A stretch of DNA of 52,675 nt, taken from the sequence record SRR31156797_3034; one strand, written 5' to 3'. The notes under the pieces were generated by a model. That model ran no database searches. It saw only the letters and a list, made by a program, of their open reading frames with translations, and had not been told where the DNA came from. Shown piece by piece: positions 1 to 52,675 of the stretch (within the stretch, counting starts at the first letter, position 1; the number at the start of each line of letters is the position of its first letter). The translations under genes were made by a program, and so were the position numbers.

Positions 1-45
1 AATCAAACCCAAAAATATCGGGAGATCCAATATAAGTCCATACCC

Positions 46-66
46 TACAACTCCTGCGGAGTTGTA
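46..66. repeat. Short GC-containing palindrome (REP-like hairpin)
   Basis: TACAACTCC-TGC-GGAGTTGTA: perfect 9-bp arms with a 3-nt loop and no U-tract. Confidence 0.5.
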
Positions 67-169
67 CATAGGCAAAGATAAATTCAGAATGAAAAATTAT
101 TTTCCATACAACATTTATATTTTATTATGGATATAAAGTAAAGAGGGGATTAGGTAAAGTGTATTTTAC

Positions 170-853
170 TTATTCTTTTAATTCCAAAAGCTCTATCATT
201 TCCTGAAAAGTTGTAAAAACAGGAGCTTTTAAAACCAGGTTTTCTTTACTTACCGGATGTTTTATAGATAATTCTATGGCATGAAGCATCATGGTTGTCA
301 TATTCCAACGTTCCTTAAATAGTTTGTTTTGCTTATTGCAACCGTGGGGTCTGTCGCCAACAATAGGATGGCGCAAATGATTTAAATGTTTGCGTATCTG
401 ATGCATTCTACCGGTTTTGGGGTAGGCTTCTATTAAGGAATAGCGGGAGGTTTCGAATTTGCCAAAGGGAATATTCAATTCGGTTCGGGTAATTGTTTTA
501 AACCAAGTAATGGCTTCCTGCTTTTTACCACGATCATTAATTAAAGGATAATCCACTTCAATTTCGTCAGGAAAATACCCGCGCACAATAGCCAGATATT
601 TCTTTTGTGTTTCATCACTTTCGAGCATTTTTTGCGTTTCGAAGGCCATCTGGCTACTTAATGCAAATAATAATACACCTGATGTTTTGCGGTCTAAGCG
701 ATGTATAGGAAAAACCTTGTGCCTAATTTGATCGCGTAGTAATTGTAAGGCAAATTCTTCAGCATCGGCTGCAATTGGGCTACGATGCACTAATAAACCA
801 TGTGGTTTATTGATGGCAATAATATAATCGTCGCGGTATATGATGTCCAGCAT
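170..853 (-). CDS. truC: RluA-family pseudouridine synthase, TruC-like
   Basis: HRLDRKTSG catalytic motif, NKPHGLLVH, TGRMHQIRKHL, HPIVGD; no S4 domain. Confidence 0.8.
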   Translation of the reverse strand: MLDIIYRDDYIIAINKPHGLLVHRSPIAADAEEFALQLLRDQIRHKVFPIHRLDRKTSGVLLFALSSQMAFETQKMLESDETQKKYLAIVRGYFPDEIEVDYPLINDRGKKQEAITWFKTITRTELNIPFGKFETSRYSLIEAYPKTGRMHQIRKHLNHLRHPIVGDRPHGCNKQNKLFKERWNMTTMMLHAIELSIKHPVSKENLVLKAPVFTTFQEMIELLELKE

Positions 854-1094
854 ACTAATGGATGTAAATTGGCGTGCAAATTAGGAAAAAGTAAACTAGT
901 TTACATGGTAACATACAGGTTTTAATTCTGATTTAAGATGTTATATTTTATAAATCATCATCTTGTTTTTAGTAGAATAGGGTAAAGAGGATGATTGTTT
1001 ACTTTGGGCGTAAAATTTCGTATTTTTCTTCATAGATTTCTTGTATGTAAAGGGATTGTTATATTTTCATGTCAAATTTTAAATTTAAATCAAC

Positions 1095-3065
1095 GTGAAA
1101 CAAAAATTAAAAATGCTCACGCTAGTTGCCTTTATCTCGTTTTGTGCAACAGCAAAAATCTACAGTCAAGCTATTCAGATAGATGTAGATCATCCTACCA
1201 CCAAAATTCAACCAACGATGTGGGGGATATTCTTTGAAGATATCAACTTTGCCGCGGATGGCGGATTATACGCCGAATTGGTAAAAAACAGATCATTTGA
1301 ATTTATAAAACCTACCATGGGGTGGGAAATCAAAGATTTTAGAAGAGAACCTAAGACATTTAATATTGTTAACAGGGGCGAAAAAAATCCACAAAATCCT
1401 CGATATGCCAGAGTGAATCTTAATAATAATACATTAAGTATGGTAAATGAAGGCTATAGAGGTATGGGGGTTAAAGAAAGCAATGCCTATCATTTTTCGG
1501 TATTGGCTGCTTTAGATAAAGATTCAAAAGCTACCTTATCTGTAACTTTATTGGATGAAAAGGGAGAAGCTATTGGTACCAGTTCTCTAGAAATTGAAGG
1601 TACTGATTGGAAAAAATATGAGACGAGTTTTACTTGTTCAAAAACAGAAGCTAAGGCAAAGCTTAAAGTGGAGATAGCAGGAGAGGGCTATGTGAATTTT
1701 GATATGGTTTCTTTGTTTCCGGCCGATACCTGGAAAAACAGAAAAGGTGGTTTAAGAGCTGACTTGGTTCAATTGTTGGCAGATATGAATCCTGGTTTTT
1801 TCAGATTCCCGGGAGGATGTATTGTTGAAGGAAGAGATTTAAGTAAGCGTTACCAATGGAAAAAGACAGTTGGCCCTGTTGAAGAGAGAACTGCAATCAT
1901 TAACCGTTGGAATACAGAGTTTGAACATCGTCCTGCTCCGGATTATTATCAATCCTTTGGTGTTGGTTTCTATGAGTATTTCTTATTGTCAGAAGATATG
2001 GGAGCGGAGCCGCTACCTATTTTAAATTGCGGAATGGCTTGTCAGTTTAATACAGCCGAGGTGGTTCCCTTAGATGAATTAGAGCCATATGTACAAGATG
2101 CACTTGATTTAGTTGAGTTCGCCAATGGATCAACTGATACAAAATGGGGAAAATTAAGAGCTGATATGGGACATCCCGAGCCTTTTAATTTAAAATACCT
2201 GGGTGTGGGTAATGAGCAATGGGGACCTCAGTATTTTGAGCGATATGCCATTTTTGAAAAGGCCATTATGGAAAAGTATCCTGAAATAAATATTATTTCT
2301 ACAACGGGTCCTTTCCCAGATGACAACTTGTTTCATTATGCCAAAGGAGAGCTTGAAAAATACAATGCGCCTATTGTAGATGAGCATTATTATCGCGATC
2401 CGAAATGGTTTTTTGATAATGCTACACGATATGATGAGTATAACAGAGAAACTTATAAAATATTTGCCGGAGAATATGCAGCGCAAAGCGTAGCTGTATG
2501 TAGCCCGGAGAATAATAACAACTGGCACTGTGCACTTTCTGAAGCAGCCTTTATGACTGGATTAGAACGCAATGCCGATGTAGTTTGGATGTGTTCTTAT
2601 GCACCTTTGTTTGCGCACGTGGAGGGATGGCAATGGCGACCTGACCTAATTTGGTTCGACAACCTGAATGCTTTGGCTACACCAAACTATTACGTGCAAA
2701 AACTTTTTGGAGTGAATAGCGGAACCGACTTATTAAAAGTAGACCTTGATGGTAAAGCCTTAACTGGTCAAAATGGTATTTTTGCTTCATCTGTTTGGGA
2801 TGCAGATACGAAAGAAGTAGTGATAAAAGTGGTTAATAATAACAGGGAAGCTAAAGCAACTACCTTTGCGTTAAACTCTTCTAAGAAATTTGCTTCAAAA
2901 GCTAAGTTAACTGTTATGAGTAGTGAAGATTTGGAAGTGATTAATACATTGGAAAAACCTAATGAAATTGTTCCGGAGGATAAAGATTTAAAGATTTCAG
3001 GAAATTCCGTAAAGATTGATCTTGCACCTTATTCATTCTCTGTTATTAGAGTAAAGCAAAAATAG
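1095..3065 (+). CDS. Alpha-L-arabinofuranosidase, GH51, with signal peptide
   Basis: WGIFFEDINFAADGGLYAELV, RFPGGC, GVGNEQWG, FAGEYA, YAPLF motifs; GTG start. Confidence 0.9.
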   Translation: MKQKLKMLTLVAFISFCATAKIYSQAIQIDVDHPTTKIQPTMWGIFFEDINFAADGGLYAELVKNRSFEFIKPTMGWEIKDFRREPKTFNIVNRGEKNPQNPRYARVNLNNNTLSMVNEGYRGMGVKESNAYHFSVLAALDKDSKATLSVTLLDEKGEAIGTSSLEIEGTDWKKYETSFTCSKTEAKAKLKVEIAGEGYVNFDMVSLFPADTWKNRKGGLRADLVQLLADMNPGFFRFPGGCIVEGRDLSKRYQWKKTVGPVEERTAIINRWNTEFEHRPAPDYYQSFGVGFYEYFLLSEDMGAEPLPILNCGMACQFNTAEVVPLDELEPYVQDALDLVEFANGSTDTKWGKLRADMGHPEPFNLKYLGVGNEQWGPQYFERYAIFEKAIMEKYPEINIISTTGPFPDDNLFHYAKGELEKYNAPIVDEHYYRDPKWFFDNATRYDEYNRETYKIFAGEYAAQSVAVCSPENNNNWHCALSEAAFMTGLERNADVVWMCSYAPLFAHVEGWQWRPDLIWFDNLNALATPNYYVQKLFGVNSGTDLLKVDLDGKALTGQNGIFASSVWDADTKEVVIKVVNNNREAKATTFALNSSKKFASKAKLTVMSSEDLEVINTLEKPNEIVPEDKDLKISGNSVKIDLAPYSFSVIRVKQK

Positions 3066-3139
3066 GTTTATAGCTTGCAAAAAAACAGGATGCTTGTTTT
3101 TTAAACGAATTCAGGTATCATTTGAGGATAAAGAAGTAG

Positions 3140-3685
3140 TTATCTTTTTAATAAAGAAAGTTCTGCTTCTTTATCCTCATTTTTTTTATTATTAATTGAT
3201 ATACCGATGTGATTGCTGGTTACTTTAGTTGTTTCAATATGTGTTAAGTTTCTGATGTGATTAATCTTATCCGTAGTGTCAAATATTATTTTGTCATAAG
3301 TCTCAAAATCGACTGGAGTAAGCTCCTCCCCAATCTCCGCCTTTACTTTAATATATTGTAAACCATTAAACGCATTGTTTACAATGTCTTGCACTGTGGT
3401 CATGGTAGCCTGCATTGTAGCTACTTGTTCTTGCTGAATCTGCATTATTTTACTTCTGCTCTTCACGCATCTTATTCTATCAATTACTAAGCCTGTAATC
3501 AGTATTATAATTGACAGCATCAATTCATCAATTTCATACATTTCCATGCTTTGTAAAAAAGAAATACAATATTCAGCTATATCTAAATTCCATATTAATG
3601 AAGAAGTAAAAATAATTATGGATATGAAGAAAGATATAATTGTATATTCAAATTTATGCAACCTCATTAGCGGGTAAATACTCAT
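3140..3685 (-). CDS. Hypothetical membrane protein (2 TM plus helical cytoplasmic tail)
   Basis: Two hydrophobic segments followed by a coiled-coil/DHp-like region; fills the gap between GH51 and purL. Confidence 0.6.
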   Translation of the reverse strand: MSIYPLMRLHKFEYTIISFFISIIIFTSSLIWNLDIAEYCISFLQSMEMYEIDELMLSIIILITGLVIDRIRCVKSRSKIMQIQQEQVATMQATMTTVQDIVNNAFNGLQYIKVKAEIGEELTPVDFETYDKIIFDTTDKINHIRNLTHIETTKVTSNHIGISINNKKNEDKEAELSLLKR

Positions 3686-3964
3686 TATATATATATAGAA
3701 TTACAGTTTAATAGATGGTAATATTCATCAACAAAAAATTAATGATAGAATATTAATGGTTAATTGATGGATTTTTGGGTGTTTTACTAAATATTATTCT
3801 AAAGGTTTCGATATTTACTATAAAAATAAGTTTTGTAAACCTATTAATCTACATAGAATGGATCGATCTTCGTAGCAAGGTGCCTTCAATGGGAAGAATA
3901 TTAACTATCTAGAATACTCAAAATAAAATTGAGTCGTAAATTGTAATTATTTGTTGGTTTGTTG

Positions 3965-3972
3965 TACTTTTG
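3965..3972 (+). promoter_or_regulatory. Bacteroidota -7 promoter element for purL
   Basis: TACTTTTG matches TAnnTTTG, about 40 nt upstream of the ATG at 4011. Confidence 0.6.
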
Positions 3973-4010
3973 CAGCTCAATTGATTAATACTTCAAAAAA
4001 CAGGAAATTC

Positions 4011-7000
4011 ATGGTCCTTTTCTTTAAAGGTAAATCTGATCAGATTTTAGCAGTAGGTTGCGAAAATGACTTCTCAACCGAAGATGTAAAAAAGCTGGAA
4101 TGGCTTTTTAGTGGTGCCACCAAGACCGACGAGCAGGAGTTAGGTGGCTTTTTTGTTGGTCCTCGTAAAGAGATGATTACACCGTGGAGCACCAATGCCG
4201 TTGAAATTACCCAGAATATGGGTTTAACAGGCATTACTCGTATTGAGGAATTCTATGGTGTGGCTGATGAAAATGCTGAGTTTGACCCTATGTTGCAGGT
4301 ATTGTATAAAGGACTGGCTCAGGATATTTTTACCATTGATAAGGAGCCTGATCCAATAATCGAAATTGAAGATGTGGCGGCTTACAACAAAGCTGAAGGT
4401 TTGGCTTTAAGCGATGATGAGGTAACTTATTTGGATGGGTTAGCTAAAAAACTGGGACGCAAATTAACCGATAGTGAAGTATTCGGGTTTTCGCAGGTCA
4501 ACTCAGAGCACTGTCGTCATAAGATTTTCAACGGTACATTTATTATTGATGGAGAGGAAAAAGAAAGCTCTTTATTCAAATTAATTAAGCGTACTTCCGA
4601 AGAGAATCCAAATTTCCTTGTTTCTGCATATAAAGATAATGTGGCGTTTGTAGAAGGACCAAAGATGGTGCAGTTTGCACCAGAGAGTCACGATAAGCCG
4701 GATTATTTTACAACAAAAGTAATTGATACGGTTCTTTCATTAAAGGCCGAAACACATAACTTCCCAACCACAGTTGAGCCTTTTAACGGGGCTGCAACAG
4801 GATCTGGAGGTGAAATCAGAGACCGATTAGGTGGAGGTAAAGCTTCTTTACCATTAGCAGGTACTGCGGTTTACATGACTTCTTATTCTCGTTCAGAGGA
4901 AGGAAGAACCTGGGAACAAGCAACTCCTGCACGTCCTTGGTTATATCAAACACCAGAGCAAATCTTAATTAAAGCTTCGAACGGAGCCAGTGATTTTGGT
5001 AACAAGTTCGGGCAACCTATGATTTGTGGCTCGGTGCTTACTTTCGAGCATTTTGAGAATCAAAAGAAGTTTGCTTTTGATAAAGTAATTATGATGGCCG
5101 GAGGTATCGGTTTTGCTAAAAAATCGGATGCCATCAAGGATACACCTAAAAAAGGAGATAAAGTAGTTATTTTAGGTGGAGATAACTATCGTATTGGAAT
5201 GGGTGGAGGAGCTGTTTCCTCGGTGGCTACGGGTGAGTTTGATAACTCCATAGAATTAAATGCCGTTCAGCGTTCAAACCCAGAAATGCAAAAAAGAGCC
5301 ATGAATGCTATCAGAGCCATGGCCGAAGGTGAAGATAACCCAATTGTGTTAATACACGATCATGGTGCAGGTGGTCATTTAAACTGTTTATCTGAACTTG
5401 TTGAAGAAACAGGAGGTACCATTCATCTTGATAAATTACCTGTGGGTGATCCAACCTTATCTGCTAAAGAAATTGCAGGTAATGAGTCTCAGGAAAGAAT
5501 GGGGCTGGTATTACACGAAAAAGATATTGAAAGACTTAAGAAAGTTGCAGATCGTGAGCGTTCGCCAATGTATGTAGTTGGAGAAACGACTGGCGATATG
5601 AGTTTTGTATTTAAAGATGATAAAGGAAATGCACCAATCAACTGGCAATTAGCCGATATGTTTGGTAATCCTCCTAAAACCATTATGCAAGACAAAACTG
5701 TTGAAGAGAAATTTGCAGCAGTAGAATATGATGCAGCTAAAATAGAAGATTATATTAAAGATGTATTACAGTTAGAGGCTGTTGCTTGTAAGGATTGGTT
5801 AACCAATAAAGTAGACCGATCGGTAACAGGTAAAGTTGCCAAGCAGCAGTGTGCCGGTGAGGTTCAGGTTCCATTGAACAACCTTGGAGCAACTGCATTG
5901 GATTATACCGGAACAAAAGGTTTAGCTACTTCTGTAGGTCATGCACCTGCTGTGGCTATGATTGATCCTGCTGCCGGTTCAAAGATTGCCATTGCTGAAT
6001 CTTTAACAAATTTAGTTTGGGCACCAATGACACATGGCATTAAAGGTGTGTCTTTAAGTGCTAACTGGATGTGGCCTTGTAAAAACGAAGGTGAAGATGC
6101 CCGTTTATACAAAGCGGTTGAGGCAGTGAGTGACTTCGCAACTGACCTGGGAATAAACATTCCAACAGGAAAGGATTCATTGTCAATGACGCAAAAGTAC
6201 AAAGATGGTGATGTAGTATACTCTCCTGGTACTGTTATTATTTCGGCAGCTGCAGAGGTGAGTGATATTAAGAAAATTATAGAGCCTGTATTGGTAAAAG
6301 ATACAGATACTTCAGTTATTTATATTGATTTATCATTCGATAGCCATAAGCTTGGCGGAAGTTCATTTGCGCAGGTAGTGCATAAGTTAGGAGCAGAAGC
6401 ACCAACGATTGCAGATACTGATTATTTTAAAAATGGTATCGAAACCATTCAAGAACTTATTAATAAGGATTTGATCCTGGCAGGACACGATATTTCTGCC
6501 GGAGGTATGCTTACTGCGCTTCTAGAAATGTGTTTTGCCAATAATAGTTTTGGTATTAAAGCTGATCTTTCTGAGATTGCAGAGGATGATTTAGTTAAGA
6601 TTTTATTTGCTGAAAATCCAGGTGTTTTAGTTCAGGTAAAAGATGTTGCTCAGGTAAAAGCCTTATTGGAAGAAAAAGAATTAGGTTATCAGGTTATAGG
6701 TTCTCCGGTTGAGGAAAGATTCTTAACAGTTACAAAAGGAGGTCAAAACTTAAGTTTCGATATCAACGAAATGAGAGACATCTGGTATAAAACTTCTTAT
6801 TTGTTAGATAGAAAGCAAAGTACTGCAGAGCTGGCTAAAGAGCGTTTTGATAATTACAAAAAGCAAGCTTTAGAGTTTAATTTTGGAGTTGATTTTAAAG
6901 GTAAATTAGGAGATTACGGTTTAAACTTATCTCGTCAGGAGAAAACAGGAGTTAAAGCGGCCATTATTCGCGAAAAAGGTGTGAATGGTGATAGAGAAAT

Positions 7001-7703
7001 GGCTTACTCTATGTATTTAGCCGGTTTCGATGTGAAAGATGTTCACATGACTGACCTTATTACTGGTAGAGAAACTTTAGAAGATGTAAACTTGATTGTG
7101 TTTGTTGGAGGTTTCTCAAACTCAGATGTGTTGGGATCAGCAAAAGGATGGGCAGGAGCTTTCTTATATAATGAAAAAGCAAAAGCAGCCTTAGATGCTT
7201 TCTATCAGAGAAAAGATACCTTGAGTTTAGGAGTTTGTAACGGTTGTCAGTTGATGGTTGAATTAGGATTAGTTTATCCAGACCATGAAGAAAAGCCAAC
7301 CATGTTGCATAATAATTCGCATAAGTTTGAATCAAACTTTGTGAATATGAGCATTCCTGAAAACAATTCTGTGATGTTGAATTCATTGGCAGGAAATAGA
7401 TTAGGAGTTTGGATTGCACATGGTGAAGGTAAGTTTAATATGCCTTACGCTGAGGATCAATATAATATTGTTGGAAAATATTCATATGAGGCTTATCCTG
7501 CAAATCCTAATGGTAGTGATTTCAGTACTGCAGCCATTTGTTCAACAGATGGACGTCATTTAGCTATGATGCCTCACCTGGAAAGAGCTATTTTCCCTTG
7601 GCAGTGGGCACATTATCCTGAAAACAGAAAATCGGATGAAGTATCGCCTTGGATAGAAGCATTTGTTAATGCTCGTAAATGGGTTGAGAACAAAACGAAA
7701 TAG
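4011..7703 (+). CDS. purL: Phosphoribosylformylglycinamidine synthase (large fused type)
   Basis: NSEHCRHKIFN, KAETHNFPT, IHDHGAGG, GVCNGCQ, MMPHLER; ATG at 4011 preferred over the upstream TTG. Confidence 0.97.
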   Translation: MVLFFKGKSDQILAVGCENDFSTEDVKKLEWLFSGATKTDEQELGGFFVGPRKEMITPWSTNAVEITQNMGLTGITRIEEFYGVADENAEFDPMLQVLYKGLAQDIFTIDKEPDPIIEIEDVAAYNKAEGLALSDDEVTYLDGLAKKLGRKLTDSEVFGFSQVNSEHCRHKIFNGTFIIDGEEKESSLFKLIKRTSEENPNFLVSAYKDNVAFVEGPKMVQFAPESHDKPDYFTTKVIDTVLSLKAETHNFPTTVEPFNGAATGSGGEIRDRLGGGKASLPLAGTAVYMTSYSRSEEGRTWEQATPARPWLYQTPEQILIKASNGASDFGNKFGQPMICGSVLTFEHFENQKKFAFDKVIMMAGGIGFAKKSDAIKDTPKKGDKVVILGGDNYRIGMGGGAVSSVATGEFDNSIELNAVQRSNPEMQKRAMNAIRAMAEGEDNPIVLIHDHGAGGHLNCLSELVEETGGTIHLDKLPVGDPTLSAKEIAGNESQERMGLVLHEKDIERLKKVADRERSPMYVVGETTGDMSFVFKDDKGNAPINWQLADMFGNPPKTIMQDKTVEEKFAAVEYDAAKIEDYIKDVLQLEAVACKDWLTNKVDRSVTGKVAKQQCAGEVQVPLNNLGATALDYTGTKGLATSVGHAPAVAMIDPAAGSKIAIAESLTNLVWAPMTHGIKGVSLSANWMWPCKNEGEDARLYKAVEAVSDFATDLGINIPTGKDSLSMTQKYKDGDVVYSPGTVIISAAAEVSDIKKIIEPVLVKDTDTSVIYIDLSFDSHKLGGSSFAQVVHKLGAEAPTIADTDYFKNGIETIQELINKDLILAGHDISAGGMLTALLEMCFANNSFGIKADLSEIAEDDLVKILFAENPGVLVQVKDVAQVKALLEEKELGYQVIGSPVEERFLTVTKGGQNLSFDINEMRDIWYKTSYLLDRKQSTAELAKERFDNYKKQALEFNFGVDFKGKLGDYGLNLSRQEKTGVKAAIIREKGVNGDREMAYSMYLAGFDVKDVHMTDLITGRETLEDVNLIVFVGGFSNSDVLGSAKGWAGAFLYNEKAKAALDAFYQRKDTLSLGVCNGCQLMVELGLVYPDHEEKPTMLHNNSHKFESNFVNMSIPENNSVMLNSLAGNRLGVWIAHGEGKFNMPYAEDQYNIVGKYSYEAYPANPNGSDFSTAAICSTDGRHLAMMPHLERAIFPWQWAHYPENRKSDEVSPWIEAFVNARKWVENKTK

Positions 7704-7727
7704 TTTTGATAAGAATTAGATAAAAAC

Positions 7728-7753
7728 AAAGCCGGATTTATTAGTCCGGCTTT
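7728..7753. terminator. Bidirectional intrinsic terminator between purL and the convergent gene
   Basis: AAAGCCGGA-N8-TCCGGCTTT with A/T runs on both sides. Confidence 0.75.
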
Positions 7754-7768
7754 TGTTGTATATAACCT

Positions 7769-8146
7769 TTAGTAAGTAACATGTGATCCAACATACTTTG
7801 CATCGCCAAAGGCCAGTATTGGATAAAATATAATGGGCAGAAATATTAATCCAATGGTAAAGCCAACTCCCTTGTCAAAACTTTTAGATAGCAGGTTAGT
7901 GGCCCAGATAGCAAATACAAAAGACAAAGGTGGAAATAGAACAAGGAATAACCACCACCATGGTTTTCCAATAATTTCGATATACACAATTACATTGTAA
8001 ATTGGAATTAGAATGGCCCATCCGGGTTTATGGGCTTTTGTAAATATCTTCCAACCCACAATAATTGAAAACAACCAGATAATTAAGGTAAAGATTCCTG
8101 CACCACCCATGGCAGCAAACATACCTGTAGATTCATTTAGTTCCAT
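7769..8146 (-). CDS. DUF5684-like small membrane protein
   Basis: WKIFTKAHKPGWAILIPIYN, KPWWW, LSKSFDKGVGFTIGL...YPILAFG pattern. Confidence 0.8.
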   Translation of the reverse strand: MELNESTGMFAAMGGAGIFTLIIWLFSIIVGWKIFTKAHKPGWAILIPIYNVIVYIEIIGKPWWWLFLVLFPPLSFVFAIWATNLLSKSFDKGVGFTIGLIFLPIIFYPILAFGDAKYVGSHVTY

Positions 8147-8286
8147 AACTTTTATATTTAAGTTAGTAAGTTTGTTTATCCGAATTCAGAGAAAGTCTAA
8201 TTGGTTTCTTAGAATCACCTATATAAAAGTTAGCAATTTTAATGGCTATAATCAAGTTTCAGTTTGTTGAAACAGAATAAAGAATG

Positions 8287-9321
8287 CTATGGGTTGATGT
8301 TGGCTGAGTGAATATTTGTTTCTTTAACTACTTTAAGACCTAAAATGCCATTTTTAATAACGAAGGTAACTTGGTTATGCTTCTTTATTTCTTCAGTATC
8401 AAAGAAGGTTCTCAAATAAACATATTTCTGATAGGCATTATCATTCAGGGTAATGGTTGCATAAACACTTGAGGAGTATTGAAAATCATATTTGTACCAA
8501 TACGTTTCTGAAATAGGATTAAAAGAAAAGATATAATTAATTAAGAACAAAAGGTTAAGTATTAATGGAGCAGCAACTATTTTAAAGAGATACCTATAAT
8601 ATCTTCTTTTTATTCTTTTTGACGTATAGTAGGTTGTAATAAATCCAAGTAAGTAGAGCAGTGCAATATATCTGAATTGAATTAATGTATTTAGCGTAAT
8701 CTGAAAAAATAGAAAAATATTAATGAAGTTAAAGATGACGATGTTAATAGCTTTAGACTGAATGGTTGATTCACTTTTTAGGTAAAGACTTTTAAGATTT
8801 ATTTTCTTATACATATTAATTAAAAAGCTGAGCCATAGCGGTGACGTAGGTAAAATTATAATAGCGCTAAATATTAATGACATGGGACCATGTTCTCTGT
8901 AGCTTAGAACAGGCAATCCAACAACCAACATTAAAACCAAAGCTGTTACCAATACATCAGCTAATACATTAATAGCTTCGGTGGTTTTATAGATATCTGA
9001 TTTAATGTAAGCTTCGTACCTCATGCGGGCATACTCGCGTGCACGTGCTCTGGCTTTTTCTCTTTCTTTTTCTTGCCATTGTTGTTGATAAGCAGCTTGT
9101 TTTTGTGCTTGTTGCTTTTGTCGGTTGATTCTGTTGGTGGAATGACCAGTAGTATTTAATAGGTATTCATAAGCTTCGTTGAGTAAAATAAATTGTTCGT
9201 GGGCGTTTTCTGATTTATTTCTATCAGGATGAAGATATTTTGCTTTTGTTCTATATGCTTTTTTTATCTGATCTAAAGTCGCATTTTGAGTTACACCTAG
9301 TATTTGGTAATAATTATTCAT
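8287..9321 (-). CDS. J-domain (DnaJ-like) membrane protein
   Basis: N-terminal YYQILGV...IKKAYR...HPD...LNEAYEYL followed by several TM segments. Confidence 0.85.
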   Translation of the reverse strand: MNNYYQILGVTQNATLDQIKKAYRTKAKYLHPDRNKSENAHEQFILLNEAYEYLLNTTGHSTNRINRQKQQAQKQAAYQQQWQEKEREKARARAREYARMRYEAYIKSDIYKTTEAINVLADVLVTALVLMLVVGLPVLSYREHGPMSLIFSAIIILPTSPLWLSFLINMYKKINLKSLYLKSESTIQSKAINIVIFNFINIFLFFQITLNTLIQFRYIALLYLLGFITTYYTSKRIKRRYYRYLFKIVAAPLILNLLFLINYIFSFNPISETYWYKYDFQYSSSVYATITLNDNAYQKYVYLRTFFDTEEIKKHNQVTFVIKNGILGLKVVKETNIHSANINP

Positions 9322-9402
9322 TTTTAGATCAGGGTTTTATATTATAGAAGTGCTCTAAAATAAGTAAAGTTTCTCTTTTAAGGTAAGATTGAACTTTTTA
9401 TT

Positions 9403-9410
9403 TATCTTTG
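9403..9410 (+). promoter_or_regulatory. -7 promoter element of the que operon
   Basis: TATCTTTG directly upstream of the riboswitch aptamer. Confidence 0.65.
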
Positions 9411-9421
9411 CGGATGAATTA

Positions 9422-9463
9422 AGACAGTTCGTTTACGCCATCCTGTCTATAAACAAAACCAGG
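9422..9463 (+). ncRNA. preQ1-I class riboswitch aptamer (variant)
   Basis: P1 AGACAG/CTGTCT, loop TTCG...CCATC, A-rich tail ATAAACAAAACCAGG; located in the 5' UTR of queC. Confidence 0.8.
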
Positions 9464-9525
9464 GTAGAATTAAGATACTTTTCTTGAGTACATATTTCTG
9501 TACGTATAATTCTATCTATTGTTTT
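9462..9525 (+). terminator. Putative riboswitch-controlled terminator
   Basis: GGGTAGAATTA (9462-9472) pairs with TAATTCTATCT (9507-9517), followed by ATTGTTTT. Confidence 0.5.
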
Positions 9526-9608
9526 GGGATTCATTCTAATAGCTAATAGCCTTTAGATGATTGTGGATGAGCTGTTTTAGCGAAAAACTAATAGCTAATA
9601 AAAGTAAT

Positions 9609-10283
9609 ATGAACAAAGCAGTTGTATTATTATCCGGAGGTTTAGATTCTGCAGTGGCTTTATATTTAGCCAAGAGCAAAGGTTACGATGAAATTCATGC
9701 TATTTCATTTAATTATGGACAGCGTCATGAAACTGAATTAAACCATGCCAAAGCCATCGCGCAAAAAGCAGGTGTTCATGCTCATAAGATTGTAACATTA
9801 AACCTGGGCGATTTTGGAGGATCATCTTTAACGGATAAGAATATAGATGTGGAAGATGGTGATGTAAACAGAACAGATATCCCGGTAACTTATGTGCCGG
9901 CTCGTAATATGGTGTTTTTATCAGTTGCTGCATCTTATGCTGAAAGTATTGAGGCTCAAAATATATTTATTGGAGTTAGTCAGGTAGATTATTCTGGTTA
10001 TGTTGACTGCCGCCAGGAATTTATTGATGCCATGGAAACTGCCATCAATAAAGGAACAGTAATGGGAGCTGAGAATAATAAACCGATAAAGATCCATGCC
10101 CCATTTGTAAATAAAACAAAGGCAGAAGAAATAACTCTGGGAATGGATTTAGGTGTTGATTTTAACCTTACCTGGTCGTGCTATCGTGGAGGAGAAAAGC
10201 CTTGTGGTACTTGTGATAGTTGCTTGTTAAGAGCTAAGGCTTTTGAAGAGGCAGGATATAAAGATGCTGCACTTGATAAATAG
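9609..10283 (+). CDS. queC: 7-cyano-7-deazaguanine synthase
   Basis: LSGGLDS, NYGQRH, TYVPARN, SGYVDCR, TWSCY...CGTCDSC; ATG at 9609. Confidence 0.95.
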
Positions 10284-10374
10284 TCATTAGATAATTAGTG
10301 CCTTCGGTAATAGATAAAATATTTTTGTCACGGTTAGATTTCAAATAGCCAAAGATGAATTGCTAAAAGCAAAA

Positions 10375-11289
10375 ATGATGATTGTTGAGGAGAAAATAAA
10401 AGAGGAAAATAAAACGATAGATACAGCAAGTCAGGCAAAACTTGTGTTGGTTGGTGAGGGTGTTTTTCCGATTACAAAAGATGCAAAAGGTAATGATATT
10501 GAGGACGGTCCGCAAACCGGATTAGGTATTGCCGGAACCATTCAGGGCGAAGGAAAGCTAGCAGGTACTCCATCATTATTTATTCGCTTAGCTAGTTGTA
10601 ATTTGCGATGCATCTGGGAAATGGCTGATGGAAGTTATTGCAGATGCGATACAGCTTATGCATCGTTTCATCCGGATGATAAAAAGTCTTGGGATGTTCG
10701 TGACATAGTAGATACTGTAAAGCAAAATATTGGTGGTATGCAGCATGTGGTGATTACCGGTGGTGAGCCATTGTTACAAAAGAAAGGTGTAGCAGCTTTA
10801 TGTAAGCTTCTAAAAACAGAGTTAGGAGTTCTTATTACCATGGAATCAAACGGTACCTTGTTTGATAAAGATGTGGCTAAATATATCGACCTGTTTAGTA
10901 TTTCGCCAAAACTAAAAAATTCTGTGCCTAATGCAGATAAATTAAGTTTTTATAAAGAAAAAGAGTCAGGTGCATCGAAATACCATGGTGAGATAAGAAA
11001 AAATATTGAGGCTTTGCAAAGCTATATCTATTATGCTAACAGTTGTGAAAAGGATTTGCAATTAAAATTTGTAGTAGGTAAAAATACAGACGCAGAAGAG
11101 ATCAAAAAAGAATATCTGGATCAGCTGCTTGCATATAACAAAGAGGATATCATGTTAATGCCACTGGGAGCTAAGCACGAGCAGATTGAAAAATCGAATC
11201 CAATTGTATTACAGCTTTGTATTGCCAATGGCTGGAAATACTCTCCACGTATTCATATTGATATTTTTGGGTCAAAAATGGGCGTTTAA
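10375..11289 (+). CDS. queE: 7-carboxy-7-deazaguanine synthase (radical SAM)
   Basis: TIQGEG, FIRLASCNLRC...CDT, VITGGEPLLQ, ESNGT, SISPKL, RIHIDIFG; lies between queC and queF; exact start uncertain. Confidence 0.9.
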   Translation: MMIVEEKIKEENKTIDTASQAKLVLVGEGVFPITKDAKGNDIEDGPQTGLGIAGTIQGEGKLAGTPSLFIRLASCNLRCIWEMADGSYCRCDTAYASFHPDDKKSWDVRDIVDTVKQNIGGMQHVVITGGEPLLQKKGVAALCKLLKTELGVLITMESNGTLFDKDVAKYIDLFSISPKLKNSVPNADKLSFYKEKESGASKYHGEIRKNIEALQSYIYYANSCEKDLQLKFVVGKNTDAEEIKKEYLDQLLAYNKEDIMLMPLGAKHEQIEKSNPIVLQLCIANGWKYSPRIHIDIFGSKMGV

Positions 11290-11290
11290 T

Positions 11291-11339
11291 CAGTGAACAT
11301 TGATCAGTAGACAATTAGCAGTGCGCCGTTATTAGTTCG
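11291..11339 (+). repeat. Degenerate heptamer tandem tract (7 units)
   Basis: cagtgaa cattgat cagtaga caattag cagtgcg ccgttat tagttcg. Confidence 0.6.
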
Positions 11340-11355
11340 AAACAACAAATTACAG

Positions 11356-12234
11356 ATGTCCAATTCAATAGAAGGAAAAGTATTAGGTAAACAAATCAGT
11401 CACCCGAGGGAATATGCTCCGGAAATATTGGTGGCTGTTCCTCGTTATTTAAACCGTGAACAGTACGATATTCAGGAACAAAATTTACCATTTGTGGGTT
11501 ATGATGCCTGGCATGCTTATGAGTTAGGTTTTCTGACTCAAAAAGGATTTCCTGTGAGTGGAATACTAAAAATTGTTTACCCTTGTGATAGTACTAATTT
11601 AGTAGAAAGTAAATCCCTTAAGCTATATCTGAATTCATTTAATATGGGCAGATATGGTGAAAATCGTAAACAGGGTATAGAGACGGTGCTGGAAACCATT
11701 AAAAACGATTTAACAACTCTGTTGGAGACTGAAATACAGTTGCAATTTCATTCAGCATACAATCAAGAATATGATTTTAATGATTATGCTTTATTGGAAG
11801 AACTACCAGAAGCTGATCAGATTGAATTTGATACTTTCAAAGAGCATAAAGATTTTATAGTAGGGCATGCATCAGAGGAGTTACATACTTATAAAGTAAG
11901 TACGAATTTGTTGCGTAGTAATTGTAAAATTACGCATCAACCCGATTGGGGAAGTGCGTTTATCTCTATTAAATCAAGGTTCGAAATTGATTTAATATCT
12001 CTATTGAAATATTTGGTTTCTATCAGAGATGAAAATCATTTTCATGAAGAGATTTGTGAGATGGTTTATAAACGATTATTGGATCGATTTGAACCCGAAG
12101 AATTAGTGGTTACGTGTTTGTATACGCGTAGAGGAGGTATTGATATTTGTCCGGTTAGGGCAAACAAAAAAGAATTATTACCACCTAATATCATTCGGTC
12201 AAATGTATTAACTTCACCGGCATTTAGACAATAA
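11356..12234 (+). CDS. queF: NADPH-dependent preQ0 reductase, bimodular (YqcD) type
   Basis: ESKSLKLYLNSF QueF motif, RSNCKITHQPDWG, FHEEICE, YTRRGGIDI. Confidence 0.95.
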   Translation: MSNSIEGKVLGKQISHPREYAPEILVAVPRYLNREQYDIQEQNLPFVGYDAWHAYELGFLTQKGFPVSGILKIVYPCDSTNLVESKSLKLYLNSFNMGRYGENRKQGIETVLETIKNDLTTLLETEIQLQFHSAYNQEYDFNDYALLEELPEADQIEFDTFKEHKDFIVGHASEELHTYKVSTNLLRSNCKITHQPDWGSAFISIKSRFEIDLISLLKYLVSIRDENHFHEEICEMVYKRLLDRFEPEELVVTCLYTRRGGIDICPVRANKKELLPPNIIRSNVLTSPAFRQ

Positions 12235-12310
12235 TTTAGCCTGTAGCAATTGATCATTGGTGCATATTTATTCGTTTATTTCAGGATTATTATAACTCAA
12301 TATAAAAGCC

Positions 12311-13231
12311 ATGAATATAGCTATTATAGGAACCGGAGGTGTAGGTGGATATTTTGGAATTCGTCTGGCTCAAGCCGGCCATCAGGTAACTTTTCTTGCA
12401 CGGGGAAAACACAAACAAGCGATAGAAGAAAAAGGATTGCAATTGATCAGTCCCAAAGGTGATTATACGGTAGAAAACACCATGGTGGTTGATTGTATAT
12501 CTGATATTAAGGATCCTGAGCTTGTTTTAATAGGAGTAAAAGCCTGGCAGGTAAAAGATATAGCTAAAGAATTAAAAGATGTTATATCTGAAAAAACAAT
12601 CGTTATTCTATTACAAAATGGCGTGATGGCTGCCAAAGAACTGTTGGAAGAACTTCCTGGTATTAATGTAATGGGAGGTTTGTGTAATATCTTCAGTAAA
12701 ATAAAAGAACCTGGTGTAATTGAGCATATGAGTTCTGAACCTTATTTGATTTTTGGGGAGATGGATAATACCATTTCTGAAAGAGCTAAGGAAGTGAATG
12801 AATTGTTGACTGCAGCAGGTATCAAAAACAAACTATCGAATTACATACAGGGAGATACCTGGAAAAAGTTTATGCTGATTTGTTTAGGTGGTTTAGGTGC
12901 ACTTACCAGAGCTAATTATGGTGTTTTATGCGAAACTCCGGAACTGCTAAAAATGATGGAGCAAATGACGGATGAAATATATAATGTAGCTATAGCGGAA
13001 GGTGTTGAGCTGGATGAGTCGGTGAAAGAAAAAACACTTAAAGCCACCTTGTCTTTTGCTCCAAGTGCCAATTCATCCATGGCACGTGATATATGGGCTG
13101 GTCGTCCTTCTGAATTAGATTATCAAAATGGGAGTGTGGTGCAGTTGGCTCAAAAGCATGGCGTTGAAGTTCCAGTGAATTACATGATTTACCATAGCCT
13201 GTTACCGCAGGAGAGGGAAGCCAGAAAATAG
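12311..13231 (+). CDS. panE: 2-dehydropantoate 2-reductase
   Basis: GTGGVGGYFG, LQNG, WKKF, SSMARDIWAGRPSELDYQNG. Confidence 0.88.
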   Translation: MNIAIIGTGGVGGYFGIRLAQAGHQVTFLARGKHKQAIEEKGLQLISPKGDYTVENTMVVDCISDIKDPELVLIGVKAWQVKDIAKELKDVISEKTIVILLQNGVMAAKELLEELPGINVMGGLCNIFSKIKEPGVIEHMSSEPYLIFGEMDNTISERAKEVNELLTAAGIKNKLSNYIQGDTWKKFMLICLGGLGALTRANYGVLCETPELLKMMEQMTDEIYNVAIAEGVELDESVKEKTLKATLSFAPSANSSMARDIWAGRPSELDYQNGSVVQLAQKHGVEVPVNYMIYHSLLPQEREARK

Positions 13232-13284
13232 TGAACAATTGGCAATGATAGGTAAACAGTTATCAGCAGGTAGTAAATAGCTTC
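13229..13284 (+). repeat. Degenerate heptamer tandem tract (8 units)
   Basis: tagtgaa caattgg caatgat aggtaaa cagttat cagcagg tagtaaa tagcttc. Confidence 0.6.
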
Positions 13285-13299
13285 AAATAAAAATAAGCG

Positions 13300-13929
13300 A
13301 TGATTTGTATCGGTATTGATGGTTGTAGAGGAGGTTGGCTATTTACACTAATAGATGCTAAACAAAATTTATCCCTTAGTTTGATCAAAAGACTGGATGA
13401 TGGGCTTGATTTATTGAAGAAGGCACAGCGAGTTTATATTGACATGCCCATTGGCTTAGTGAAAGAAAAAGGACAGGTTCGAGAAATTGATGTTCAGATC
13501 AGAAAAGACTTGGGGCATCCTTTCAGTTCTTCAGTTTTTACGGTTCCATGTCAACAAGCTGTTTATGCTAATGATTACCATCAAGCTAATCAAATAAATA
13601 AAGATATTTTAGGTAAAGGAATTTCTATACAGGCCTGGAATATTTGTCCTAAAATCAAAGAATTGGATATCTTCCTTTGTCATAACTCAGGTTTAAAATC
13701 TAAGTTTATAGAAACTCATCCCGAATTATGTTTTAAACAATTAAAGGGTAGTTCACTTTCTTACAAAAAGAAAACGAAGGAAGGAAAAGAAGAACGAATT
13801 AAGCTACTACAAACGCAGCTACCCGAAATTTCTTTATCATTCCAACAATTCAGAAAACAGTTCTTAAAAAAGGATGTTGCTGATGATGATATTCTGGATA
13901 GTTTGGTGCTGGGAATTAATAATTTTTAA
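13300..13929 (+). CDS. DUF429 family protein (RNase H-like fold predicted)
   Basis: IGIDGCRGGW, IDMPIGL, SSVFTVP, ETHPELCF, DDILDS. Confidence 0.8.
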   Translation: MICIGIDGCRGGWLFTLIDAKQNLSLSLIKRLDDGLDLLKKAQRVYIDMPIGLVKEKGQVREIDVQIRKDLGHPFSSSVFTVPCQQAVYANDYHQANQINKDILGKGISIQAWNICPKIKELDIFLCHNSGLKSKFIETHPELCFKQLKGSSLSYKKKTKEGKEERIKLLQTQLPEISLSFQQFRKQFLKKDVADDDILDSLVLGINNF

Positions 13930-14154
13930 GTTGAGGAAGATTGAAATTGAGGACATTTTACTATTTCTAACAAATCAGTATCTTGAAAAAGATCAGAGTT
14001 TTATTTAACAGTCATAAGAATTAAAGCCTGTTTATGTAGGAATTCAAGATGGATGTAATGTACTCGTTCAATTAAAATATAAGTGTATATTTGGCCTTAA
14101 TTGTCATATAAATCGAATATGCATATACTATTAAACAAATATTTAAAACCTTTT

Positions 14155-14727
14155 ATGATGAAGAAAATTATTCTAGTTCTAGCCATTATTGGTTTAGTAA
14201 GTACAGTAAAAGCACAAGATAAAATTGCTGTTGGTTTAAAAGCTGGTTTTAACAGTACAAAATTGAACTTATCTAGTATACCAACAGGATACGATATAAA
14301 AAGTGAAGCAAAAAGTGGATTCTTATTTGGAGCTTACGGAAAATTAAAATTAATAGGTAACCTTTCTTTTCAACCAGAATTGTATTATGCTAAGAAGCAA
14401 ACAGATTACATTGTAAATGGTGTAAACTTAGGCGGAGATATTAAGACTTGGGATGTTCCTTTATTAGCAAACTTGAAAGTTTTAGATCTGAAAGTTGCTC
14501 ATGTATACGGTTTAGCAGGACCAGTGATGTCATTTATCTCAAAAGATGATTTAAAAAACCTAGAGGATGCGAACTGGACATTTCAAGCTGGTTTAGGAGC
14601 TCAGGTATGGAAAATATCAGCTGATGTTCGTTACGAATGGGGGATGAAAGATATTTCGAAAGTTGATATCGGTAAAAAGACTGATGTATTAACTTTTACA
14701 ATTGGTTATAGATTATTCGGATTATAA
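14155..14727 (+). CDS. Outer-membrane beta-barrel (porin family / PorT-like)
   Basis: Signal peptide (VKA-Q), GLKAGFN, FQPELYY, DVRYEWG, C-terminal IGYRLF. Confidence 0.8.
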   Translation: MMKKIILVLAIIGLVSTVKAQDKIAVGLKAGFNSTKLNLSSIPTGYDIKSEAKSGFLFGAYGKLKLIGNLSFQPELYYAKKQTDYIVNGVNLGGDIKTWDVPLLANLKVLDLKVAHVYGLAGPVMSFISKDDLKNLEDANWTFQAGLGAQVWKISADVRYEWGMKDISKVDIGKKTDVLTFTIGYRLFGL

Positions 14728-14752
14728 TAGCGTTAATACAATATTCTACTGA

Positions 14753-14785
14753 GAGGTTAAATTAATTTTTAGCCTCATTTTTTTG
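14753..14785 (+). terminator. Intrinsic terminator
   Basis: GAGGTTAA...TTAGCCTC followed by a T-run. Confidence 0.6.
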
Positions 14786-14864
14786 TTTTAAATCTTTTAA
14801 GTTTGGATGGTTGGGGTGTTGTAGATGTATGTGTAAGGTGCATAAAATTAGATCTTTGTGGTTT

Positions 14865-14880
14865 TGGCATGTGCTTTGCA
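14865..14880 (+). promoter_or_regulatory. Sigma54 (-24/-12) promoter
   Basis: TGGCATGTGCTTTGCA, GG-N10-GC spacing, about 70 nt upstream of the ATG at 14950. Confidence 0.7.
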
Positions 14881-14949
14881 AAGTCTTTAGTAACTGAATG
14901 CCGGTAAATTCAGGCACCAATTTTATTCATTCATTTAAAACTGGAAGCC

Positions 14950-15588
14950 ATGAAAAAATTAGATTTAAAACAGTTCGTGTTGCTATTCGTTTTTTCAACA
15001 GTAATAGCAGGATTTAGTGCTGAGGCACAGAAAAGAGAATCTAGAAGAAGTAGACAAGCATATAGCGAAAGTCATCAGAAAAATAACCAAAGGAAGAATT
15101 ATTCCAACGATTATAGAAAAGGACATAGAGATAGCGATTACAAAGCAAACGACAGGTATAGTAAAAATAGAGGTGATTATAAAAAACATGACTATGCTTA
15201 TCATGAGCATTCAAAAAAATATAATAAGGAGTATAGAAATAAGCACAACAAGCATGGTAATTATGCTTATAAAAATGACTTTTACTACAGGCATCCTAAT
15301 TATGGGATTGTATACAGAAAATTCCATAAAAAACCAGTAAGGTTTAGACATCATGATCGAAACTATTATTATTATGGAGGTCACTATTATTGTCACAAAA
15401 GAGGAGTGGGGTATGTAAGAGTTATTTTACCTGAACATGTTGTATTTAACTATCTGCCCGATCATACTATTCGTTATACAAGACACGGTCATGTTTATTA
15501 TGGAATTGAAGATTTAATATTCGAAAAGTGTCGAAATGGATTCCGAAGAGTCCCTGATTGTAATTTCCATATTTCAGCACATTTTTAA
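14950..15588 (+). CDS. Secreted His/Tyr/Lys/Arg-rich low-complexity protein
   Basis: Signal peptide (AEA-Q), basic His/Tyr-rich middle, C-terminal YYYYGGHYY...GYVRV module. Confidence 0.7.
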   Translation: MKKLDLKQFVLLFVFSTVIAGFSAEAQKRESRRSRQAYSESHQKNNQRKNYSNDYRKGHRDSDYKANDRYSKNRGDYKKHDYAYHEHSKKYNKEYRNKHNKHGNYAYKNDFYYRHPNYGIVYRKFHKKPVRFRHHDRNYYYYGGHYYCHKRGVGYVRVILPEHVVFNYLPDHTIRYTRHGHVYYGIEDLIFEKCRNGFRRVPDCNFHISAHF

Positions 15589-15595
15589 AATAAAT

Positions 15596-15626
15596 AAAAG
15601 CGAGGTTTTACACTTCGCTTTTTTTA
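15596..15626 (+). terminator. Intrinsic terminator
   Basis: AAAAGCGAG...CTTCGCTTTT followed by a T-run. Confidence 0.7.
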
Positions 15627-15883
15627 TTTGTTTATTTCTTACAAAAGTTAATCATTATGGTGTATTGTATGATTTTCCATGCTGAAAGACTTGCAGATTG
15701 GTTATATTGCGCGAAAATATAGATTGCTAAACACCCAAGTATTTATCAAGTTTAAGCATAATATTAAAATTTAAGGTATAACACACATATATGGAATAAT
15801 TATAGATTTTATGCATTCTGAAAAGAATTAATAGAATGATAAAATTTATAGAATTTCATACTACAAACGAAATTTATTATAGC

Positions 15884-18307
15884 ATGAAGAGTACTCTGTT
15901 TTTATTTTTTGTTTTACTCATATTTTTTGAAGTAAACGCACAGGAACGATCTGTAATTACTTTATCTGACAATTGGAAATTTACCAAAGGAGAAGTGAAA
16001 GATGCAGAAAAAAATGATTTTGATGATCGTAAATGGAAAACAGTTTCTGTACCTCACGATTGGGCTATTTATGGTCCTTTTGACAAGGAAATAGATAAGC
16101 AAACAGTGAGAATTGTTCAAAATAATGAAAAGAAAGCCAAAGAAAAATATGGTAGGACAGGAGCTTTACCTCATATCGGCATAGGTTGGTATAGAACTAG
16201 TTTTGCTTTATCTCAACTTGAAGATGGTAAAAAGGCATTACTGGTTTTTGATGGCGCCATGAGTAATGCACAGGTATTTGTCAATGGCAACAAAGTAGGA
16301 AGCAGGCCTTATGGTTACAGCTATTTTTATTTCGATATTACTGAGTATGTAAATAAAGATACGGAGAATGTACTAGCTGTTCGACTTGAAAATCCATCTC
16401 AGGCATCTCGGTGGTATCCTGGTGCAGGTTTGTATCGAAAAGTGCAAATACTAGTTAAAGATGAGGTATGTTTTAAACAGTGGGGAACTTTTATTACAAC
16501 TCCTTATGTTGACGAAAATGTAGCTAAGGTTAATATTAAGTCTGAAGTACTTGGGAAAGGAGTGAAGATTGAGTGTGTAATTAAAGATGATCAGGGTAAT
16601 GAAGTTGCTAAAAATACTAGTGAAAGTATTTTTGGTAATGAGATAGAACAAAACATCGCTGTAAATAAGCCTCATTTATGGAATCCTGAAACACCGGTTT
16701 TATATACCGCAGAATTGAAATTATACCAGAATAATACATTAAAAGATGTTCAGCAAATACAATTCGGTATTCGAACTATTTCCTATACGGCTGAAAAAGG
16801 TTTTCAATTAAACGGTAAAACCACAAAGTTTAAAGGAGTTTGTTTACATCATGATTTAGGTCCATTGGGAGCCGCCTTAAATGAGGCAGCATTAAAACGA
16901 CAGCTTACCATTTTGAAAGATATGGGTTGTAATGCTATCCGTTCTGCACATAATATGCCTTCGCATGAGCAATTGGCTTTATGTGACGAAATGGGATTCT
17001 TATTTTTAGCAGAGAGCTTTGATGAGTGGGCTAAACCTAAGGTCAAGAATGGCTATAATCGTTATTTTAATGAATGGGCAGAAAAGGATGTGGTAAATCT
17101 GGTACGAGCTACGCGTAATCATCCTTGTATTGTGATGTGGAGCTCAGGTAATGAAGTGCCTGATCAGCATGGAAGTATCGGTGTTAAACGTGCAAAATGG
17201 CTTCAGGATATTTTTCATCGAGAAGATCCAACGCGCCCGGTAACAGTTGGAATGGATCAGGTAAAAGCAGTCATGCAGAGTGGATTTGGTGCTATCATGG
17301 ATATTCCGGGTTTAAATTACAGAGTTCATTTATATGATGAGGCATATGAAAGATTTCCACAGGGATTTTTATTAGGGTCGGAAACTGCATCAACAGTAAG
17401 CTCCAGAGGTATTTATAAATTTCCTGTTGAAAAGGCGAAAAATAAAATGTATTCAGATGGACAATGTTCTTCATATGATTTTGAATATTGTAGTTGGAGT
17501 AACTTACCTGATGATGATTTTGTTTTGCAAGATGATAAAGACTGGGTAATAGGAGAATTTGTATGGACAGGTTTTGATTATTTAGGAGAACCAACACCTT
17601 ACGATCATCAGTGGCCTTCTCGCAGTTCATACTTTGGAATTTGTGATTTGGCAGGTTTACCTAAAGATCGATATTATTTGTACCGTAGCCGTTGGAATAA
17701 AGATGAGGAAACATTGCATATCTTACCTCATTGGAATTGGGAAGGCAGAGAAGGAGAAATAACACCTATATTTGTTTATACAAGCTATAATAAGGCAGAA
17801 TTGTTTGTAAATGGTAAGAGTCAGGGTATTCAGGTAAAAAGTAATGAAAGTAAACAGCATCGTTATAGATTAATGTGGAACGACGTTAAATATGAACCAG
17901 GAAGCATAAAAGTGGTAGCTTATGATGATGATGATAACCCTGTGGCAGAAAAAAAGATTGAAACAGCCGGAGAACCGCATCATATTGAGTTATCAGTAGA
18001 TAGAAAAGTGATTCATGCAGATGGAAAGGATTTATGCTATGTTACAGTTTCTGTTGTAGATAAAGAAGGGCGTCTTTGTCCCACTGCAACAAATCAACTC
18101 AATTTTAAGGTTAACGGAAAAGGAAAATATAGAGCAGCATGTAACGGTGATGCAACTTCGTTAGAGTTGTTCCATTTACCAACCATGAAAGCCTTTAGCG
18201 GAAAGCTAGTGGTAACTATTCAGGCAGAAAAGGAGCCTGGTGAAATTATGTTAGCTGTTAGTTCAAAAGGTTTGAAGTCAGGAAAAATTCAGATAAAAAC
18301 AAAGTAG
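15884..18307 (+). CDS. Beta-galactosidase, GH2 (DUF4982-containing type)
   Basis: VPHDWAI, FDGAMS, RWYPGAGLYR, GVCLHHDLG, WSSGNE, GSET, WTGFDYLGEPTPY; signal peptide from ATG 15884. Confidence 0.9.
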   Translation: MKSTLFLFFVLLIFFEVNAQERSVITLSDNWKFTKGEVKDAEKNDFDDRKWKTVSVPHDWAIYGPFDKEIDKQTVRIVQNNEKKAKEKYGRTGALPHIGIGWYRTSFALSQLEDGKKALLVFDGAMSNAQVFVNGNKVGSRPYGYSYFYFDITEYVNKDTENVLAVRLENPSQASRWYPGAGLYRKVQILVKDEVCFKQWGTFITTPYVDENVAKVNIKSEVLGKGVKIECVIKDDQGNEVAKNTSESIFGNEIEQNIAVNKPHLWNPETPVLYTAELKLYQNNTLKDVQQIQFGIRTISYTAEKGFQLNGKTTKFKGVCLHHDLGPLGAALNEAALKRQLTILKDMGCNAIRSAHNMPSHEQLALCDEMGFLFLAESFDEWAKPKVKNGYNRYFNEWAEKDVVNLVRATRNHPCIVMWSSGNEVPDQHGSIGVKRAKWLQDIFHREDPTRPVTVGMDQVKAVMQSGFGAIMDIPGLNYRVHLYDEAYERFPQGFLLGSETASTVSSRGIYKFPVEKAKNKMYSDGQCSSYDFEYCSWSNLPDDDFVLQDDKDWVIGEFVWTGFDYLGEPTPYDHQWPSRSSYFGICDLAGLPKDRYYLYRSRWNKDEETLHILPHWNWEGREGEITPIFVYTSYNKAELFVNGKSQGIQVKSNESKQHRYRLMWNDVKYEPGSIKVVAYDDDDNPVAEKKIETAGEPHHIELSVDRKVIHADGKDLCYVTVSVVDKEGRLCPTATNQLNFKVNGKGKYRAACNGDATSLELFHLPTMKAFSGKLVVTIQAEKEPGEIMLAVSSKGLKSGKIQIKTK

Positions 18308-18314
18308 ATCATAA

Positions 18315-18354
18315 TAAAGTCCAATAAAATTACATTTTTTTTTATTGGACTTTA
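18315..18354. terminator. Long AT-rich inverted repeat after GH2 (probable terminator)
   Basis: TAAAGTCCAATAAAA-N10-TTTTATTGGACTTTA, perfect 15-bp arms. Confidence 0.6.
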
Positions 18355-18431
18355 ATGTCTTGAAAACCTTGTTTTTATTGAGATTTTGAAGAGTGTAGGA
18401 TGAAAAAATATTAAGTTTTTATGTATTTGAG

Positions 18432-18464
18432 TTTGGAATCTTAAAATTAAATTCCCTATATTTG
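18432..18464 (+). promoter_or_regulatory. Bacteroidota -33/-7 promoter for tRNA-Arg
   Basis: TTTG (18432-18435), 21-nt spacer, TATATTTG (18457-18464). Confidence 0.7.
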
Positions 18465-18507
18465 CACCGCATTTGAGAAAAACACTTACTCAAAAGCAAT
18501 AAAAAAT

Positions 18508-18581
18508 GGATCTGTAGCTTAATTGGATAGAGCACTTGGTTACGGCCCAAGAGGTTAGGGGTTCGAGTCCCTTCAGATTCA
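18508..18581 (+). tRNA. tRNA-Arg (anticodon ACG), CCA not encoded
   Basis: Acceptor GGATCTG/CAGATTC, D-arm, anticodon arm CTTGG-TTACGGC-CCAAG, T-arm AGGGG-TTCGAGT-CCCTT. Confidence 0.95.
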
Positions 18582-18584
18582 CAG

Positions 18585-18621
18585 AAGCGCTTAAAACATA
18601 TGTTTTAAGCGCTTTTTTTTT
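18585..18621 (+). terminator. tRNA terminator (perfect 30-bp palindrome plus T-run)
   Basis: AAGCGCTTAAAACATATGTTTTAAGCGCTT followed by TTTTTTT. Confidence 0.8.
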
Positions 18622-18653
18622 GCTGTTTTTGTAATTCGAAACATGAAGAATGT

Positions 18654-18679
18654 TGAAACTAAACTGCTTAATTTTCGTA
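18654..18679 (+). promoter_or_regulatory. ECF-sigma type promoter upstream of tonB
   Basis: TGAAAC-N16-CGTA. Confidence 0.55.
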
Positions 18680-18817
18680 TAAACATATAAATGATATCGC
18701 TATGGAGCAACGAGCTATCAATTCAGCCGGTTCCGGGATATAAATTCTCTCACAAGTATATAACTCAGAATCGGTTGTTTACTATAACTGTAGGTTAAAA
18801 CTATTTAATAATGAGTT

Positions 18818-19534
18818 ATGTTAATGCGAAAAACAGATCATGCAGATCTAGAACATAAAAAATCAATATTTTTTGAAATTGGTGTTATTGTCAGCTTGGG
18901 TTTGGTTTTGTTTTTAATGGAAGTAAACTTTAAATCCAGAACTGTAGGAGAGTTAGTAGTTGATGAAAATATACAAATAGAACAGGAAATAATTCCTATA
19001 ACCCGCCAGCAACAGGATTTACCGCCACCTCCTCCTCCTGTTAAAATTCATGCATCTGATATCATTAATATTGTGGATGATGATGTAATACTTGATGAAG
19101 AATTAGAAATCTTAGATACAGAAACAGACGAAGATCAGGAAGTTGAAGTGATTGAAATGCCTGATATTATGCCTGAAGAAGAAGCTTCGGACGAACCAAT
19201 ATTTATAGTGGTTGAGGAAATGCCCATTTTTAGACCGGATATTTGTAAAACAGAAGAACAGGGTAGGTTAGAATTGTTAAGATATATATCAACGTCTATA
19301 CGATACCCTATAGTTGCTGCAGAAAATGGTATAGAAGGTAAAGTATTTGTAGAATTTGTAGTATCACCACAAGGAAAGGTTACAAATACCAGAATTATAA
19401 GAGGTGTTCATCCGGCTCTTGATGAAGAAGCTATCCGCGTAGTAGATAATTTACCTGATTTCTCTCCCGGGCTTCAACGAGGTAAACCTGTTCGTGTTCA
19501 GTATTCAGTACCAATCAGGTTTGTTTTACAATAA
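18818..19534 (+). CDS. tonB: Energy transducer TonB
   Basis: N-terminal TM, PPPPPP, acidic linker, YPIVAAENGIEGKVFVEFVV...LDEEAIRVV...PIRFVLQ. Confidence 0.9.
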   Translation: MLMRKTDHADLEHKKSIFFEIGVIVSLGLVLFLMEVNFKSRTVGELVVDENIQIEQEIIPITRQQQDLPPPPPPVKIHASDIINIVDDDVILDEELEILDTETDEDQEVEVIEMPDIMPEEEASDEPIFIVVEEMPIFRPDICKTEEQGRLELLRYISTSIRYPIVAAENGIEGKVFVEFVVSPQGKVTNTRIIRGVHPALDEEAIRVVDNLPDFSPGLQRGKPVRVQYSVPIRFVLQ

Positions 19535-19539
19535 AAATT

Positions 19540-19567
19540 AAAGAGGCTGTCTACAGTCTCTTTTTTT
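19540..19567 (+). terminator. Intrinsic terminator
   Basis: AAAGAGGCTGT-CT-ACAGTCTCTTT followed by a T-run. Confidence 0.7.
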
Positions 19568-19609
19568 ATAGGTGCTTTGTAATACATTATTTTGATTTAA
19601 ATTTGCGCC

Positions 19610-20920
19610 ATGCGTAAATGTTTTAGTTTTACAGTTGATGATAATGAAGATTTTAAGCAGAGTATTGTTCATTACTGCCGTGAGATTGAATACGCTGTCC
19701 TGTATGATAGCAACAATTATTATGAGTTCACCAATAATTCTGAGGTAGATTATCATTCATTTGATTTTATGGCTGGTTTAGGAAATATATCCAGTCCTGT
19801 TACCTCAATGGATGAGCTGGAAAGATTCGTTCTGGAGGAAAAAGATTGGTTATTGGGATATTTAGGATATGATTTAAAGAATGATCTGGAAAATCTGTAC
19901 TCAATTAATTCAGATAGTTTGGGCTTTCCTAAATTGTTGTTTTTTCAACCTCAATTTGTCATTAAGTGTATAAATGAAAATTGGCATGTTCAATATCATT
20001 CAAAAGAATGTACAGAAAATGATATTGTAGAATTAATTAATAAAATAAAAGCTGTTCGACCTGTTTCTCATCCTACTTCAGGAATCAGTTTTGTAGAAAA
20101 AGTATCAAAAGATAAATATTGCCAAAGCATCAATGCTGTATTAGAACACATCCATAAAGGAGATATTTACGAATTGAATTACTGCATGGAGTTTTATGCA
20201 GAGCAAGTAGAATTAGATCCATACAACGCTTATATTTCGTTAAATCAAATATCTCCAACTCCCTTTTCCGCCTTTTGTAAAATGGGGAATCATTTTGTTT
20301 TATCGGCTTCTCCCGAAAGGTTTTTAAAAAAGGAGGGAACAAAGCTGATCAGTCAGCCCATTAAAGGCACGGCTAAAAGGGGAGTTGATGAAGAAGAAGA
20401 TGAGGAATTAAAAAAACGTTTGTATTCAGATATTAAAGAGCAATCAGAAAATATCATGATTACAGACTTGGTTCGGAATGATTTATCAAAGGTTGCACGA
20501 AAAGGTTCTGTAAAAGTGGATGAATTATGCGGTATATATCCATTTAAACAGGTTTTTCAGATGATATCGACCATTAGTGCTAATCTTGATGCAAATAGTA
20601 CCTCTATGGATGCAATTAAAGCTTCTTTTCCTCCAGGTTCAATGACTGGAGCTCCTAAAATAAGAGCGATGAAACTGATCGAGAAATACGAAGAAACCAA
20701 AAGAGGAGTTTATTCGGGAGGTATTGGTTATTTTAGTCCTGATGGAGATTTTGATTTTAATGTTGTTATTCGCAGTTTGCTTTATAATGTACAGAATCGG
20801 TATTTATCGTTTATGGTAGGAAGTGCGATAACGGAAAAAAGTATTCCTGAAAAAGAATATGAAGAATGCCTGTTAAAAGCAAAAGCCATTTTTCAACTAT
20901 TTAATTCATCTAAAAAATAA
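19610..20920 (+). CDS. pabB: Aminodeoxychorismate synthase component I (chorismate-binding family)
   Basis: SASPERF, QPIKGT, ENIMITDLVRNDL, FPPGSMTGAPKIRAM, FNVVIRS. Confidence 0.85.
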   Translation: MRKCFSFTVDDNEDFKQSIVHYCREIEYAVLYDSNNYYEFTNNSEVDYHSFDFMAGLGNISSPVTSMDELERFVLEEKDWLLGYLGYDLKNDLENLYSINSDSLGFPKLLFFQPQFVIKCINENWHVQYHSKECTENDIVELINKIKAVRPVSHPTSGISFVEKVSKDKYCQSINAVLEHIHKGDIYELNYCMEFYAEQVELDPYNAYISLNQISPTPFSAFCKMGNHFVLSASPERFLKKEGTKLISQPIKGTAKRGVDEEEDEELKKRLYSDIKEQSENIMITDLVRNDLSKVARKGSVKVDELCGIYPFKQVFQMISTISANLDANSTSMDAIKASFPPGSMTGAPKIRAMKLIEKYEETKRGVYSGGIGYFSPDGDFDFNVVIRSLLYNVQNRYLSFMVGSAITEKSIPEKEYEECLLKAKAIFQLFNSSKK

Positions 20921-20922
20921 CA

Positions 20923-22257
20923 ATGATTCAGCAATTTACGCAATATTTACAAAGCGAATGTAAAATTGATTCAGAACAAAAGGTTTTGGTTGCACTTAGT
21001 GGAGGAGCAGATTCTGTTGTGTTATTGCATCTTTTTAAGGAGTCAGGTATTCAGGTGCAGGCTGCACATTGTAATTTTAATTTAAGGGCAGAGGAATCGG
21101 ATGCTGATGAAGCTTTTGTTCAGGAACTGAGCGAAAAATGGGAGATTCCATTATTTGTAAAACATTTTGATACAGTTGGCTATTCTGAAGAAAAGGGAAT
21201 AAGTATTGAAATGGGAGCCCGGGAATTAAGGTATAATTGGTTTAGAGAATTACTTGAGAAAGAAAGACTCGATTATATTGCTACTGGTCATCATAAGGAT
21301 GATAATATAGAAACCTTCTTTTTGAATCTAGCCAGAGGAACAGGTATTAAAGGATTAAGTGGAATTAAACCAGCTTATGGACAAGTGATACGACCTTTGC
21401 TTTGCTTTTCAAGAAAAGAAATAGAATCATATTGTCAGAAAAATAACCTTATATACAGAATCGACTCTTCAAACCTGGAATCCATTTATTTACGCAATAA
21501 AGTTCGAAATCAAATTATTCCATTATTTCAAGAGTTAAATCCTTCTTTTAATGAAACGATGAAGCAGAATATGGATCATCTACAACAGGTGAATCAATTT
21601 TTTCAAGCATCAGTGGATAAAATCAGGAAAGAAATGGTGGTGGAGCAGGATAATCAACTATTGCTTTCTTTAAGGCATATAAATGAATTTCTGGATAAGG
21701 AATTAATATTGTTTGAATTACTTCAGCCATATGGTTTTAATGGTAGTGTGGTGAAAGAAATTATTAGAAATATAGAAGATGATGTTTCCGGAAAACAATA
21801 TTATTCAAGCCAGTACAGACTAATTAAAGATCGTTTTAATTTGATTATTGTCCCTATTAAAAAAGAGGATGAGACTTTAACTTATTATATTGAAGCAGGA
21901 CAAGCATTAATAGAGACGCCGATTAAAATAAAAATAGTCGGAAATCTGGATTCTTCAACTTATGTTATTGATAAAGATAGTTTAGCAGCACAATTTGATT
22001 GTGATTTGTTGAGTTTCCCTTTAACTTTAAGAAAATGGAATAATGGCGATATGTTTCGACCACTAGGAATGAATAACTTCAAAAAACTGAGTGACTATTT
22101 TATTGATTCCAAGTTTTCACTAAAAGACAAAGAAGATTGCTGGTTGCTGTTGTCTGGCGATGATATTATTTGGGTTGTTGGTCATAGAACTGACGATCGA
22201 TATAAAATTACCAAGAAAACACAAAAAGTGTGTAAGTTAGTTTTGCAAAAGGACTAA
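20923..22257 (+). CDS. tilS: tRNA(Ile)-lysidine synthetase
   Basis: ALSGGADS, HCNFNLR, ARELRY, GHHKDDNIET, IRPLL, DSSN...RNKVR. Confidence 0.95.
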   Translation: MIQQFTQYLQSECKIDSEQKVLVALSGGADSVVLLHLFKESGIQVQAAHCNFNLRAEESDADEAFVQELSEKWEIPLFVKHFDTVGYSEEKGISIEMGARELRYNWFRELLEKERLDYIATGHHKDDNIETFFLNLARGTGIKGLSGIKPAYGQVIRPLLCFSRKEIESYCQKNNLIYRIDSSNLESIYLRNKVRNQIIPLFQELNPSFNETMKQNMDHLQQVNQFFQASVDKIRKEMVVEQDNQLLLSLRHINEFLDKELILFELLQPYGFNGSVVKEIIRNIEDDVSGKQYYSSQYRLIKDRFNLIIVPIKKEDETLTYYIEAGQALIETPIKIKIVGNLDSSTYVIDKDSLAAQFDCDLLSFPLTLRKWNNGDMFRPLGMNNFKKLSDYFIDSKFSLKDKEDCWLLLSGDDIIWVVGHRTDDRYKITKKTQKVCKLVLQKD

Positions 22258-23327
22258 AGCTCATTAACAATTCCACCTCCAACAACATAGTCTTCTTCAT
22301 AAAAAACAATAGACTGGCCGGGTGTGATGGCCCAAACCGGGGTGTCAAAATAGATATGTAAATCGTTGTTTTTAATGGTTATTTTTCCAGGAGTAGGTGG
22401 CACAGCATCTAATCCTCGAATTCTGATATCTACATATTTTTCCGTATTAAGGAATCGGTCATCATTAAAAAAGAACTTGGTTAAAACTAAATGATCTTGA
22501 AACAGGTTGTTTTTTGGTGCTGTAATTAAAACATTATTTGAAGCATCAATTTTAGCCACACATTCTCCTTGATTATTGTTTAATTGAAGACCTCTTTTTT
22601 GTCCAATAGTATAGTACGGAAATCCTTCGTGAGAACCAATATGTTCTCCTTTGTGATTAACTATTTTTCCATTTGACAATTTATTTCTTAATTCTGGAAT
22701 TTGCTCGTCTATAAAATCGCGGTAATCAGTTCCTTGTAAGAAACAAACTCCCATACTTTCTTTTTTTTGTGAGAGAGAAACAAAACCAAGTTCTTTAGCT
22801 TTTTCTTTTACTTGTGATTTAGTGAAATTTCCCAGCGGGAAAACACATCTTTTTAATGTTGCTTGGGGTAAGTTCCAAAGAAAATAAGATTGATCTTTAG
22901 TTGGGTCGATTCCTTTTTGAATGTAAAATACATCTTGATCTTTATGCAAGCGCACATAATGTCCGGTTGCTATTTTATCGCATTGTAGTTTTTCTGCTTC
23001 TTCTACTAAAAGCTTCCATTTGATGGTTTCATTACACCGAATACATGGATTAGGAGTTCGTCCTTGTAGGTATTCATCTAAAAAATAATCAATTACTTTA
23101 GTTTTAAAATCATTATAAACATCTATAACATGATGCTCAATTTGTAATTGGGAAGCTAGTTTTTTGGCATCATCAATAAATTTTGTAGAATCAGGAGAGG
23201 AGAGAGGTGAAACGGTATTAAATGTAATTCCAACAACTTCATATCCTTCTTGTAATAAATACCAGGCACACATTGAACTATCAACTCCGCCACTCATTCC
23301 CAATAAAACTCGCTCTCTTTTATTCAT
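22254..23327 (-). CDS. mnmA: tRNA 2-thiouridylase
   Basis: MSGGVDSS, TPNPCIRCN, ATGHY, KDQSYFL, KKESMGVCF, YTIGQKRGL, ITPGQS; 4-bp convergent overlap with tilS. Confidence 0.93.
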   Translation of the reverse strand: MNKRERVLLGMSGGVDSSMCAWYLLQEGYEVVGITFNTVSPLSSPDSTKFIDDAKKLASQLQIEHHVIDVYNDFKTKVIDYFLDEYLQGRTPNPCIRCNETIKWKLLVEEAEKLQCDKIATGHYVRLHKDQDVFYIQKGIDPTKDQSYFLWNLPQATLKRCVFPLGNFTKSQVKEKAKELGFVSLSQKKESMGVCFLQGTDYRDFIDEQIPELRNKLSNGKIVNHKGEHIGSHEGFPYYTIGQKRGLQLNNNQGECVAKIDASNNVLITAPKNNLFQDHLVLTKFFFNDDRFLNTEKYVDIRIRGLDAVPPTPGKITIKNNDLHIYFDTPVWAITPGQSIVFYEEDYVVGGGIVNEL

Positions 23328-23511
23328 ACTGCAAATGTAATAAAAGAGTTAAAAGGAAAGCAGATGAAATTTGTACACATAGAAAATGTCTCACGAAATC
23401 AAGTTATTGTGGTTATTGGCTTAGTAAATTTGACCTTAAGAAATATTTGAAATTCTACCGTTTTTAAGCTTTGGGAATCTTCTGATATATTGGATATGCC
23501 TAATAACTTGA

Positions 23512-24312
23512 TTATCGATAATCAGTACTCTCAAATATTTTATCTGCAGAGCTGGCAATAAATCCATTAAATAGTTCGCCATTTTTAGAATTAAATCGTT
23601 CTGCAAATTCATAATAGCAAGCAGGTATAGAGTAAATTCCTTCAATAAATTGCATTTTTGTTTTGTCAGCTAAAGTACTTGATTGTTTTAATAATTGTTT
23701 TTTACTGCCTTTAACCGTTCCTCCCGCTTCATTTAATTCAATACCATTGTTTATAAGAAATGTGTTGAGTTCTTCTAATGTGTTAAATTTATTTAGGTGA
23801 TTAACAGAAATCGTAAAGTGGTTTGCTCTAAAACCAAATACATACATCCAGGCAGCATATTCTGATTCGTTTCTTAAAAAGTCGTAATTAATAAATGATG
23901 GCATGATCCATGAGTTTTTAAAAAAAATCAGATCCTTAGCCATGGGTAAGTTTTTCAGAATATTTTTATAATGTGAAATAACAATATTTTGACTTGCCTT
24001 ACTTAGTTCATTTACTTCTAGTTGACTAATGAAAATTTTAGGGGCAAGGGATAAATCTTTATGCTCGTAGTGTTTTGCTGTCAATTTTTTTTCCTTAAAT
24101 CGATAATTTCCCTTTTCTTTGTACCCTCTTACTTCAAAAGCTTTGGCAAGCACATCGATATTTATTTTTGGTAGATTGTATGTTCTAAAAGCAATATGGT
24201 CGTTAATTATCTCTTCATTTTCATTTTTTAATAATGAATGTATTTTACCAACGGTAGGATTCAATGATGCATAATCGGTAAATAATCGGGAGAAAATAGC
24301 TTGCAGATCCAT
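23512..24312 (-). CDS. DUF1338 family metalloenzyme (HglS/YdcJ-like)
   Basis: NDHIAFRT, ESEYAAW, NHFTISV, YYEFAER, ADKIFEST. Confidence 0.85.
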   Translation of the reverse strand: MDLQAIFSRLFTDYASLNPTVGKIHSLLKNENEEIINDHIAFRTYNLPKINIDVLAKAFEVRGYKEKGNYRFKEKKLTAKHYEHKDLSLAPKIFISQLEVNELSKASQNIVISHYKNILKNLPMAKDLIFFKNSWIMPSFINYDFLRNESEYAAWMYVFGFRANHFTISVNHLNKFNTLEELNTFLINNGIELNEAGGTVKGSKKQLLKQSSTLADKTKMQFIEGIYSIPACYYEFAERFNSKNGELFNGFIASSADKIFESTDYR

Positions 24313-24485
24313 ACTTAAATATCTTTTCTTTTAAGTTACAATAAATAAGAGCTGATTTCAAGTAAAATTAGGCGCTTAATTGCAAGAATTGGAACAATAT
24401 TCTATGAATAAAAATGAAAATTTGATTGAAATACCGGAATGACTATATAATTTTGTAATAATAACTTTATAATATAATACCTCAA

Positions 24486-25490
24486 ATGAAATTCATTAAC
24501 AAATTAAAAGAAAAGGCTAAAGAAAACATGAAGCGCATTGTGCTTCCTGAAAGTCTTGAGGAAAGAACACTTAAAGCTGCAGATACTATTATTAGCGAAG
24601 GTTTTGCAGAGGTGATATTAATTGGTAATCCAGATACTATTGCTGAGGAGGCCAAGAAATTTAATCTTTCAAACATTGATAAGGCTACTATTGTAGATCC
24701 TGAAAATCATGATAAAAAAGAAGAGTACACCAATTTGTTAATTGAATTACGTAACAAGAAGGGGCTTACTCGCGAACAGGCAGATCAGTTGGTTTTAAAT
24801 CCATTATACTTGGCTTCCTTAATGATAAAAAGTGGCGATGCTGATGGAGAAGTTGCTGGTGCAGAAAATTCAACAGGAGATGTATTGCGTCCAGCATTTC
24901 AAATTGTAAAAACATTACCGGGAATTAGTGTTGTTTCTGGTGCCTTTATAATGATTTTACCAAACGATGAATTTGGTGAAAATGGTATGTTGGTTTTTGC
25001 AGATTGTGCAGTGCATCCAAACCCAACAGCTAGTGAACTTGCAGAAATTGCTGTAGTAACAGGTAAAACAACCAAGTCTATCGCAGGTATTGATCCTAGA
25101 GTGGCCATGTTAAGCTTTTCTACAAAAGGAAGTGCGAAACATGAAATGGTCGATAAAGTTGTTGAAGCAACTAAGTTGGCTAAAGAAATGGATCCAACTT
25201 TAAAAATTGATGGTGAATTACAAGCAGATGCTGCTATTGTGGAAGCTATTGGAGCTAAAAAAGCACCAGGAAGTGAAATAGCAGGTAAAGCGAATGTTTT
25301 GGTATTTCCAACCTTAGAAACTGGAAATATTGCCTATAAATTGGTGCAAAGAATGGCACATGCCGAAGCGATTGGTCCTGTTTTACAAGGAATGGCCGCA
25401 CCTATCAATGATTTGTCAAGAGGTTGTTCGGTAAGTGATATTGTTAATTTGGTAGCCATTACAGCTAACCAAGCTGCCGGTAATGTGTAA
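24486..25490 (+). CDS. pta: Phosphate acetyltransferase
   Basis: RIVLPE, FADCAV, AMLSFST, DGELQADAA, GNIAYKL, INDLSRG. Confidence 0.95.
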   Translation: MKFINKLKEKAKENMKRIVLPESLEERTLKAADTIISEGFAEVILIGNPDTIAEEAKKFNLSNIDKATIVDPENHDKKEEYTNLLIELRNKKGLTREQADQLVLNPLYLASLMIKSGDADGEVAGAENSTGDVLRPAFQIVKTLPGISVVSGAFIMILPNDEFGENGMLVFADCAVHPNPTASELAEIAVVTGKTTKSIAGIDPRVAMLSFSTKGSAKHEMVDKVVEATKLAKEMDPTLKIDGELQADAAIVEAIGAKKAPGSEIAGKANVLVFPTLETGNIAYKLVQRMAHAEAIGPVLQGMAAPINDLSRGCSVSDIVNLVAITANQAAGNV

Positions 25491-25539
25491 TAAATACATG
25501 CTGAATTAACCTGAATTTGTAAAAAATAAAATCAAAATA

Positions 25540-26499
25540 ATGGCTGAAATTTTAGTAGAACCTATTGAAGGTTATGCACTAAGTAAAGACAAGAAAAAAG
25601 GAACAACACTTTTTTCAAAAGTTGGTGTAATTGGTTGTGGTAAAGAAGGACAAAGTATTGCCCGTATTGCTAGTTGGCATGGGATGGAGGTTGTTTTTCT
25701 TGAGCTTACCGAAAATAAAATAGAGTTAGCAATTTCTAATATAAGCAAGGAGTTGGATAACCGAATTGAGAACTGGGGATTAACACCTAGTGAGAAAAAA
25801 GCAATTATGAGCCGCATTAAAGGTACTTTAGATTATAAAGACCTAGCTGATTGTGATTTTGTAATTGAAGCAATTCGTTCTGATTCTAATACCGGATTTA
25901 GAAGTATTGATGAGCGTAAGGAGGTATTTAGAAAAGTTGAAGAAATTGTTAGGGAAGACACCATTATTGCTACCAATTCAACTACAATTATTATTACAGA
26001 ATTAGCTTCGGAAATGAAAAAACCAGAGAGGTGTATTAGCCTGCACTTTTTTGTAACATCACCAGAAGCTAAAATCATAGAAGTTGTAAAAGGATTATAC
26101 ACATCAGAAGAGGTATATAATAAGGTATGTACCTTTGTGAAGTTAATAAACAGGGATGTAATTCCTGTTGAAGAATCTGCTGGTTTAGTAAGTGTACGTT
26201 TGTATGTGACATTATTAAACGAAGCATGTCAGGTTTTAATGGAAGGTATTGCAACAATGAGCGATATTGATAAAACCATGAAAGTAGGATTAGGAATGCG
26301 TTTTGGTCCCTTTCAAACTGCAGACATTATTGGTTTAAGCAAGATATCTAAGTGGATGGATAATTTGTATGAAGAGTTTGGTAATTCTAAGTACAAGCCA
26401 TCCCCGCTAATTAAAAGATTGGTTAGAGCTAAGCATTTAGGAAAACAATCTGGCGAAGGTTTCTATAAGTATGATGAAAATGGTGTAATTATTAAGTAA
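25540..26499 (+). CDS. 3-hydroxyacyl-CoA dehydrogenase family protein (divergent hbd-like)
   Basis: Rossmann GVIGCG, DFVIEAI, ATNST, LHFF, NEA, GPFQTADIIGL, LGKQSGEGFYKY. Confidence 0.8.
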   Translation: MAEILVEPIEGYALSKDKKKGTTLFSKVGVIGCGKEGQSIARIASWHGMEVVFLELTENKIELAISNISKELDNRIENWGLTPSEKKAIMSRIKGTLDYKDLADCDFVIEAIRSDSNTGFRSIDERKEVFRKVEEIVREDTIIATNSTTIIITELASEMKKPERCISLHFFVTSPEAKIIEVVKGLYTSEEVYNKVCTFVKLINRDVIPVEESAGLVSVRLYVTLLNEACQVLMEGIATMSDIDKTMKVGLGMRFGPFQTADIIGLSKISKWMDNLYEEFGNSKYKPSPLIKRLVRAKHLGKQSGEGFYKYDENGVIIK

Positions 26500-26541
26500 A
26501 GCACCGCAATAATTTAATTGTAAAAAGTTTAAATCAATAAA

Positions 26542-27759
26542 ATGAAGATATTAGTATTGAATTGTGGAAGCTCTTCCATAAAATATCAATTGTTCAATAT
26601 GGATGACGAAGGTCATTTGGTATTGGGCAAAGGAGCTGTTGAGAAAATAGGATTAAAAGGATCATTTTTAAAGCACGAAAAAGAAAGCGGCGAAAAAGTA
26701 TTGCTGGAAGGTGAAATATTAGATCACCAAACCGGTATTGATTATATTTTAGGTGTTTTATCCAGTGAAAAGCATGGATGCATTAAAAATCTTGAAGAGA
26801 TAGATGCTGTTGGACACCGCGTAGTACACGGAGGTGAAACATTTAACTCAAGTGTATTTATTACCAATGAAGTGGTGGATAAAATGAATGAGTGTATTGA
26901 CTTGGCACCACTACATAATCCGCCAAACTTAAGTGGTATTTCTGCTATTGAAGCATTATTGCCAAGTGTACCTCAGGTAGGTGTTTTTGATACTGCTTTT
27001 CATCAAACAATGGAGAAGCATGCTTATATGTATGCTATTCCTTATTCTTTATATCAAAAGTACGGAATACGTAGATATGGTTTCCACGGGACAAGCCATA
27101 AATACGTGTCTGCAAGAGCTTGTGAAATTTTAGGTGATGACTATAAGAGTAAAAAAATTATTACTTGTCACTTAGGTAATGGAGCATCTATTGCTGCTAT
27201 TAAGAATGGTGTTTCTGTGGACACATCGATGGGTTTCACTCCGGTAGAAGGACTTATGATGGGAACCAGAGCTGGTGACCTTGATATCGGTGCTGCTACT
27301 TTTATCATGGATAAAGAAATGATCGGAACCAAGTCGGCAAGTAACTTATTCAATAAGCAAAGTGGTTTATTGGGAATTACAGGTGTTTCTTCTGATATGC
27401 GTGAAATTCGTGCTGCGGCAGCAGAAGGTGATAAAATGGCAATATTAGGATTAGAAATGTACTCATACCGTATTAAAAAATATATTGGATCGTATGCAGC
27501 GGCAATGGGCGGTGTTGATACAATTATATTCACAGGCGGTATTGGTGAATATGCAGTTTATGTAAGAGAAGCTATTTGTTCCGACCTTGAATTTATTGGT
27601 ATTGAAATGGATAATGCCATTAATGAGAAAGTGCTAGGGGAAGAAGCTGTAGTTAGTACTGAAAATAGTAAAGTAAAAGTACTTGTAGTACCAACTGACG
27701 AAGAGCTGGTTATCGCTCAGGATACTAAACAAATTGTTGAAGAGTTGGCTAGTAGATAG
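26542..27759 (+). CDS. ackA: Acetate kinase
   Basis: LNCGSSSIKY, GHRVVHGG, LAPLHNPPN, FDTAFH, GFHGTSH, HLGNGAS, VPTDEE. Confidence 0.97.
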   Translation: MKILVLNCGSSSIKYQLFNMDDEGHLVLGKGAVEKIGLKGSFLKHEKESGEKVLLEGEILDHQTGIDYILGVLSSEKHGCIKNLEEIDAVGHRVVHGGETFNSSVFITNEVVDKMNECIDLAPLHNPPNLSGISAIEALLPSVPQVGVFDTAFHQTMEKHAYMYAIPYSLYQKYGIRRYGFHGTSHKYVSARACEILGDDYKSKKIITCHLGNGASIAAIKNGVSVDTSMGFTPVEGLMMGTRAGDLDIGAATFIMDKEMIGTKSASNLFNKQSGLLGITGVSSDMREIRAAAAEGDKMAILGLEMYSYRIKKYIGSYAAAMGGVDTIIFTGGIGEYAVYVREAICSDLEFIGIEMDNAINEKVLGEEAVVSTENSKVKVLVVPTDEELVIAQDTKQIVEELASR

Positions 27760-27781
27760 TTAATATATCAAAAAAAAACTT

Positions 27782-27828
27782 AAGGCGTATTTTCATGGAT
27801 CAAAACATGATAAATACGCCTTTTTTTT
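27782..27828 (+). terminator. Intrinsic terminator
   Basis: AAGGCGTATTT...AAATACGCCTT followed by a T-run. Confidence 0.8.
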
Positions 27829-28018
27829 GCTTATAAATATCATTTTTATAATAACTTACCCATGTTATTTTAGTGTCGCTGGCAGAATTCTATTTTATAA
27901 GTTAAAAGTTTGTTTTGATTCAAGTAGGTAATTTGAATGAAAATAAACAACTTCTATAGTTACATGTTTGCCAGATATTGAAATAAGAACTGATATTGCA
28001 AAAACGAAAAGGTATTAC

Positions 28019-28915
28019 ATGTTTAAAAAACTATCAGATTTAGAAACGCTTATTACCAAAAGAAAAGTAGTAAAAAGTATAGCATTGGCTGTTTCACAGG
28101 ATGTATTTTCACTTAATGCAGTACATGATGCCTATCATAAAGGTATTATTAAACCTATTCTTATAGGAGATGAGAAACATACTAGGGAAATTATTGCAGA
28201 AAATGGCTATAATTTTGAAGGAGCTACTTTTATAAATGAATCCGATCATGAAAAATGTGTTAAGATTGCTGTTAAGATGGTACATGATGGTGAGGCACAG
28301 GTTTTAATGAAAGGAAAAGTAGCTACTCCAATTCTTTTAAAAGGAGTTTTAAATAAAGAGTGGGGGTTAAGAACAGGCGGTTTATTATCGCATTTTGCCT
28401 TATTCGAAGTTGATACTTATCATAAGCTAATTGCGATTACAGATGTTGCTATGAATATTGCTCCGAACTTAAAGGATAAAATTTCTATTGTCAATAATTC
28501 GGTAAGCTATTTAAATAAATTAGGAATTGCTAAGCCTAAAGTAGCCGTTTTAGGAGCTATTGAAATGGTTAATGAAAGTATGCAGGCCACACTTGATGCG
28601 GCACTTTTATCCAAGATGAATCAGCGAGATCAGATTAAAAATTGTATAATAGATGGTCCATTGGCATTTGATAATGCTGTAAGTTTTGAAAGTGCTAAGC
28701 ATAAGAATATAAAAAGTGCAGTAGCAGGGGATACTGATTTATTATTGATGCCGGATATTGAAGTGGGTAATGTGTTGTATAAAACCTTGGTTTTCTTTGC
28801 AAAAGCAAAAGTAGCTTCCGTTATTCTTGGAGCAAAATCACCTATTGTATTAACTTCCAGAAGTGACTCGGAAGAATCAAAATATCATAGTATTTTATTG
28901 GCAGTGTTAGGGTAA
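28019..28915 (+). CDS. ptb: Phosphate butyryltransferase
   Basis: LMKGKV, LSH, TDVAMNIAP, DGPLAFDNA, GNVLYK, LTSRSDS; directly upstream of buk; ATG 28019. Confidence 0.88.
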   Translation: MFKKLSDLETLITKRKVVKSIALAVSQDVFSLNAVHDAYHKGIIKPILIGDEKHTREIIAENGYNFEGATFINESDHEKCVKIAVKMVHDGEAQVLMKGKVATPILLKGVLNKEWGLRTGGLLSHFALFEVDTYHKLIAITDVAMNIAPNLKDKISIVNNSVSYLNKLGIAKPKVAVLGAIEMVNESMQATLDAALLSKMNQRDQIKNCIIDGPLAFDNAVSFESAKHKNIKSAVAGDTDLLLMPDIEVGNVLYKTLVFFAKAKVASVILGAKSPIVLTSRSDSEESKYHSILLAVLG

Positions 28916-29019
28916 ATTTTTGAATAGCAATTAACTGTAATGTTTTAATTATAAAATCAATTGCTTAGCTTTAAGCTAGCTTATGACAAATTTAGATGTT
29001 AACCTTTGAAAACTAATTT

Positions 29020-30096
29020 ATGGAAATCTTTAGAGTTTTAGTCATTAACCCGGGATCTACTTCAACCAAAATTGCAGTGTATGACAATGAAAAATCTATC
29101 TTTTTAAAAAACATTAAACATACGAATGAAGAATTAGCTCCTTTTAATACCATTTCTGACCAATATGAATTTCGGAAAGAAGTGATATTGAATGAATTAA
29201 TAAGAGCAGATATAGATATTGAACGAATCAATGGCGTAGTAGGCAGGGGAGGTTTGGTTAAACCAATTCAGTCGGGTGTATATGAGGTAAATGAAGCCTT
29301 AAAACGAGATTTGAGAATTGGAGTCTTAGGTGAACATGCGAGTAATCTAGGTGGGCTAATTGCTGATGATATTGCACGTTCGTTGCCTGAGGCTAAAGCA
29401 TATATTGCAGATCCAGTTGTTGTTGATGAACTGGATGATGTAGCCAGAATAACAGGTTGTCCAAGTATGCCAAGACAATCCATTTTTCATGCCTTAAACC
29501 AAAAAGCTGTAGGTAGATTGTTTGCACGTACCAGAGGTTTTGTTTACGAAGAGCTAAACCTAATTGTGGCTCATATGGGAGGAGGTATTTCAATAGGAGC
29601 CCACCGAAAAGGTAAAGTAGTGGATGTAAATAATGCCATTGATGGTTACGGACCGTTTTCTCCAGAAAGAGCGGGTACCTTGCCAACAGGAGCACTGATA
29701 AAAGCTTGTTTTAGCGGAAAGCATACATATGAGGAGATGAAAAAGATTGTGAATGGTAAAGGAGGATTAGTAGCTCATTTAGGAACGAATCAGGCATACG
29801 AAGTGGAGAAAAGGGTTCAGGCAGGCGATAAACATGCAGAACTTGTGTTAAGTGCCATGTGTTATCAAATAGCCAAAGCTATTGGAGGATGCGCAACGGT
29901 TTTAAAGGGAAAAGTAAATGGTATAATTTTAACAGGAGGTATTGCCCACGATAAATTTGTTGTCGATTATATCAGAGAAAGGGTAGATTTTATTGCGCCC
30001 GTTGCTGTATATCCTGGAGAAGATGAAATGACAGCCTTAATGCAGAATGGATTAATGGCACTTCGAAATCAGGTACAGTGTAAAGTTTACGAGTAA
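29020..30096 (+). CDS. buk: Butyrate kinase
   Basis: INPGSTSTK, GRGGL, HASNLG, DPVVVDE, HALNQKA, HMGGGISIGAH, YPGEDEM. Confidence 0.95.
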   Translation: MEIFRVLVINPGSTSTKIAVYDNEKSIFLKNIKHTNEELAPFNTISDQYEFRKEVILNELIRADIDIERINGVVGRGGLVKPIQSGVYEVNEALKRDLRIGVLGEHASNLGGLIADDIARSLPEAKAYIADPVVVDELDDVARITGCPSMPRQSIFHALNQKAVGRLFARTRGFVYEELNLIVAHMGGGISIGAHRKGKVVDVNNAIDGYGPFSPERAGTLPTGALIKACFSGKHTYEEMKKIVNGKGGLVAHLGTNQAYEVEKRVQAGDKHAELVLSAMCYQIAKAIGGCATVLKGKVNGIILTGGIAHDKFVVDYIRERVDFIAPVAVYPGEDEMTALMQNGLMALRNQVQCKVYE

Positions 30097-30128
30097 AGAA
30101 AGATTAGTATTTCATCATATTTTATATG

Positions 30129-30163
30129 AAGTTGTCAGTGTGCTACATTGGCAACTTTTTTTT
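30129..30163 (+). terminator. Intrinsic terminator
   Basis: AAGTTGTCAGTG-TGCTA-CATTGGCAACTT followed by a T-run. Confidence 0.7.
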
Positions 30164-30195
30164 ATTATTGCAGTGTTTAGCCAATTAATTAAGTA

Positions 30196-31491
30196 ATGAC
30201 AGAATTAATATCGATCCATAATCTGATAAATACGAATAATGTGGCTTATTTATTAATAATAGGGGCTTCATTAGTCATTATTCTATCCTATTTATTTTCT
30301 GTTTTATCTCAAAAAACTGCAGTTCCCAGTGTAATCATGTTGATTTTACTGGGTTTTTTTTCAAAGGAACTTTTTAATATTGGAGTAGACGATATTGATT
30401 GGCTTTTTCCACTGGAGATATTAGGAATTGTAGGTTTAATGTTAATTGTATTAGAAGGAGCTTTAGACTTAAAGCTTTCAAAGGAAAGGTGGCCAATGAT
30501 ATGGAAGTCTGGATTAATTGCCTTGGTTTCTTTGCTTGTTAATGTATATATATTCGCTTACGGACTGCAGTTAATTATAAATAATTTGGATTTCCTAACT
30601 GCGTTTATTTATGCGATTCCACTTTCTATCATCAGTAGTGCTATTGTTATTCCAAGTGTCAGTCAACTGGATGAAGAAAAGAAAGAGTTTTTAATTTATG
30701 AAAGCACCTTATCAGATATATTTGGATTAATCCTTTTCTATACTGTTATTAATAATGTAAATACTGGTGAAGTTACAAAAATAGGATTTAGTGTCATTTC
30801 AAATATAGGAGGTACATTAATTTTATCAGTAATCATTTCTTATTTAATGATTATATTTTTTCAAAGAATTAATACGCAGGTTAAGCTATTTCTTTTTATC
30901 TCCGTTCTATTATTATTGTACGCAGTAGGTAAAGTCTTCCATTTATCATCTTTATTAATCATCCTGGTTTTTGGTTTAATATTAGAAAATAGACAAATCT
31001 TTTTTTCCGGTTTTATGAAGAAGTTCTTAATGGAAGAAAAGGTAAAACAAGTATTAACCGATTTTAAACTGTTAACAGCAGAAAGTGCATTTGTTGTTCG
31101 AACTTTTTTCTTTTTTGTATTTGGCTTAAGTATCACGATAGCCGGAATATTTAAAACGAAAGTAGTTCTTGGAGCATTGGCGTTTTTGTTAATATTGTTT
31201 ATAGTAAGATGGGCACTTTTTAAATTAATTGTCAAGAAAGATTTTATACCTCAGGTTTTTATCGCTCCTCGAGGATTGATATCAGTTTTGCTTTATTTTG
31301 CTATACCGGCTGATTTTTTAATCAACGATTTTGAGACTGGGTTATTGTTGTTTATTATTTTAGGGACAGGTGTTGCAATGGCCTGGTCTTTGGTACATTA
31401 TAAATTAGGAAAGCCAGGGAGATTAAGAAGAGTTGTAAAGGTTAAAACAATTATGGTTGGTTTTAAAAACCATTCTGAAATAAATAAGTAA
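30196..31491 (+). CDS. Cation:proton antiporter (CPA family)
   Basis: About 12-13 TM segments, LEGALDL, ISSAIVIP, ESTLSDIFG, APRGLIS. Confidence 0.8.
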   Translation: MTELISIHNLINTNNVAYLLIIGASLVIILSYLFSVLSQKTAVPSVIMLILLGFFSKELFNIGVDDIDWLFPLEILGIVGLMLIVLEGALDLKLSKERWPMIWKSGLIALVSLLVNVYIFAYGLQLIINNLDFLTAFIYAIPLSIISSAIVIPSVSQLDEEKKEFLIYESTLSDIFGLILFYTVINNVNTGEVTKIGFSVISNIGGTLILSVIISYLMIIFFQRINTQVKLFLFISVLLLLYAVGKVFHLSSLLIILVFGLILENRQIFFSGFMKKFLMEEKVKQVLTDFKLLTAESAFVVRTFFFFVFGLSITIAGIFKTKVVLGALAFLLILFIVRWALFKLIVKKDFIPQVFIAPRGLISVLLYFAIPADFLINDFETGLLLFIILGTGVAMAWSLVHYKLGKPGRLRRVVKVKTIMVGFKNHSEINK

Positions 31492-31527
31492 ACAGAACAA
31501 TACTGTTAGTTCTGATAATGTAAATCT

Positions 31528-33732
31528 ATGGATATAAAAAAAATAAAGTTAAGTGTAATTGCCTTGTGTCTTCAGATTCTATTTTCATTTGTAGCCAATG
31601 CACAAATTAGTCAAGGAGGAAATCCAGGTTTGAGTTTTAAAGATATTAATATTAGTCAGACTAATTGTAAAACACATCACTTTACACCTTCTGCTTCACA
31701 GTTAAAAAGAACTAATTTACCATCAAAAGGACAGGCTTTTCAGTTTGCACATCAATTTACCGTCAATTATACACCTGATAATTCTGGGCAATGGACATTT
31801 TTAGAAGACGGAACCCGTGTTTGGCAACTGTTAATTACTTCACCGGAGGCGTATTCAATCAATTTAATTTTTGATAGATATGTTTTGCCCGAAGGAGCAC
31901 AACTCTTTATTTATAATATTGATAAGTCTGATGTAATTGGTGCGTTTACACATAAAAATAATAAGCCATCCGGTATTTTAGCAACAGTTCCGGTTGAAGG
32001 AGATTCCATCATAGTAGAATATCAGGAACCTATAAATGCAGAATTTAAAGGGGAACTGATGGTAGGAGCAGTTAATCACGATTTTATAGGAATTCATAAG
32101 AAAAATTCCTTGAAAACGGGATATTTTGGAGATTCTGGAGCTTGCAATACTGATGTTTCCTGTTATGATGTCGATGATAATTTGGGAATAAGAAGGTCTG
32201 TTGTTAAGTTAATTATCAATGGAAGTGAATTATGCACAGGTACTTTGATAAATAATCAATTGAATGATGGAACTCCATATATTGTAACTGCAGCCCATTG
32301 CTTAAGACAGGATAATACAGCTACAAAAGTGATTGCCTATTTTAATTATGAAGTTCCACATTGTATTGAAAGTATTGAGGGAAGTAAGGATTTTACCATT
32401 TCGGAAGGTGCTACGAAAGTATTGGTGGATAGCCTGGATATTGCATTGTTCGAATTATCTGATTTGCCACCGGAGAATTACAAGCCATATTATGCAGGAT
32501 GGAATAGGAGCACAACGCTTTCTAAACCATTTAAGTCCATTCATCACCCAGAGGGAGATGTAAAAAAAATAGCGACATTCGAAGGCGATTTGCAGGAAGT
32601 ATCATTTATAGAACCTGCTAATATGCCTTATGCTCAGGTAGAAAAATTTCATTGGAGAGTGAGCCGTTGGACAAGTGGAACTACAGAAGTAGGATCGTCA
32701 GGCTGTCCTTTGTTTGATGGACAAAATCTTTTCATAGGAACCTTATCTGGAGGCGCTGCTTATTGTGGAAACCCTGTGAATGATTATTTTGCTCAGTTTT
32801 GTGATGGGTGGGATCATAATTTAAATTGGAACTCAGAAGCCAGCGATCAGGAATATTTTGCCCCATGGTTAGATCCGGCAGGCACCGATGTTCAGTCTAT
32901 TGATGGATATGATCCTTATAAAGAACAAGAAATAACAAGACTGACGAATATTGAGTCTAATGATACGCCGCAAAAAACCACAATTAGCGAAGGAGGGTAT
33001 TTATCAGGACACAATGGAAACTTTAGTTTAGCTTATGCCGAAAAATTTTCAGGCATTAAATCAGCTACCATTAATGGCGTTTTCGTGATGCCTTCGCAAT
33101 ATGTGTATAATTCAACTCAAACTATAAATATAGCAGTTTGGAATGGTTCAGATTATCCCGAGGATTTAATAGCCTTAAAAGAAGGGGTTAATATTTCAGG
33201 ATTAAAATCCAATATGGAGCATTTTATTCCTTTAACAACTCCTGTAGCTGTAACAGGTAACTTTTTTATAGGTTTTGAGATTAACTACAATAGTGAATCT
33301 GTGGATTATATGGCTATGTATTATTCATCTGCTGAAAGTAAAGAGAACAACAATATGTTGGTGTATAATGAGTCGTCAGGATGGCAATATGCATCTGAAC
33401 TTTATAATGATAATTTAAATTTTACGCTTTGGGTTGATGCATTGGCCGAAAATGTTGTTTATGGAGATACTGTTATTGAAACATCCAAAGGTAAAGATGT
33501 GACTTTGTTTCCCAATCCTGTTGATGAAGCTTATTTCTATATAAATAGTAATAACAACTTTTTAGCACGATATGAAATTCTTGATCTATACGGAAGGGTT
33601 ATAGATAATGGTGGATTAAATAGTAATTCTTCACGAATTCCAATTTATGCTGGAGAATTGAATTCAGGTTTATATATCTTAAAGCTTTACAGTGAGGATA
33701 AACAAATTGTAAAAAAGATATTGGTTAAATAA
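31528..33732 (+). CDS. Trypsin-like (lysyl endopeptidase-type) serine protease with T9SS C-terminal sorting domain
   Basis: Signal peptide, CTGTLINN, TAAHC, IHHPEGDVKK, GSSGCPLF; CTD LFPNPV...GLYILKL...KKILVK. Confidence 0.85.
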   Translation: MDIKKIKLSVIALCLQILFSFVANAQISQGGNPGLSFKDINISQTNCKTHHFTPSASQLKRTNLPSKGQAFQFAHQFTVNYTPDNSGQWTFLEDGTRVWQLLITSPEAYSINLIFDRYVLPEGAQLFIYNIDKSDVIGAFTHKNNKPSGILATVPVEGDSIIVEYQEPINAEFKGELMVGAVNHDFIGIHKKNSLKTGYFGDSGACNTDVSCYDVDDNLGIRRSVVKLIINGSELCTGTLINNQLNDGTPYIVTAAHCLRQDNTATKVIAYFNYEVPHCIESIEGSKDFTISEGATKVLVDSLDIALFELSDLPPENYKPYYAGWNRSTTLSKPFKSIHHPEGDVKKIATFEGDLQEVSFIEPANMPYAQVEKFHWRVSRWTSGTTEVGSSGCPLFDGQNLFIGTLSGGAAYCGNPVNDYFAQFCDGWDHNLNWNSEASDQEYFAPWLDPAGTDVQSIDGYDPYKEQEITRLTNIESNDTPQKTTISEGGYLSGHNGNFSLAYAEKFSGIKSATINGVFVMPSQYVYNSTQTINIAVWNGSDYPEDLIALKEGVNISGLKSNMEHFIPLTTPVAVTGNFFIGFEINYNSESVDYMAMYYSSAESKENNNMLVYNESSGWQYASELYNDNLNFTLWVDALAENVVYGDTVIETSKGKDVTLFPNPVDEAYFYINSNNNFLARYEILDLYGRVIDNGGLNSNSSRIPIYAGELNSGLYILKLYSEDKQIVKKILVK

Positions 33733-33735
33733 AGG

Positions 33736-34716
33736 CTATTCAATTATCTTTAATTCATCGAAACAAATATATGGAGGAGTATTCATTACTCCGTTTTCTG
33801 TATCAGATGAATGAAGAGAAAACTCTAGACGGGATATTTTACCTAGTGATTCAAGGTTCACAGTTCCCCAGGTATCTAAAATATAATTGTCTCTATTGTT
33901 ACCAAAAGTATAATTTGCTAAATAAATATTGATTGTTTCAGTATTGGTGTTTTCTTTGGTAAAGCCACTTACTGATAAAATCAACCAATCTCCAGTATCG
34001 CCTCCAAATTTAACAGAACCATTAGTGCCATTTTTAATTGAATTATATAAGTAATAACTGTTACATAATTCTATACTTTTAAAAAGATGATTTTCCTGAT
34101 CTAAAGTTTGTACTGTAATTGGCGTTCCAACTTGATCGAACATCATTACACCTAATACCGTAGATTCAAATTCACTAGGTTTGGTATAGGCACTATATTT
34201 TTCATCATCTTCTTCTGTTTGATTTCCAACTAAATTAGAATAGGTAAAACCTGTCCAGTTGGTTGAGAAATATGAATTGTTAGATTCAAATACAAGTTGT
34301 TCAGATATAAAAGACGCTTGGTTTTCAATATTTGTCCAAAAACTATTTTTTTCAAAAACTATATCTTCAAAATCAGTTTTGTACATTGACTGCACTACAA
34401 CTTCCATTTCATCGCTACCTCTGTCGTTTGTGACCTCAAAAGTGAATACATATTTCTTTAACTCTTTAGGTATAAGGGTGTAGTTTTTATCTGTACTTAC
34501 GATATTACCATCTAATATCCATTGATAGGAAGAGCTTTGGTCATAGGTTATTTTTGGAGATAAAACCAGTGTATCATTTACATTTAGCTCGTACCCATCA
34601 TCAGGCATATTAATATATATTTCAGAAGCAGGAAGATCTTTCTCATATGCTTCACAAGCGTATAAACAAGAAACAATTGATACGGATACAATAAGTAATT
34701 GAAACAAAGACTTCAT
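33736..34716 (-). CDS. Lipoprotein with PKD-like and DUF4465 domains
   Basis: Lipobox-like LYAC, YQWILDG...VTNDRG, WTGFTYSN, SSDTENGVMNTPPYICFD. Confidence 0.75.
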   Translation of the reverse strand: MKSLFQLLIVSVSIVSCLYACEAYEKDLPASEIYINMPDDGYELNVNDTLVLSPKITYDQSSSYQWILDGNIVSTDKNYTLIPKELKKYVFTFEVTNDRGSDEMEVVVQSMYKTDFEDIVFEKNSFWTNIENQASFISEQLVFESNNSYFSTNWTGFTYSNLVGNQTEEDDEKYSAYTKPSEFESTVLGVMMFDQVGTPITVQTLDQENHLFKSIELCNSYYLYNSIKNGTNGSVKFGGDTGDWLILSVSGFTKENTNTETINIYLANYTFGNNRDNYILDTWGTVNLESLGKISRLEFSLHSSDTENGVMNTPPYICFDELKIIE

Positions 34717-34731
34717 TGAGAAAATGATAAT

Positions 34732-36144
34732 TTAATTGTTTTTAAAATAGTGATCGATAAAGCCGGGAACCTGTTCTGCACCAATTCTTTTGGCAATTAT
34801 TTTTTTGTTTTCGTCCAGGATGTATATTACCGGAGTACTGTATATATCATATAAGTTTCTGAAGTTGGTTTGATTATAAGGGTCATATACATTTATCCAT
34901 TCTTCCAATTGATGTTCAGTAATGAACTTTGTCCATTCTTCCTGTTCAAATTGTGTAAACACAGCAAATATCTTAACTCCTTTATCTTGATATTTATCCC
35001 AAACCAATTCTTTAATTTTAGGAATCTCCTTTTTGCAATGTCCACAATCAGGTTCCCAAAAAACCAATAAAGTTAGTTTAGCATAGACTTCGCTTAATTT
35101 AAAAGATTGGTTATTATAGGAAATCATTTTTAAGTCAGAAGCTTGATTACCAATGAGATTTGGTTTTATTTTAGTTATTCTTTCCTCTAGTTTGGTAATA
35201 AACTCTTCATCAACCCAATCGGCAATTCCGGATAAATAATATTTTTCACCAAGAGCTACCATGGCAGCATCCATACCCATATTTTTACTTTCGTTTACAA
35301 GATTAAAAGTATATTGAATCAGATATTTTTGCATTTCCTTATTATCTCCAGCCAAAGCAATTACTTTATTAGCTTCTTTGACAATACTATCTGGTATTTG
35401 AACTACTGTTTTTGTAAAAAAACTCTCCAATTTATTTGTGAAGAATGGTGTATGTAAAATACGTTCATCTGTCATATCGATATTATCAAAATAGTGGGCT
35501 TTGTAATACTGATATTTTTTTAGCTGAATAACAGAGTCTGGTTCATTTGAATTCTTAAAATCAGGAACCTTTATTTCTCTCATAGCATTAATAAAAGATG
35601 ACAAAAATGTACCTTGATGTTCTTTTAATATTTTGTCCCAGTAGTTATTCACATTTACAGAAAGTTGAGAAAGCTCTTCTTTCCATATATCTACTGAATC
35701 AGGATATTGATTTTCTTTTATTTTGTTTTGGAATTCGTTTGCCTTTTTCTGTTGATTAAAAATAAACTTTTGGTAGTCATTAAACGCTTTTTCCTGTTTA
35801 TTACCTTTAATGCTTAATGTTTGAACTGGATCATCTTTGCTGGCTGTAATTGAAAAATGTTGTTCATCATCAATAATAATATCAAAATACTTTTGATCAG
35901 GCATATAAATGATATAAACACCTCCCGGTAAAGCTTCATCACCCTGAAATGTGCCGGAACCATTATAATCAATATAAATAGTATCATTCACCAACATTTT
36001 CTTATTAAAATAGTGTCCTAAAATTAAGGTTGTATCTTGCCAACCTTTAACTGTTACATCTATTTTATATGCTTGAGCTGAAACTATGATAGGTGCAATA
36101 GATAAAAAAAAGGTAATTATTAAATATGCTCTAAAATTATTCAT
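34732..36144 (-). CDS. TlpA-like redoxin with DUF4369/DUF5106-like N-terminal domains
   Basis: Signal peptide, FWEPDCGHCKKE, YDIYSTPVIYILD; ATG 36144 avoids overlap with the upstream gene. Confidence 0.8.
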   Translation of the reverse strand: MNNFRAYLIITFFLSIAPIIVSAQAYKIDVTVKGWQDTTLILGHYFNKKMLVNDTIYIDYNGSGTFQGDEALPGGVYIIYMPDQKYFDIIIDDEQHFSITASKDDPVQTLSIKGNKQEKAFNDYQKFIFNQQKKANEFQNKIKENQYPDSVDIWKEELSQLSVNVNNYWDKILKEHQGTFLSSFINAMREIKVPDFKNSNEPDSVIQLKKYQYYKAHYFDNIDMTDERILHTPFFTNKLESFFTKTVVQIPDSIVKEANKVIALAGDNKEMQKYLIQYTFNLVNESKNMGMDAAMVALGEKYYLSGIADWVDEEFITKLEERITKIKPNLIGNQASDLKMISYNNQSFKLSEVYAKLTLLVFWEPDCGHCKKEIPKIKELVWDKYQDKGVKIFAVFTQFEQEEWTKFITEHQLEEWINVYDPYNQTNFRNLYDIYSTPVIYILDENKKIIAKRIGAEQVPGFIDHYFKNN

Positions 36145-36154
36145 GATGTTCAAA

Positions 36155-37051
36155 TTATTTATCAATAGTTGAAAGATGACCTAATTTAAATAAATCAAAA
36201 ACTACTAAATTAGGATTTTGTCCTTTTAGATTAGAAATAATTAAGGGCTTTGTGATATAGTATAAAAATCTAATAATATTATTTAGATAGTATTTTTTTA
36301 GTCTTGCATAATATTTTAATAGGGTTATGCGGTTCAGTAATTCTTGATTGTAATCAGAATGTTGCATTATATAAACAATATTTTCAATCGCCGATTGAGA
36401 TTTTTGTATATACTCCTCATTAAAGTCTATACCTAGGTGAATAGCTGGGTTATCAATGTGTTGTATTTTTGTTTTTTGGATCTCAAGGTTTATGCCAAAT
36501 AAAGTATCTTCATGCCCATATTTTCTAATTTTTTCATTGAATTTAATCAAGTCAAATAATTCCTTTTTAATTAAAAAATTATTCGATGTAAAACTATTAT
36601 ATGGATTAATCATTCTTTCTTTAGCTTTTATATCTTCTCTTACTTTTCCTGCTTTCCATCTTAATGACTGTTTTGAAGAAGGACATACACTTGGATGTAA
36701 AGTACCACCGCAAATTACTTCAGTAGTTAAATTTACATTACTTAAATAGTTATTTAAGAAATTAGATTGAATATCAGAATCACAGTCTAAAAAAAGAATA
36801 TACTGATATTTAGCTATTCCAGCTATTCTGTTTCTAATGGCAGCACGTCCTACATTACTTGGAGACCTATAAAACGTCACTTGTGGAAAATTTTCAATTT
36901 CCTTATTTAGGTTTAAAACTTCTTTGTCGGAAGATCTGTCATCTCCCAGAATAAGCTCTATATTATAATTTGTATTTTCAATTTGAAATACTAGTTTTTT
37001 TACTAGATCCCTAATGTCATAGTTATACAATGGAATACAAATAGAAAGCAT
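36155..37051 (-). CDS. Glycosyltransferase family 2
   Basis: LSICIPLYN, GDDRS, GRAAIRN, FLDCD, YGHEDTLFG. Confidence 0.88.
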   Translation of the reverse strand: MLSICIPLYNYDIRDLVKKLVFQIENTNYNIELILGDDRSSDKEVLNLNKEIENFPQVTFYRSPSNVGRAAIRNRIAGIAKYQYILFLDCDSDIQSNFLNNYLSNVNLTTEVICGGTLHPSVCPSSKQSLRWKAGKVREDIKAKERMINPYNSFTSNNFLIKKELFDLIKFNEKIRKYGHEDTLFGINLEIQKTKIQHIDNPAIHLGIDFNEEYIQKSQSAIENIVYIMQHSDYNQELLNRITLLKYYARLKKYYLNNIIRFLYYITKPLIISNLKGQNPNLVVFDLFKLGHLSTIDK

Positions 37052-37064
37052 ACTTTTTTATGAT

Positions 37065-38843
37065 TTACAACGCTTTTGTTTGTTCCTTTAACCAGTTTTT
37101 AAGCTCATCATCCAACAGCGGAGATAATTTATCATAAACTGTTTGGTGATACTGATTTAGCCATTCAAGTTCTTCGTGATTTAATAAGGAAACTTCAATT
37201 GATTTAAGGTCAATAGGGCAGAGGGTTAGTGTTTCAAACTTAAGAAAATCACCAAAGTCAGAGTTTTTTGAAGAAACAGTTAAAATCAGGTTTTCGATAC
37301 GAATTCCATATTCTCCGGCTCTATATAACCCCGGTTCGTTTGAAGTAACCATACCTTCCTTAAAAGCTATGCCATTATCTTCCGGGCGAATACTTTGCGG
37401 TCCTTCATGAACATTTAAAAAACAACCAACTCCATGACCTGTTCCATGACCGTAATTTAATCCTTTTGACCATAGTGGTTTTCTGGCTAATATATCCAGG
37501 TGAACTCCTCTGGTTCCGACAGGAAAACATGTGGTAGATAAAGCTATGTTTCCTTTCAGCACCATAGTAAAGTCAATTTTTTGTTGCTCAGTAGGTTCTC
37601 CCAGGTGGAAAGTTCTGGTAATATCTGTTGTACCTTCCAAATACTGGCCTCCAGAATCAACCAAATAAAAGTTATCAGGTTTCAGTTTTATATTCGTTTC
37701 TTTAGATACTGAGTAGTGAACAATTGCTCCATGTTCAGCAAATCCTGATATGGTTGTAAATGAATCACCTATGTAGTTTTCGTTTTCACTTCTAAACTTT
37801 TTCAATTGTTTTGAAGCTACTAACTCACTAACTTCTCCAAAAGGAACATTTTTTTCGAGCCAATGAATAAATTTAACCATAGCCACTCCATCTTTAATCA
37901 TGGCTTTTCTAAATCCATCTTGTTCTGTTTTGTTTTTAGTTCCTTTTAAATCCTTCACTATACTTGCTAATTCTACTTTAACGACTTCTTTAGGAATTAA
38001 AGAGAAGATTTTTGCATTAGTTGTGGATGGATCAAAAATTAAACCTGATTCAACAGGCATTTCTTTTACCCATTTAAAAATATCGGTATATAAATGGATG
38101 GATATATCATCTTTTGAGAGCTCTTTACCAATTGAGGATGTGATTTTATGGGTATCAATAAATAAATAAACTGCATCAAGCGATATAATCATATAGGCAT
38201 GAAATACAGGATTGTAAGGCACATCGTTTCCTCTTAAATTTAAAGTCCAGGCAATTTCATCTAGAGATGTAACAATGTAATGCGATGCATCTTGCTGGCG
38301 CATCGCATTTCGGATTTGTTCAATTTTTTCAGTTCGACTTAATCCTGCATATTGTGTTTCGTGAACAAAAATACTATTCTCCGGAATAGGAGGTCTTCCT
38401 TCCCATATATCGTCCAGTAAAGTCTGATTGGGATCAAGGGTGATACCATAATGTTTATATTTTTTAGAAAGTCTTCGGGCTTCATTTATTGAAAAAACTT
38501 CGCCTTCAAAAGCCAGTTTACTTCCCGGGTCTAATCTTTCTGCGATCCAATCAATATAATCTGGTGTTTCCGGTTCAGAAGATTTAAATAAATCTATTCC
38601 TGAACCTTCCAACTCTTGTTCTGCTTGTAAATAATATCTACTGTCTGTCCATAAGCCTGCTTCGTCAGCTAATATAACAACAGTTCCTGCTGATCCAGTA
38701 AATCCTGAAATAAATTCTCTTTTTTTCCAGTGTGCAGCGGTGTATTCGCTCATATGCGGATCACTACCAGGAATGATATACGCATCAATTCCTATGGATA
38801 ACATTTTAGTACGCAGCAAGAAAATAAGATCGGCAGTAGACAT
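37065..38843 (-). CDS. Aminopeptidase P (M24B)
   Basis: DPHMSEY, SGFTGSAG, DSGGQYLEGTTDITRT, HGTGHGVG, VHEGPQ, NEPG, GIRIEN. Confidence 0.92.
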   Translation of the reverse strand: MSTADLIFLLRTKMLSIGIDAYIIPGSDPHMSEYTAAHWKKREFISGFTGSAGTVVILADEAGLWTDSRYYLQAEQELEGSGIDLFKSSEPETPDYIDWIAERLDPGSKLAFEGEVFSINEARRLSKKYKHYGITLDPNQTLLDDIWEGRPPIPENSIFVHETQYAGLSRTEKIEQIRNAMRQQDASHYIVTSLDEIAWTLNLRGNDVPYNPVFHAYMIISLDAVYLFIDTHKITSSIGKELSKDDISIHLYTDIFKWVKEMPVESGLIFDPSTTNAKIFSLIPKEVVKVELASIVKDLKGTKNKTEQDGFRKAMIKDGVAMVKFIHWLEKNVPFGEVSELVASKQLKKFRSENENYIGDSFTTISGFAEHGAIVHYSVSKETNIKLKPDNFYLVDSGGQYLEGTTDITRTFHLGEPTEQQKIDFTMVLKGNIALSTTCFPVGTRGVHLDILARKPLWSKGLNYGHGTGHGVGCFLNVHEGPQSIRPEDNGIAFKEGMVTSNEPGLYRAGEYGIRIENLILTVSSKNSDFGDFLKFETLTLCPIDLKSIEVSLLNHEELEWLNQYHQTVYDKLSPLLDDELKNWLKEQTKAL

Positions 38844-38859
38844 AATGCAATATTTTAAA

Positions 38860-39909
38860 TTATTTAAAAATTATATTTTCATCACGGTTAAAGATAATAA
38901 CTTTTGATTTTGTATCCGGGTTAAATCCAACATCTCCGGAAAAGGATTGGTTTAGATTTTCGGTGTATATCTCAAGGTTGTTTCCTTTGTTATGAATCAG
39001 TTTTCCATTTATTACTTCTCCGTTTAAAATATATGAACAGGATGGATTGAGTTGAATTTGCGTTTTTGTTTGGTGATTACTTATTGTTAATTCGTTAAAA
39101 TCAACTGATGAGTTTAAAATATTAACACTTCCTCCGGTACAATTTAATTTTGCCTTTTTTCTAAAGTTACCAATGGATAGAATGCTATTTTGGCTGTTTA
39201 TTTCAACGCTGTCAATATTGGAAATGCTTATTAAATCAACTTCGGAATGCCCATTAAAAGATTCACATTGATTTATTTGTAACTGATTGTATGACGATTG
39301 AACTTGAATATGCTCTGCTTTTAAAATTTCAATAACAGAATTTTTTACCTGCAGGTGTGTGTTACCAACCTGATTTATTTTGCCGTTACATTGATTAAGA
39401 ACAATATGATTTTCAATGGAATCATTAATCGGGTTTAGTCCTTTAAAAAAAATATCACAATGTGAAATATTAGCATATGTTCCACCTAAAACATTTCCAA
39501 CATTAACTTTTCCATGTTCGTTTTCAATTCGTAACGCTAAAGAGTCAGGGTAGAAGATAGTGTATTTAATAGTATAAGGAATAGTACGATTAAAATCTTT
39601 AATATAGCTAGTTTTTACCTGTAAGGTATTTTCATAGCCAACAACATTAATTTTTACCTCTTCAAGCATTTCTTCTGACAGATTTGGTTTGTCTGAAAGA
39701 ATCTCAATGTTAGTTTCTACGCTAATGGAATCTTTATCCCAATTTAGCAAATTGATTTCAGCATGTTTTGCCCTAATATCTAGTTTATTTATTTTGTTTA
39801 GTGCAAATGCCTCAAACGTGTACCTTTTAAATTTGGTAGAAATTACTGTTTGAGAATTTAAGGTTAAAGAATGAATAAAAAGTAATAATATTATAATCGT
39901 TTTATACAT
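38860..39909 (-). CDS. Hypothetical exported beta-strand-repeat protein (DUF4097-like)
   Basis: Signal peptide, LDIRAKHAEINLLNWDKDSI, LRIENEHGKVNV, Asn/Ile-rich repeats. Confidence 0.6.
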   Translation of the reverse strand: MYKTIIILLLFIHSLTLNSQTVISTKFKRYTFEAFALNKINKLDIRAKHAEINLLNWDKDSISVETNIEILSDKPNLSEEMLEEVKINVVGYENTLQVKTSYIKDFNRTIPYTIKYTIFYPDSLALRIENEHGKVNVGNVLGGTYANISHCDIFFKGLNPINDSIENHIVLNQCNGKINQVGNTHLQVKNSVIEILKAEHIQVQSSYNQLQINQCESFNGHSEVDLISISNIDSVEINSQNSILSIGNFRKKAKLNCTGGSVNILNSSVDFNELTISNHQTKTQIQLNPSCSYILNGEVINGKLIHNKGNNLEIYTENLNQSFSGDVGFNPDTKSKVIIFNRDENIIFK

Positions 39910-40061
39910 GCAATTTTATTTTGTACTTAGAAATGCAAATGTTCAATTAATTAATATGACAAACATTCTTTATCTCTAAAGTTTAAATCGTGGCAAAAAT
40001 AGAGAAATAATGATGCAAGCGAAAATTATTATTCAATATCATATTTTTGGTTTTAGGTGTT

Positions 40062-43000
40062 TTATTCCTCATTCTCATTTTCTATATCTTGCTCTTCATT
40101 AGTATCTTCTTTAGTGTCAATTTCCTGACCGGCAGCTCCCTGACTTGATTTAATTGGTTCTAATCCGAATTTCTTAATAAAACGGTTTAAGCGACTTGCT
40201 GGCGCTGGGATAAATGTAAATCCACCTTCTTTTGATTTTCTGGCATCGGCATCAAGAGTTTGTACAGTAGTATTAAAGTACTCATTGGAAGAAAGAGTGT
40301 ACATCATCTTAGATTTATAACCAAAATAGAACCAGTTATCTTTATCAAAACTCAAAAACATTTCAAGAGAATTACCACTTCGTTTTTTTATTATTTCCGC
40401 TTTAATATCAACCTTTTTATTGATAACAAAATCCTTAATAAAGGCTAAGTCAGCTGTTCCATCTGCTACATATTTATGATATTTTCCATCAAATTTAAAA
40501 TCAACATTTCCAAACAGGAACATTTTATTAATCAAAGGATTAAGTTCTTCAAATTGTTTAATGGCTTTTTTATCATTAGTTATCTTTTTTGCCTCCTTAA
40601 TTCCAATCCATTCTGCCAGTCTTTTTTGAAAGCCTTCATCTGATTGTTTACTTTCAGCGGCAGAAGAGCCTGTTATGGAAGAAACCATTTGGTTTATTGC
40701 TATTTCGTTAAAAAAGAAGTCAATTCCTAACATGGTAGTCAGCGATATGTTTTCTTTTTGTGGGTCATCAACAATAGAACCAAATGATTGCAACTCAACT
40801 TGATCTAAGTCTACCCCCATATCCAGTTTTCCTTCAGCAATTAAGTTACATGTGGTGTTTGAATAACTAAATAATACACCAGTTGTGTCAGGATTTTCAA
40901 TTTTAGGTAAATAAGCTATTTCAAATGCATTTTGTTTTTCATTAAAGTACAAATGATCACCTGCAGTAATTATTGGAATATCGCTGTAGTCTTTACGATA
41001 ATTCAGGAATGTAGAATAAATATGAGACGAGTCTTTTGTAATATAAAAATCCCGGTATATTTTCTTACGTTCAAAATTAACAGGTTCTTCACCTATTGGA
41101 ATAATAACTTTAGAAGGGTCAATAACAGCATTAAAATAGGTGTATGTTTGTGGTCCGTCGGCACATTCGTGCAACATTTGTACGCCACCATCAAAGTTTA
41201 AATGTTGGCGAGAGGATAGAAGCTGTGTTTTTCCTCTAAAGGTAAAGTGCTTATCAAACGTAAACAGATCTTCTTTTACAATTACACCTTCAGCTGTTGT
41301 TTTTAAATCGTCATTTAGTTTTATCTCATTAAACTGTAATGTATATTTTTTGCCATCTCCATTCAAATAATCATACTCTCCATAGCCGGAATACTCGTTC
41401 TTTCCTTCAATTTTAAGATGGGAGTTATAAATGGTATGTGTAAAGCTGGAATCGTTGGCTAAAACAATTGAGGCACTGTCTAATGGAGCCATATCAGCAT
41501 TTTCGCGAATAGTAACAATTCCATCATTAAGTATGATGTTCGCATCAGCAACTTTAATGTTCTTTACTTCTTCCGCATAGATGACTTTGTTTTCTACATC
41601 ATAACGGGCAAGAGGTACTCTAAACTCTAAAGAATCTTGTCTACGGTGCGTAGATACAAAGCGGTTTCCTTCAGAACCACGGGCTCCCATAAAGATATTG
41701 TTCTTATCCATATCCCATGAAAATTCGCTGATATACGAAACGTATCGGTTATCGGAAAAGTTAACCTCACTACCGCCTACCTTAGACTGAAATTTTCCCT
41801 GACGTTCATTAAAATCAATATTTGAAATAAGGTTTGTTGTATTAAACGAAACTCCTTCTTCCATTGATGCACTTACCAAATTAAAGTCAGAAGAATCTGC
41901 AATAAAAGAGTGTCCTCCAAAAGTCATTGCCGGTGAAACCAGGTTGGCTTTGTCCATATAAAAAGTACCCTTACCGGTAGATCCATATTTAGAAACGGTT
42001 AGTTCGCCCTCTAACTGTGCTTCATTATTATACATGGTAAATGCCTCTTCCTGGCTTTTAGAGACGAGTTTATCTTTATATGGAAAATAATTAATGTAAT
42101 TGTAATTTGCTTGAACATCTGGATATTCTGTACCTTCTTCTCTTTTTTCAACCGTAAAATGATAAGCTTGTCCTTTGGCTTCTTCAGGCAGGAATAATAG
42201 ATTTTCCGATTCAGTTGTAGAAGTAAGATATTCCAATGTACCTGCACCTCTCAAACCTTGATTACTTAAATCAATATCGTTTGTAAATTGAGCTCGATGA
42301 TCATAAACATCATATCCTTCAGGAGGTGTTTTTCTTTTAAAACCTAGCGAATAGTCTTTTCGTACCGTAATGTTTTCTTTAAAAGTAGGGAAAATATTGG
42401 AAACAAAAGTACCGGTAAAGTCAAAGTTTTTCGCAGATAGTTTACTAATGCTATCCATTGAAAAGGTATCTAGCCTAAAGTAAAACTTTTCTCTATCATA
42501 TTTACCTCCTTGTACTTCCGGTTTGTCGTAATAAACAAAGGATTCCGATGAACTATGTAGAATGGGGTATTCGCTGTAATAATTATTACCGGATTTATTG
42601 TCAGGCTTATCAATACTTAAAGAACCGGAAAGACTTTCAATCGCATTGTTTACGTAAGTAAGTTTAGGCTGACCAAAATAATCTAATTCTCCCGTTTGAA
42701 CTTTCATTCGTACAGAATCAATATTTTTCATATCAATCAAAAACTTATCGTAATCAAACTTAAAACCATCACCATAAAGATTTAGCATTCCAGCATTAAT
42801 AGCACCATTAAAACTAAAATTACGATTTCGTTTCAGTAGTATTTTCTCGTTTTCAGGAAAGAAAACAACATTCTGATTATCAGAAATAGAAATAGATTGT
42901 ACTCCATTAATATTTAAGTCGTAGTTTAATAAGTCTAGCGTTGCATTGGGAACGCTTCCCGGTGTATGAGAAACAAAGCGGATAACGTCATAGTCTTTTT

Positions 43001-44564
43001 TTCCTAACCTAAATTGCAGATAATCTTCCAGACGTTGTCTGATTTCAATTTGATCAGTATTTACGTTATAGCCAACAAAACCATAGAATGATAGTTGAAT
43101 TATTTGCTGCCTGATTTGACTTTCCGGCATTCGCATCATCTCGGCATAATCCTTGGCAGTAAAAGGTTTCCCTCTAAAATATTTAGAACAGTCTTTTAGC
43201 CCTTGTAAGGGATGGACTGCATCCATTCCTTGCAGTTGATTATAAAAGTTCTCTCTGAAATAACTCAGGGATTCAAATTCACCATGGTTTTGTGCGGCAC
43301 CGGAAACCATTTTTAAATCCATGGTTAAACTATTAATCTCCCATGTTAAGAGTTCTATATCCATACTAACATTGTGGAATGTATTAAAGTAGGGACTTAG
43401 AGCCAATCCTTCACCGTTTCTAATTAAGTGTATTTCATTTAAATCCACCATAAACTTGAACGTAAGTCCCGGATGATAGATGTAATTGCTATCCATCCTG
43501 AACTTAATTTCGGTATCTGTGCTTAGAATTTGATCCTTACGAAGGGCAAAATACAAGGATTTGGCTGTAAGAAATACGGTATCATTTCTGTAAATAGTAA
43601 TGGTTGCTGGATTTTCATATGTTCCGGAACCTAGGAATTTTGCTCCGTTTTGTGAGAATCCTCCTTCGTAATTTATATCAGGGTGTATGTTATCTAACGT
43701 AAAACGTTGTTCTACTGATGTAAATTGAGGGTAGGTTGCACTGGAAGGAGTTTTAATATTCATCACCTTGTGCCTTAAAGTACCATTTAAGGGGTGATCA
43801 AAATAAATGGTGTTGTAAAATTCAACAGAATCCAGTTCGATAAAAGATTGCTTCAAAGGTAACTTATAATAGCCAAAGGTTGCATTTACCTGATCGGCAC
43901 TAAATCCTGATCTTTCCCAGGTAATTCTACCTTTTTCTCCTTCCCAAATATTGGTAGTGTAATTGAACTTACCTTTTGTATCGAAAACCTTTATACTGTC
44001 ATTTTTTGAAAAACAGGTTAAGGTAAGATTAGGGAAAGTTCCTATTAATTCTTTATCCTCGTAACTAAGAGTCCATTTGTTGTTGTCAGACTTCCACTGA
44101 TTAGAAGGCGTGGAATAAATAACGTTTTCAGAAAGTAATTCGGAGGTGATTTCCAAAAACTGGTTTATTTTTCGTAGAGGGTATCTTCTTTTATCGATTT
44201 GATCAGTAACAGCTTGAATCCACGCTTGTAAACTGGTAGGATCTAAGTCGGATTGAACAAATTCTCTAATAATAGTTAAGTATGTTTCGTAATCCGGAAT
44301 AGGGCGTGCTTTTTTTAAAGCGAGACCATTGCATTGTTTTATAATCAGTTTTTTACTCTCTTCAGATGTTTCCGGGTTAATCCAAAAGGATTCCAGTTCT
44401 TCGATATATTCTTTTGCATATTTCTTATCAGCTATTGATTTAAAGAGTTCTTCCATTTTAGGAATAAACTCTTCATTGTTATCAGTAAATAAGGTGCTGG
44501 CGTTTTGAGAAAAGCAAAAAGTGCTGAAAAATGTGAATATTAGTAGTGTAGAAAAAATCTTCAT
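40062..44564 (-). CDS. Large (1500 aa) exported hypothetical protein
   Basis: Single long ORF with signal peptide, beta-rich, internal repeats and acidic C-tail; starts 10 bp after prmA. Confidence 0.85.
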   Translation of the reverse strand: MKIFSTLLIFTFFSTFCFSQNASTLFTDNNEEFIPKMEELFKSIADKKYAKEYIEELESFWINPETSEESKKLIIKQCNGLALKKARPIPDYETYLTIIREFVQSDLDPTSLQAWIQAVTDQIDKRRYPLRKINQFLEITSELLSENVIYSTPSNQWKSDNNKWTLSYEDKELIGTFPNLTLTCFSKNDSIKVFDTKGKFNYTTNIWEGEKGRITWERSGFSADQVNATFGYYKLPLKQSFIELDSVEFYNTIYFDHPLNGTLRHKVMNIKTPSSATYPQFTSVEQRFTLDNIHPDINYEGGFSQNGAKFLGSGTYENPATITIYRNDTVFLTAKSLYFALRKDQILSTDTEIKFRMDSNYIYHPGLTFKFMVDLNEIHLIRNGEGLALSPYFNTFHNVSMDIELLTWEINSLTMDLKMVSGAAQNHGEFESLSYFRENFYNQLQGMDAVHPLQGLKDCSKYFRGKPFTAKDYAEMMRMPESQIRQQIIQLSFYGFVGYNVNTDQIEIRQRLEDYLQFRLGKKDYDVIRFVSHTPGSVPNATLDLLNYDLNINGVQSISISDNQNVVFFPENEKILLKRNRNFSFNGAINAGMLNLYGDGFKFDYDKFLIDMKNIDSVRMKVQTGELDYFGQPKLTYVNNAIESLSGSLSIDKPDNKSGNNYYSEYPILHSSSESFVYYDKPEVQGGKYDREKFYFRLDTFSMDSISKLSAKNFDFTGTFVSNIFPTFKENITVRKDYSLGFKRKTPPEGYDVYDHRAQFTNDIDLSNQGLRGAGTLEYLTSTTESENLLFLPEEAKGQAYHFTVEKREEGTEYPDVQANYNYINYFPYKDKLVSKSQEEAFTMYNNEAQLEGELTVSKYGSTGKGTFYMDKANLVSPAMTFGGHSFIADSSDFNLVSASMEEGVSFNTTNLISNIDFNERQGKFQSKVGGSEVNFSDNRYVSYISEFSWDMDKNNIFMGARGSEGNRFVSTHRRQDSLEFRVPLARYDVENKVIYAEEVKNIKVADANIILNDGIVTIRENADMAPLDSASIVLANDSSFTHTIYNSHLKIEGKNEYSGYGEYDYLNGDGKKYTLQFNEIKLNDDLKTTAEGVIVKEDLFTFDKHFTFRGKTQLLSSRQHLNFDGGVQMLHECADGPQTYTYFNAVIDPSKVIIPIGEEPVNFERKKIYRDFYITKDSSHIYSTFLNYRKDYSDIPIITAGDHLYFNEKQNAFEIAYLPKIENPDTTGVLFSYSNTTCNLIAEGKLDMGVDLDQVELQSFGSIVDDPQKENISLTTMLGIDFFFNEIAINQMVSSITGSSAAESKQSDEGFQKRLAEWIGIKEAKKITNDKKAIKQFEELNPLINKMFLFGNVDFKFDGKYHKYVADGTADLAFIKDFVINKKVDIKAEIIKKRSGNSLEMFLSFDKDNWFYFGYKSKMMYTLSSNEYFNTTVQTLDADARKSKEGGFTFIPAPASRLNRFIKKFGLEPIKSSQGAAGQEIDTKEDTNEEQDIENENEE

Positions 44565-44574
44565 AAGCTATTCT

Positions 44575-45417
44575 TTATTCAGAAAGCATATACGCAACTG
44601 CTACCCAATTGTTATCTTCTTTAATACCTTTTTGTAACAAGTTATTAACAGAGCAAACTTCGTTGATGGCTTGAATATCGTGCTGGTAAAAACCACTTAA
44701 AAGTAATGTTCCTCCTTTTTTTAACACCTGGCAGTATTTTGATATATCTTCCAATAAAATATTACGATTAATGTTAGCTAAGATAATATCAAATTGTGTA
44801 TTGCCCAATAAAGATGCATCGCCACATTGTACTTCCATATTATTAATGTTGTTCATGGTGATGTTTTCGTTGGCGTTATTAAAAGCCCACTCTTCAATAT
44901 CAATTCCGAGTACTTTTTTAGCGCCTCGTTGTGCAGCTAATATTCCTAAAATACCGGTTCCACATCCCATATCGAGTACATTTCTATCTTCGAAATCCAT
45001 CTCCAGAATATGTTTCATCATTAAACCGGTAGTTTCATGATGTCCGGTTCCGAAAGCCATTTTTGGTTCAATCAATATTTCATATTCTGTTTTAGGAACA
45101 TCGGTATGAAACGGACTTTTTACTACACATTTATCATCAATAATGATGGGATTAAAAAAGTGTTTTTCCCAGGTTTCGTTCCAGTTTTGTTCCGGCATTT
45201 CTTCTGATTCGTAGGTAATAGAGAATGCTTCATTTTGCATTATCATTAAGCTCTCTATATCATCTTTACTAAAAGAAGGAGTAGGAATATAGGCATTTAT
45301 ACCAGTTTCTGAATCTTCAAAGCTGTCATAATCTAACTGTGCTAGTTCAGCAGTCAATATTTCTCTGGCGATTTCGGTATTTGGTTCTATGGTGAATTTG
45401 ACTTGTGTGTATTCCAT
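44575..45417 (-). CDS. prmA: Ribosomal protein L11 methyltransferase
   Basis: NWNETWE, IEPKMAFGTGHHETT, VLDMGCGTGILG, ILANINRNIL, LLLSGF. Confidence 0.95.
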   Translation of the reverse strand: MEYTQVKFTIEPNTEIAREILTAELAQLDYDSFEDSETGINAYIPTPSFSKDDIESLMIMQNEAFSITYESEEMPEQNWNETWEKHFFNPIIIDDKCVVKSPFHTDVPKTEYEILIEPKMAFGTGHHETTGLMMKHILEMDFEDRNVLDMGCGTGILGILAAQRGAKKVLGIDIEEWAFNNANENITMNNINNMEVQCGDASLLGNTQFDIILANINRNILLEDISKYCQVLKKGGTLLLSGFYQHDIQAINEVCSVNNLLQKGIKEDNNWVAVAYMLSE

Positions 45418-45559
45418 TGGATTTTATAAGATAATTTTAATCTGTTGTAAATTGCAAAAGTAGAAAAATGATCTTGAATCAATATGTTTGAAGATGGATT
45501 TAAATTTGAATAAAATCATTAAAACTCTAATTTTGCTTGAAATCATTATTTAATTTCTT

Positions 45560-46366
45560 ATGAATTTACAACTCAAACTTAATCCGTCACAACATCTAAA
45601 AACTTATTTATTTCTTCGCAATTATATGACTTCTTTAGGATTTCTTGCGTTTGCCTTTGGCATTATATTCTCCATGGCAGATAATTCGTATTTAGACATT
45701 AGTTCGATAAAAATAAACTCTTCGAAGTTAGAGAATACAAATGGTATCATTAAAGATTTTTTTACTGTTAGTGAAACATTTAAAGGAGAGTTTGTTGTTG
45801 TATATCATTATGAAATGTATCATCCTACATTAGGCATAACTACTGGAAAATCTTTTGCTAAGAATGTATTTCTAAATAAAGGGGATCAAGTAGAAATTGA
45901 ATATGTAAAGGAAACTCCTTTAATAAATAGAATTAAGGGTATGTCAAATTCTTATGTAAGTGAGTTTTCTATTATTTCAGGTGTCGTTTGCTTAGTTGGC
46001 TTTATATTTCTTTTTATTGGAGTAAGAAAGACGAATAGGTTTATGAATGAAATAAACAATTCGTTTGTAACTACAGCTAAATTAATCAAGAAACCAAGTA
46101 CCAAACTTATGGAAGGTACAAGGTATTTTATATGTGATTTCGAGTTTATAACAAAGGAGGGTAATATTATAAATATTCATAAAGAAATTACTAATGCATT
46201 GAATGTGCTTGATGATGAGAATGAGTTTATTATTTATGATAAAAGAAATCCGAATATAAACTATTTTGTTGATAGGTTGCCGACAAAATTAAAAGTATAC
46301 ATATACAATGAGCTTAATTTGGAAAATATTGAGCAAAAAAAAGCCATCTATAAAGATGGCTTTTAA
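45560..46366 (+). CDS. Hypothetical membrane protein (DUF3592-like)
   Basis: TM, beta domain (KGDQVEIEY...P), TM, second beta domain; very AT-rich. Confidence 0.6.
   Translation: MNLQLKLNPSQHLKTYLFLRNYMTSLGFLAFAFGIIFSMADNSYLDISSIKINSSKLENTNGIIKDFFTVSETFKGEFVVVYHYEMYHPTLGITTGKSFAKNVFLNKGDQVEIEYVKETPLINRIKGMSNSYVSEFSIISGVVCLVGFIFLFIGVRKTNRFMNEINNSFVTTAKLIKKPSTKLMEGTRYFICDFEFITKEGNIINIHKEITNALNVLDDENEFIIYDKRNPNINYFVDRLPTKLKVYIYNELNLENIEQKKAIYKDGF
46335..46364 (-). terminator. tpiA intrinsic terminator (possibly bidirectional)
   Basis: AAAAGCCATCT-ATAA-AGATGGCTTTT with an 8-A run (U-tract on the minus strand). Confidence 0.75.
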
Positions 46367-46384
46367 ATCATATTTTATTTCAGC

Positions 46385-47140
46385 TTAAAAAGCATCGATA
46401 ATTCCAACGAAATCTGTAGCTTTTAAAGAAGCACCACCAATTAATCCGCCATCAACATCAGCGTTAGCGAATAATTCTTTTGCATTATCAGGTTTACAGC
46501 TTCCTCCGTAAAGGATAGAAATACCATCAGCTACATCAGCACCATATTTGTCAGCAATAACTGAACGAATATAAGCGTGAATTTCTTGAGCTTGCTCAGG
46601 AGTAGCAACTTTACCAGTACCGATTGCCCAAACTGGTTCGTAAGCAATTACAATTTTAGCGAAATCTTCAGCAGAAAGGTGGAATAAAGCCTCTTCGATT
46701 TGAGTTTTAACCACTTCATTTTGCTTGTTAGCTTCTCTTTCTTCTAGTACCTCACCAATACAGAAAATAGGAGTTAAACCGGTTGCTAAAGTTAAATCAG
46801 TTTTATCTTTTAGTGTAGCATTTGTTTCTCCATAGTACTCTCTTCTTTCAGAGTGACCAAGGATTACATAACCAGCACCAGTTGATTTTACCATAGAAGC
46901 AGAAATCTCACCAGTGTATGCACCAGATTCTTTGTCGGCACAGTTTTGTGCAGCAACACCAACTTTTTCAGCATCAACAGCTTTTACTACTTCAGTAATG
47001 TGAGTAGCAGGAACACCTACAACTACTTTACAGTTTGGCGTTTTTGAAGCTAAAATGTTGTTTAACTCAGTTGCTAATTCTACCCCTTCTTGTAGGGTTT
47101 TGTTCATTTTCCAGTTTCCGGCAACAATGTTTTGTCTCAT
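46385..47140 (-). CDS. tpiA: Triosephosphate isomerase
   Basis: [38 protein letters not shown]. Confidence 0.98.
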
Positions 47141-47162
47141 CGTAAAAATGTTTGTTATTGAA

Positions 47163-48395
47163 TTATATTGATTTATTTCTTTTTAAAAGCAGGCTTAATA
47201 TCAAAACGCTGACAAATATCAGCATAAAAATGATAATTCGGTTATGCTTTTCGTTAAATTCTTTTAAACTATAAGATATCGGGTTTGTAAATGCACTGGC
47301 TTCGGGTAAATCGTTGAAATGCCATTTGGCAATTACATTTCCTTTTTGCAACAATACTAAACCCGGATTTGATCGTATAATCGTTTTAAGCATGGTTTCA
47401 TCAGCACCTAAATAGTTAAAACCACCATCACCATCAAATTCAAACTTGGTAATATCATCATCGGGAGAGGAGGTTAAAAACCAGGTTTGCATACCTTTTT
47501 CGAATAAGGTGTTTTTAATATCAATGATTTTTTTCTCAATACCATCAGACCAGGTTCCTTTTGAAATTTGTGAGGAGATAACCAAAAGTACAGGCGTATC
47601 ACTATTTAAAATATTAGCAGCTTGATCAATACCATCAGCATCAGTCAATACAAAATCGTGAATAGGAGGCTCATAACCTTTATTAATCACTTTAGTTTCG
47701 TTGCTAATAAAACCCCAGGTACTATCGTTATACGGATAATCAGATGCCGTAAAAACCTTTTGAACGCCATCCTTCTCCATTAAAAAAGTGGTTTCATAAA
47801 CAGCTTGTTCTGCATCTTCAGGAATACTCATACCTTCGCTAATGTTATTTCCAACTTTAAAAGGTCTGAAATCCAACAGAGGTAAATGTTGATATGAGAA
47901 TTGAGATATACCTAAAATACCTGCTGTAAAAAAGATGGTAATCATCCATTTATTAGCCCATTTAATATTATCTGTAAATGTTTTTCTGAAATAAAATAAA
48001 TGAATGGCAGGAACAGAAATAACCAGGTTTTTGAAAAATGTTTGCCAGTTGGTCAGTTTAAGTGCATCACCAAAACAACCACAATCGGTTACCGGGTTAC
48101 TAATAGCAGCATATAAAGTAAGTGGGGTGAAGATAGCCATAAAGATGATAGCTATCCACGAAAAGGTTTTAAGCCTGATTCCTATTAACAGATGTAAACC
48201 CGTGATAAATTCCAGTGCTGCAACAATAAAAGCAGCCGGTAAGGCCAAAGATATAAGACCTTCCATATGAAAGGCACTTAAGTAATCGCTAAATTTAATG
48301 GCACTTCCCAGAGGGTCAACAGCTTTAACAAAGCCTGAAAAAATAAACGTTGTTCCTACAAGTATTCTGCTAATTAAATATAACAATCGGTTCAT
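47163..48395 (-). CDS. BT_3928-family DoxX/MauE membrane protein
   Basis: [39 protein letters not shown]; upstream of tpiA. Confidence 0.85.
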
Positions 48396-48399
48396 AGTG

Positions 48400-48966
48400 T
48401 TATTCTTTAGAGGTAATAGAATCGTCAGGAAAATCCAATTGAATCATTGCAAAAATGGCATAATTAATCATGTCCAGGTAATTGGCATCTATTCCTTCCG
48501 AAATAATGGTTTTTCCTTCGTTGTCTTCAATTTGCTTGGTGCGATGAAGTTTCATCAAAATTAAATCGGTAAAAGAACTGATGCGCATGCTTCGCCAGGC
48601 TTCGTCGTAATCGTGGTTTTTATCCGACATCAGATTTTTTGCCTTATATATATTATCCAGATAAAGCTTTAAGGCTTCATCCTGATCCATTTCAGGGCTA
48701 TCTGAAGGACCCAGTTCTAACTGGATAATAGCCATGGCAGCATAATTAATAATACCGATAAACTCCGAACGCACTCCTTCATCTACTTTAGAAACGCCTT
48801 TGGTTTCGATGCTTCTGATGCGTTGTGCTTTAATAAATATTTGATCGGTCATGGAAGAGGGACGAAGAATACGCCATGCGGTTCCGTAGTCTTTCATCTT
48901 TTTGGCAAAAATATCTTTGCAGACATTAATTACATGCTCAAACTGCTGATCTGTTTTTTGCGACAT
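48400..48966 (-). CDS. DUF1599 domain protein
   Basis: Duplicated motif KMKDYGTAWR / KNHDYDEAWR, DMINYAIFA. Confidence 0.88.
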   Translation of the reverse strand: MSQKTDQQFEHVINVCKDIFAKKMKDYGTAWRILRPSSMTDQIFIKAQRIRSIETKGVSKVDEGVRSEFIGIINYAAMAIIQLELGPSDSPEMDQDEALKLYLDNIYKAKNLMSDKNHDYDEAWRSMRISSFTDLILMKLHRTKQIEDNEGKTIISEGIDANYLDMINYAIFAMIQLDFPDDSITSKE

Positions 48967-49092
48967 AATAGTTTTTGAAATTGAAGCGTAAAAGTAAAAA
49001 AATATGCTTAAACGACCATTAAAAATATTTTAGCACAAGGTTCAGGTTATAAAAATACCCGGTTCTCATCTACTTAAAGCACTTCTGTAATT

Positions 49093-49260
49093 CATATTTT
49101 TGCTTCTTTAACCCATAAAAACGAGACTGCAACACGTACAAACACCTCTTGAAATCACAAAAGTGACTCTTTGTCACATAAAAAGGGGTCTGCGAGTTAC
49201 AAAAACTACTCTGGAACACATCTTAACGGGTCTGGAACACATAAAAGTGACTCTTTGTCA
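49093..49260. repeat. Degenerate 21-bp tandem array, 8 units
   Basis: Units start at 49093, 49114, 49135, 49156, 49177, 49198, 49219 and 49240; units 4 and 8 are identical at 20/21 positions. Confidence 0.7.
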
Positions 49261-49321
49261 GAAAAAATGCGTTTAGTTAAATAGACTTTGAGTATGTTCA
49301 TGTAACTGAGCTAAACGCTAT

Positions 49322-50968
49322 CTATTGAACAATCTGCGATTTAGCAAAAGTTACTGCTTCGCTAAAGCCTTCAAATATATTTTCTTTTCCAATTTTATTG
49401 ATGATATCATTGTTTTCAAAAGTCTTGTAAACATCAGCATTAACACCGGATATAACAATTTGAACACCTTTGTTTTTTAATGTATTGATGGTGCCCTTAA
49501 AATTATGGATAGCGGTTTGATCAACAAACGAAACATGGCGCATACGAATGATGATGATCTTATGCTTTAAGCCAATACTTTCAATCACTCTTGCATAGGT
49601 TTTGGCAGTTCCAAAAAATAAGGGGCCGCTAATTTCATAAATGGTAATATCCTTAGGGATATCCGAGTAATCTTCAATAATATCTGTATCAACGATGTTA
49701 TTAATCTTTTTATCTGCGATATCTGACATGCGTTTCATAAATAAAAGTGCCGATAATACTACACCTACTTCAATGGCGATGGTTAAATCAACTAATACCG
49801 TTAATATAAATGTGGTTAATAATATTATGATGTCGAAGTAACCTGCTTTAAAAATGGAAACAAAAGAACGCCATTCACTCATATTGTATGAAACCACTAT
49901 TAATATACCTGCCAGGCAAGACATTGGAATCATTTTAGCCCATTGTCCAAAGAACAGCATAATAATTAACAAGGTTATGGCATGCATTATTCCGGCAATG
50001 GGTGTTCTACCACCATTTTTAACATTGGTAGCCGTACGGGCAATTGCTCCGGTAGCAGGAATTCCGCCAAAAAATGGCGTTACAATATTGGCTACTCCCT
50101 GTGCAATCAGTTCTGTATTGGAGCGATGTTTTCCGCCTATCATACCATCTGCTACCACGGCTGATAGCAATGATTCTATACCACCTAAAAGGGCAATGGT
50201 GATGGCAGGTGCAATATATCCCGGAATGTCGGCTAATTGAAAACTAGGTGTTTCTATGCTTATTTGATTAGGAATATCGCCAAAGAACGTTTCAATGGTA
50301 GTAACCGGAATATCGAATAGCTGCACAACTAATGTCATTAGTATAATGGCGATAAAAGAACCTGGTATTTTTGAAAATACCTTTTTGCTATATACAGTCA
50401 GTAATATAGTAACAAGAGTAATGGTTACTGCATAAAAATTAATGCTATGCATATTGGTGAAAAAGGCAGCCCATTTATGTATAAATTCAGATGGAACATG
50501 ATCGATGCTTAGCCCCAAAGCATCTTTAATTTGAGTAGAAAAAATAACTAAAGCAATACCACTGGTAAATCCAACAATTAATGGTTGAGGAATGTACTTA
50601 AGTAAACTGCCCAGCTTAAGTAAGCCAAATATAACGAGCATAATACCGGCTAATATGGTGGAAATTAATAGCCCATTAATACCGTATTGCTGAATAATTC
50701 CAAATACAATAACGATAAAAGCTCCGGTTGGACCTCCAATCTGCACTCGGCTACCTCCTAAAAATGAAATGATAAATCCGGCCACAACCGCTGTAATAAG
50801 GCCTTTTTCAGGAGATACTCCCGATGCTACCGCAAAAGCAATGGCCAAAGGTAGTGCTACAATACCTACCACAACACCCGCCATTGCATCAGATGCAATC
50901 TGTTTTTTACTAATACCTGCTTTTACCAAAGTAAATAGCTTAGGACTAAATAAGCTGTTCATTTTCAT
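49322..50968 (-). CDS. SulP/SLC26 anion transporter with STAS domain
   Basis: VALPLAIAFA, QIGGPTGAF, ESLLSAVVAD, PATGAIARTATN, GPLFFG, STAS tail. Confidence 0.93.
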   Translation of the reverse strand: MKMNSLFSPKLFTLVKAGISKKQIASDAMAGVVVGIVALPLAIAFAVASGVSPEKGLITAVVAGFIISFLGGSRVQIGGPTGAFIVIVFGIIQQYGINGLLISTILAGIMLVIFGLLKLGSLLKYIPQPLIVGFTSGIALVIFSTQIKDALGLSIDHVPSEFIHKWAAFFTNMHSINFYAVTITLVTILLTVYSKKVFSKIPGSFIAIILMTLVVQLFDIPVTTIETFFGDIPNQISIETPSFQLADIPGYIAPAITIALLGGIESLLSAVVADGMIGGKHRSNTELIAQGVANIVTPFFGGIPATGAIARTATNVKNGGRTPIAGIMHAITLLIIMLFFGQWAKMIPMSCLAGILIVVSYNMSEWRSFVSIFKAGYFDIIILLTTFILTVLVDLTIAIEVGVVLSALLFMKRMSDIADKKINNIVDTDIIEDYSDIPKDITIYEISGPLFFGTAKTYARVIESIGLKHKIIIIRMRHVSFVDQTAIHNFKGTINTLKNKGVQIVISGVNADVYKTFENNDIINKIGKENIFEGFSEAVTFAKSQIVQ

Positions 50969-51467
50969 GAATACTAAAAATTAAATTATCAGAACTCTTT
51001 GTTATATGCTACAACGTAAAAGGGTACGAGGGTAAACGAGGTGTACGATGAAAGTTAAGGTTAGAAGTAAAACCTTATTTGCTACAGATGATTAAGCTCA
51101 ATACCTTTTAAAATATAATCCAAATACCGGAATGGCTTTGTTGGATTTTTACAGAGACAAGTCTGTTGTTTATGTTGCCATAAGAGAGAAATTTCTTTGA
51201 GCGTGCAAATGTAGTGTTTACTACATAAAAATGGTATGAGTTGGTGATAAATTTATTTTAATTCTTCATTGGCAGTGTATTTTATCTAGAATTCGATTGT
51301 AAATACAGGAAGAAGGAGTAGTTCTCAATATTCTGCTTTTCTACACCTTATAATATATATAGCCCGCTTTTCTTAACCTATATCAATATCATTTCTTAAC
51401 ATAGGTCAAGTGAGTTAGGCGTGTATGTATCATACTTTTGTAATGTTCACTTCTAATAAGGAATAAG

Positions 51468-52352
51468 ATGAAAAGACGATCATTTTTATATAAACTATCG
51501 GCAGCAGTGCCGGCAACAATGGTAGCTATGAAATTAAATGCATTACAACATATGACAAAGTCGCTGGAGAATTCTCCTAAAATGCCCGTATTATTTCTGG
51601 GTCATGGTAGTCCGATGAATGCCATTGATGAAAATGAATTTGTACAGGGATTTAGAAATATATCACATGAAATAATCAAGCCTCAGGCCATATTAGTGGT
51701 TTCAGCACATTGGGAAACATCAGGTTCCAGAGTAACTGCGATGGAGCAACCTGAGACCATTCATGACTTTGGCGGATTTCCAAGAGCTTTATACGAAGTT
51801 CAATATCCGGCTCCGGGTTCACCGGAATTAGCCAAAGAAGTCGTTCAAATGGCTCAGACAAGCGATGTGCATTTAGATGATAAATGGGGATTGGATCATG
51901 GGGCATGGTCGGTAATTAAACACATGTATCCCAAGGCAAATGTACCTGTGGTTCAATTAAGTCTGGATTATAATAAAAGTGCTCGCGAACATTATGAATT
52001 GGCTAAAGAGCTCGTTAAACTTAGAGAAAAAGGAGTACTAATTGTAGGTAGCGGCAATATTGTGCATAACCTGGGAATGGTTCATTGGGGAAAACTAAAT
52101 GAAAACTATGGCTATGATTGGGCTAACGAAGCCAACCAAAAGGTAAAGGAATTCATACAAAACAGGCAGCATCAGGACTTAATCAACTACAATAAACTAG
52201 GAAAAGCTTTTGAGTTGTCCATTCCAACACCAGAACACTATTTGCCATTGTTATATGCTTTGGCATTACAAGGAGATAAAGATGAAGTCAGCATTTTTAA
52301 CGATGAACCTGTTGGTGGATCTTTGTCCATGACATCAGTAAAAATTGGATAA
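51468..52352 (+). CDS. ygiD: DODA-type extradiol ring-opening dioxygenase (LigB family)
   Basis: FLGHGSPMNA, SAHW, HDFGGFP, GLDHGAW, GSGNIVHNL, PTPEHYLPL. Confidence 0.88.
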   Translation: MKRRSFLYKLSAAVPATMVAMKLNALQHMTKSLENSPKMPVLFLGHGSPMNAIDENEFVQGFRNISHEIIKPQAILVVSAHWETSGSRVTAMEQPETIHDFGGFPRALYEVQYPAPGSPELAKEVVQMAQTSDVHLDDKWGLDHGAWSVIKHMYPKANVPVVQLSLDYNKSAREHYELAKELVKLREKGVLIVGSGNIVHNLGMVHWGKLNENYGYDWANEANQKVKEFIQNRQHQDLINYNKLGKAFELSIPTPEHYLPLLYALALQGDKDEVSIFNDEPVGGSLSMTSVKIG

Positions 52353-52381
52353 ATAATAATAACATTTTAAATATAGAAATC

Positions 52382-52675
52382 ATGAAAATAGCTATTACAG
52401 GAGCAACCGGACAATTAGGGAATCTGGTTGTTGAACAACTAAAAGAAAAAGTAGCAGCAGAAGGCATTGTAGCATTAGTTCGTACACCAGAAAAAGCAGC
52501 AGCACTGGGAGTTGAAGCCAGAGCATTTGATTATGATGCACCGGAATCACTTGAGGAAAGCTTAAAAGGCATTGATCGCTTATTGTTGATTTCGGGAAAT
52601 GAGATTGGTCAGAGAGAGCGCCAGCATAAAAATGTTATTGATGCAGCTAAAAAAGCAGGTGTACAATGGATTGTT
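52382..52675 (+). CDS. NAD(P)H-binding SDR/NmrA family oxidoreductase (YtfG/QorB-like), truncated by the window end
   Basis: Translated by hand (not in the ORF track): MKIAITGATGQLG...LVRTPEKA...DRLLLISG...QHKNVIDAAKKAGV. Confidence 0.85.
   Translation, partial: MKIAITGATGQLGNLVVEQLKEKVAAEGIVALVRTPEKAAALGVEARAFDYDAPESLEESLKGIDRLLLISGNEIGQRERQHKNVIDAAKKAGVQWIV

Follow-up and report, generated by a model that had tools for sequence, protein, structure and literature searches.

The leader of the queC-queE-queF operon in the 52,675-nucleotide stretch of DNA analysed here (the window) very probably carries a class I, type-I-like preQ1 riboswitch with a 15-nt loop, a judgement on identity and subtype together that we base on sequence comparison. 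What appears to be new is a longer-looped variant of the known preQ1-I class that is wired differently above the pocket: its P2 is a 5-bp Watson–Crick helix with one bulge, UAC(G)CC with GGGUA. The best overall explanation of the leader, which we regard as probable, is a type-I-like 15-nt-loop preQ1 switch with mutually exclusive folds that is OFF with ligand. The first-pass annotation had proposed a variant preQ1-I riboswitch at the head of these genes, and the proposal is supported by the type-I marks, by the linkage to queC and by covariation.

The aptamer in its leader

The operon lies on the plus strand. queC (9609..10283), encoding 7-cyano-7-deazaguanine synthase, was assigned from its Pfam QueC domain (E 1.5e-79) and begins with an ATG at 9609; it is followed by a radical-SAM gene at 10360..11289 (Pfam Radical_SAM, 5.9e-9, and Fer4_12; start codon uncertain), which stands in the QueE position and which we infer from that position to be QueE, and by queF at 11356..12234, which encodes the two-domain form of preQ0 reductase (Pfam QueF_N, 1.3e-32; QueF, 2e-20). 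The gene upstream of the leader is divergently oriented. Named records place the host in the genus Saccharicrinis (Marinilabiliaceae, Bacteroidota), and one GTDB genus covers the records named Saccharicrinis, Labilibacter and Plebeiibacterium; the source of the queC-queE-queF leader is a marine bacterium. As a proxy for the genome of the window we used its nearest relative, G001, with 99% identity over the query. QueD-family and TGT genes are found elsewhere in G001, YhhQ was not found in it, and its queuosine pathway looks complete.

A promoter-like TAnnTTTG motif (TATCTTTG) is read directly at 9403..9410 of the plus strand. Of 42 distinct leaders from the family, 40 have the motif in the 45 nt that precede P1, with its end 11–29 nt before P1; we take it to be the Bacteroidota −7 promoter element, and the transcript probably starts a few nucleotides before P1. 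The aptamer hairpin (9422..9448, plus strand) consists of a 6-bp P1, AGACAG (9422-9427) with CTGTCT (9443-9448), and the 15-nt loop TTCGTTTACGCCATC (9428-9442), both read directly. Within the loop, UU (9428-9429) is followed by C9430, G9431, the P2 5′ strand (9434-9439, with G9437 bulged) and A9440-U9441-C9442; U9441-C9442 form the UC before the P1 3′ strand, and C9442 occupies the place of the specificity cytosine. The tail, read directly on the same strand from 9449 as ATAAACAAAACCAGG(G), and over 9449-9464 as ATAAACAAAACCAGGG, opens with the A-rich L3 AUAAACAAAAC (9449-9459, in the segment 9449..9461), where C9459 stands in place of the type-I C31; C9460 pairs with G9431, and A9461 is unpaired. 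Direct reading puts the −7 element, P1, the 15-nt loop, the tail and the downstream stem exactly where the first-pass annotation had them.

P1 is 99.6% paired across 42 distinct family rows. Its outermost pair is A-U in 32 of these and C-G in 9, the second pair is G-C in 41 and A-U in one, and the inner four pairs are invariant; in the 15-nt class the outermost pair reads A-U 40, C-G 9, G-C 3, U-A 2 and G-U 1. A P1 with compensatory changes belongs to the class I fold, as does a P2 between the loop and the 3′ tail, which is present here in a register unlike that of the solved type-I RNA. U9428-U9429, U9441-C9442 and C9459 are invariant in the 21 genus rows collected by CM or BLAST; in the metagenome set, the UU, the UC and the tail C were fixed by the search pattern and are uninformative. 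The conservation in relatives that the first-pass assignment called for is there: all 23 genus genomes share a near-invariant aptamer region between divergent flanks, and this conservation exceeds chance. The element lies upstream of queC in all 23 of these genomes and in 30 of the 31 sources examined.

We have considered a conserved leader structure that senses nothing, for example a riboswitch that has decayed or an element for protein binding or stability. Such a structure would accord with the lack of a match to the Rfam model RF00522. It is hard to reconcile, however, with pocket positions that are near-invariant across the genus and other phyla, with the compensatory changes in P1 and P2, and with a strict linkage to queC and, elsewhere, to yhhQ-queF; we therefore consider it extremely improbable.

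P2, the pocket ceiling and the relation to type I

P2 was deduced from mutual information and pair counts on an ungapped alignment (A9) that combines 19 genus and 38 metagenome sequences with 15-nt loops, all 57 of them distinct. The search pattern that gathered the metagenome loci fixed P1, TTCR and CCATC and left the covarying positions free. C9438-G9463 (columns 19 and 44) is C-G in all 57 sequences and C9439-G9462 (columns 20 and 43) in 56 of them. Beyond the bulged G9437, C9436-G9464 (columns 17 and 45) reads C-G 26, U-A 18, U-G 12 and G-C 1, A9435-U9465 (columns 16 and 46) reads G-C 34, A-U 20, U-A 2 and one other, and U9434-A9466 (columns 15 and 47) is paired in 33 of the 57. A further pair, G9431-C9460, joins the fourth loop base to the base after the tail C and is G-C in 39 sequences, A-U in 12 and G-U in 6. 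P2 and this pair together are paired in 95.9% of cells of the 57-sequence alignment, compared to 30–41% when the partners are slid, and the P2 covariation score was reached by 0 of 500 shuffles, for sequences that are related and hence not independent. The P2 pairs are invariant inside the genus; the covariation signal arises from comparison with the metagenome and Bacillota sequences.

We suggest that G9431-C9460 is likely to be the ceiling of the pocket. Our first guess for P2 had paired C9460 with G9437 (A-U 26, G-C 15 and one other in the family), and it was dropped in favour of G9431-C9460 because it holds in only 74% of the wider 15-nt-loop set; the base after the tail C is 100% paired with the fourth loop base and 74% paired with the base at the A12-like place. 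A base triple joining G9431, G9437 and C9460 is possible. The ceiling pair also accounts for what the first-pass annotation had listed as a deviation, CCAG in place of CUAG: the CCAG is present, and it is explained by the compensatory pairing with the fourth loop base (the G-C, A-U and G-U counts of 39, 12 and 6). The same annotation had regarded the C that interrupts the A-run of the tail as unusual and had explained it by a G in the U-tract. The C is not unusual, as this position reads C 35, U 20 and A 2 in the 57 sequences of A9 (counted from the rows), and the explanation is weak: the pairing with the U-tract is C-G in 7, U-G in 2, U-A in 1 and absent in 7 of the 17 scorable genus sequences, with the C9454-G9526 pair kept in 10 of the 17.

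The review text (PMC11625349, section 4) gives as type-I marks a UU after the P1 5′ strand and a UC, with the specificity C, before the P1 3′ strand, and the role of the tail C31 in type I has been described (PMC8752633). The solved type-I example, from Carnobacterium antarcticum, binds two stacked preQ1 molecules (PMC8752633; PMC11625349) and has a C8-A12-U32 ceiling triple, a mostly non-canonical P2 and CUA after the A-run (PMC8752633). Like type I, the window element is a small H-type pseudoknot before queuosine genes, in which UU follows the 5′ strand of P1, UC precedes its 3′ strand, L3 is A-rich and the A-run ends in a conserved C. It differs in its loop (15 nt against 12 nt), in its ceiling, where a G-C (A-U, G-U) pair made by the fourth loop base takes the place of the C8-A12-U32 triple, in its P2, which is Watson–Crick with a bulge whereas that of type I is mostly non-canonical, and in its tail, which reads CCAGG where type I has CUA. 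The combination of CUA and the C8-A12-U32 triple that marks type I is thus absent, the window having CCA. The solved type-I system also works by Shine-Dalgarno (SD)-mediated translational control, whereas the window element has no SD nearby. We nevertheless describe the element as type-I-like because the pocket marks are kept, because it is linked to queC, and because its 12-nt-loop relatives align full-length to RF00522.

RF00522 gave no match to the window at its gathering score (39 bits) and none at E ≤ 10 on 9322-9612; the only Rfam match in the window at gathering scores is a tRNA. This outcome formally counts against the riboswitch on the terms that the first-pass annotation had set for itself. 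In other genera of the family, 12-nt-loop forms (TTCGAAACCATC or TTCGTAACCATC, with a CTA(N)GG tail) stand in the same place. Among seven loci tested, RF00522 aligned full-length to five, all 12-nt-loop relatives, at 20.9–27.2 bits (gathering score 39), and it did not match the two loci from the genus. At E ≤ 10 it matches examples with 12-, 13- and 14-nt loops (29.0, 28.8, 26.5 and 17.0 bits) and 0 of 16 metagenome loci with 15-nt loops. The Rfam miss is a gap in the RF00522 model, not the absence of a riboswitch.

The three-way junction and the proposed switch

Downstream of the aptamer, 9462..9517 (plus strand) forms a three-way-junction platform. Its outer stem of 11 bp (9462-9472/9507-9517) encloses hairpin a (9473-9484), the junction pairs (9485-9486/9505-9506) and hairpin b (9488-9503), and is followed by ATTGTTTT, also given as ATTGTTTTGGG, read directly on the same strand. 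The first-pass annotation had recognised the stem, which is present, but had taken the whole for a simple hairpin, which it is not. The 9462-9517 segment has a minimum free energy of −12.9 kcal/mol (z −2.45), and 9454-9526, with the tail pairing CAAAAC (9454-9459) to GUUUUG (9521-9526), reaches −17.1 kcal/mol (z −3.15). A model of the junction structure (R2) was used to align 18 genus sequences; in this alignment, which was fitted to the model and so favours the structure, 87.9% of cells are paired against 38–62% in slid controls, and 13 of the 27 pairs change on both sides, a score reached by 0 of 500 shuffles. RNAalifold on a plain MAFFT alignment of the platform recovered P1 alone, and the platform needed the model-guided alignment.

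The U-rich 3′ strand, or ‘anti-tail’ (UAUCUAUUGUUUUG, 9513..9526, plus strand), has a U content of 50–76% in all 18 genus sequences. In the ligand-free fold its 9513-9517 part would pair with GGGUA, and its 9521-9526 part with CAAAAC at 9454-9459. GGGUA (9462..9466, plus strand) has two alternative sets of partners. As the P2 3′ strand it pairs with C9439, C9438, C9436, A9435 and U9434, and as the basal 5′ strand of the outer stem with U9513-U9517; together with the last tail bases, it also builds the bottom 11 pairs of the junction hairpin with 9513-9526. Because GGGUA serves both helices, we think that the ligand-bound aptamer and the junction hairpin are in good likelihood mutually exclusive. 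When GGGUA is taken away, the outer stem is lost and 9467-9512 gives two small hairpins (−7.9 kcal/mol). When the tail and the 3′ strand of P2 are masked in the 18 genus sequences, the stability falls from between −12.1 and −23.4 kcal/mol to between −4.9 and −10.7 kcal/mol, and the U-rich strand is left single-stranded (≤2 nt paired) in 11 of the 18. For the ligand-bound state, the prediction is a single-stranded 9513-9526.

The double use of GGGUA bears directly on the antitermination logic of the first-pass annotation, in which the hairpin 9462-9517 with AUUGUUUU would be a ligand-induced terminator and the free tail would hide the U-tract without ligand. Both the hairpin and the U-rich run do exist, at the right spacing; in the model-fitted alignment, 16–18 of the 18 genus sequences keep the AAAAC/GUUUU pairing, and other family genera show terminator-like hairpins with U-runs at the same position. 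However, the five basal nucleotides of the hairpin are the P2 3′ strand; ligand binding removes this base and the remainder fails to close, so the hairpin needs the ligand-bound fold to be absent. The model fails because the proposed terminator and the ligand-bound aptamer cannot coexist. The bound-state fold itself shows two small hairpins and no hairpin with a U-run, which is not an intrinsic-terminator platform. The complementarity of the tail (9451-9456) to the U-tract (9519-9524) is present, but the duplex is worth −5.3 kcal/mol and 125 of 200 dinucleotide shuffles are as good, which is the level of chance; over 45 family leaders its median z is −0.93, with 7 of the 45 below −2. The 4-bp match of AUCC (9440-9443) to GGAU (9527-9530) likewise exists but finds no support in relatives. 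When an intrinsic terminator acts, its U-tract is still inside the polymerase, and the tail could hardly pair with it before the decision. A consensus terminator scan found none in 9250-9700; the clear terminators in the window (7728-7753, 15596-15622, 18583-18616 and 19540-19563) are G-C-paired simple hairpins with A/U-run flanks. Together, these observations make a ligand-induced terminator very unlikely.

The same overlap could instead be read as an ON switch, in which the ligand-free hairpin (stem to 9517, then UUGUUUU) would terminate transcription and preQ1 would allow read-through by pulling GGGUA into P2. The aptamer 3′ strand does overlap the 5′ base of a hairpin that precedes a U-run, an architecture shared by known ON riboswitches; the ligand-free hairpin is much the stronger structure and, with AUUGUUUU, it is more terminator-like by textbook rules than any bound-state fold. 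On the other hand, the base of the stem beside the U-run is weak (G-U, G-C, G-U), and the fully zipped hairpin is then followed by no U-run (GGAUUCAUUC). The operon also makes the ligand, so product activation would be a runaway loop without a start; the pathway looks complete in the nearest genome, and the 12-nt-loop family members on the same operon appear OFF-wired by inspection. In members such as L085 and L094, inspection suggests a competitor helix that includes the tail, along with a terminator hairpin and its U-run. We consider an ON switch improbable and, because of these last three points (ligand made by the operon, pathway, 12-nt-loop relatives), hold it to be highly likely that the element is OFF with ligand.

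We propose that, without preQ1, the long hairpin would form and the operon would be transcribed and expressed. With preQ1, the pseudoknot would claim the tail and GGGUA, the junction would open, and approximately 14–25 nt of U-rich RNA would turn single-stranded. The long hairpin would thus be the expression-permitting fold and the open form the OFF state, with the decision taken on RNA within the first ~110 nt and not at the start codon. As output, transcription could stop prematurely, perhaps with the help of Rho, or the exposed strand could be cleaved. Conservation in the leader is confined to the aptamer, the junction and the U-rich strand while everything else varies, and we therefore favour an event on the transcript itself. 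The chances of transcript-level attenuation of some kind seem to us about even, and any one specific output route, taken singly, must be called doubtful.

The remaining leader of the window (9527..9608, plus strand) is unconserved and contains a direct repeat, CTAATAGCTAATA, at 9536-9548 and 9589-9601. Inspection of this segment revealed no GGAGG-like SD ahead of the queC ATG, which at 9609 is 145 nt after G9464. Among close relatives the ATG distance is 109–592 nt, leader sequence past ~110 nt is unrelated between species, and two leaders (L024 and L019) have remnants of a small inserted ORF after the U-rich strand. The varying distance and the tolerated insertions agree with the first-pass view that translational occlusion is unlikely. 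A more distant form of translational control can be envisaged, in which the freed U-rich strand would pair with the A-rich queC start region and block initiation without an SD. Indeed, CUAUUGUUUU (9516-9525) is complementary to AAAAC-U-AAUAG (9585-9595), or to the first codons, in 8 of 23 genus leaders the freed strand finds its best partner at a site overlapping the start codon and the first codons, and SD-free translational riboswitches are predicted in section 11 of the review (PMC11625349). The complementarity is, however, no better than that of shuffles (38 of 200 in the window; most leaders are similar), the pre-ATG region is unconserved, and the distance reaches 592 nt with inserted ORF remnants. 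We judge this route to be unlikely.

Two further candidates were rejected. For a conserved thermodynamic antiterminator, the P1 probability drops in about half of 24 genus sequences and not below that of shuffled platforms. For a relay from the tail through the freed strand to a downstream ‘tail mimic’, only one of 23 leaders was equalled by 3 or fewer of its 200 shuffles. At intermediate transcript lengths, AUCCUG (9440-9445) of the window can pair with CAGGGU (9460-9465), and the 5′ strand of P1 can pair with the region of hairpin a; among the genus sequences, no conserved competitor fold was found at these lengths. No downstream partner of the freed strand rose above chance in the 23 genus leaders, and a second hairpin that uses the freed strand and precedes a U-run is seen in only 5 of 18 under loose criteria.

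The Bacillus subtilis queC leader is a transcriptional type II preQ1-I riboswitch (PMC11625349, sections 9 and 11). Like it, the window element heads a biosynthetic que operon and has its A-rich tail in a ligand-free alternative helix. In B. subtilis the antiterminator competes with a simple terminator hairpin and U-run, whereas in the window the alternative helix closes a three-way junction and a ligand-only terminator was not found.

Distribution and significance of the 15-nt-loop subtype

A model built from 17 sequences (R1) matches 121 of 133 family genomes. All 23 matches in the genus are 50 nt long, and the listed matches in other genera are 46–47 nt, bar a few weak secondary ones. On a sample of the order with one genome per family, R1 matches 5 of 151, and loops of 12, 13 and 14 nt occur there. 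The metagenome scan, which left the middle of the loop free, returned at least 119 loci, of which 117 were parsed. Loop lengths among the 117 parsed matches listed are 12 nt in 53, 15 nt in 49, 13 nt in 10, 14 nt in 4 and 23 nt in one, a few of the matches listed being chance ones without an A-rich tail. The commonest 15-nt loop among the matches listed, TTCGTTTGTACCATC, accounts for 21 and is usually accompanied by a CCAGG tail.

A model built from the 15-nt-loop set (R3) matches 14 of 151 genomes sampled across the phylum of a Clostridium genome. It has a 49-nt match in Orenia metallireducens (L253, 72 bits) and another of 49 nt in a member of the Bacillota (L261), where it precedes yhhQ (Vut_1) and queF. 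These Bacillota examples and the metagenome relatives resemble the window element in loop length and in the covariation of P2 and ceiling, with a near-identical P1 and tail. In L261, AAGGAG sits immediately ahead of the start codon, and the leader contains a terminator hairpin rich in G+C that is followed by a U-run. By inspection, L261 is wired as a classical OFF switch, in that the 3′ strand of its P2 is able to pair with the terminator on its 5′ side; where L261 has this terminator, the window has the three-way junction. Judged by these sequence matches, the 15-nt loop with a CCAGG tail is a widespread subtype and no local oddity.

McCown et al. are said to have defined preQ1-I types 1–3 in 2014. 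Our literature searches, which did not extend to those 2014 alignments, turned up no description of the 15-nt-loop form, and neither ‘variable’ nor ‘insertion’ appears in the text of the review, figures aside (PMC11625349). If 15-nt loops are already in the alignments of McCown et al. 2014 or in the RF00522 full alignment, the subtype is known and the P2 model alone is new.

Tentatively, and as the less likely outcome, the 15-nt-loop form could be a fourth class I type with a different stoichiometry or affinity, and Saccharicrinis could have a terminator-less, junction-opening OFF platform. With its Watson–Crick ceiling and long P2, such a type would probably have a stoichiometry or affinity unlike that of the two-ligand type I; it would be common in the Bacillota and present in one genus of the Bacteroidota, where Rho, an endonuclease or a similar factor would act on the exposed U-rich strand.

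No natural riboswitch is smaller than the preQ1-I aptamer, which serves as a model for RNA–ligand recognition and drug targeting; for type I, recent work has shown that a single pocket accommodates two ligands. A widespread relative whose helix above the pocket is re-wired raises the question of what decides between one- and two-ligand binding. Annotation pipelines based on RF00522 overlook the 15-nt-loop subtype. How riboswitches act in SD-less Bacteroidota is named as an open problem in section 11 of the review (PMC11625349), and the Saccharicrinis platform offers a defined case of riboswitch action in Bacteroidota without an SD. If our proposal is true, an output that opens a junction and exposes a U-rich strand would suit bacteria without Shine-Dalgarno sequences.

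Start codon and leader of queC

The reading frame of queC in the window stays open in the 5' direction as far as TTG 9561 and ATG 9567 (9561-9608); since homologues begin where ATG 9609 falls (MNKAV/MKKAV), we set the start at 9609. A direct repeat, CTAATAGCTAATA, occupies 9536-9548 and 9589-9601, where the leader is not conserved, and its second copy lies 8 nt upstream of this ATG. Two members of the genus (records named Saccharicrinis, Labilibacter or Plebeiibacterium; loci L024 and L019) have queC leaders of 338-592 nt, lengthened by remnants of a small ORF. The L024 remnant, at about 214-550 counted after the aptamer, is broken across two frames, and its peptides include ...SNIAEGC... and ...LGSLFELETQL.... 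We take these peptides to resemble 'four-helix-bundle / 23S rRNA intervening-sequence' proteins, which are common in Bacteroidota. Elsewhere in the window, a two-way terminator-like hairpin (AAAGCCGGA...TCCGGCTTT, 7728-7753), with U-runs on both strands, sits between convergent genes that end at 7703 and 7769.

Further aptamer copies

One genome of the genus, G017, carries a second, weaker match to R1, our 17-sequence covariance model, elsewhere on the chromosome (G017:C1:2049151-2049197, minus strand, 29.6 bits); it is 47 nt long and therefore of the 12-nt-loop type. Outside the family, the Bacteroidales genome G228 holds two copies (L129 and L133), one with a 12-nt and one with a 14-nt loop (TTCGAAATCCCATC), so loop length is variable within a single genome.

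Likeness to Bacillota

In Orenia metallireducens, a 15-nt-loop preQ1-type aptamer (L253, G285:C6:120897-120945, minus strand) scores 72 bits with R3, the model built from the 15-nt-loop set. Two terminator-like hairpins come after it, and the genes that it precedes, neither of them a known queuosine gene, encode an HGD-D-family protein and a BcrAD/BadFG-type ATPase; queC is found about 2 kb downstream of the aptamer. The window QueC (9609-10283) shares 62-72% identity with QueC from members of the Bacillota, namely Orenia, Clostridium akagii, Halanaerobiales and Ruminiclostridium (L092, L095-L108), and P1 and the tail of the riboswitch hardly differ between the two phyla. Together, these sequence likenesses hint that riboswitch and operon have moved as a unit by horizontal transfer.
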